Below, piece after piece: positions 1 to 64,000 of a DNA stretch of 64,000 nt; positions within the stretch are counted from its first letter, which is position 1, and every line of letters begins with the position of its first letter. The stretch lies in assembly GCA_036867785.1 (NCBI GenBank), contig CP145418.1, positions 434,001 through 498,000 on the forward strand, given 5' to 3'. Origin of the DNA: Plasmodiophora brassicae. Lineage: Eukaryota. The notes below the pieces were generated by a model, which was not told where the DNA came from, ran no database searches, and saw nothing but the letters and a program-made list of their open reading frames with translations. Made by a program: the position numbers and the translations under genes.

Positions 1-860
1 TCCTGAAGCTGCGCGGAGCGTACAACCGCTACGTGGCGATCTTCGAGGACAGTGAAGCTCAGCAGCCGCGAGGACGCCGACTTCCCCCTCAAGGCATACG
101 GCTGTGCTCATGTGTACGATGCGGCGGAACCCACTTCAAGTGATGCCGACTTAAAACCGACCACCGTCCAGGAGATCGAGACGCCTCTCAACAGCCTGAT
201 ACACCAAGCACGCCTCAATGGCATGTCGCGCCAAGGGGGGTTGCACGCCTTCGACTCATCCTGCGACGACACGTCAACGAGTTCCGCACACAGCTTATTC
301 AAACGGTCCCGTCAAGATCGAACCCGTGCACGGGTACCCAGCTCGAACCAGATGCTACACAGTACCGATGCAGCCCACGTTCGTATAACCCAAAGCAGAA
401 GGAGATCCTCGACGAGCTGATCAAGATGCTATTGCGAAACAATCTGACCTACCTCATCACGATCTACATCTTCAGATGGGCAAGTCCCGTTCTCCTCGTC
501 AAGAAACCGGACGGCAAGGGGAATCGCCTATGCGTCGATCTACGATGCCAGGTGAACGCGCGTACAGCCCCAACCGCATGGCCTATGCCAAACATAGAAG
601 CGGCAAGTCGGAAGCTCGCTGGTATGACCTGGCTCCTCACTATCGACACGCACAAGGGGTTCCGGCTTATGCCCATCGCGAAAGAATGCCAGGAGATCTT
701 TCGTTTATGACCGACGACGGCGTGTTCACACCTACCAAGAGCATCCAGGGCGCAACCTACTTGGCCATCCCGGTACACCGGGGCACCATTCGATAAGGTT
801 CTGCCGCAAATGCTGTGTGCGTATCGCCAAACTACTGTAGATATGTACGTCCGGTACCCT
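1..860 (+). mobile_element. Degenerate Ty3/gypsy-type LTR retrotransposon pol (reverse transcriptase) remnant
   Basis: 476-710 reads WASPVLLVKKPDG..RLCVDLR..N..T....PMPNIE..L..IDTHKGF..MPI, the gypsy RT N-terminal motifs. A frameshift continues as SFMTDDGVFTPT..IQG, with a stop at 796 before any YxDD. The left boundary is uncertain. Confidence 0.75.
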
Positions 861-1208
861 GGTTGCCGACCATCAACGCGGGTTCTTGACGATAGGTCTC
901 GCGAGCATTTCTATCGTATTGCCGTCGACGGCTACCGGTAGGGGGAGTTCGCCAACTTGCGACCCGTTGATGCAAGCGACCAGCGGCGCTTGGCAGAATC
1001 CGATCGCGATTGTCGGTGGCGGGAAAATTGGGTTACCCGCGAGTGCCCGGGGGGTGGTGGCGCGCCGACGGCCAGGCCTGCGCATAAATGTTGGATGCGC
1101 CACTGTGGGGTGAGGTGAGGCGGACGGGATTGCAGTCCGCCGCCTCGGGCGCAGCGCGCGCATTTCATCGCGCGCCCGCCCGTCTCGGCTACGGCTGCAC
1201 ATGCACAA

Positions 1209-2380
1209 ATGGAGAGCCAGGCCGACAACTGCCTGAAATCGACGTCCATACTTGATTCGATGTCGGAAGTCAACCTGACCGCCTACAAGCGCAAGGAGAA
1301 ATCGCTGGCGCTGTTGGCGGCCCGGTTCCTTCGATGCTGTCCATCGCCGTCCGGAGACAGCGTCATCGACCTGAACGCGATGGCAAGCGAACTCGGTGTC
1401 GGAAGACGTCGTTTATACGACATTATCAATATTCGTCAGAAGCGACGTATCGTTGTCTGTTACTGCTCTGACCATCCCCTTCTTCTAGTTGAGACAATCG
1501 GGTGTGCGACTCGCGCCGGGAAGAACAAATACACCTGGAAACCTGATAAGGTCTGTCGCCCAAATTCGTGTTGATCTTCCCGGCGGCTGATGAGCTGAAC
1601 ATCGTCCAGATCAAACAAAAGCTGTCCAGGCTGCGTCATGTGGCGTATCAGCAATCCCGTACCGAAGCCGGAGAGATGCTTGTGAGTGATTTCGTGGCAC
1701 CGGCCCGCTATTGCAAACAATCTCAAGACGTTTTTCAGGCAGGATACCTTCGTGATGGAACGAGGCGATCGTTTTCCTTGGGGCAGCTCTGTGAACGATT
1801 CATTATGTTCCTGCACACCGAACCCGAAGGGATGGCCTCGCTCGAGGCGGTCGCTGACACGCTGTTCCCTGTTCAGGAAGGCAGTGACCCGTCGACATGG
1901 CAGGCCCGGAAGAGCTGCATTCGCCGTCTGTACGACGTTGCTAACGTACTGACTGCTGTCGGCGTCGTGCAGAAGGTGCACTCCTTACAAACACGACGTC
2001 CTGCATTCCAATGGGTTCCCGCTCTCCAAGACCGCCCCCGGACCGCATCCGACTGCATCGATTCTGCTCCGCTGGATCGCTCCGAAGCGCCAGGTCCAGC
2101 TGCGTTAGCGGCACCGAATCGGACCGCGAAGCCGTCGATTGGAAGCGGCTCCGCTTTCCAAATCCTGAACCGGGGTGGCCGACCAGCTGTCCTACCTACG
2201 ATGATTGTGAAGCCGACGGTACACGACAATAGCCATTCGCAGCGAATAATGGCTGCCGTCGACGACAATGAGCAGCGCGGCACTCTGCTGAACGACTCCC
2301 AGCTTGTCGTCGAATACCGGTCGGCCCTGAGCGCCTGGATGGACGGTACTGCAACGCACGTCCTTCGTGTCGAGGACTAG
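1209..2380 (+). CDS. Atypical E2F (DEL/E2F7-8-like) with two E2F DNA-binding domains; 3 exons
   Basis: Domain 1: RKEKSLALLAARFL...RRRLYDIINILETIG..KNKYTW. Domain 2: SLGQLCERFI...RRLYDVANVLTAVG..PAFQW. GT-AG introns at 1435-1488 and 1551-1609 restore the protein. Confidence 0.85.
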
Positions 2381-2506
2381 CTCACTAGCAAAGCGGACGC
2401 TCGCCTCTGTGTATTGTCGATAACTAATGTAATACTGTAAAATGCATTTGGAATCATTTACAGGCAGACAGTTCGACACCGGGCCGACACCTGGAATGGC
2501 TGTATT

Positions 2507-4069
2507 CTAAATGTCCATCAGCGCACGCGACAGTTCGCGAGGGCTCCTACCGCTCATAGCGCCCAGGAAATTCTTGAACTCGGTCAGGTTCTTCGGTGTC
2601 TGGAAGACCAACCCGCTCTTGATCCAGTGCTCGATAACGGTAGTGAACTCGTCTGCAGTGTAGTCGCCGCAGGTGATCACTTGACGAACAACCTTCCGTA
2701 AATCAGTCGTCGAGTCCCGGTGGTACTTGGACGACATCGCGACAACGGTGACGCCATTTGTCGGCCCCTTGTCGAAGAAGTCAATGAGCAACTTCGCAAT
2801 GGCGAGTTGACGAGCGGGAAGCGGTTTGCCGGTATCAGGGTGCCAGTACGCGCTGTTCATGTGAGTTAACTCGTTGAACCCGTCGACGGCAATGAGAACC
2901 TTCACTTCCGAAACAAGTCGCAACTCCTCGAACACGTCAAACAGGCTGTCACCTTCTTCGTTTTTCAACGGGTCGCACGCGTATTCCAACAGTTCGTACA
3001 GCGATGTCATCTGAGAGACTGGGGAGTCCGACGGGTATTCACGTTTCAGAGCGATGGACTTCAACAGCGCCTCTTGTTCGGTCATCAGTTCGCTGAAGAG
3101 GTCCCGCTGCAGATCAGGCTGGGTGTACACCCCTGGATGTCGTCGCGATTCAACCATTCGCACCCCACTCTGGGAAATCCGTTCGGAATCCGGGACGAAC
3201 AGCGTCAGCCATTCCTCGGGATGTTGTCGCGCCCAGGCAACCAGGTACGATATGTTCGTACTGCGCCCCGCTCCAGCACTGTTGCCGCCGACGACGACTG
3301 TATCGCCCAGGGAATACGCATCCGCCTCGCCAATGCGTCGAACTTTGTCCAGCAGCGTGTACGACGTCGGCCGTATCAGCATCGGCGCCCGTTGCTTGGT
3401 CAGCTTCACTTCTGCAGGGAGGCCTCCACTGAATTTCGTCGTGTCAACCTGGAAGAAACGGCCGATGTCGCTCTGCTTGTGATCGTTGATCGTCGGTGAC
3501 GCCAGGACGATCGCAGGGTTGATGTACTCAGCGCGTTCGGTTTCCGTTCGGGCAACGGGCCGCAGGGACTCGGTGTGCTGTTCCTCTTGGTCGATCGCGT
3601 ATTCGACGTCCTGCATTGCCAGCCCGATCTGCTTGAACTCCTCGATCGATTGCTTCATGACGTCAGGCCAGTTGATGTTCTCCGGGATCAAATTGCGATC
3701 AATGTTTTCCAGTCGGCGAACGTTCAGGACTTGCTGCCGCAGGCTGTAGAACAGGATCTTGTCCTCCGGTTTCAACGACGCCACCAGCTCCTCCAACTTC
3801 GATCCTGGTTGCTTGCCATCTTCGACGTCGTTAATCAAATCGGTCATCTGGCGACCCAACGTGCCCGCCGGGTACGGATCCAGGAAGCGTTCCCGGCCCA
3901 ACATGCGGTCGAGCTCGGCGTCGGCCTCGTGCTCCGCGTCCGTATCAATCGCCCGCAGCGTGAGTTTCGCACGAACCGCGTCGACCATGGGGTCGGGTGG
4001 CACCTCTGGCGGCGCCGACGATAGCCGTCGCAGAGCGATCCGCCGCAACCGCCGCATGGCCGGCTGCAT
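2507..4069 (-). CDS. DAP3: Mitochondrial ribosomal protein mS29 / DAP3-like
   Basis: Arg-rich presequence (MQPAMRRLRRIALRRLSS), P-loop-like GGNSAGAGRST, WLTLFVP, YTQP and VLIAVDGFN; single exon. Confidence 0.8.
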   Translation of the reverse strand: MQPAMRRLRRIALRRLSSAPPEVPPDPMVDAVRAKLTLRAIDTDAEHEADAELDRMLGRERFLDPYPAGTLGRQMTDLINDVEDGKQPGSKLEELVASLKPEDKILFYSLRQQVLNVRRLENIDRNLIPENINWPDVMKQSIEEFKQIGLAMQDVEYAIDQEEQHTESLRPVARTETERAEYINPAIVLASPTINDHKQSDIGRFFQVDTTKFSGGLPAEVKLTKQRAPMLIRPTSYTLLDKVRRIGEADAYSLGDTVVVGGNSAGAGRSTNISYLVAWARQHPEEWLTLFVPDSERISQSGVRMVESRRHPGVYTQPDLQRDLFSELMTEQEALLKSIALKREYPSDSPVSQMTSLYELLEYACDPLKNEEGDSLFDVFEELRLVSEVKVLIAVDGFNELTHMNSAYWHPDTGKPLPARQLAIAKLLIDFFDKGPTNGVTVVAMSSKYHRDSTTDLRKVVRQVITCGDYTADEFTTVIEHWIKSGLVFQTPKNLTEFKNFLGAMSGRSPRELSRALMDI

Positions 4070-4290
4070 GGTTCGGGGCTACACCGTCGGAGTGGCGGCC
4101 GTGGACCGACCCCCCAAAACGACACAATACCGCGGTCCAGGATGATACCTATCGTGATGGCCCTGCCGGCTACACGCATACCCGCTTGTCCAAGCGTGTT
4201 GGGCTGTCGTCGATGCACGGGCCAATCCATCACCCTCGTTGGATATTGTTCATCCGGCGGGTTTCCGCTTGGTGTGTGGTGTATGGGTGT

Positions 4291-5343
4291 ATGAATCTGG
4301 GGAGTGTGCGCCGCGTGGCTGGGCCGGATCAGGGGGCAGCGTTCGCCGTGCAGTGGGAAAAACTCCGACTGGTCACTGGTGGGCAGCCAAGCGTGACGCT
4401 ATTCCTCCAACGGATGGTGTCTGCGCCGTATCTGCTCGGGCCATGTGCCCCCGAGATGATGGCGGACCTGGGCCGCCTGCGACAACTGGCCCGTCAGCGC
4501 CTGCGTGTCGCGAAGGCGAGCGATGTGCAGGTCGGGTTCGTGGATGATGAGAGCGACGTCGTTGCCATAGGCAGCCAGGAGGAGCTGGACAATGCCATTC
4601 TCGAATGCGGCCATGATTTGAAGATATGTGTCCTGGATCCCTTACCAGCGCTGCACGCTCGTACATCATACTCTTTGGCGTTTATTGTACTGCCCGCTGT
4701 TGCCACGGTGGTTGCATTCCTTGTATTCCAATTCAATGGGGTCAGCCAGCCCGACGCAATCAGCGACCCATGCGAGTCTGCCCGTCTCCAACAGATCGTC
4801 GTTTCTGCGCGCGTCATGAACGATACCGACCAAGCACAGAGGGTGCTGGAACGTGCCGTGGAGGAGTTCCCATCATGCACATTGCCCTTGTACTGGGCGG
4901 GTCGCCTCTACCTAGATTGCGGTGAGTTTCAGCTGGCTGCGGGCGTGTTCGATCGGCTTCTCTACAGCGATCCTATGCATTTGGGCGCCCGCCTGTACCG
5001 TGGACACGCCTTACAGCGTCTCAATCGTCCACTCGAAGCGCTCCTTGAATTTGCGATCGCTTCCAAGCTGCATTCATCCAGTGAAGCCTCGCTACGTATC
5101 GCACGCATGCTGTCGGAGCAAGACGCCGACGAACTTGTTTCGGAGGCAGCGACACTAGCCGTAACTCAAGATCCAGAATCAGAAGACGCTGGCCTCTTCA
5201 AAGGAATTCACGCATTCAGCCGTGGCGACTTCGAGTCTGCATACGCTCAGTTCGCCGTTCTCGCGCTGCGCGAACGCGATTCAGTTACGTATCGCATCTG
5301 GAAACGACGCGCTCTTGACGAAATGTTTCGCTCCCGGATTTGA
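4291..5343 (+). CDS. PB1 domain + transmembrane helix + TPR repeat protein (start uncertain)
   Basis: OPCA-like acidic motif FVDDESDVVAIGSQEELDNAI, hydrophobic helix LAFIVLPAVATVVAFLVF, then TPR-like repeats (LYWAGRLYL..G.F..A..VF; ARLYRGHALQRL). Confidence 0.6.
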   Translation: MNLGSVRRVAGPDQGAAFAVQWEKLRLVTGGQPSVTLFLQRMVSAPYLLGPCAPEMMADLGRLRQLARQRLRVAKASDVQVGFVDDESDVVAIGSQEELDNAILECGHDLKICVLDPLPALHARTSYSLAFIVLPAVATVVAFLVFQFNGVSQPDAISDPCESARLQQIVVSARVMNDTDQAQRVLERAVEEFPSCTLPLYWAGRLYLDCGEFQLAAGVFDRLLYSDPMHLGARLYRGHALQRLNRPLEALLEFAIASKLHSSSEASLRIARMLSEQDADELVSEAATLAVTQDPESEDAGLFKGIHAFSRGDFESAYAQFAVLALRERDSVTYRIWKRRALDEMFRSRI

Positions 5344-5619
5344 ATGAAGGGACTGCCTATTCCTATTCTAGCGTCACGCCTATACCGGCCCCTGTGCCAC
5401 TGCTGGTAACAGGGTCTATTTATGGGCGCCGACACGTCGGTGAGGACACTGGCCACAGTGGCCAGTGTGACCAGTGTCCAACCAGGTAGGGCAGCTCGCG
5501 TCCGCGTTACCGTCCCGAGGTGCCAGAAATGGCTCCAGCAAGTGGGGGATGCCCGTGGCGGAGATCCCCGAGCTACCCTGACATTTCATCGGTTGCATTC
5601 TGTGGACGGGTCAAGCGAG

Positions 5620-8600
5620 ATGGCTACATCGGCAGGTCGAGCGACAGCGACGACGCCATTGCTTGGGACGGCGGCGCGCGATGATCGTCGCCGGTACTGC
5701 GGTGGGCGTCTGTCGCGTGGCGCCTGCGTGGGGTTGGCGGCGACCGTGTCGGTTACGCTGGGGTTGATGTTTGGCTCTTTGCTGGGATTGTTCGTTGTAG
5801 CTCCGCATGTTGTAAAGGCGCGTGCGAGCTCGGCGACCATTGATTTCAAGTCCATCGCAATGAGCAATCCGAACAAATCGTCCGTCGACGTTCATGTTGA
5901 CTTTTCGATAGACACGCATTCGGTGTTCTCTGCGTTTGTAGCGGCCACAGATATCGATGTCCTCGTTGGCGGCAAAACGCTTGGAACATTCTCGTTGCCT
6001 GCCAGCAAATTACAATCCAGCTCCCCTACTGTGATGCATTTGGCCTCGACGCTTGTCGTCGATCCTTCAGGTCTGGGGTGTTCGCCTCATATTTATGCAC
6101 TGCGGCGTCTAACACGTGCCTGTCCACAGGGCCGTTCTTCTCTTTCGCCCAGTCGTTGCTTACGGAAGAACATGTTGAATGGACTCTTCGAAGCCATCTT
6201 AAGCTGACTCCATCTGTGCCCATCGTTGGCAATTTATCCGACGTTGAGGTCGACCTGGAGAAAGTCGTCAAGCTTCGTGGGTTCAGTGGACTCCACCCCG
6301 TTGTGTCGTCCTTCACCTTTGCGAACAGCAGCACAGCTACTGATGTCATCGCCGATGTCGTGGTCACTATCGACAACCCTACTGTGTTTACGTTTGATCC
6401 TATCGGCGAACTGAGCTTAGACGTGAAAGCAGGCAAGTCGATGGTAGGAAACGCCTCGACGCCTGTCTGGTCGCTGTTTCCAGGCAAGAACGTTGGCATG
6501 CGCGTCAAGGCGCATGTTTTCGGCACAGGTCTGTGGTTTCGTGGTGCATATGTCAGTGCCACGTTGATGGTTGATTCGCAGATGAGAACCACGAGGTTCT
6601 TCAAGCAATTGTGGGTGAACTTGTTCATGGACGAGACATCGAACTCAGTGCATCATCTGTCACGACATCATTATCGCTATATAACCCCGCACTTGCCAAT
6701 ACGACGATGAACCTTACACTTCCGGGATCCGGCGAACCAATCGGCATCATCCAGAATATTTCGACGAATGAGTTGACGACATGGGCGTAATCTGTGAACC
6801 ATTAGTAATCGCAAAGCGTCGCTGACGTATATATATTGCAGGGTGGACGATGAACATGCAGCCCTCGCAGGACAGCTTGATATGCGCTTGACGGACGCTC
6901 TGCTCGGACCACTGTGTCACGTATCGTTGGTGTCGGTTCTCGATGCTACCCTAGAAGTTTGGTCTGTGACCGCGTCCAGCCCGGAAGATCCCGTTCTTGT
7001 GGGCACTCTGCATGTTCCTTGGGCACCTGCCAGTCCGGGCAGCGATCCTTTCAGTTTTCGGCTTCAGCTGCTCAATGCATCGACGACTCTTCCGGACGGG
7101 GCCGCTCCATTCCGTGACTTCTTTATGCTGGTTGCTTCGGTATCTGGTCCAATTGGCCACGTTAAAGTGGCTGGAAACGCACGGGCGTCGGTTATCACGC
7201 CGATCGGCAAGTTCACTGTGAGGGACATCAACTTCGACGTTCCTGTTGTTATTCGGGGTGCGGATGGGTTCCCAAGCGATACCGATAGCTGGCGTATCTT
7301 TGATGGTGCCGATGGTTCGCTGGGTATTATCGCATCTCTCACGGTGACGAACCCTTCGAATTGCGCTCTGCGCCTGGGCGATTCTGAACTTTCTATTGCT
7401 GATGGCATTGATGACGAGGAACGTTATGGCGTCATGCCTTTATCGGACTTTACAATTTCGACGGGAATCAATACGTACTCGAACGTCTCGGGCACCTTGA
7501 ACGTGTCTAGCGCTGCTCAGAAAGACCAGGTTTCCAGCCTTCTTTCGAGCGTAGTTGCCGGAAGCCAAGATGCATCCGCTACCTTTCAGGTACCCTAGTC
7601 TGATTGTTGGACACTGTGGCAGGTCTCACTGAATGAATGCATTAGGTAGTGAAGTTTGCGACCGGCAGCAAGGCCGCGTGGGCAAACGACATCTTCAAGG
7701 AGCTGGCCTTTATCGTTTCACCTCCGATTGATGGACATGCGTCGCCGATTCGCTCAATGCGTTTCGGGAAGCAGGCTCCCACATTTACCTTTGTCCATGG
7801 GGAATCTACTAACGCGTCGGCTAAGCTATCTGGAGTTCATGTCGTAGTTGAACTGCACGTTCCCAAATGGGTTGAAGCAGATCTTCAGATATCTGGGATC
7901 CAGTCATTGACGTTCACAGTAAATGACAAGAAAGTGGATGTTGTGAAGAAAGACTGTCAGGCCAGCCACGTTGGCTCACGATATGACATCGACGTCAACC
8001 TGTCGGAGGTAAACTTTGACATGAGCCTGTCTCCTTCTGAAGGTTTGTTATCTCTTCCTGCGTAATTGTCGCTGAACCTGTTTTAACTAGTGTGTTTCAG
8101 TGTTCGCTTCCGAACGTGTTACTGTCAAGTCCTCGATTTCATCGCCGTCGTTTACGTCTCGTCGCGGCCTTACCATATCGCTTCCGGACTCATCCACCGC
8201 TTCCTCTCTGGTCGTCGCCGGATTGTCCCATCTTGAGGACAGCCAGTCGACCTGCATCGTTGGTGATTCTGGCCGTATTTCATCTGATGGATCGCTTTTC
8301 TTCAAGAGTGAAGTGCTTCTGCCTACCAGTCGTAGTCGCGATCATCCGGCAATCTACGAATTCGGTGAGATGCAGCTTGCCTTAACGTCGGGCGCGAAGT
8401 TGGTTTTCGACAATTTGCGGTTCGGGCAATCTGAAACTCAGACTGCTTGGATTACTCTGACGCCTAAACAACTCGTCTCTGTAATTGGCCACAAAGGGGT
8501 TATTGATCGGACAGGGCATGACGGTTTCGTGCCATTGACTGTTTCCGTGACCGCTCCTCGGTTCGCATCGTTCTTATCAAGCGTCGAAGGTAAACTGTCT

Positions 8601-8981
8601 GACCTGCAGAACTATCGCAACGCAACGCATGTGCCTATTTCCATTTCGGTCTGCAACCCGCTGAGTAATGTCAATCTTGACCTCCGCATTGTGGGAGACG
8701 GTGGCATCTCGCTGAATGGCATCCATCTCCTGACATGGTCTGGCTCTTTCCTGGCATCCGCATCCGGTACAAATTGCCTCGTCGTTCACATCGACGACAC
8801 CAACGTGGCGAGCCGCGACGAATCGACCTGGACTTCATTGCTGAATTCCCTGAAATCCGGCCCTGCTCGTGTCGCCCTGCGCGGCACGTTCAACACGATA
8901 TTCAAAGACAAACAGGCCGATCGCCATGTCGCCATCCCGATCGTCCTTACCCACACTGCTACGAACCTAGCCGCTCATTGA
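5620..8981 (+). CDS. Multi-exon type II membrane protein with repeated LEA_2/DUF3712-like beta domains
   Basis: N-terminal TPLL and TM (GLAATVSVTLGLMFGSLLGLFVVAP), then recurring V.I.NP(T/S) strands (TIDNPTVF, TVTNPSNC, SVCNPLSN) over in-line ORF pieces separated by short GT-AG introns. Confidence 0.55.
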
Positions 8982-9201
8982 CGCCCTGGAGCGCAGTCAT
9001 TCACATGACGAATCGATCGAATACAACACGGCCCCCCATTGATGTCGCAGACACGCAGTCGCGGAGTTCGTGCGACTGACGCCAGTCGTCCTCGCGTTGT
9101 TCTGTGCGTCCTGACTGCATTGCGGTTCCGTGGCGCAAACGACAGCCAAAGCGCGGTCGCGGGGCGCGTACTATCCCCGGCCCATTGATGCCGGCTAGCG
9201 A

Positions 9202-11674
9202 ATGAAGCGACTGGCACGCGCTGAGGCGCGCTGGGCGGCGACGAGCCGCTGTGCAACGGCTGACGTACAGGCAGAGGATGGTGCTGCGGAGGAGCGGCGG
9301 ACGATCGTACTGTCGAGTCGGGTCGTGGGCCTGCGCCATCGTCGCGCGCTTCTGACATCGATCGTCGATCGCGGTCTGGCATCCTGGTCGGCGTTGAACC
9401 TGTCGGTTGAACGGGATCCGAATCATGAATCGGACGCAAACGCGATCGTCGTGAAGGTGGCGGACGACCAGGGAAGTGTACTTGGATACCTGCCTGCCTC
9501 GCTATGCGTAGCCCTGTCGCCTCTGGTGGATTCCGGGCAAGTTCTACTGGCGTCGCTGTCAGTAGTCGACTCGTCGTCGGTTGTTGATTCCGTTCGCCAT
9601 TTGGACGTTCGCGTTGAAGTGAGCGGCAACGTGGACGCGGGCTTGGAGCTCCGCCTGCAAGAAGTGTCGTCGGGCGATGTGTGCCGCGCGAAATTCGCTG
9701 AATCCATTGAACGAAGTGCCAAACGCTTCGCTTCGTCTGCAGTTCTGGCCGAGTCGGACCTGGATGCGTTAACGGCGTTCAACGCCTTGACATTTGACGC
9801 CCAATCGACCTACGTTCGCCTCATGCAGCGCAGTTCGACGTGGTGCACCCGCGCCGAATTCGATGACCTCGACTGCTCGCTTCTCGTGCAGGCAGCGTCC
9901 GACGTTACCGAGCTAAACGACTTTCAATCGTTATTGTCGAATCTTACTGCCCCTGAACTACGTTCTGTCTATACCGATCTGCTGCACTTGGGACGCTCGT
10001 CTTCGATAACACGACGCGCCCTCCTCGATCGAATTGAAAAGCATTTGATATCGCAACGCGGTTTCAATGGTGAACCGTTGTGGCGGAGCGGCCGAGTACG
10101 AACGGGGTTTCAGAAGTTGATATCACCCCGGTTTCGGTTGGCACCCGACCCGCTCGCATCGCTGCTCCGTCTGTACCGGCTCGATCATCTGGCGACCTTG
10201 ACGTCAGAGACTCCAGCGGATATGCTGGCTCCTGCAAAGCTCGCTCGTCTGGGGCTCCTTCAGTTTATGACGGTCGATCTACACGAACGTATCCCGTTCG
10301 GCTCTCGTGCCGCCCTGCTGGAGCTGGAACGTGCGCTGTCCCTTGCGCATCGCAGCATGAATTGTTTCGGCAAGAAAGCCTACGACGATTGTGTCGCGCT
10401 AATGAACGAAGCTCGATCATACCTGACGCTACTGCCTGAATCTCAGTTGCCCGCCGTGTGGTCATCGTTTGATGCTGCGGCCATCTATGCCGAATGCATT
10501 TACGTGGGCGCTAAAGCTCTGGAGAAGCAGCAGAACTGGCAACTGGCGGTCTCTGAAATGATGTTTCTCCTGAACGACGTCCCTGGCCTTCACTGGAAGC
10601 GACGTCGCGGAAAGATATGGGTCCGTCTCCTCCTTGTCCGTATGTTACTGCCCCTAGCTGCCATCCCGTGTATGCCTTCAACTAAAACAGTCTGTAGTGG
10701 ATGTCCACTTGAAGGAGCGCTCCCTGGCCTTGTCGTTATGCAACGAAGCGCTCGATGACGTTGTCGTCTGTGCTGGCCCACGTTTGGCCCTTCAAGAACG
10801 CGCGCGCAAGCTATGGAGAAGTGTTCACGGCGCCTCCGAACCGTTCCGCCTGGTGCCAAGCGTCATGCATTGTCATCAGGTCGAGGTTATCAGCATCGTT
10901 GGTCGCCCACTCAACAAGAAGACTGCTGAGAAGTCGCGGTTCTTCGGCTATCAGGACGACGTGGTTTCCGTTGAGGAACTAGGTAGGTAGAGAGATGCCC
11001 CTTGGTCGTTGTCAGCGGACGCTGCATCTGACCGATTGGTTGTAGCGCTCGAACATTTCGGACAAGACGGGTGGATTGGCTGGCACGACGAAGGTGGCCT
11101 GATGGCCACGTTGTTCGGGATCCTGCTGTGGGACGTCATATGGGACTGGACCGCCTACCCGGAGGCCTTCCTATGCGCGACGCAAGATGGCCCTCTCGAT
11201 ATGCACCAGTCGACGTTCTACGAGCGCAGGCGAGACGCGATTGAAGCCCGGCTTGATGACATCGTCAACGGCGACGCACCCTTTATCGACATCGTCAGTG
11301 ACGTATGGTCCCGTCACCGAGGGATGTGCTGTCGCGGTGTCCAATGGGACACATGGTCACCGGACGAGCTCGCCCAGGTCTGCGAAGCGATCGGTCGTCG
11401 ACCATTGGCGAACGTCTTGCGTCTCAGAGCCATTGACGGCGGGCATTGGTCCGGCGGGTGGCCCGACCTGGCGCTGCTTCATCGCGAGCGCGCCCAGGTC
11501 CGCATGGTCGAGGTCAAGGGCCCCAACGATCGCCTCTGCGAACAGCAACGCGCGGTCCTGTCGGCCCTATCCCGGCTCGGCATCGATTGCCAGGTCCTGA
11601 AAGTCGACCTGCCCGAGAAGCTCGAGAGGCGCAAGAGGACGAGGACGTCGCTGGGCAGCTCGACGTCCGGCTAG
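9202..11674 (+). CDS. FAN1: Fanconi-associated nuclease 1 (HIRAN + SAP/TPR + VRR-NUC)
   Basis: HIRAN (VVGLRH..LSVERDPNHESDANAIVV..LGYLP). VRR-NUC: EGG..LFGILLWDVI, DGPLD, SGGWPDL, VEVKGPNDRL..QQ. Introns near 10.64-10.70 kb and 10.98-11.05 kb. Confidence 0.9.
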
Positions 11675-11816
11675 GCGAACCTTCGTGCCAATGTACACTT
11701 CATAAGTTATTCGTATTCGCGCGGGCGAGCGGCGGCTGCCTGCTGCTGCTCGATTTGGAATCCCATAAATAGCACGACACGATTCAGGCGCGGTTGTGTA
11801 GGTAGAGGACGCCCCG

Positions 11817-23239: not shown

Positions 23240-23998
23240 GGCCCAAGCAGCAATCGACCGCTTGGGACCAACAGTGTTCCCAATTCGAACGAGGTGTGGT
23301 TTATATTTAGCGTCCGCGCCGATCCCGCCGTTGGCAGAGTGGCCTGCGGAATGGGGACAACTCGAAACCAATCGGAGCGCTCCACTGGTGACTCGACGAA
23401 GCCATTCGTCCGCGTAGACAGCCGCTGATAGACGGGAATGTCGTTGCCGACCCAAGATGACGGGTAATGAATGACCCGGTCCGTTCACCGGGGTGGGCAC
23501 AAATAGGAACAGCGGTACCTCCCGTTCGCACAGTTCGAGTCGCCATCATCACGCCTGGATTGACGATGGCATTCGCTGAATGTCTGGACCGCGCCATCCC
23601 GATAGACGTGACGCCATTGGGCCGGACCTGGCATTGCCCTCGTTCCGCAGGCGGTCGAGACGATTGCAACGGTGGACGCGTCGGGGAGAATCTCGAAACG
23701 CAGTCAGTCGTTGGGTTCGTTTCCAATGGGCTCAGATCACCAGATCGTCCTTCGTGCATCTTCGATGTGCCATCATGCTTCCCCGCATCGCTCCCGTCCT
23801 GGCGGCCATAGCGTCTCAAGGCGCGCGATGGCATCCCAGCACCCTGGCAATACACATTTTCGAACCGGCACAGGTGTTGCAGGGGTTGTCGATGTCTAGC
23901 GGAACACATCGACCGACTCGAGGCTGGGCGATCATCAGCGGCAGCGTCGTGAACCCGTTCGTCTGTTTTCGTTTCGCAAGCAAAACAGAAACGTTCCG

Positions 23999-24071
23999 TA
24001 CTCGATGGAGGATTTGAACCTCCGACCTTCTGCGTGTAAAGCAGACGTGCTAACCACTGCACCAACCGAGC
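23999..24071 (-). tRNA. tRNA-Val(TAC)
   Basis: GCTCGGT/ATCGAGT acceptor stem, TGGTGCAGTGG D-arm, TCTGC-TTTACAC-GCAGA anticodon arm and GGTTCAAATCC T-loop; 73 nt; a T4 run follows on the minus strand (23982-23985). Confidence 0.95.
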
Positions 24072-24321
24072 GAACCGGTACGCAATTTAGCCCGCACAGG
24101 CGGTGTTGTCGAACGTGAGTGCCTACCACAGCGTGACGTAGCTTGCTTTGCTCCCTACATAGTTGGCTTCCTGGAAGTTGTGCACGCAAGCATAAAGGTG
24201 GGCTGCGGTACTGTATTGGGGCTGAGATGAGCAGCGTGGGCAGCCAGTCAGCCAAGCACACTCTGCGACACCGGCGCGACCACGTACACGCGCATCGGTC
24301 GCTGGTGGTCAGCCGGGCACG

Positions 24322-27037
24322 ATGGTAAACGTCCAGGCAGCGGCGAAGAAGAAGAAGGAGAAGGCCGAGAAAGTAAGCAGGCCCACGTTTTTCGCGGAAG
24401 GCATTGCGCTAGGCATCCCTCTTCTGACGTGGTTTCGTGTGCAGAAGAAGGAGGATGATGCGCCCGCTGAGGAGGATGCCCTTTCCGAGGTCGAGGACCT
24501 CGAACCCATTGAGGTGCACATGGTTCCCGATGACCAGATCAAGGGCCTTACCGAGGAGCAACTCAGCGAAGAGTTCACGAAGGCTCTGAACGCAAATAAC
24601 CCGCAGGCGCCAATGAATCAGGTCGCTGACGTTGCCACCAACCGGGCCGTCTTCTCAGCCTGACGCCCCTTTTCCTAGGTCCTCTTTGATTTCGCACTGG
24701 GGCAGTTCGTTCCGATGCCACCATCGGACCAGATCGCTGTCCATTTCTCGATGCAGGAAACAATCATCCCTACCCAGACCAGTGAGCCTGCACCTGATGC
24801 GCCAAAGCCTGCCGAAGCGTCGCCGGCCGCCCCGGCCGCATCCGAACCTGTAACCGATGGTTTAAGTTTAACAGGGATCCGTCCAATTTACGTTTGGTAT
24901 TTCAGGAAAGACCCGCTCCGGGTGGCTCTGCGCCCGCAGAACCCGCTGCGATAGTCGACGTAAGAAGCCAACCGCCGTCTTTGCCGCCGCACATCTGGAT
25001 TAAAATTCCTACAGGCGCCGGTCGAGGCCCCAGTTCAGCCTCCTGACAGTCCCAACACCCAGAAGGCCAAGGCATTGAAGAACCAGTTCAACTTCTCTGA
25101 ACGCGCTTCTCAGACCTTTAACAATCCTGCACGGTCCGCAGCAGCATTCGCTCCTGAGTTTGCCTTGACACCCGTAATACTGTATGTAGAGATCGGATGG
25201 TCGCTACCGAGCCACCTCCCACCGTGAACTTCTCGGGTCTCTGCTCCCAGTTCATCCTGTTTGATGCATACCTGGCCATCTTCCGCGAAGGCAAGGAGCT
25301 CAAAGCCCAGAAGGATCAGGTTGTCCATTGTATTTGCAGCAAATGCTGCTACTACTGACGACTTCACAGCAGCAAGCCAGCACCCGAAAGCAGCACAGCG
25401 AGGAAGATGGCGAAGATCCGGCTAGTGACATGATCATAGCCGACGCTGACGATCGTGACGAGAAAGCGCATAAGGTCCGTTAGACGCCTTTTAAGATGAC
25501 CATACGTGACGCTTTGGCGCACAGATTATGGCCAGCGATGCGATGAAGCGAGCGATGAAGGTCATGGAGCGGATCGTCAACTTGAACGCCGAGGAGGACA
25601 TCTTCCACGACTTCAAGTACTTCGAGGACGATAATGACAAGTCGCGCGAAGACGGCGCCGGCTTCTTCCTGCCACTGTGGCGGTTCGCATCACCGAAGGC
25701 CAAGCGTCGCACGGTGACCTCGATCAAATGGAACCCTCACTACCCAGATATGTTCGCCGTCGCCTTCGGCTCCTACGACTTCATGCAGCAGTCGGGCGGT
25801 GGCCTCATCTGCTGCTATTCGCTGAAGAACACATCGCACCCAGAGTTCTCGTTCACGACCACATCCGGCATCATGTGCCTGGCGTTCCACCCGCAGCACC
25901 CGGCCCTACTTGCTGTCGGCCTCTACGACGGCAGTGTATGCGTCTATGACGTACGCCTGAAGAACAACATGCCCATTTACCAGGTCTGCACATGGCTGAT
26001 GTGGGCTCGTGGCTCTGGTCTGATCGAGTTGGGATAGAGTCTGGACCCGAAGGTCAAGCACACTGACCCGGTCTGGGAGGTTCACTGGCAGAGCAGCGCC
26101 GACGATATCGGCAAGGAGATCAACTTCTTCTCTGTGTCCGCCGACGGTCGCGTCACTGACTGGATCATGAGCAAGAACGAGCTGGTCAACGAAGAGGTCT
26201 GCCTGGACCTTTTGACCAATCCGTCTTCGATTTTAACTGACCGTGCCAAATAGATCATGGAGCTGAAGCTGGTGTCCAGGAAGGTGACGAATGATCAGAC
26301 CGAGATCGACGACGAGCGCACGATGGTGGGCCTGGCAGGTGGCACGTGTTTCGATTTCAACCCGTTCTCCGAGCATTTGTTCGTTGTCGGCACCGACGAA
26401 GGTACCGTCTCGTTTCGTATTTATTTTACGTTCCGTTGACGACCTTCGGTAGGATCGATCCACACGTGCTCGAAAGCGTACAACTCTCAGTACCTGACGA
26501 ATTTCGCTGGGCATCACATGGCCGTGTAGGTGTGGCGTCATTCGTGCTATAGGCGCGACAGACTGAATGGGTCCTAGGTATGCGGTCAAGTGGAACCCGT
26601 TCCATCGCGGCGTGTTCCTGTCGTGTTCGGCGGACTGGACGGTTCGATTATGGGAGAGCACGACCCGAGAACCCCTGCTGTCGTTCGACCTCGGATCGGC
26701 GGTCGGTGATATCGCCTGGGCGCCCTATTCGTCGACGGCGTTCGCCGCCGTCACAGCCGATGGCAAGGTTTTCCTGTTCGACCTGAACGTCAACAAGTAC
26801 GAAGCCGTCGGGCAGCAGCGCGTCATCAAGAAAGGCAAACTGACGCACGTCGTGTTCAACTCGATCGACCCGATCCTCCTGTGCGGCGACGACCGCGGCG
26901 GCGTCATGTCGTTGAAGCTGTCGCCCAACCTGCGACGAATGTCCGCCAAGACCATCAAGGAGATCAAGAAGGACGTTGAAATCGCCAAACTTGACGCCAT
27001 TATGGCCATTGCCGCCAAGAAAGACGCGTTCCCGTGA
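24322..27037 (+). CDS. DNAI1: Axonemal outer-arm dynein intermediate chain 1 (IC78/ODA9-like)
   Basis: [48 protein letters not shown] and WD40 repeats ending LKLSPNLR; multi-exon. Confidence 0.92.
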
Positions 27038-27270
27038 AACGGTCGACGCTGAAGTGTTCCTAAAACCAGATCGCGTTGTCCGGTGGCGTTTCTGTAACCC
27101 GGGCGATCCATCTGTGCTTGCGCCAGTTTGCTTCGGGCCTGTGACGTCCAGCGGGGATCCTTCGTGCAGGGTCGCGTGCACCCGCTTCGATAATATCTAA
27201 CGGAATATCCCGAACCGGGTAGTATCTCGACGGGTTGGGGCTTGCCTAAGGCGCTCACTCGCCTGGCGGA

Positions 27271-30200
27271 ATGATGCTGGGTGATGGCAGCAGTGGTGAC
27301 GTTGTCGACGCGAAGAGGATCGTCACCATCTGCAAGGCGGCCGGCATCTTGCGGACCGCCCGGATCCGGGCCCTGCTGGTGGCCCTCATGCGCTGGCACG
27401 ATGCGACGGTGCGTACGAAGCTCCTGTCGATGCAGCCGACGATGGCCAGGGATGCGTCGACGATCCCCATTCCGGACGGGATGACGCATCGACCGCGGCA
27501 GAAGTCGGTCATGGAGGACATCGCGCTGCGGTCGGTCGCGTCCGACGTTAAAGGCGACGATATGGGGTCGTCTCCCAGGCATAGGGCGGTTAGCAGCAAA
27601 GGGTCCATATTCGGCCGACGTGGCAGTGTCATCCTGATGGACACATTGCCGATGTTGGACACGAAAGCCGATCCAGCGTCGCCAGCGATGTCGCCCGCGA
27701 ATGGCTCCCCTGTCATGGCGAAATCGTCGCCGACGGGCACGGCGTCGCTGGGGGATCTGGGCGAGTCGCCCGACCAGCTGAACAAGTCGCTGCTGCGGGC
27801 GCAGGTCCACTTGCTGCGTCCAGTCGCCTGCCGCGTCGCCTCATAATGGTTCAGGTTCGGATGCGGTGGCGGGAAGCGATCCAGAGGATCATCGCGTTGC
27901 GAAAACTAGCGCTCGAGAAGGATCCGTCAGCGAAGCCCGGGTCGGGAGCGCAAACGACGGCGTCGACGACCGCGACGTCGACGACGGACGCGGATTCGCA
28001 GGCCAACGATGCCGGCGTGAGCGGTCGCCTCGTCGACTACTTTATCGTGTTCGGCGTCCACCCGCCAAAAGAGTTCGAGAAGGTCAACTTCTCGTTGCTC
28101 AGCGAGGAGCAGATCGAATCGGTCCTGCGACGCGCGCAGGTCTTCGCCGGCATCGTCGACAGGTACGAGCCGCGATTCGCGTCTCGCGGCTCCCGGGTGA
28201 TGGACGCATGCGGCCAGGTATCCTCGTGAGGATTACAAGGACTGCCCGGTGTCGGACGTGTGGACGTCGTTGGCGTTCCCGACCGGCATCCTGCTGTCCT
28301 GGGTGCGTCGCCAGCCCAAATCCCATTTCGCAGTCGTCACGTTCCAGGACGGCCGCAAGTGTTTCCTGACGTTCCTGCAGTTCGACCAGCCCATGTCTGA
28401 GCTCCTGGATATGCCACCGAGTCTCAGTGGCAAGGAATTGTAATACGGACGGGGTCGAACGCTTTGGAGCCGCATTCCTCATCCGGCGACAGGTACACGC
28501 CCAAGGCGATCTGCCTGGTGTCACAGTACCCGCATCTCAGCACCTTCCGAAAGATGCTTTCGCAACTGTACTCGGTCGCGTCGACGCCTTCCTGCTCCAC
28601 GCCCGTGGAGCGGTTCATTGCCCAAATCACGTTGGAGTTGCCGTTGCCCATTCCAGGTCCGTCATGTGGCAGGTATGGGGTGGGGCGTGCGACGTGACCG
28701 TGGGGCGTGTACAGAGAAAATGGGGATCTCGGTGATGATCAGCGACCCGGGCGACCCCGTTCGGTTGAGCGTGTCGCCGTTACGGGATCCGTTGACGTCT
28801 CGCCTCCCGTTGCGATTACTGTTCGACATCCTGGGCGTCGATTCGATCCTGGGGATCCTGTCCGCCATGATATTCGAGCAGCGCATCCTGCTGCATTCGA
28901 ACTCGCTGTCGGCCCTGACGATCGTCTGCCAGACTATGCTGCAGTACGCGAGCGCTTTCGTCGGCTGGCCTGGTGGTGGATTGCTCTAATCGTCACACAG
29001 GGTGTTCTACCCGTTCCAGTGGTCGTCCGTCTACGTGCCCGTTCTTGCCGAGCTGATGCTGGACGCGTACCAATGCCCTCAGCCTTACATTCAGGGCGTC
29101 CACACCAAGTACCTGGCGCAGTTCACAGAGCTGAACGACATCGTCCTGGTCGACCTCGACCACGATGTCATTCGGTGCTCGTCACCCCTGCCGCGCCTTC
29201 CACAGATCGCAGGCACGGCCGAAACGCTCTCAGTGTGCAATGTTCTTCGGCGCTCACTGCTGGGTGTTTAGGCGGAGCCCTGTGGACGCGCCTCGGCGAA
29301 GTAATGGAACGAATGTCCAGCGAGCGGGACAACGTGTCCGTCGGTGCTGATGACCCGTATAGCGTGTCGGCATCGTCCAAGTTCGACCGGGAAGTGACGA
29401 CCGCGTTCCTGACGTTCTACGCCGACCTGTGCTCTGGGTTCCGCCGGTTCCTGTTCTTCATCAACGACGTCCCGTTCTTCAATGGAAGCGGGTTCCTGAA
29501 GTCGAAGAACCTCGATGAGGGCGCGTACAATTTCCTCGCCAAGGTCATAGAATCGCGCGCCTTCGACGGATTCCTGGAGCAGGTACCTGGACGGTCGTCC
29601 AACGTACACCTCTTCGTTATCACTAACGCCGATCCCAGGAGTCTGAACCGTCGCTGTACAATGATTTCCTAGCGACCGGGAACCCCGAAGTTCTGCTCAA
29701 GATCCACGAAATCGAGTCCAGGTCGGTGGAACATTACCAGCTGACACCGCCGAAGCCGGTCCCGGGCGGCCGCATGGCCCAAGCCAAGCACGCGTTCGCC
29801 AAACCGCTTCGCCAGGAGTATTTGAACGCTGGCGAGCGTGTCCGGCTATCGCGGTCGGGGTTCCAGCCCAGTGCACCCAGGCGGGCGACCAAGCGAAGGC
29901 ATGCGCGCGCGGCTCCCAGGGTCGACGGCAGCAATCTGTTTAACCGTCGCTCTGTACAGGCCACTACAGAACGCCATGATTAGTCAGAGCGACCAGATCC
30001 AGTACTACATGTCGAGGATTTTCGCGAACGAGGGCCTCAACGAGAAGGATGTTCAGTCGGTAGGCAGCGCACGTCCCGTGAAAGCGCCTGACGATGTTTA
30101 ACGTCCGCGCGCCGTCCCGTTGTCCGCTGCAGATGGCTTACCTGCTCCAGAACGACGACGCCCGACAGTGCCTGGCGTCGATCCTTCGGCAACCGCAGGC

Positions 30201-30717
30201 CAAGGGGCCGGACCTGTGTCTATCCGATTCGTCGTTCGACTCGTTGGCGGCAACCCTGCAGACCATGCTGCAATGCTGCCACCATGTCGACGACTACGTC
30301 AATGCGACCGGTACGCTAAGCCGCTTGCTGGGCGGGACCGGTCGCTGATGCTCACTGCTTGCCCGGACAGGCGTTCTCGATGCGGCCACCAAGTTCTTCT
30401 GCGAGGACGACAACGGTGACAGGGTCTTCATTGAGTCGGCCATTCGGGATCATCCGATCTGGAACCGGCAATCGTTCTGGGAGAGTTTCATGCAGCAGGC
30501 CATGTCGAGCGCTCCGGCACGGCCCGATAAACGCGAAGACTTCGTCGTGGACTGGTTGATGAACGCAGCCCACCGCATGCTCACCTACAGGGTGGCCGGC
30601 GACGACGTCCTGGGCGTCGTCCAGCGTCTTTGCAGTCAGCACAACGTACCCGAGAGCCGCGTCGACGAGCTCAGAAAGCTGGTCAGGAACGCAGAGCAAG
30701 CGCTCGCCATTGACTGA
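27271..30717 (+). CDS. DENN-domain Rab GEF-like protein
   Basis: uDENN (LVDYFIVFG; FPTG), cDENN (PKAICLVSQYP..F; FEQRILLHS; YPFQW..VYVPVL; PQPYIQGVH; IVLVDLD), dDENN (AFLTFY..FRRFL; F..FL) and a C-terminal IRDHPIWNRQSFWE; multi-exon. Confidence 0.85.
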
Positions 30718-30972
30718 TGCGCTCCCGTAAAGTATCCATAAAATACATCCAATCAGCAAGTCGGGTCCACAGGCGAACCGGGATGTTGAGCGGTGCCCAG
30801 CTTCTCGCCGACATAATCCTGTTCGAGGCGACTCGCCGAGTCAAGTCGGCGCTGTCGTTGCCCCATTGTACCGGGCATTCATTTGCATTCTATCGGCGAT
30901 TCGGTACTTGAATACACCGCGCCGATTCCGAAGGTCTGCGCAAAGGACTTCACGTCGTTGGGACGTCGCCGG

Positions 30973-32334
30973 ATGGGGCGTCCGGTGGTCAGCGACCCCT
31001 TGCTGGTGCGATTCTGGAAATTGGTGCCGCCGTTATCTGCGAAGAACTACAAAGGGTCATCGGGTGCGACCCGCCGACCTGGATCGTGTCCCGATGACGC
31101 TGATGGTATCGTCAGGCAAGGTCGGCGTTGTTGGCGGATCGCGCCAGTATACAGGAGCGCCATTCGTCAGTGGCATCCTCAGCGTCCGGTATAGTGCCAC
31201 TTAGCTAGGACGTGCACAGTTCTCGGCGATCAGTTCAATGCGGGTCGGTGGAGATCTGGCGACAGTGTTCTGTGCCCCAGACGCGGCCGTACCCATCAAA
31301 TGCTACAGGTGAGGACACATCACACTCTCCTCCTGGGAGTTGCACATCTGTTTGACTGCATTGGCTTAGCCCGGATATCATTGTCGAACCCGATCTCGTT
31401 GGCAGTGGTCACCCGGATTCCAGTGACGCCATGACGCGTCTTCGTAACAATCTGTCCAGAATTGATGCCCTTGTCATTGGCCCAGGTACGGTTGTGGTTC
31501 CGTATGTTACCGTCCTGTGTGCAGAGGTGCGTTTAGGTCTCGGGCGCGACAAAGATGTTTTTGAGACGGTTCGCTCCATAATCGCTGAGGCGCACGTCCC
31601 TCTCGTGATTGACGGTGAACTCGCGTAAGCGAACCCTCGGCACTGTTCTGAACCGTGGTCAGGGGACGGCTTGTGGATGCTGTCGCAGGATCCGTCGATG
31701 CTGCAACGGAACAGCAACGTCATTCTGACGCCGAATGCAGTCGAATTTCAGCGCTTGTGGGCAGCCACACAGGATACGCCGCCTCGACCAATGTCCTCTG
31801 ATGCGGCCATATTCCCGGACGCATCGTGTGGCGACATCGTGGAAGTTGCAATTGACAGCAACCTCTGGGTCCAGGATACTGCAACTTTAGCTTCCGCTTT
31901 CAACGGTGCCGTTGTTCTTCGTAAAGGTTCGCTTCTTCTCGTCGTTGAGCATTTCTCCAGCTGAACAGCGCTTTCGCAGGTTATCAAGATGTCATATCAG
32001 ATGGGAAGCGAGCATGGGTTTGCAAGTTCATTGGGTCGCCTCGACGCGTCGGAGGGCAAGGTCGGGTGTAGGCAACACGAAAGTCGTGACTTTACTGAAC
32101 GCTTCAGGTGACGTACTCTCTGGGATATGTGCAACGGCGGCCGTGTGCGCATCCCGAAGCGAGGACATCTGCCTCGCCGAGGCAGCCGTGTTCGCATCCG
32201 TCATCGTTCGGTACGCGTCCCGTCTGGCGTTCAAGAAGAACGGACGCTCCACCCTCACTAGCGACATGCTCTCCTACATCGGCGAAGCCACCGAAGAGAT
32301 CTACACGCGCAGCGAATTCCTCTGCATTCGATAA
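30973..32334 (+). CDS. NAXD: ATP-dependent NAD(P)HX dehydratase (CARKD/YjeF-C)
   Basis: VPPLS..YKGSSGKVGVVGGS..YTGAPF, LVIGPGLGRD, PLVIDG, ILTPNAVEF, RRVGGQGDVLSG; multi-exon. Confidence 0.9.
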
Positions 32335-32579
32335 GCGGGCATTGCATTATCATTCCCCTGGTTACGACTCCCGTCCCTGCTAATGCCACGTCTCCACGCA
32401 GGTGCTGACAGCACGCCCAGCGCTCTAAGCCGTTGACTACAATACAAACAGCGTTGCCTCACTGGCGGACTTGTAGCGGTGCAGTATGCACTGCAGCCTA
32501 CTGCAGGGTGCAGCTCCTACTGGCGACTGCGGCGACGCGGCCGCAGTTCGGATTCGCCGTGACGGGTGCAGGCGTGATC

Positions 32580-33208
32580 ATGGCGTTTCGTGAATCGCGC
32601 CCGCCCGAGGATGCGGCGACGCTGGAACTAGGTCCGGATTTCGACCGGAAACGCGTGCGCTGCCTGTGGAACTCGGAGGTCGCCATCATCCTCAACCATC
32701 ACATCAATCAGAAACGGGAAGCCGCCGACGCCGATGACAGCGCCGAGATTTCGCCAATGATTCAGGTCAGACGCGCTGTCTGAAATGCGCTGCGAGGCGT
32801 CTCACTGTTGCGACAGCAAACCCTGAACTACGTGCAGAAGTTCTCGAATTACAAAACGAAAGAGGCCATTACGTCAGCACGCGAACTAGTCAAGGACGTG
32901 GACGCTCAGGTCGGGATCGCGGAGGCCAAATTCATCCCTTTGTCTCATCAACGTCGTCTTGTCTTCAGGGGAACCCTGTTTCGAACCGATATGCCGATCT
33001 GGACCAGTTCGAGATCGCTGCAATTAACAACTTGAACATCCAGACGGTAGAGGAGGCGCGCACTCTGATCCCCAGCCTGAACACGCTCGGGAAGCGGATT
33101 CAGGCGCGTCTGGATCCCAGCGGAGAGGGCAGGATTCCGCCGGAATTCGACCCCGATGCCGTCATCGAGTCTCTTCTCGAGGACCTGCACCGCTATCAAA
33201 ACGTGTGA
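32580..33208 (+). CDS. RPB4: RNA polymerase II subunit RPB4
   Basis: EDAATLELGPDF, CLWNSEV.IIL, QTLNYVQKFS, FEIAAINNL..TVEEARTLIPSL. Confidence 0.9.
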
Positions 33209-33383
33209 TCCACTCGAATCCCAGACCCGCATAAACTTAACAGAGTGTCCACCACTGTCGTTCCGTCGTGCACAGCCGTGACTCCACACTGTCGCGTCGG
33301 CGGTGACGTCAACGCTGTCGACAGACATAGCAGATATTGTCAACGAACCCCCACGAACGTATTGTATGTCTCGTTCGTGGGTT

Positions 33384-34034
33384 ATGTGCAAGGTCCTCCT
33401 GATTCTGGCAATCGTCGCGTTGTCTGTCGCTGACGATTCCGAGCGTGTCCTGGTGGATGACACCGTTGGGAAAAGCGAATACGATGCTAACGAAGGGCTT
33501 GCGGCCGCCAATATCAAGAACCGGGGCGAACACGCTTACATGGAAAACGGAAAGGATCTCAGCAACGTGAAAACGTCGGCTTCGCTAACGGCCACGGTCA
33601 CAGCGAACGACGACCATTCCGACGTGCATTCCAAGATGGCAGAGTCATCGGATGACTATATGCACGTCGCTGAAGAAGACCGGATACGGGAACGCGAGAA
33701 GGTGCACGTTGGCCACGACCACGATGTGCGCCATCATCTGGTCGCTCCTGTTGACGAAGGGCATGGCCATGTTCAAGGTGAGCACCATGACGTGGACCAC
33801 CACCGTCTTGACGATGATGAGGAAAACGACGACGACGACGATTTGGATGGTGATTGGGACGACGATGATATTGATAGGCGTGATCATCATCGCCATCACC
33901 ACCGCCAGGATGAAGACGATGAGGATGAAGACGGTGAGGATGAAGACGACGACGACGACGACGACGACCTTCCTTCCCATGATGGCCGACATCATCATCG
34001 CCATCATCGTCGCCCTCGGCATCTCCTCCATTAA
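33384..34034 (+). CDS. Secreted His/Asp-rich low-complexity protein 1
   Basis: Signal peptide MCKVLLILAIVALSVA, C-terminal alternating poly-D/E and H-rich blocks; intronless; alternative ATG at 33366. Confidence 0.8.
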   Translation: MCKVLLILAIVALSVADDSERVLVDDTVGKSEYDANEGLAAANIKNRGEHAYMENGKDLSNVKTSASLTATVTANDDHSDVHSKMAESSDDYMHVAEEDRIREREKVHVGHDHDVRHHLVAPVDEGHGHVQGEHHDVDHHRLDDDEENDDDDDLDGDWDDDDIDRRDHHRHHHRQDEDDEDEDGEDEDDDDDDDDLPSHDGRHHHRHHRRPRHLLH

Positions 34035-34093
34035 TCTAACCAAGCGTCACTAAACTCTGCATATCACATGTTCCCCGGTCGCGTTTCAGTTCA

Positions 34094-34782
34094 TTAATGT
34101 CTATGCCCGTGGCCGTGCCCATGAGGTGCGTCATGCTCTTCGTGGTCGTGGTCATGACCGTGATGACCATGATGGCGGTGGCCATGATCGTCATCATCAT
34201 CGTCCATCATCCAGTGATGGTGGTGGTCGTCATCATCATTATGACCCTCCTGGACAGCGGGAAGTCACCGTTTAAACCTCCAATAATATTTCTGACAAGC
34301 GCGTACCTTGTGCTGTCTGTCATGTAAATGTTTCAGGTGACGGGAATGCAGCGCCTGAGCCATGCGCCGTCAGATGTATCTTTATGGCAGTCCAGAGAGA
34401 GACACCCACGTCATCGGCAGTGTCCCAGTCTTCCCAATCGTCCGGTCCAAACTCGTGATCCTACAGAGTACTCTAAAGTTAGCAATAATGATAGGAACAT
34501 ACGTATAAAAGTACAGTAACGGACGTACGTCATCATGGTGGCCATGACGGTGGCCGTGCCTGTTGTGGTCGTGGTTCATGGAGAACTTGTTGCGTTCCCA
34601 ATGTCCATCGTCATCACCGTCGTCAAACTGAATGCTCAAAACTCAGGGAAAGTTGTGCACACGCGTACGGTCCCCACAACGTGATGATGGTGATGGTCGT
34701 CGTCGTCATCGTGATGCTTCTTGGCGTACGAGCATGCCAGAAGAACGGCCACAGTCAGGACAACGAGGTCGCGAGACCGCAT
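34094..34782 (-). CDS. Secreted His/Asp-rich protein 2 (5 exons, 151 aa)
   Basis: Exons 34782-34681, 34627-34529, 34460-34410, 34354-34307 and 34249-34094 are joined by four phase-0 GT-AG introns (53, 68, 55, 57 nt), giving MRSRDLVVLTVAVLLACSYA-KKHHDDDDDHHHHH...HGHGHGHRH*. Confidence 0.75.
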
Positions 34783-35006
34783 TTCGCCTCTGCTAAATCG
34801 ACAGCGAAACAACAATAGAGTCTGTTGACGTCATGGTTGATGGCACGCGTACTTCGACTTAGTGTCCCCTGATTGTACAGGCGGAATCTGGACATGAGGA
34901 CGCGAGGTCCCGATATTAGGGGCAGCATCGTATAGTTGCGGAATGCGCCACGGAGTCCTGGAGTGCGACGGCATCGCTCAGCATCGTTTTCTGCACCGCT
35001 TCGAAC

Positions 35007-35762
35007 ATGGCTGCCGGCAAGGGAAAGCGCGGTGGCAAGAAGAAAGGCGGTAAGAAGGTCCAGGACCCCTTCGCCAAGAAGGAATGGTATGACGTGAAGG
35101 CGCCATCCGTCTTCGAGGTCCGCCAGGTCGGCAAGACGGTCGTCACCAGGACGTCCGGTAACAGACTGGCCGGCGACTCGCTGCGCGGCCGTGTCTTCGA
35201 GGTGTCCCTGGGCGACCTGAAGAAGGACGGCGAGGACGAAGCGTTCCGCAAGTTCAAGCTTCGGGTCGAGGATGTTCAGGGACGGAACTGCCTGACGAAC
35301 TTCTACGGTATGGACCTGACGACCGACAAGCTTCGCTCGTTGTGCCGCAAGTGGCAAACGCTGATTGAGGCGCACGCCGATGTCAAGACCACCGATGGGT
35401 TTGTCCTGCGCGTCTTCTGCATCGCGTTCACGCGTAAGCGCATGAACCAGATCCGCAAGACGTCGTACGCGCAGTCGTCTCAGATCCGTGCCATCCGCAA
35501 GAAGATCGTCGAGATCTTGAACCGCGAGGTCAGCACAGTTGATGCCATGGGCCTCGTCGGCAAGCTGATCCCCGAGACGATCGGCAAGGAGATCGAGAAG
35601 GCGTGCCAAGGCATCTACCCGCTGCAGAACGTCTTCATTCGCAAGGTCAAGGCTCTGCATGTCCCTAAGGTCGACACGCAACACCTGCTCGACATCCACG
35701 CCGGCCTCGGCAAGGATGCCGGCAAGCCTGTCGAGCGCGCTGAAGCACCGATGGAGGAATAG
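35007..35762 (+). CDS. RPS3A: 40S ribosomal protein eS1 (S3a)
   Basis: [55 protein letters not shown]. Confidence 0.98.
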
Positions 35763-36024
35763 ATCCGGGAGCAGCACCCCGCATGTTCTCATAAATCCAA
35801 CCAATTCACTGATTTCCAGTTCTACCCATGAATATCCGAATGTGCCCTGTCTCATATCGTACCATCGGGAAGAAGGACGAAGCGGCAGCAGAGCCAGTCG
35901 CGTTCAGGTTATTTGCGAACGTTAGCTGACATGGTTGAGTTTACTCCGTGGCGGTGCTCACGGAGTCCGTGGCGGATTGCGACGTGGTTCAGGTGTTCCC
36001 CGTGAATCGTGGTAGCGAACCACC

Positions 36025-36968
36025 ATGCAGCACGATGACATGATATGGTCCTGTGTGGCCAACAGCTTCTGCTCGTACAAGACCAAAACGCGGACGCATG
36101 ACTTCTGCCGGAATCCAGACAACGTCACCGGACTGTGTAATCGCGTATCATGCCCTTTGGCCAATAGTCGATACGCGACGGTCAAGGAGCAAGATGGTGA
36201 ATCCTAGTGCTGTTGTCAGAATTGTCTTTTGCATACGCTCTAAAATGCTGTAACCTCAGGTGAGCTGTACCTGTGGGTGAAGACCATTGAGAGAGCTCAT
36301 TCGCCAAAGAACCTATGGGAGAAGATCCTGCTTCCGAAGAATTACACGCAGGCGTTAAAGCGCATCGATGAAGAACTCATCCACTGGCCCTCGCACATGA
36401 TCCACCGCTGCAAGCAACGCATGACGAAGATTCATCAATACCTTATTCGTATGCGGCGACTCCAGCTGACCGTTAGGTAATAATACCCGCGTTGTGGGAT
36501 CGTAACAGTCTTCCTGATGCCATCTCTGCCAGACCGAAATTGGTTGGCATTTCAAAGAAACTGGATCGAAGAGAGTCCCGACGCGAGGAGAAGGCTCTAA
36601 AGGCAGCGCGTATCACGGATTGCATCAAGAATGAGCTATTGGAACGTCTGAAGCAAGGCACGTATGGCGATATCTACAACTTCCCCATGCAGCAGTACAA
36701 AGAGGCTCTCCAGGAGGTCGCCGTCACCGATGACGAGGACGAGCTCGAACAGGAAAGCGAGTTCGTCGAGGCGTATGATGACGATATCATGGATGACGAC
36801 GACATGGAGGACTACGATGAGGATCTGATGTCCGGCAGCGACATCAGCGACGAGCTTCCCGAGGAGCCCGTCCCGAAATACGTTCGCCGCAAGAAACGCT
36901 CGTCGTATGTCGAGATCGAATACGAGAACGAACCTGCTGAGGCCAGCGCTGCCGTCGACGGAGCATAG
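36025..36968 (+). CDS. MAK16: Ribosome biogenesis protein MAK16
   Basis: [73 protein letters not shown]; 3 exons. Confidence 0.95.
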
Positions 36969-37035
36969 GCAAAGTATCATATCTAAACCCCACACTGTCC
37001 TTGCCCGGCAAGCAACTCCTGTATTGAGCGGTTGC

Positions 37036-37639
37036 TCATGGTTCGGAGGCATTCGCGTGCTTCGACATGTTCCTCCATTTCTGCAGACACAACGACAATC
37101 AGTGGCAATAGAAGCATGATGCACATGCGCACCTGACGAAGGTGGACAGCCGATCTGTGATCGAATTTGTATTCGCTCAGTATCCTGGCCCAGTTATTGC
37201 CAAACCTGTCGTGTCCGAGGCGAAGGTTCTCCATCTCCTCGCTCGACCAGTACCGGTAGGAACGCGACAGTGACGCCTCGCCGGCCTCTTCTTGCTTAGC
37301 TGCCCACTTGGCCGCCTTCAGTTGATCGGCCGTGGCGGTTGGCGTGAACCTCCAAATGATGAACGTTCTGCGATTGATCCGGAGCCGGGCAAATGTGCCG
37401 ACGTCGTAGTCGGCAATGTCGACCAGCAGGTTCGGGTCATCTGCAGTGATGGCGGTCCACCCGCAACCCAGTCCGGCATCGGCCAGGCGCTCGGTCAGCA
37501 CCTCTGGGCACTCGCAGTCGGACTCCACGATAGCTAGCGCTATCTCCAGATCGTCCGAATCCATGTCGTGCTCGATGACAGAGATGTCGGGCCGGTCCAG
37601 CAATTCGGCACCCGGTGCAACGCTCCAGTCTTCTCTCAT
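37036..37639 (-). CDS. Telobox-type Myb protein with an N-terminal dynein-light-chain(LC8)-like domain
   Basis: WSSEEMENLRLG..RFGNNWARIL..Y.F..RSAVHLRQ|KWRNM after removing intron 37081-37132. The N-terminus resembles the LC8 pattern. Confidence 0.7.
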
Positions 37640-37770
37640 GGCTGCGTTTTAGGAGAGAGATCCCGGTCATGGGATCGGCCGATGACATCGGAGGCTGGGC
37701 CGTTTATGGTAGCCACCTTCTGATAACATAACACCATTCAACGCGTTCGTGTATTCCGTAACCATGACGT

Positions 37771-38668
37771 TCAATAGTCGAAGACCCCGGGCCAGTTGTC
37801 GATTGGGGCCTGGCAGTCGCCATCTGCCAAGCAGGCCTCGTAGCACTCGCGGGCGGTGACGAACTGGTACCCGCGAAAGAACGACTTGTACATGTCGACA
37901 ATGCCCTTGATGCCCTGCTCGCTGTACGTGAAGTCGTGGTGGAGGATGACGGCAGAGCTTCCACGAGGCAGGCGCTTGAATTTCTCTACAGCAGCCTTGA
38001 ACACGCTTTCGACATTACCGCCATTGTAGTCTTCCGTGTCGAACGTCCAGCTGAACGTGAACTAGTCAGCAACCAGGTGCAAAAGCGAGAACAAGCGATG
38101 AACGACCTAGCAGCGGTGTAGCCCTGCCGGTTGACACGAAGGGTGAGCTCACGGTTAAAGTCGCCGAACGGTGGGCGGAACAAGGTCATCTTGCGGTTCC
38201 TGACGCCGCATACGTTGTACACATGGTCCTCCATTTTCGTGATCTCCTCGTCAAACTGGTCGAGCGACACTTTCGTCAGGTAGGGATGCGACCAGGAATC
38301 TATACACTGTGTAAATACGCCGCGTCCTGCAATTTCAAATTGTCCTTACGATGCTCAATGTCGTGGCCGTCTCTGGTGATCATGGACAAGACGTCGCAGT
38401 CCCCTTCGTCAGCGGGGCCTGAGAGGAAGAACGTCGCTTTGATGCCCAGGCGCTTGAGATCAACAAGCAGGTCGACCGTTTCCAAGGAGAATCCGCCATC
38501 GAATGTCAACGCGACCATGTTGCGCTTGCCGCACCAGTTGAACGTCGATAGGCCATTGACGGTCGTCTGGACTTGGCTTACGCTGCGGGGGCGCCTTCCT
38601 CGAGCACCATCAACCGCCGAAACGGCCAACGCGAGCGAGAACAACGCGACAGCAACCGACCACGTCAT
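37771..38668 (-). CDS. Secreted CE4/NodB polysaccharide (chitin) deacetylase-like protein
   Basis: Signal peptide, VALTFDGG, KATFF, HSWSHP (spliced), FRPPFG, W.FDTEDY, ILHHD; 3 exons. Confidence 0.88.
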
Positions 38669-38873
38669 CGCAGCGCAAGGACAAAGTTTATGGCCCGAGC
38701 CGCCACGAGGTTGGCTCACGCGTTGCCCAAGTCCCAATTATGAATGTGGAGTACCCCAGTAGATTGTCGCCAGACTCCACACAGTCTGTGGCTGCGACTC
38801 TGTGCCGACCAAGGGATTGCGGCGCCGACGCCCATAACAAATCTGCCCATAATAACGTTACGGTTTGTTACGT

Positions 38874-39776
38874 TCAGCAATGCGATGATCGAGGCGGGTG
38901 GCGGCATCGCTCAACGGGTAGGACCCCGAACTCGTCCAAGGGATCGAGGCAGAGACGACCGAGGTTGCCGGCACGGTACTCGGCTACGAGGAACGATGCT
39001 GCGCGATCCACATCCCATTCGCCGTCGTTGCCCAGGTGGAATCTCCTCCGCCTTGCGACCTCCTCCAGCAGCGTCTCGGTGTTCGATACGTTCGAGGACA
39101 ACCCGCCCAGTGCAGCGGGCAGCGTCTTCAGGCATTGTAGCAGGTACGTAACGAGGTCATGCTTGTCCACGGAATGGTCAGGGATCGCGTGCGTCAGCGC
39201 CAGACGTGCGGCCGTCACCTCGTCGGGTATGTTGGGCGGCAGAATCCCAGGGCTGTCAAGCAGCAGCAGCCCCGGGAGTTTGTGCTCCGAGATGATTCGC
39301 GTGCAACCGGGCTGAGCCGCGACCTTGCAGGCCGACGACCGCCGGATACAGTTGAGGATGGTCGACTTGCCCACATTCGGGACGCCAACGATCAGGACGA
39401 CACGCGTTGTGCTGGAAAACCTCGATAGGCCCGCCGCTTGCTGACGAATCACGCTGAGCACGTCCCGCTCCGTACGGTGCTGCGATTTCGCAGATATGAA
39501 GAGGACATTTGCATCCGGCTGCTCCTCACGTATGCGTCTGGCGATGCCGTCTTGGGTCTGCGGCGATAGCCCCGACAGGTCCGTCTTGTTCATCAGGATC
39601 AACGACCGTTTCCGGGCCGGGACAACGGACATCGCCGCCGCATTGCACGCCGACGAGAACGGGACTCGCGCATCGCGAACCTCTACCACGATGTGCGCCT
39701 GCTTCACGCGCGACGACGCCATCTCCCGCATGGCCGCCGCCATGTGCCCCGGGAACCAGGACAGGCCCCGCGACAT
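38874..39776 (-). CDS. MTG1: Mitochondrial ribosome-assembly GTPase (RbgA/YlqF family)
   Basis: WFPGHM, EVRDARVP.SS, NKTDL, GVPNVGKSTILN, PGCTR, LLDSPGI: circularly permuted G motifs. Confidence 0.88.
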   Translation of the reverse strand: MSRGLSWFPGHMAAAMREMASSRVKQAHIVVEVRDARVPFSSACNAAAMSVVPARKRSLILMNKTDLSGLSPQTQDGIARRIREEQPDANVLFISAKSQHRTERDVLSVIRQQAAGLSRFSSTTRVVLIVGVPNVGKSTILNCIRRSSACKVAAQPGCTRIISEHKLPGLLLLDSPGILPPNIPDEVTAARLALTHAIPDHSVDKHDLVTYLLQCLKTLPAALGGLSSNVSNTETLLEEVARRRRFHLGNDGEWDVDRAASFLVAEYRAGNLGRLCLDPLDEFGVLPVERCRHPPRSSHC

Positions 39777-39993
39777 CGCTGCAGCAGCGTCGCAGTCGCC
39801 AAAATGACGTCCGGACCACGCCACCTGAACAACGCAACGCCGAAGCTACGCTCTGTCGGAAACGTTGGGACTATTATTTTATCGTGACATTTGGGCAGCG
39901 TGTCAATACAGCTCAGCGATGATTCCGGGTGAGGTGCATTCGACGCTGAGCTGCACCGGTCACGGTGTTTTGTTTGGGGGACGTACAGAGTAG

Positions 39994-42573
39994 ATGTTGG
40001 TTCGGGTGCCATTTGGAAGATGTCGGGGCGTGCGTCGGGTGGCGCTGGTTGCTGGACGGCGCGTACAGGCGGCGTCGGACGCGTTTCAACGATTCGTTTC
40101 GTGTCCGTCGGTGGCGCTGGCGAGCATGGCGCTGAGGCAGGAAGATGATCCTGGCCGGGCGTGGCACGTGTTTCAGATGGTGGTGGAGTCCAGGGCTGAG
40201 CTTGGTGTCAAGTTTTTCCATCTGGTGATGTCGTTCTGCAAACGACAAATGCAGTCCAAGGCACCGGATGTGCTAGCCGCTGCTGTCTCGCATGATGTAC
40301 CAGTGGATGGCCCCCTGTTCTGCGGCTTTCTGGACGCTTGTCAGAGGGGGATCCCTCCTCTTGTGGACGAAGCTCTGTCACTGTACTTTAAATGCGCGCC
40401 TCGTTCGCATGCAACGCTCTTCGCCATAGCCCGCCTGTGCAGGTTTGCGAAGCAGCCCGAAAGGGCGCTGCCAGTGATCCTGGATGCCGTTCAGATAGCG
40501 CCTGACCATATCACCGTTGGTCTTTTGTCCGTCTTCGCAGTATGCTGCGCTGAAGCCAGATTGCCATTCGCGGCAGACGTTGCGGAACGGTTGCTTCAGT
40601 TGATACAGTCCAAGCGCGGCGCGTTGTTGCCAGATGGTCCGGCGTTTGGCAACCTCATGAAAACGTTGATCCTGCAGAAACGCCTTGAGCAAGCGTACAA
40701 CGTGATGTCTGTCATGGCATCGCTTCGTCTGCCTATTCCTGTCCAGATGTACACTCATATCCTGTCCGCACTTGCCAAACACGGTGACACCAGACAAGCA
40801 ATGGTTGTGTTTCAGAACATGGTCGACGGGAACGTTGCGGTCGATTCACCAGTTCTGGCATCCCTCATTGCAGCTTGCGGTCGTGCCGCCGACGTCGCAA
40901 CTGTACGAACTCTCCATTCGTATGCAGCTGTCGAGAACCTGTTGCAGTCCGAGATCGTAGCAAGCGCATTCATCTCAGCGTATGATTTATGTCACGATCT
41001 GGATGCCGCGGAGAAGGTCTTCGATGCCAGTTCCGCCCGTCCAAACGTGCACACTCTCAACGCCATGATGGCCGCGTATAACCGGCGCGGCATGGTTCAG
41101 CGTGCGCTTGCCGTGTACGAACGATTCAAGCATGTCGGACTTCGTTTCGACATGAAATTACTGCACAACGTTCTTTCCATCCTTGTTAAAGCTGGCCTCG
41201 TACATCAGGCCCTGGAAGTCTTTGATGCCTTGTCCGATCATGGAACTGCTCCAGTGAGCTATCCGGCATTTGCGATGCTTGTAGGTGCATGCGGTCGATC
41301 TTCCGATTCACAAGCGCTTCGCAAGTTGTACCAGCATGCAAGCCGCTTTTCGCTCCTGAAAAACGTCATTGTTGTCAGTGCATTCGCAGCCGCATATGGG
41401 CGTTGCGTCGAGCTTGCTGACGTTCAATCCCTCGAGCAACATGTGAAAATGCTTCTGAAACATGATGCTGTTGCGAGTGCCTTCATTTCTGCCTACGACC
41501 GTTGTCGGCACCTGGAGGGGGCTGAACGCGTTTTCACTGCTCGCTGCACATCAGTTACTCGGCCAGGCGTTGAGACGTTCAATGCTATAATTGCCGCCTA
41601 CAGCCACCATGGCATGCTAGAGAAAGCACTGGCTGTGGTTCAGCATGTCAAAGACTCCAGATTGCCGGTGAACATGGAGACCTACACGACGATTCTGTCG
41701 GTTCTCGTCAAAGGTGACCGGGTTGCTGAAGCCTTGTCCGTGTTTATCGCAATGGTGTCGCAACGTTTCGTCGTCGATACGCCTGTCTTCGCCTCTCTTG
41801 TCGCGTCGTGTGGTAGACTGTCTTATGTCTTGTCTCTGCGTTCGCTCCGTCGCTACGCCCAGGAGCACGGGTTACTGACGAATGAGATCGTCCTGTGCGC
41901 GTTCATTGCTGCCTATGATTTATGTGGTGATGTCAACACAGCAATGCACATCTTCCAGTCGCGTCGCAACACCGATGTCGCTACGTTCCATGCGATGATG
42001 GCCGCGTTCGTGCGCCATGCAAGGTTCAGCGAGGCTGCGGAACTGTTCCAGCAGTACGCGTTGTCCGGGCTCCCCCTCGAACGAGATGAAACGTTCAGTA
42101 TTCTGTGCGGATTCGCTAGGGCGAACCGCATTGACGAAGCCTTCACAGTTTTTAACACACTCGTGGGCCGAGGCGTCCCGGTGCCCAGCATTGCCCTGTC
42201 TGTCCTCGTTGTCGCCTGCGGTCGGCGCGCCAATGTGGCTTTTGTTCGTACGTTATACGAATATGCATGCGATCGTTCGCTCACACAGAACGTCGTACTC
42301 GGGTCTGCGCTACTATTTGCTTTCGATGCTTGCGGCGACATTAACGCTGCTGAGAACATGTTCGCTGCCCAATGTCGGGCTGGTGACGCGGATCCGTCTC
42401 TGTTCAAGGCAATGGTCGGTGCATACTGTCGACGAGGAATGCGTTCTCACGCAGTCGAAACGTTGGAACGAATGAAGCAGGCCGGCGTGCTAGTCACCAA
42501 AGCGGATCTGTACAAGGCGTCGTTATCGCATACTCTTCGCCAAGCAGGCGCACAAGAACTTGCTCATCGGTGA
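39994..42573 (+). CDS. Pentatricopeptide repeat protein (PLS-like motifs), intronless, 859 aa
   Basis: Repeated FNAIIAAYSHHGMLEKAL / LASLIAACGR..V..LH / SAFISAYD.C.DL.AAE.VF motifs; Arg-rich N-terminus. Confidence 0.88.
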   Translation: MLVRVPFGRCRGVRRVALVAGRRVQAASDAFQRFVSCPSVALASMALRQEDDPGRAWHVFQMVVESRAELGVKFFHLVMSFCKRQMQSKAPDVLAAAVSHDVPVDGPLFCGFLDACQRGIPPLVDEALSLYFKCAPRSHATLFAIARLCRFAKQPERALPVILDAVQIAPDHITVGLLSVFAVCCAEARLPFAADVAERLLQLIQSKRGALLPDGPAFGNLMKTLILQKRLEQAYNVMSVMASLRLPIPVQMYTHILSALAKHGDTRQAMVVFQNMVDGNVAVDSPVLASLIAACGRAADVATVRTLHSYAAVENLLQSEIVASAFISAYDLCHDLDAAEKVFDASSARPNVHTLNAMMAAYNRRGMVQRALAVYERFKHVGLRFDMKLLHNVLSILVKAGLVHQALEVFDALSDHGTAPVSYPAFAMLVGACGRSSDSQALRKLYQHASRFSLLKNVIVVSAFAAAYGRCVELADVQSLEQHVKMLLKHDAVASAFISAYDRCRHLEGAERVFTARCTSVTRPGVETFNAIIAAYSHHGMLEKALAVVQHVKDSRLPVNMETYTTILSVLVKGDRVAEALSVFIAMVSQRFVVDTPVFASLVASCGRLSYVLSLRSLRRYAQEHGLLTNEIVLCAFIAAYDLCGDVNTAMHIFQSRRNTDVATFHAMMAAFVRHARFSEAAELFQQYALSGLPLERDETFSILCGFARANRIDEAFTVFNTLVGRGVPVPSIALSVLVVACGRRANVAFVRTLYEYACDRSLTQNVVLGSALLFAFDACGDINAAENMFAAQCRAGDADPSLFKAMVGAYCRRGMRSHAVETLERMKQAGVLVTKADLYKASLSHTLRQAGAQELAHR

Positions 42574-42773
42574 CGCCTGCACATGTTAGTGGAACTCGTA
42601 GCCGCCTGTCGCCAGTCGTCGTTGTCATGTTACGATTGGCCTCTGCACGTGCATGGCTGAGGCTGGATTGTACAACTTTTGGCACTGTATTAGGTAACCT
42701 GTAGCCCTCATTATCGGCAATACATCAGCAGGCATAGTACCACATCTGTTTAAAAGCGGTGACAGGAGCGTGG

Positions 42774-44141
42774 TCAGGTGGAGGACGCACCCTGTGTCCG
42801 GGACAGCTCCTGTGCCAGAGTCGACAGTTTCGCCATGATCGCGGGATTGCCCAGGTGCTTGGCAATCGACCCGATTCCGTTGGTGCGCAGGTCGGCAATC
42901 AAAGGTCCTAGTTCGGGGTCGGCCTCCTTTGCTTTGATGGTTGGAGAATCCAGGAATTCGTTGAGCGCTGCTGGATCGGACAACATCGCCATGGGGTTGA
43001 ATGGTGCCCCACCACCGGACGACGATGCCGACCTAGGAGGAGGCGACCTTGTCCCTGACGAAGGAGCTGATGGCTGTGGCCTATCGCCGCCCATCAGCGC
43101 CCCCATGAGATTGTTCATAACGTCGGGGTTCGACATCATCTGCTGGAACATAGGATTGGATAGGAAGGCGTTGAGGTCCAACGGATTTTGAGCAGGGGGA
43201 GCATCCAGCGCATCCAGAGCGGCGCGAATGTCTGTTGCCAATGCCGACGAGTGATCCGATACGGTGTTCAGCGCAGCGTTGTAACTGTTGGTCCCATTTA
43301 GATCATTCAAGCTAAAGCACGTAGCAGATACACACGTACCTTCGTTTAGCATCGGCTTTTCGATTGAGTTTGGCATAAATCATACCAAGCCGGTAGTGCG
43401 CCTTCGTGTACAATGGATCGAGCTCTATCGAGCGCTGGCAGTCCTTCACAGCATCGTCGAGCTGGTCAAGTTTCAGGTAGGCGGCCGCACGGTTCCCGTA
43501 CAGGATCGCATTGCTGGAGTCGATCGCAATCGCCTCCGTGTACGCCTGTATAGCGCCATGCACGTCGTTGTTGCCAAGTAGCGCATTGCCCTTGTTCTTC
43601 AGTTTCTCGGCAGCAGCGATCTGCGACATGTCCTCGTCGGACGACGCCGGGTGCCCATGGCGATCGAAGAATTTCTGTTTCGCCCTCTGCAACTTGTCTG
43701 TATACTCAGGCGTGCCTTCTTTAAGGCCAGCAAAGTATCCTGTTGGGCGCACGTTAACTTCGTCTGAATCATAAATCACCCGGTGCACTGGTACCCTTGT
43801 CCGCGAGAGCTTTCAGGAACTTGTCGAGGCCATCCGGATGGCCATTCCTCGAATGGATAATGGATAGGCCCGTTCTGAACACATCAAGCAGCGGAGGCAG
43901 TGCCTGCTGGTCGCTGGTGGCCGTATTGGCATCGACGCCTGTGGCCTCGCCGATGCACTGCACGGCGACCTCGATCGCATCCGTATCGATCGCCTTCGAC
44001 GCCTCTGCACACATACAGCGCCAGCCGGTCATCGATCGTCGCCTGCCGGCAGAGCGCCCGCTCGGCCCTACCTAGGCTCTGCAGGAACCTGATGATGGCG
44101 ACCAGCAGGTCGCGCTGCTCGCCGGTCAACTCGCCCGTCAT
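42774..44141 (-). CDS. SGTA: Small glutamine-rich TPR co-chaperone (SGTA/Sgt2)
   Basis: Dimerisation domain LLVAIIRFL..AIEVAVQCI, TPR AEKLKNKGN..AI..YTEAI..YGNRAAAY, and C-terminal STI1-like NP/M repeats; multi-exon. Confidence 0.85.
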
Positions 44142-44451
44142 GCCGCCGCACCCGCGACCGCCGCCAATTATACAGCGCGGTCCGCGTGCCTCACCCTGCA
44201 CCGGCTCCACGCACCCTCCCCTCCTCCACCTCCTGTCGACGACCTTATGCGATCCCTGCCCCTCGCACAGGTAACTGTCAAATGTACTCGATTACCCACA
44301 AACGTGCATCCTCCGATCCTCCACGTGACGCGCGCTACAGGCCTGCCTGCACCCTAAGTCAGGGGAGTCGGCCCCTTCCAGTCGGCCGTAACACGCGCGA
44401 CAACTCTTTATGAGTCGGATCATGAAATAGGACGTTGGGGGCGATTGATGG

Positions 44452-45336
44452 TCATTCCTGAGGAGTGACAACGACCCCGGCAGGAGTTTCAGAGGATGAC
44501 GTTCCGCCTGCTTTGTCGGCACCACCAGCCTGCAGGACGGGGCGTTTGGATGCCTCGCCCGCATGTCGCGGCTGCTTGCTGATCGTCCCCGTTATGCTGA
44601 CTTTCGGGGCCGACGTATTCGACTTGAGCTGCGATGTGAGAATGTTGAGAATGTAGAACTCCATCTTGAGTTTGACGGAGTAGACGACGGTCTTGAGCAT
44701 GATCTGGTAGGAGTACAGGTTGATGTACTCGGTGAGGAGCATGGCGATGTCGAGCACCAGAACGAACATGTTCGCGTAGAGCGTGTGCCGCACGATCGGG
44801 GTGATCTTCTTGTCGTACCTCATCTTGCGGGTGTAGTGGAGGTACATTGCCCCAAGCATCACTTCTTGAATCGCGAACATCGTCATCTGGATCTTCTCAA
44901 TGATGCTGTACCCAATCACCCAGAAAGGGGTCCCGATAACGTTGGCGCCGAACGTGAACACTGTCGTCGGGAAGTGCGAGAACACGACGTTGTAGATGAT
45001 GAAGTAGCGAATGCGACGGATGACGTCCCTTTCGACTCCGATGATGCTCAGACGAGAATACATGACGATGGAGAAGCCCGTGACCATGCCGTACCAGCCG
45101 ATAGTGAGGACAACAAGCGGCCTGTAAATCGTGCTATTGCCGACATACCACCCGAAGAACAGGTCGAGGAACCCGATGGCGAACAGGAAGTCGCCGAGCG
45201 ATGCGCCCACCAGGGACCAGAAGTACAACGTCTTGTACGACTTGAACGTGCTGAAGATCAGCCCGAACGTCTCACAGCTGTTGTAAATGGCAATTGCTCC
45301 GGTCACAACTTGGAAAGTCTCGAGAACGGGGTCCAT
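44452..45336 (-). CDS. Seven-TM integral membrane protein resembling a fungal GPCR-like family
   Basis: About 7 hydrophobic segments; LYFWSL, GWYGMVTG.S.V.YSRL, EKIQMT.F.IQE and YSVKLKMEF.IL motifs; intronless. Confidence 0.7.
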   Translation of the reverse strand: MDPVLETFQVVTGAIAIYNSCETFGLIFSTFKSYKTLYFWSLVGASLGDFLFAIGFLDLFFGWYVGNSTIYRPLVVLTIGWYGMVTGFSIVMYSRLSIIGVERDVIRRIRYFIIYNVVFSHFPTTVFTFGANVIGTPFWVIGYSIIEKIQMTMFAIQEVMLGAMYLHYTRKMRYDKKITPIVRHTLYANMFVLVLDIAMLLTEYINLYSYQIMLKTVVYSVKLKMEFYILNILTSQLKSNTSAPKVSITGTISKQPRHAGEASKRPVLQAGGADKAGGTSSSETPAGVVVTPQE

Positions 45337-45831
45337 CCCTTATCGTCGCCCAATTCCTCAATAGGTCCGTTCCGGGCAAAGGTACCGTTTAGTCATCCAC
45401 ACCAGGTACTCATCACGATCGCTATGTATCCACGTCATTATCGCGATCAATTACAATGTACCCGCGTACTACTACTGTACGTGAAATGGACACATGCCGG
45501 TCCGGAATGATCACACTGCCCTGCACTGCAGTAGGAACCGAACATGTAAACAACACGGTCCATCTCGCGGGTCGCAACGGACGACATGGCTGTGCCGTCA
45601 ATCGCCTCGACATCGACTTCAAACGCAACAGGAAATGCTAGTTGAGGAGACGTTTATGCACGCGTTCAGCGTCGACACCGATCGGGAATGGGCGTGGCGC
45701 CGATGGTAGACAGATGGATACGCAGGTAGTGGTAACTGAACGGGGTGGGCGCCACATCATGCATAATGGCGACAGTGCTGGCGCAAGTCGGGGGTGGTGG
45801 TGCCGCTGAGTCGCTGTCGGACTTGCGCGGC

Positions 45832-47363
45832 ATGGGCGACGTGATCCGCTGGGAGCGTCATGCTGTATGGGCAGGCGCCGTCCTCGTTCGCGTAGGCATC
45901 CTCATATTCGGTGCCTGGCAGGACGCCCACTGTACATATCCTGCGTTCGCATTGGACGGGTCTAATACTGTCCGCAGTGGAGGTGCCGTTCACTGATGTG
46001 GATTACTACGTGTACGCGGATGCCGCCCGCCATGTGTTGAACGGCGAGTCTCCGTTCATGAGGCACACCTATCGATACACTCCTTTGCTGTAGGTGATCA
46101 ATCAACCGACATGATTCGCTGTCAGGTTAACCACTGTATCAGGGCGTACATTATGCTGCCATGCCATTTGGTGACCTTTTCATTCGGCAAGGTGCTATTC
46201 GCGATCATGGATCTTGTACTTGGAGCGCTCATCGAGCGAACCCTGCTGTTTCGAGGGGTATCGCCTCGAGCTGCACTGTGGAGCGCAGCGACCTGGTTAT
46301 GGAATCCAATGTCGTTCACTGTGTCAACGCGCGGTAACGCTGATGTCCTGATCTGCACCATGGTCGTCGCCACGATATATCTCTTCGTGAAGCGTCACCT
46401 GGTACTCGGATCCATCATGTACGTACTGGCCGCAACGCACACCCATGTCTGTATGACGACGCAGCGTAGGTTTGGCCTGGCCGTTCATTTCAAGATCTAC
46501 CCGCTGGTGTACGCGGCGTCGTTGCTAATATTCCTGGACGAACGATACACCCGCAAGGGTCGCTCCGTGCTCAATCGTGCACGATTCGGGATGTTCGTGA
46601 TCAGTGCTTCGGTTTTCCTGGGACTGTTGGGCCTGTTCTACTGGATGTACGGATGGGAGTTTGTCTACGAGACATATCTGTATCACTTTGTTCGTCGCGA
46701 TAACCGGCACAACTTCTCGCCGTACTTTTACGCTCTCTACCTCGGGTACGGTTTCCGACGAGTGGAGTACGTTCGTTTATAGAAGTAACTGAATCCCTCT
46801 AGGTTTGCGTACCCAAGTTCAATGTTTTCAGGTCTCATGGCATTTCTCCCCCAGATGCTTCCTGTTGCGGTCGCTGCGTATTGCCTGGGACGAGACCTTC
46901 CATTTGCCTTCTTCGTCCAAACGGTCCTATTCGTCGCATTCAACAAGGTGTGCTTGGCCTGGCCGATCCCATACGGAATCTAGCTAACTGCTGGGTGGAT
47001 AGGTGTCAACAGCTCAGTACTTTATTTGGTACTGGAGGTACGTTTCCTTTGCGGAGGCCTGCTGCAAAGCTAACGTTGCATCTGTTCAGTTTGGTCCCTT
47101 TAATTCTCCCATACAGCAGAGCGTCTTGGAAACGAGGCCTGTTTCTCGTTGCGGCGTGGTTCGCCGGTGAACTTCATTGGCTGTACTGGGCATTCCAACT
47201 CGAGATGGTTGCCCGGCCCGTATTCACCATGGTCTGGCTCGCTTGCCTCGCTTTCTTCGCCGTCAACTGCATGATCCTGATGAACATTATTCAACTGCAC
47301 CGCCACACGCCGTGTTTCGACACCAGCGGCAATGTCGCTCAACTCACTCCATCGAAACAATAG
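45832..47363 (+). CDS. PIGM: GPI mannosyltransferase 1
   Basis: [63 protein letters not shown]; multi-exon. Confidence 0.93.
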
Positions 47364-47996
47364 AACCCCGATTTTCTAGTACGAGTTTTCTCTGGCCCCG
47401 TCCCGTGTCTCGTCGTGATAGTCATCAATGGCGCCGAATATTTCGCCTCAAACATAGGAATCGGTAACGGAAGAGAATCGCCGCAGGCCACAGTGACGGC
47501 TACTCCTGTTCGTTCTGTTCGTGCCCAAGACGCCGTGCCAAGGAACGGTCTCGTTGGCCACACCGACCTACGCTCGCGACGTTGGTTTGCTGGGCCCATG
47601 TTATCGTTGTCGCTGGAGATCATGTACTCCTTATGGGTAGAGCAGCATGTATTTTCATTCATGACTGCAGACAGGGAGTGACTTCTGGGAACATATCGCG
47701 TCGCTAGCGTTGTCGGAATGCGCCACCAGGCAATTAGTACGGTAAGTACCGGTACTGCGGGGGAGACATATTCTACGGGCTTCTAGAACGCAAAATACGG
47801 ACTGTCCCACTGTCCCCGGAAGTCCGTTTCTATCGTGACAGTGGATGCAGCCGATATGGCAGTCGCATCGCTCCAGGCGCTCTAATACCGGGCGTATACT
47901 AAGGGCGGTGTTGGTGTCGCGGGTGCTGCGATCGACGGGGACCGTACTAATATCCTGCCCGCAAATGCATTGATGATGATCGTCGTCGAGTCGTCG

Positions 47997-49752
47997 ATGG
48001 GGATCCTGCTGTGCGTTGCCGTGCTGCTCGGTGGCTGGGCGACAGCGTCTCTGTATCCGAGTGACCTTAATGGCATATACCGGGGCGCGTGGAACAGCGA
48101 CCCGCTGGGGAGCGGGCAGATGTTCATGCAGGTCATCGAAGAGCATGTTGACGACCCGCGGCCGGCGTACCAGCTGATGCGAGGCGAGATCGTTCTTCGT
48201 CAGCATGATGACCCGCACAACGATGCGTACCTCATATTCGCTGGGGCATACGTGCGCGCCACTGGCGCCATGCTGTTGTTCAGCAATGTGCCCAACTGGA
48301 ACCGCCGACCGGATTTCCAGAAATTCGTCGGTAGCCGCAACGGTTCAGAGCAGTACTGGCCAGAGATCGATATGGGCGATGGCGTTGTCCCTGTGAGGAC
48401 GTTCGCTGCCATTGGCAATTGCCGTTTCACCATGGAGCTTCAAGTGCTTCCGTTGATCTTTGGCGATAACCGTGAGTACGACCCAGACACCGGCGATACT
48501 GTCTGGCGTCAGGGCTCGCGGGACATTGATCGGGCCAGCATTCAAGGCATCCTTATCAGTGATGATTGCCACCGTGGGTGTATATCAATAACGAGGGATA
48601 TGGCCGATGTATGCTGATTGCTGTGTGGTTAGTCAATGTGTCAATTGCGACTGCCCGCACACAGTCGACGGTTGTTCTTGATCGTGCCTCGGGTTTCGCC
48701 ACGATGGCATCGGGGTTAACGATCATCCAGATGCTGTTCACGGTTCGTCAAGTTCAGCATACGGGCCGCTTGGGGGAAGTCTCCATGTGGGCGATCGCGC
48801 TCCAATCCCTGCTCGACGCGTATTTGGTACGTTGTTTGAAGGTCAGCCGTCTACATAATCTGACTGTGTACTGTGTGTAGTGTGTGAACCATATTGGTGT
48901 GGCAATGCGCGTCCCAGGTCTGTGGCTCTCTTTCATGGTGCTGACCATGTTCGAATTCCTCTTGTTTTCCCTATTTCAAGTAAGGCTGCTGTTCCTGATA
49001 TGGAAAGCGAATCATCGCAATGCGTTCGATATCGCGACGGCAGAAGAGAGGCGCAATATGATCAACAACCTGAATACGCGGCTTTACATATTCATATTCG
49101 GTGGCCTGCTCCTAATCTTCTACACGGGCCACGACCACGAATTCCTGACAACAATCGTTCTGCACTCACCTTGGGTAGCGCAAATCATCCATAACGTCTG
49201 TACGTCGTCCCATTTGTCAGACGTTCATGCGCGCTTGTCTGAATCATTTATCTAGATTATGATGTTAGCCGAGGGCTTCTTCCCAATTACATTCTTGTCA
49301 TGGCGGCCTCGAGACTGGTTCTCCCTCTGTACCAGTATGGCGACCCTGAGAACTATATGGAAACGCCAACCAACTACACGGTAAGCAGCAGCGTGTGTGG
49401 TCATTGGGTACCTGGGTCTAAATGCCTTTAGTTTTGTTTCTTCCTCGTCCTGTGGGTCGTGACTCAGGTTGCGTTGCTTCTTGGTCAGCACCATCTGGGA
49501 TCGCGATTCTTTATAGCCGGTCGGTTCCTGCCAGCGAAGTACAACTATTATCAGAGCGTGCCGGTGACGAACGAAGACATTTGCGCGATATGCATGATGG
49601 AGATTACCGAAGACGTCGAAACCCAGCAGGAAGAACCGCAGACAATCATGGTGACGCCCTGCAATCATCTGTTTCACAGCATCTGCCTCATCACGTGGAT
49701 GGAACAAAAGATGGAGTGTCCGTCGTGTCGAGGACCTCTACCTTCGCTATAG
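47997..49752 (+). CDS. Tul1/Dsc1-like multipass RING-H2 E3 ubiquitin ligase
   Basis: Signal peptide, lumenal domain, TMs (QSLLDAY; SPWVAQIIHN; GSRFF..FLP..YNY), C-terminal CAICM...TPCNHLFH..CL..WM..KMECPSCR.PLP. Confidence 0.85.
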
Positions 49753-49823
49753 AAATACTTATAAAGTGCCAGCAAACGGACTGTTTCAATGATCGGCTAA
49801 ATGCCCTATATTTCCGGGTGCAA

Positions 49824-50639
49824 TCATGCTGTCGCTTTTTCAAGATAAGCGATGATGTCGCGACGGTCAGCGTCGGACTTCAAGCCGGCGAACACCATCT
49901 TGGTTCCTGTTCATGAGGCATATTAGCAGGCGGTCGTCGTCTCGTGCTGACAGGTTTCAACTTACCCGGGATCATTTTCTTGGGATTGACGAGGTACTGG
50001 TCGAGGGTCTCAGCAGTCCACGTTATACCACTCGTCGTGTTGGCTTTCGTGTACGAGTACCCATCCGCCATGCCGGCCGGGCGTCCCAGCAGCCCATGAA
50101 GATTAGGGCCCTGTTTATGAGCGCCACCCTGTATGCAGCATACTAGTTCACATGCAACTCTTGCACGTGGCAATTCAGAAGCCGATCACTACCTTCTCGA
50201 CGGTGTGGCTAATGTCCCACATGAGTCTCCAGGGCAGACATCATGCAGAGGCGGCGACATACCATGTTGAACATTTGGTCTTGAAAATCTTGGCGCCTTT
50301 GGCAACGGCGGCATCGCCTTCGTTCCCAGTCGTGGCCGATGCCTTCACGGTCTCCGTTTCCGCTTCAGGTGCCGATTCCCCGTCTTTCTTCGTCTCCTTG
50401 CCGTGAGCGGCCACCTTCTTGTTGACTTCCGGCTCCTTCTTGCCGTATGTGCCGCCCTCGACCTCATCCAGAACGTGCTTCAAATACACGACCGCGGCCA
50501 CGGATCCCACTGTAACCAGCGCCAGGCCCACGTGGAATCGACCATCATCGGGTTTCTCGTAGTCAAACTTCGGAAAACTACTCAGCGGGCGACGCGACCT
50601 CGACCGCAATGGCCGCACCAGCGTCCGAATCGAACGCAT
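49824..50639 (-). CDS. Mitochondrial-type cytochrome c with long N-terminal presequence/TM extension (4 exons, 212 aa)
   Basis: Exons 50639-50263, 50208-50193, 50128-49966 and 49906-49824 give ...[33 protein letters not shown]...[17 protein letters not shown]...IIAYL. Confidence 0.92.
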
Positions 50640-50796
50640 TGCCCGCTATTAGGAATCGTCGACCTGGCCGGGTCCCACAAACGCCAAAATAAATACCCCC
50701 ACTGCGGCTCCGTTCACGCGCGGAATACCGAATGCGTTTTCTTCTGCGTTTTTGGGACAAGCCTTACGACTCATTTGTATTTGGTGCAGCTCGCCG

Positions 50797-52387
50797 TCAG
50801 CGGTCTTTGCTGGAGAGGAGACCTTCAAGAGCGTCAACGTCGTTGCACTCTCCGTCGTCGTCGTCGTCGGGGATGTCTTCCCGTTGGACGACGCGTCGAC
50901 GATGTCGCAAGGGCGGTGAGATTGAAATGCCGTGATGGCGACGGGCCGCGGGTGACAGTCCTCTCGGTACGAAGTCGTCGTGACGGGCATCGCCGCCCTT
51001 CCTGATCAACGATTCGATCATTCGCCGGTCAGCGTCGCTGAGTTCGCCAGACGCATCGCCCGTCGTCGACCTATTCTTCTTCGCGAGCTGGTACACAATC
51101 ACGCCGACCGTGACAATGGCAGCGATGGGCAGCTTCTGGAAGCTAAACGACGACGACGATGACGATGGTCCATCCGCCATGTCGCCAGCGAAAACTTGCA
51201 CGGTGTTCGTCCCGGTAACGATCGAGACCATGGCGTGGTGAGTGCCATCCTGAACGGCTGACATCATCTGCCCTCCAACGTCCAGTCGACTCGACAGGGG
51301 TGGCCGTACTCGTTCGATGTTCGTTCCGTTCAGCAGTATCAGCGTGTCGTGTGTCACAGCAAGCACGTATCGTCCGACGGATTTGGCGATGACACCACCG
51401 GGCACGTCAAGCGGGACGACCCAGCGCTGCCGACACGAGTTCCTCGACCGCCGGTCCCCGTCGATGTCGAACACGACCACTTTCGACATTGACGTTCCGA
51501 CGTACACCTGCAAGCAGGTTGTCAGCATCGAATGTTACGACAAGGTCGAATTGCCGTACAAGTGTCGGGTGCCTCGCATCATGCGATACCGACGTAATCC
51601 TATCGTCCGTATCATCTAGCGTGCATTGTTCGGCACCGGGTTCCCCGCCGAACGCTCTGACGAAGCCGACCGTTGACGCCGTCGCGTACGTGACGAATCG
51701 CGGGCGAGCATTGATGACGACATTGATGATCGGATCACTGCTGATCGGCACGCTGATCCGCTCGGTGCCGTTCCGAGTGTAGACGCGTACGACGCCGTCG
51801 ACATCGCCGGTCGCGAACTGCTGCAGGTACCTGAAGTTCTGGACGGCGACGCTGGTAACTGGCGATGGGGATACGACGACGGCGTCGTGGAGCAACGACG
51901 CCACAATGTTCGAACCGGATGCGTACACGGATAACGTCATGGTCTGCAGGATCGCACACAGGGCGACGACGACGAGGTGCTCGTCGCCCTGAGCGAAATC
52001 GATGGCTGCTCTGACAGGAGTACACTGCTGTGGTGGTGCCAGTTCGACGGAAGCGCAGGTCGTGCCATCGTCGTTAAGCAGGAGCAGGGCGGGGGCGGAT
52101 GTCACGACCAGCGTCATTCGTGCCGGGTATGGTCGCCCTGCAACAGGCACGAAGATGGAACGTATCGCAAGAATGTCATTGTCGACAGTTGTCTGCGATA
52201 GACGTTGCAGCGGTCCGCTGCTTCCGACGATCTGGGTCGCTTTCTCGAGCATGTCCACGCGTTGGCGTAACGCTTCCACGTCGGCGCGAAGTGACGATAA
52301 GTCGTCATGGTCAGCGGACGCCAGGTTCGTCAGCACAACGATGAGGACGAGAAACGCGACGCGCCTCGCGGACGTCATCTTTGGCAT
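50797..52387 (-). CDS. Type I membrane protein: signal peptide, short coiled coil, beta-propeller-like ectodomain, TM
   Basis: SP (VAFLVLIVVLTNLASA), LRADVEALRQRVDMLE, WD-like FATGDVDGVVRVY, TM LPIAAIVTVGVIVY; one intron near 51.51-51.56 kb. Confidence 0.6.
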
Positions 52388-52617
52388 GCGAGTCACACAG
52401 TGAACGATGCAATGACGCTACGTAGACTGGAAGTTAGGTCCAACGCGTCCTCCCAGACGGCGCCCTATGGCCCAGGAACAAGCACGAAGAAAACTGTTCA
52501 AGGCATTTGCTAGGTCACGCATGCGATCCAGTAAAGAAACCGAAGAACATTGGATCGAGTCAGGTACGGCCCAATGCTAATTAGCATGTGCGCCGGGCGC
52601 TCGTCGACGTCGTGAAC

Positions 52618-53730
52618 ATGAATGGTTACCTGGTGGTGAACTTGAAGACCGGCCAGCTGATTAGCGCACACGAAGCCGTCGACCAGTTCGGTCTTCAGTC
52701 ACCAGGTCAGGGCGCTCCTCGTTGCTATATACGTGTGCGTGAACCCTGAGTCGTTACTCTTCGTAGACGGTCGTCGCCTCGATGGGCTGTACCTCGGCGG
52801 CGTCGTGTACGCCTTACAGATGACTGCAGCCGGCGTTGTCGAAGACGGCGGTGACGCATCCCAATCGTTGTCGAGTCTGGAGACCTCCGAAACTTCCATA
52901 CAGTTCGCCGTCGACAGCCAGACAAAGACGATGGCGGTTGTCCTGACACCAACAACAGTCTCGGTAGCCACCCGGGGCTGGCTTGCCGAACAAGTCCTGC
53001 AAATGCACCAGGCTCCAGAGAAACCGTCCCGGCGTGCACTGAAATCGCGACTCGAGCTTCGGCTCGCCTGTGATGTCGCCGACGGGTTCGGCGAGGGCCT
53101 GCGCCCCGCCTGGATCATTGTCTCGCAGACGAGTTCGACGTCGAAACGCGATCAGGCCACAACCAGGCCTGATCACCTGTCGCAGACCAGCATTATCCCG
53201 ATAGGAAGTTACAGCGGCCCACGACGGCGACGCCCCAGGCTCGCCCATAGGCTGCTGCTCTGTTGTTCTGCTACCGATCCAGGAAGAACAGAGCCGATGG
53301 CAACCTCCCCTACCAGCAACCTAACAAACACCCGTGTGCTCCAGTTGTCTGAAAAAGAACCTCCATTAACAGGCTAGGACGGCTTCGCGGGACGTGTCGC
53401 TTCTCTGCTAACTGGGTTGGTACAGGGCCCGATTTCGACAGGATTTCATCATCCATTGATGCAGCCGCTGCCCTGCTGCAGGTCGACGAAGGCGGCTCGA
53501 ACAAGGCGACGGCAACGTATCGTGCAATGCAGTTGAACGTGCCACAGAGGACCCTGGTAGTTACTCGGGGCCCTGCCCTGTGGATAGCGATCCCCATTGC
53601 CGAAACCGACACACGGCCGCTGCTAGAGATTCTGTCCCGCGTTCACGATCCACTCATGGCGCTTACCGACGCGCTGACCAACAGAAAGACGCACGCAACG
53701 ATTCGGAAGGCGTTAGGCGGGGGCCTGTAA
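52618..53730 (+). CDS. Uncharacterised multi-exon protein, possibly longin-like N-terminus
   Basis: MNGYLVVNLKTGQLI.. exon 1 splices (GT at 52706) in frame into the 52733 ORF; a final exon ends at 53730. Function is a guess. Confidence 0.4.
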
Positions 53731-53766
53731 ATACAATATTGATGTACTATTGAGAGAACGTTCGGC

Positions 53767-55300
53767 TCAATCCGTTTGGTTCGTAGTCCAGTCGTAAGGT
53801 TGCAGCATCTCTTTGAGTTGGTCGACGCGTCGTGACTGTAGCTCCCTAGGTTCGTTCTTCGCTCTGAGGACAATACTGGCGGGCTCTTCCAGAAGGCCGC
53901 ATACGATCTCGCGCCCGAAGTCTTTCGAGAATTTCGATTCATCCTCGATCACATGTGCAAACCCGGACCGATCGTCACCAAATTCAACGTGGAAGTACGG
54001 GAACCCACCTGGAATCGCGGAACGTATGCCACGACATCGGCTGGTGACGATGACCTTCTTGTGCGACGACCATTCTTCATCCGATTCAAGCAGGGCTTTC
54101 TTGAAGTAGATGGGGGCCTCGTCATAGAGCTCTCGAACCAGCGTGATACAGTCGATCATGCAATGCCGCTTGCTATTCGGAAGTGATGTTTCTAGGAACA
54201 CGACCCCGAGTGATTCAGACGCAAACATCGTAACAAGCCTGTCTTTGATCGCCTGGAGCTCCGCAAACACCGAGTCGTTCATCGACGTCGACGACGCCGT
54301 ATGCTCATTTGGTACAATGAGGCAATGTCCTGCGACGTCATAACGTTAGTCACACGCGTCGTTACCAGCAGCACAGCGTCATACCCAAGCCAAGAGGCGG
54401 ACCGCTAGGAACCTCGATGTGGCAGTACTTGCCAACGCGTACGACGAGATGGTGTTGGAAACGCGGTCCACCCAAACAGTACCAGCAGTTCTCGTTCGGC
54501 TGCCTCTGATTCAGCGGCTTCCTGCCCTTGGCTTTGTCATCCTTGCTCACGAATCTGGATTCATCAGCAGCATCGAACTGGTCATCCGTTGATGCTGCGT
54601 ATCTACGATCGCGAACGACCGCCATCGCTGACTGCATCTGATAATCGGCATACGACTGCATGCGCTCCTCCTGAACCATCGCCTTAATCCCGTCTGCATC
54701 CCTCGCCGGCAGATTCGTCGGGCGATCTCTCGTATCCAAATCAGGAACAATTTCCACACGCGGCCGCGAACGAGCCGCATCGATCTCTGCCTGTAACCGG
54801 TCATGCTCGGCCATGTTACCAGCAATCTTAGCTCGCATGGCTTTCGCAGCAAGCTGGTTCAAGTCAACGTCCACAGTCGTTTCCGATGGACGTTGCGAGG
54901 AAGCGGCCCTGTCATGCCGTCTGGGATCACGCTCAGGAGACCGGCGGGACCTTACTGGGGCAGCAGGTACAGCCCCCTGGTTAATCGATAGTGGATGAGA
55001 GCTCATGTCAGAGGATGCTGCAGAATCCCGTTCACGTGCACGTCGCTCCATACGACGTCGCCAGCTAGCACCACCATCGCCCACGACCTTCGTCGGGCGA
55101 ACGCCAGCCGCCGACAGATCCACTGGGCGTTTCATGCGCGGTGCCGACTCCGGCTCCGGGGCATCGGCCGCGCGCTTGCCGGCCGTCGCAGGCCTGTCGA
55201 ACGCGCCCGTCATCCATTGCTCGCGCTGCTGCGGCGGGTCGGGCGGCGACGGTGCGGACGCCGTCGCCGCCTTCTTCCCGATCCTGATGCCGCTCAACAT
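53767..55300 (-). CDS. CWF19L2: CWF19-like protein 2 (spliceosome disassembly)
   Basis: VGDGGASW, NQLAAKAMRAKI.G, CWYC, VFLET, PIYFKKAL.ESDEEWS.HKK, PYFHVEF, GFAHVIED, PYDWT. Confidence 0.9.
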
Positions 55301-55914
55301 GCCGCGGCGACGCCGAATGTGCGCCCCGCCCCGAGCATCGCACGACTGTCGCACTATTCCGAAACTGCGAGGACGGGGGCCGCCGGGCGCCGAGCTCACC
55401 CGCTGCTGCTGTGGTCGACCATTACAGGTGCGATTATTCGGCGCCGCAACCCGGCGGCTACAAAATGTGCCGGCCAAGATGCGGCCGGCCCCCCCAGTGG
55501 ATGATGCCACGTGGCTGCATGCGTGCATGGCATCGTCCTCGGACAAGGCAATCTTCTTGCTAGGATCGAGCTTCCTGCATCCGGGCACGCCGGAAGACTG
55601 ATAGCAGCGAGAAGGCTGCCTGGCCCGATGTCGAAAACGCACGCTCGCCAATGGCATGGCCGTGACGCGTACAACGGTTCTTTACGGGTTCGCGTCAGGT
55701 GCGGGCTCCTTCATCTTCGTACGCGATAACGCCCGCCGCAAAGGACGATACCTACTCCTGCCGCAAAGGCATTCGATGATGCTCGGTGGGCATCCTCCGT
55801 CTCACCGGTGATCCATAGCAGGTGAAGGGAAGTCCGAACGCCAAGAGTACCATTTAGGTTCAAACTAGGATAGAGGCAGCTGGTCGAAGACGATGCCCGT
55901 CGGTAAGCCGGGAC

Positions 55915-56762
55915 CTAGTCGTCGTCGGCGATTATAGATAGTTTCGGATCGTAGACGACCGACGCGGAGACGAGCTGACCGTACGTCGATGCACGCTGGC
56001 CGCTGCTACAACGGTCATCTTGTTCTCCGGTCCGAACCTGACTCAGTACCGTCAGGAGGCACGCAGAGTCAAGCGCAATGAAGCAGACGTGCGGGCCGAC
56101 CGATTTGAAGTACCCAATGTGATCGACGAACCACGACGGCAAACGGGGCGGTAATGTGACCAGGTCGACATCAAAGAACTCAATGAACTGTTCGTTTACG
56201 AACCTCGATTTCGCACCAGCATAACGCCTGTGCTCGTCAATAACTGAGCGCATCGATGATGAGCGTGGGCAACGTGGGCAAACGCGGAAATAATGGACTA
56301 ACTCGAGGCCATATTCCAGAACTGAAGACGTCGCAAGCATCCAACAAGGATGCCCGTCTCGTGCACGCCCGACGAGCACATGATCATGACCGGGTGGTTG
56401 TCCTCGTTCAATATGAACTCCAGGGAATCCTTGACGAGGTCATCGCTGACGGGCTTCCAGGTTACGTCCGGACGCCACGATTTCAACCCCTGGTGGCACT
56501 GGACGCCCCACGCGTGAACACGTCACATATGCACTCGATGGGCCGGTCGTACGAATCGGATCGACGTCTGGTCGACGAACTCCTTCAACCGCGTCAGTTC
56601 CGACGACAGGTACAGGATCGATCGCAGCTGCAGGCGCTTGACGAACGCGAAATTGTCGGCGCTGAACGCATTGCTCCGGTAGATGCCGTCCTCGACGATG
56701 CCGAATGCGGCCGGCGGCTCCACTGCCAGCGCGTCGCGAACACCAGGCGCGGACGCCGCCAT
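55915..56762 (-). CDS. Siw14/OCA-family (PFA-DSP) phosphatase-like protein, OCA4-type
   Basis: PP..FGIVE.GIYRS, HPVMIMCSSGVHETG..VGCLRRLQ.W, E.RRYAG.K.R..NEQFIE.FD. The CX5R Arg is absent. Confidence 0.8.
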
Positions 56763-56881
56763 CCCGGTGCGCTGCCCCGCACTTCCCTGTCGCGTTCAGG
56801 TGCTGCATCTGGCGTTGACAGTTGCCGAGCTGCACATCGGTGTGCAGTTGTCGCCCCGTGGTCATAAATACCGTCACCAGG

Positions 56882-57928
56882 ATGCTTCGCGCCGTGGTCG
56901 GTACGAGGCGGGCGCTGTCGTCGATGGCGGCGTTGCCTGCGACGCTGCAGGGTCGGTTCCTGATGAACAATCCCGGGAAGCGGGTGCTGCGAGTTCGGGA
57001 CGGGGAAGGCGCCACCTGGTACACGGCGGATCGGGCGCCCGACGGCCAGTCTATCATCGTCGGCGTCGGGGGCACGTCTCTCAACGAGCTATATGATAAG
57101 AAGGAGCGCCTGATCCTGTTCGTCAGTGACTACATTGGTGGTAAAGTTGGGCTCCGAGGGCTTACACGGGTCGATCTTGAACCAAATGGTAACTGCTCAC
57201 CTAGGGCGCTTCTGCTGGCAACGTGTGATGTGTGACGCCCGCAGAGATCGTTATTGATTCATCGAGGCCGCCGCTGACCAAAGCGCAAATCCAGCAACTC
57301 GTTCTGGAGTACGTTCGACATTTGGAGCTTGTCGCCAACGTTCAATGGTGCAGTGCGTTTCCCGTTCCACAGCAATCTGTTCATCGGTGCTTCGGTCGGC
57401 CCGTGCTTGTGTTTGACGGTTGCATCTCTGATTCTGTCAACTATGCAATGCCCGGTCTGACGTATCGGTTCAGATTTCGTTCGATGGTCGGAAAGAGACC
57501 GAGACACAGCGAATAAGTTGCTGGTTAGAATCATGCTGAACGACGAAGTCACGGCAGAGGCCGACGGTGTGGTCGCGCTGACACCGTCCGACTTCCATTA
57601 TGGACGTCTGCCGCCGTCTTCCGCCCTGTTCTTCGGCTCACTTGTTATGAGTGAAACACCCGTTCTCCTGAAGTCCAACAAGACAGATTTGTTCAGGATC
57701 AAAGATACGAGGAAATTTCAAAACCTGTTTCGGCACAAGATCACGGTTCGTTCCTGTTCACCCTTGCATATCGGTACTAACGGCGTCGATCGACAGGAAT
57801 GGGTCACCAGGTCTCCGGTGGGGCATATCTTCGACTCCCCCATCGAACTTGATGGTGCCGCCTGGGCGGGATATGGCCCGGAATTTTCAGACGAGTTTGA
57901 CACGGGAGACTCCCTCACCTGGTTGTAA
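56882..57928 (+). CDS. Uncharacterised, probably mitochondrial protein (multi-exon)
   Basis: Presequence-like MLRAVVGTRRALSS; successive ORF pieces separated by short introns. Confidence 0.5.
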
Positions 57929-58265
57929 TCATTGAACATATTGAATATACGGGGCAGGATGGAAACGTCGTCGCAGCGCCAAGTGCCAACGCTGGCCCTA
58001 AAATCTGCTACTCCCTCTGTCTGGGAATGATTGATAGGTTTCTAGTCAAACTATGTTGAGAATGATTGATAGGTAACGAGTTACAACGAATTACAAGAAC
58101 CTGGGCATCCAGAACGGCCCTCACCGCCCGAACACCTTCCTCGTCGCAGACAATATACACAGGAAGGCGTCCTCGGGTTCGGAGGCACGGCTTGCCTCCC
58201 AAATTTGGGCAAGAGGCGCCGCGCATTCGACGGAAGAGACAACGACGACCATGACCGTGGTGACG

Positions 58266-59892
58266 ATGCATTGTCGTTGGCGCGTGCGATCGCTGGCCCA
58301 CGCACGAACGATGTATAGCGCGTCGTTCCGGGACGGGTTGAAGTCTCAGGCAGGTGGATGGAGCAGAGCGTGACTCGATTGGATGTTTACGTCCCCGACT
58401 GCAGATGGATGAGATGCGTCGCCAGGGGACGTACAAAATCGAGAGGATCCTGACATCGCCGCAAAGCCATTCGATCAGAGTGGCGTCGCGATCGAAACCG
58501 GTCCTGAACTTCTGTGCCAATAACTACCTCGGGTTGTCGAATGATCCCCGACTGGTGGAGCGCGCGAAGCAGACGCTGGATGAACGCGGGTTCGGCCTGT
58601 CTTCCGTCCGGTTCATCTGTGGGACGCAGGACATTCACAAGGAACTGGAAGCGAAGCTGTCGAAGTTCCACGGGACCGAAGATACGATCCTGTACCCGTC
58701 GTGCTTTGACGCTAACGCGGGCCTGTTCGAGGTGTGGACCCAACCGTTGTCCCAGCACTGTCTGACGCGGCTCGCAGGCGATACTGACCGACCAGGACGC
58801 GATCATTAGTGACGCGTTGAACCATGCAAGCATTATTGATGGTATTCGGTTGTGCAAAGCAAAGCGATTGCGGTACGTGCATCTGGATGTCGACGACCTG
58901 GAGGCCAAGCTCGTCGAGGCGAAGGACCAGCGATTCCGCCTGATTGCCACGGATGGTGCATTTTCTATGGATGGTAAATCGGTCGTATCCTGTCCCGGTC
59001 GCGAATGAATGCAACTTTGTTTCCTCTTCCGCAGGCGACGTGGCCCCGTTGAAACAAATCTGCGATTTGGCCGATCAACACGACTCGTTGGTGTTCGTCG
59101 ATGGTGAAAATATATGGAGATTGTCCACACCGACCTGCTACTCATCAGCCTCGTAGACTGTCACGCCACCGGCTTCTTTGGCGCCACTGGCCGCGGGTCG
59201 CCAGAGCACCAGGGCGTTGAGGGTCGCGTCGACGTCATCAATTCGACTCTTGGGAAAGCGCTAGGAGGTTGGCCCCCGTTCTCCTCACTATCCACGTCCG
59301 ATGGCTCATCTGCTCATAACTAGGCGCCACTGGTGGCTATTCGACGGGACGTCGCGAGATAATCGAGATTCTTCGCCAAAAGTCACGCCCGTACCTCTTC
59401 TCGAACGCTCTGGCCCCAGCGGTTGTGGGTGCAGGTCGGCAGGTGCACCTGGGTTGCGATTGCTATTGTATCTGAACGCTCTATTTGCCGGGAAGGCATT
59501 GCCGTCATTGATATGCTTACCGAGTCATCTGGACTGGTGGAGAAACTGGCAACGAACACGAAGAGGTTCCGGACGCGGATGAAGGTTGTCATTCACCACG
59601 GATTAGGCGTCGAAGCTCTGACCCAGTATTACAGGACGCCGGGTTCAACATTCTCGGGTCGCCGGAACATGCAATCGCGCCTGTCCTGTTGGGTGACGCC
59701 GCACTGGCCACCCGCATGGCAGACGACCTTCTCGAACTCGGCATCTATGTGATCGGGTTCAGCTACCCAGTGGTCCCGAAGGACGCCGCCAGGATTCGGG
59801 TCCAGCTGTCTGCTGCTCATTCCCTGGAAGAAGTCGATCAAGCTGTCGACGCGTTCATCGAGGTCGGCAAGAAGTTGAATGTCATCCGTTGA
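58266..59892 (+). CDS. GCAT: 2-amino-3-ketobutyrate CoA ligase (glycine C-acetyltransferase), mitochondrial
   Basis: [77 protein letters not shown]...[11 protein letters not shown]; several introns. Confidence 0.93.
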
Positions 59893-59939
59893 ATCCATAA
59901 AGGGAGACGTCTGCCATACAAGAATAGATAATTATGTAT

Positions 59940-60719
59940 TCAGTGGTGGCCGTGATGTCCCGGCCGATGGTGATCATGTCCATGGTGATCATGCCCATGG
60001 TCAAACCCATGGTGGTGGTGGTCGGAATCATCGTCATGTTCGTCGTGATCATGTCCGTGATGCTCTTCATGGTGGTCATGCCCATGGTGATCATCGTGGT
60101 GGTCATGTCCATGGTGGTGATGATCGTCATCGTCGTCTTCTTCCTCGTCAAGATCGTCCTCGTGATGGTGCGTGCTGTCGCCATTCGCATGCTCGTCGTC
60201 TCTGTCGTTCTCGTCGTGCGAGTGATGCTCGGTTTCATGGTTTTCGCTGTCGTGGTGCTCGTTAGAGTGGGTGTCCGTCCCGGTCACTAGGCACAGGAAT
60301 CAGATGCCAGCACAATTCGGATATGGTGTCCAGTACTACCGGTCGCAGAGATAGCCGCATTGGTCATGACCTTTGCCTTGTCTTTGGCCACGCCTTGCAT
60401 TTCGTGCTCGCCAGCATCCTGGTGGAAGTCTTCGTCTTCTCGTCGCTCGTGCTGATGTTTATGATAGTCGTTGGAAGGGAATCCTAGGTGGTGGTGGTGG
60501 TGGTTTGCCTCATCATGCTCGTGGTCGCTGTCTTCGTCATCTAGATGCTCAAGCTCAGCTTCGTCGTCGTGTCTATGCCAATCTAAGACGGTATCACAAT
60601 GAGCGCATGCGGCAGACATCATTCCCCACTGTGACCATACCACTGTTCCACGAGAGGGTCCTGGGGAGCACGGTCAGGGTTATGACGAGCGCGACGGCCA
60701 CTATGGACGTCGCCTTCAT
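59940..60719 (-). CDS. Secreted His/Asp-rich protein 3 (3 exons, 222 aa), paralog of protein 1
   Basis: Exons 60719-60641, 60582-60340 and 60286-59940; SP MKATSIVAVALVITLTVL; HHGHDH repeats. Confidence 0.8.
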
Positions 60720-61075
60720 ATATAACAATAACAATCGCTTGGATCACGCCCACAGCGCGCGATCCCCGTAAACGAAACGTCGTGATTAGACTAATGCCTC
60801 CCAACTATCTCGTTATCCAACGAGCCAACTTGTGCGTCCAGTTGTGTCACGTCCCCACCTGCCCATGACGCCCACAGGGTGAATCATGCCACCTGGGGAC
60901 TGGATGGGATCTGTGAAGATCAATAAATCGCCAGCAGCCATTGTAGCAGTCATCGGGCCTGGCAGGTATAAAACTGCAAGAGGTAGAAGTTCACACAACA
61001 GTCTGGGCTATCGTCTGGCATCATATTTATGACAAGTTCGGTCCGTGCCGCTGCCGTGTGGTGCGTGAACGACTG

Positions 61076-62119
61076 ATGGAGGCGCTGGAGCGCGCCTGCA
61101 TCATGGCGTCGACGGGCGACGTGCGCGGACAGGGCCTCGCGCACGTCGTCATGGACAGCCTGAAGCAGCCCGGATTGTACACGTTCGACAGGTTGCTGCG
61201 CGTGCGCCAGATCGACGAGGTGTGCCGGGCGTCGTGTCGTCACATCACGCGCCGTTTCGGCACCTGATCTCGGGGATCGCAGATGAAACACTCGGCCGAA
61301 TATCTGCCTGTCCATAACGCTTTGAGACTATTCGCGTACGGGACATACAGTGACTACAGAGGTCAGCCTATGCTGAACTTGGCGTTCCGGTGTGATCATG
61401 ACGTCGCCTCTCAGATAACCGAAGCACCCCTCTCCCTGACCTATCGCCTGCACACATTTTGAAGCTGAAGGCAGTACGTCGGCTCAGATTCCACCATCCT
61501 CACCCTCATAAGGAGCGACGTGTTGCAGTTGACAGTTTTATCGTACGCCAGTCGATGCAAACGTATACGTTACGGCGACCTGATGCAAGAACTCGACATT
61601 GACAATGTTCGCGATCTCGAGGATCTGGTGATTTCCTGCATCTACGATGGGTCGCTTCATGCCAAGCTGGACCAGACGGAGAGCTGCGTCGATATCCTCA
61701 AGGTCGAGTCCCGCGATGTTGCAGCAGGCGAGCTTCCCGAAATGGTTGCTCAGCTGAAAACATGGTCGGACGCACTCGCGTGTGCCTCTTGCGGGAGCGC
61801 ATTGACGATTCGTTTGGGTAGGACAAAGTCCAGTAAGGACCTGGCTAACAGTATCGGCAATATGGCGGATGCTATCGAACGTCACGAAGCACAGAGGAGG
61901 GAACACGCCGAACGTGTGCAGAAGCATCTGAAGCTCGCCGAAGAGGACTATATCGAGTCAGTGTCAAAAGTGGGTGCTTACGCGCGCAGCGTGGTATTCG
62001 ACGATGCCTAACAAACGTAAACGTAGAAACAAGGGCCTCATGAGTCGGCGATGATGGTGGACGACGACTCCGATCCTGGTTTCCGATATGCAATGCAAGA
62101 GAGCTTGAGAATGCGGTAG
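61076..62119 (+). CDS. CSN7: COP9 signalosome subunit 7 (PCI domain)
   Basis: PGLYTF..LL, L.LFAYGTY.DY, LKLK.LTVLS.A, Y..L..ELDI.NVRDLEDLVI..IY...L..KLDQ; multi-exon. Confidence 0.85.
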
Positions 62120-62141
62120 GACGGATTCAGTAAATCTTCCG

Positions 62142-63678
62142 ATGACGACACACATCGGGTTTCTGTCCTACTCACACGTCAACCAGCCAGTTGACTCACG
62201 GGGGCAGGTCAATCAATCTTTCCTAGTTCTTGTTGACGGGCACTCATTCTGCCGGTGTCTCTTTACAATGGCTCTCGGTTTCAACCCGCACGAACTAACT
62301 GACATGATCAAGAACATGGCCTTACCTGCCGCCAAGGCGCAGGCGGCGAACCAGACTCGACAAGCCCAGGAAGAGAAACGGGCTAAGAAGCTCGCCAAAG
62401 AGCAGGAGAAGATCAAGTCGAGTCGAGGCGGAGACGTTCGCCCGTCAAACGGCCTCTCATCGAGCGACCTGCCCCCGGCACCACCCGAGTTTCTGCCAAC
62501 CAGCAACGGGACCGTCGAACCCGGTTACAGGCTGATCTGGGAGGACCAGTTCAACGGCGACACGTTGGACAGCACGAAATGGCAGATCGAATCCGACTGC
62601 AGGCGCCAGGAGTTGCAATGCTACACAGCCAAGCCATGGAACGTCTACGTCGACAAAGGCCGGTTGTTTCTGCACGCCAAAGCTCATCCGGATGGGTTCC
62701 GCCCCGACCCTACCGACCCGTGCACGCGATCGGAAGACTGTCTGGCCATTGTTCTCCTCGCAGACCATGCAAGATGCTGACAATGGGTCCTTTTCAGGCA
62801 TTGCCAAGAAGCAGTACACGTCGGGGCGTATTAGGACAAAGGGGCGGGCGTCGTGGAGATACGGACGGATTGAGATTCGTGCACGAATGCCGAAGGGCGA
62901 GTACCTGTGGCCGACGTTGTGGATGCTGCCCGCCCAGGACGTGCATGGCGACTGGGCAGCGAGCGGTGAGATTGACCTCATCGAGACGACGGGTAACGAT
63001 CCGACCGCGTTCTCGTCGACGATCCACTATGGCGGGGTCCCACCTGACAACAAGTTCGAGAGTTCGGGCGTCCAGTCGCTCGTTAACGACGACAACGAAC
63101 CGGTGGACCTGTCGGCCAAGTTCCATTTGTACCGGTTGGACTGGACGCCGAACCGACTGCAAACGTTCTTTGATGGGCACAAGGTCCTGGATATCGACCT
63201 TGACAGGCGGTTCGGGGACATCTACAAGAAGAACGGGGCGCCGTTCGACGAGGAATTCTACCTGATCATGAACCTGGCGGTCGGTGGCGAGTTCTTCGGG
63301 CCCGACGCAGACAAACTGACGACGAAGACGGCCCTCGCCTGGCAGCGCCCGTTCCTCGAAGTCGATTACGGTATGACTGTGGACCCGTAACGGAACGATT
63401 TCTGCTGATCCCCATACATGCCAACAGTGAGAGTGTTCGAGAAGCTGGCGAACGCGACGTCAATTGCGGACGAATCCGTACAATCATCGGGGTCGAAGAC
63501 ATCAACGCCGTCATCAGTATCGGGGGGATCCAACACGTCGTCAGCAGGGTCCAGGACGTCATCGTCATCAGGGTCTAAAACATCAAGGTCGGGATCGAGA
63601 TCAGGGTCATCATCGGGTTCGTCTCCGAAGCGGTCCTCGAGCATCCAGATGCCTACCGGGAGCAGCGCATCGTCCTGA
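62142..63678 (+). CDS. GH16 beta-1,3-glucanase (laminarinase-like) with Ser-rich tail (start uncertain)
   Basis: LIWEDQFNG..LD..KW, YTSGRIRT, YGRIEIRARMP.G..LWP..WMLP, intact catalytic GEIDLIE, PFD..FYLIMNLAVGG, VDY|VRV; introns ~62740-62797 and ~63371-63427. Confidence 0.9.
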
Positions 63679-64000
63679 GACCAACACGAGGCTTCTATGA
63701 GAGAAACGAACATCCTAAACAACGTAGATTGTGTATCATGCGCAGTGCAAGTCGCGCGTTTAGCTCATCGACACATTCGATTGTTCGGACGTCGGCGCAT
63801 CGTAGCGGACTGGTGCAACTGGCTCCAATCGCGTTGGATCAATGATGTCGTCTCGACTCTCGATGAGAAGAATCTCCTTACGCCCGGCTGCGCGAGTCCT
63901 TTCCAGGACCTGCCGAACCGTTGCCAACCTGTGCATATCAGATATTCAATCGTCGGTCAGCAGTAAACAACCAAAGTGCCAAATACGAACGTCAGTGATA

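Follow-up and report, generated by a model that had tools for sequence, protein, structure and literature searches.

The genome of the rhizarian Plasmodiophora brassicae (Endomyxa, Phytomyxea) encodes a 212-aa protein in which a complete mitochondrial-type cytochrome c domain is preceded, in this order, by an Arg-rich acid-free N-terminus, a hydrophobic segment and a charged spacer. Its four-exon nuclear gene lies on the minus strand (50639-49824) of the window, the whole 64,000-nucleotide stretch of contig CP145418.1 that was analysed, and all coordinates below are those of the window. The protein, whose targeting, topology, anchor retention and redox partners we infer, may be a third, specialised cytochrome c isoform, which would be tethered to the mitochondrial inner membrane by stop-transfer and act as an electron carrier beside the soluble isoforms, a reading that is held here with about even confidence. 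The free diffusion of cytochrome c, together with the gain that a supercomplex draws from a shorter path, is an active question in bioenergetics. In mitochondria this question has so far been approached only with an engineered tethered protein (PMC7474732). The layout is known from bacteria and from engineered yeast, and it was not described for natural mitochondria in the literature searched.

The spliced coding sequence of the gene is 639 nt long, and the gene contains three introns of 54, 64 and 59 nt, each of the GT..AG type. The start codon ATG (50639-50637, minus strand, as for all features of this gene) and the stop codon TGA (49826-49824) were read directly from the sequence, as was the in-frame TAA TAG just 5' of the ATG (50646..50651), which closes the upstream ORF at 50649 and prevents any extension of the reading frame in the 5' direction. 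Exon 1 (50263..50639) comprises 125 codons and two bases, open to the GTATGT donor, and begins with Met1 and breaks off after two bases of codon 126, encoding the entire extension and the initial 18 haem-domain residues, up to the first Cys of CSTCH. Intron 1 (50209..50262; 54 nt, GTATGT..TAG) is followed by a micro-exon of 16 nt (50193..50208), which finishes the second Cys codon and encodes HTVEK, and intron 2 (50129..50192; 64 nt, GTAGTG..CAG) by exon 3 (49966..50128), which contains the core of the cytochrome c domain and ends with NPKKMIPG. Downstream of intron 3 (49907..49965; 59 nt, GTAAGT..CAG), exon 4 (49824..49906) carries TKMVFAG, with the axial Met, and the remaining C-terminal residues up to and including the TGA. 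The micro-exon sits inside the haem-binding motif, and gene finders easily miss an exon of this kind. The coordinates and the strings quoted in the first-pass annotation are correct, the translation of exon 1 contains the three parts that it had described, a presequence, a hydrophobic segment and a charged spacer, and Met1 is indeed the only Met before the haem motif. It had placed the whole of CSTCH in exon 1, which is wrong, as the motif is split by intron 1 inside the second Cys codon (exon 1 ends at 50263) and the micro-exon supplies the rest.

Public runs containing the stretch (20 of 24 listed, from 10 studies) carry RNA labels that are guesses, and transcription was judged from splice joints. 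Four runs were examined, namely three spliced runs from three studies (X1, X2 and X3) and one DNA-like run (X15). In each of the spliced runs a single contig extends unbroken from 50710, 50711 or 50693, respectively, down to 50263, where the next joint spans 132 bases with 14 letters between; these 14 letters and 2 letters shared with the acceptor make up the micro-exon in 3/3 spliced runs. The contigs then cover 50130-49965, skip 59 bases and resume at 49905 to continue beyond 49500. The introns are covered and the joints are absent in the DNA-like run. The 5' ends of the spliced contigs, 54-72 nt ahead of the ATG, delimit a minimal 5' UTR (50640..50711), which contains no ATG. Neither a joint to an upstream exon nor loose ends were reported in the contigs of X1, X2, X3 and X15. 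The gene is real and transcribed, and the extension and the haem domain, which the first-pass annotation had taken to be continuous, lie in one spliced contig in three studies. Splicing of a short exon with an upstream ATG directly to the haem domain, the outcome that would have spoken against that annotation, was not seen in the contigs of these studies, where rare isoforms are dropped and a minor splice variant could escape.

These data bear directly on the possibility of an annotation or assembly artefact, in which the extension would be an untranslated leader and the real protein would be short and soluble, starting near the domain. Such leaders do seem to occur in public collections, as six of the seven other long cytochrome c entries with an upstream hydrophobic stretch resemble translated leaders, but the present gene has no Met beyond Met1 and no use of a splice acceptor before the domain, and in three studies no ATG stands ahead of Met1 in the transcript. 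Moreover, the extension is strongly non-random and targeting-like, and the 212-aa product is given by two independent public annotations, against which an artefact appears very improbable indeed.

A word-based search with the extension among proteins of 69-221 aa matched one of 40 candidates, the 212-aa P. brassicae protein P0002 (97% identical), whose cluster comprises CEP01958.1 / SPQ98817.1 (PBRA_002223) and XXQ35990.1 (P0122). The product of the window is identical to P0122 and differs from P0002 at residues 90, 91 and 105; all three differences between these public alleles (AP/SS and G/E) are located in the spacer, while presequence, helix and haem domain are the same in both. The public product names are only those of a hypothetical or a 'cytochrome c domain-containing' protein. 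The NCBI record of P0002 is labelled '(mitochondrion)' despite spliceosomal introns and a contig of 1.28 Mb, which is probably a labelling slip. The neighbours of the gene are ordinary nuclear genes encoding a PPR protein, a RING finger protein, PIG-M and a DUF7703 protein. Among them, the RING-finger gene (49594-49752, plus strand) is oriented towards the cytochrome c gene, the stop codons lying only 71 bases apart, and the 3' ends of the two genes probably overlap, because RNA-like contigs run across both. The PPR gene (39994-42573, plus strand) is a single ORF of 859 aa with PPR_2 at 131 bits, whose product is probably an organellar RNA-binding factor.

Judged by its residues, the haem domain is a normal, intact mitochondrial cytochrome c. 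The sequences GPNLHG and PGTKMVFAG are present, in agreement with the canonical cytochrome c with an axial Met that had been recognised earlier, and residues 112-209 score 53.7 bits with Pfam Cytochrom_C (PF00034), whose cut-off is 21.3. Searched by itself, exon 3 matches mitochondrial cytochromes c of known structure, with 100 distinct chains at E <= 0.001 and 2b4z_A as the best (E 4.2e-19), while Pfam searches with single exons gave 0 families, the pieces being too short, and whole proteins were scored instead. In an alignment of 20 sequences the protein keeps 39/39 invariant columns, including C123, C126, H127 and M189, and shares 64-74% identity with the other 18 cytochromes c (the allele P0002 left out). 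AlphaFold gives pLDDT values of 83-96 over most of the domain. Mitochondrial cytochrome c is normally soluble and contains no presequence, and its size is about 104-115 aa. By all sequence criteria the 212-aa protein is a member of this family, apart from its size and its missing free N-terminus: it shares CXXCH, the axial Met and all invariant columns with soluble mitochondrial cytochromes c, including those of P. brassicae, but has 107 extra N-terminal residues and a domain start without Met. Most docking lysines are kept as well. The docking surface may nevertheless differ from that of its relatives, because Ser occupies alignment position 196, where Lys is nearly invariant, and the Lys-Lys of the relatives at positions 196-197 is replaced by Ser-Asp. 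A Met stands in place of Tyr at position 183, a change common to Lotharella.

P. brassicae encodes two canonical short cytochromes c, P0145 (103 aa) and P0200 (105 aa). A search of shorter proteins with the haem domain matched 843/843 candidates, of which the best 120 were listed, and among these listed matches P0145 and P0200 start with MGD/MAGD as ordinary soluble cytochromes c do. Identity to the 212-aa protein is 73% for P0145 and 68% for P0200 in the haem-domain search and 66-69% for both in the 20-sequence alignment. The two short proteins are 83% identical and form sisters in the tree (SH-aLRT 90); they are reported with the same longest contig figure (1,452,332) and may lie on one chromosome. 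The 212-aa protein is an extra, specialised paralogue and not 'the' cytochrome c of the organism, because two canonical short ones coexist with it. All three P. brassicae paralogues carry CSTCH, which occurs in 5 of the 246 collected CXXCH proteins (the two allele forms of the 212-aa protein, P0145, P0200 and P0135). A quick tree built from 74 rows and 104 columns places them, together with Mataza and Lotharella, in a weakly supported group of 13 rows (SH-aLRT 83), and a constraint joining the three is not rejected (p-AU 0.872), the constrained tree lying 26.7 log-likelihood units above the free quick search. The long form may have arisen by a duplication specific to this lineage, followed by the gain of part of an exon at the N-terminus, a history that is no more than compatible with the data of 104 columns.

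The haem domain of the long form has a long end branch (0.32, vs 0.06 and 0.19 for the short paralogues). Together with the changes in the 86-88 Lys patch, and as the main flux could pass through the soluble paralogues, this branch would suit a protein that is anchored but is not a shuttle between complexes III and IV, serving instead as a dedicated electron acceptor or donor for another intermembrane-space enzyme, such as the Erv1 disulfide relay, a peroxidase or a dehydrogenase for lactate or another substrate, or occurring in dual long anchored and short released forms as Mgm1 does. Such a role or dual form is considered improbable, as the protein keeps every invariant residue and the majority of docking lysines and no candidate partner is found among the neighbours (the RING-finger gene, the PPR protein, PIG-M and others).

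The extension ahead of the haem domain consists of 107 residues, where the first-pass annotation had counted about 105 with a linker of about 50. Residues 1-21 (50577..50639) form a putative matrix-targeting presequence, which is amphipathic and acid-free and contains 7 R; the first acidic residue of the protein is at position 26, and the best amphipathic moment over 11 residues is 1.03. The sequence R17-P18-L19|S20 presumably fits the R-3 rule of the matrix processing peptidase. A short mixed-charge stub (residues 22-34; 50538..50576) lies between the presequence and a single hydrophobic segment (residues 35-53; 50481..50537), which has a mean Kyte-Doolittle value of 2.0, no Pro, two Gly and one Ser. 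The remaining 54 residues (residues 54-107; 50319..50480) form a spacer of low complexity, which is rich in K/E/T/G/A, contains no Arg, has a net charge of -3 and is predicted at pLDDT <50. When the extension was shuffled, a 19-residue hydropathy window of 2.0 was attained in 4/20000 shuffles, a 25-residue acid-free start with 7 K/R in the first 21 residues in 15/20000, and an amphipathic moment of 1.03 in 36/5000; the features of the extension exceed chance. AlphaFold, with no alignment depth in this region, places residues 20-104 at pLDDT <50, and its only helix spans residues 48-60, none being confident over 35-47. The anatomy proposed in the first-pass annotation (presequence, hydrophobic segment, spacer and gene model) is thus present apart from the position of CSTCH, while the tether and the bipartite import route, which it had offered as interpretations, stay the two leading readings.

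A presequence, a proline-free helix and an intermembrane-space domain, in this order, constitute the stop-transfer arrangement of the TIM23 pathway. In the tethered reading, the Arg-rich amphipathic N-terminus would take the precursor through TOM and TIM23, and the proline-free segment 35-53 would arrest translocation and move sideways into the inner membrane, with about 19 residues being trimmed by the matrix peptidase. The haem domain would remain in the intermembrane space, where haem would be attached, giving a mature protein of about 190 aa, N-in/C-out, which bears the haem domain on a flexible spacer of 54 residues. Like that of Rhodobacter cytochrome cy, the tethered domain could then move back and forth between cytochrome c1 in complex III and complex IV with its subunit 2. 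A reading as an ER signal-anchor was also considered and rejected, as haem is attached only with the help of the mitochondrial machinery.

These features of the N-terminus are also consistent with a cleaved protein. The extension resembles the bipartite presequences of cytochromes b2 and c1 and of cytochrome c peroxidase in that, by composition, a positive matrix-targeting part is followed by an uncharged hydrophobic sorting segment, and an inner-membrane peptidase or a rhomboid might cut after or within residues 35-60, removing the Arg-rich part and the hydrophobic segment and yielding a soluble cytochrome c whose N-terminal tail would be acidic and disordered and whose import would be independent of trapping by haem attachment. 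This outcome, which is judged unlikely though well ahead of the other alternatives, draws on the fact that the Cyb2 signal is cleaved in the native protein, as are about half of the known intermembrane-space proteins with a presequence and a helix. Several properties of the segment, which count against the tether, point the same way: it is only moderately hydrophobic (2.0), its Gly38, Gly45 and Ser46 would weaken a helix and be in keeping with a sorting signal that is cut off or with a substrate of a rhomboid, and the net charge of the matrix-side stub is -1, not positive. On the other hand, the mature parts of cytochromes b2 and c1 begin close behind the cleavage site, whereas 54 residues separate the sorting segment from the haem domain here, a spacer that is atypical of cleaved bipartite presequences, and two canonical soluble isoforms already exist in the organism.

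The inner-membrane tether can be compared with systems in which cytochrome c is known to be held at a membrane. Cytochrome cy comprises a helix of 30 residues, a linker of 69 residues and a domain of 100 residues, and about 45 linker residues are enough for respiratory transfer (PMC7876108). The 212-aa protein is similar to Rhodobacter capsulatus cytochrome cy (CycY) and Paracoccus denitrificans c552 in having a putative N-terminal membrane helix, a spacer predicted to be unstructured and a C-terminal class I cytochrome c, in its overall size and in its coexistence with soluble cytochrome c, as in the pair of c2 and cy, and its spacer has a length within the range of cy-type linkers (about 45-70 residues). 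It differs from them in its anchor and spacer, which are unrelated in sequence (0 phmmer matches), in the added presequence, in its spliceosomal introns and in its haem domain, which groups with rhizarian and other eukaryotic cytochromes c. With introns in its gene, a eukaryotic haem domain and an anchor and spacer that lack relatives, the protein is placed by these comparisons as convergent with cy and c552 and not of their family. Transfer from a bacterial cy gene was examined as a separate possibility and is ruled out by the introns and the eukaryotic haem domain.

The closest design in mitochondria is the engineered Cyc1-MA of yeast, in which Toth et al. (2020) combined the targeting signal and helix of Cyb2, the linker of cy and Cyc1, and which was membrane-bound, received haem and supported respiration (PMC7474732). 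Both proteins contain a targeting signal, one helix, a flexible linker and a mitochondrial cytochrome c in the same order, the first three being predicted in the P. brassicae protein, but Cyc1-MA is man-made from Cyb2 and cy parts, whereas the P. brassicae protein is the product of a natural gene with unrelated parts. A further likeness is suggested by the sequences of three COX6A fusions (P0034, P0125 and P0130), where cytochrome c would be held to an inner-membrane helix via a long acidic spacer; the anchor in these proteins is a recognisable complex IV subunit, and the spacer has about 120 residues, is far more acidic and is unrelated in sequence.

Overall, the tether is favoured because the spacer of 54 residues is long enough in view of the ~45 that suffice in cytochrome cy (PMC7876108), and because the same design works in yeast mitochondria in the form of Cyc1-MA (PMC7474732). 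It is also favoured because a third soluble product made via a longer route seems redundant beside two soluble isoforms, because the spacer would be without evident use in a cleaved protein, and because all three allelic changes are located in the spacer, as expected of a linker that is constrained in length and free in sequence. Finally, the COX6A-spacer-cytochrome c fusions favour it because they would give an independent precedent in another eukaryote. Besides the properties of the hydrophobic segment and the stub, three points count against the tether: the want of a confident AlphaFold helix over residues 35-47, which weighs weakly as there is no alignment depth there, the lack of an orthologue with the same layout in the collections searched, and the Ser-Asp at positions 196-197, which may alter the docking surface. 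A broader proposal is put forward tentatively and with somewhat less than even confidence, namely that P. brassicae has a two-tier system like that of Rhodobacter, with two diffusing isoforms and a tethered one whose helix docks at the interface of complexes III and IV, and that tethering, if the COX6A fusions are counted with it, has been re-invented more than once in mitochondria. A helix face of small residues (G38, G45, S46, A48 and A49) would be the docking side at this interface.

The same layout was sought in other organisms. A phmmer search with exon 1 against 1.84 billion representatives gave 0 matches, a weak negative as the protein's own cluster is missing too, because extended forms may be filed under short cytochrome c representatives. 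A metagenome scan for the extension found no relative, and another metagenome scan yielded a single locus with a distant cytochrome c, at 40% identity (L001). Orthologues with the same extension, to which the first-pass annotation had looked for confirmation, were found in none of these collections, from which phytomyxid relatives may be missing. A search for cytochrome c homologues of 116-371 aa matched 737 of 1056 candidates, of which the best 120 were listed and 46 read, and among the matches listed the closest named homologue of at least 116 aa is a protein of 118 aa from Mataza sp. D1 (Cercozoa), which contains no hydrophobic segment. The region upstream of the motif was scanned for hydrophobic stretches in all 246 collected CXXCH proteins. 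CXXCH is located at residue 40 or later in 53 of the 246, and 12 of these have a window of at least 1.6, comprising two alleles of the 212-aa protein, the three COX6A fusions and seven others. Six of the seven (all but P0119) carry a Met immediately ahead of the canonical start, and their upstream parts look like leaders that were translated. The nearest entries in the Atlas are bacterial c-type cytochromes of 175-179 aa with scores of 0.85-0.87, which are below 0.9 and serve as a lead only. By these searches the extension appears to be an orphan with no detectable relative. In the openly searchable literature no paper was found on the locus tag, on this gene or on a natural eukaryotic tethered cytochrome c, and the papers examined on P. 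brassicae and rhizarians mention only cytochrome c oxidase.

If the tether is real, a natural tethered isoform beside soluble ones would represent an evolutionary experiment on restricted cytochrome c diffusion and a clear convergence between a eukaryote and alpha-proteobacteria. It would also provide a natural system for asking what restricted diffusion is useful for, e.g. respiration in hypoxic galls or cytochrome c retention. If the segment is cleaved instead, the protein would be a cytochrome c imported via the presequence pathway, which would be likewise unusual. Toth et al. hold the view (PMC7474732) that tethered variants no longer operate in mitochondria, which a true tether, together with the COX6A fusions, would contradict.

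The COX6A fusions P0034 (326 aa), P0125 (343 aa) and P0130 (324 aa) each combine, within a single open frame, an N-terminal COX6A with its membrane helix, an acidic spacer of ~120 residues and, at the C-terminus, a mitochondrial cytochrome c, with Pfam scores of 29-32 bits for COX6A (cut-off 25) and about 57 bits for Cytochrom_C. These proteins and the fragments P0028, P0124 and P0126-P0128 come from environmental ENA/JGI contigs of 0.6-1.6 kb, and no paper on a COX6A-cytochrome c fusion was found in the literature. If real, they would tie cytochrome c to complex IV itself and would constitute an independent second case of tethering in eukaryotes. Other long entries are extended at the C-terminus, where a canonical cytochrome c is followed by about 100-130 residues (P0043, P0044, P0046 and P0081-P0084, 218-241 aa; P0074, P0101 and P0102, 204-222 aa), and one group of them contains QPKVE repeats in variable number. 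Two red-algal transcript models of 181-182 aa, P0010 (MMETSP, Rhodo...) and P0042 (Purpureofilum apyrenoidigerum), contain ubiquitin (PF00240) directly followed by cytochrome c, and represent either a fusion or a read-through of adjoining ORFs.
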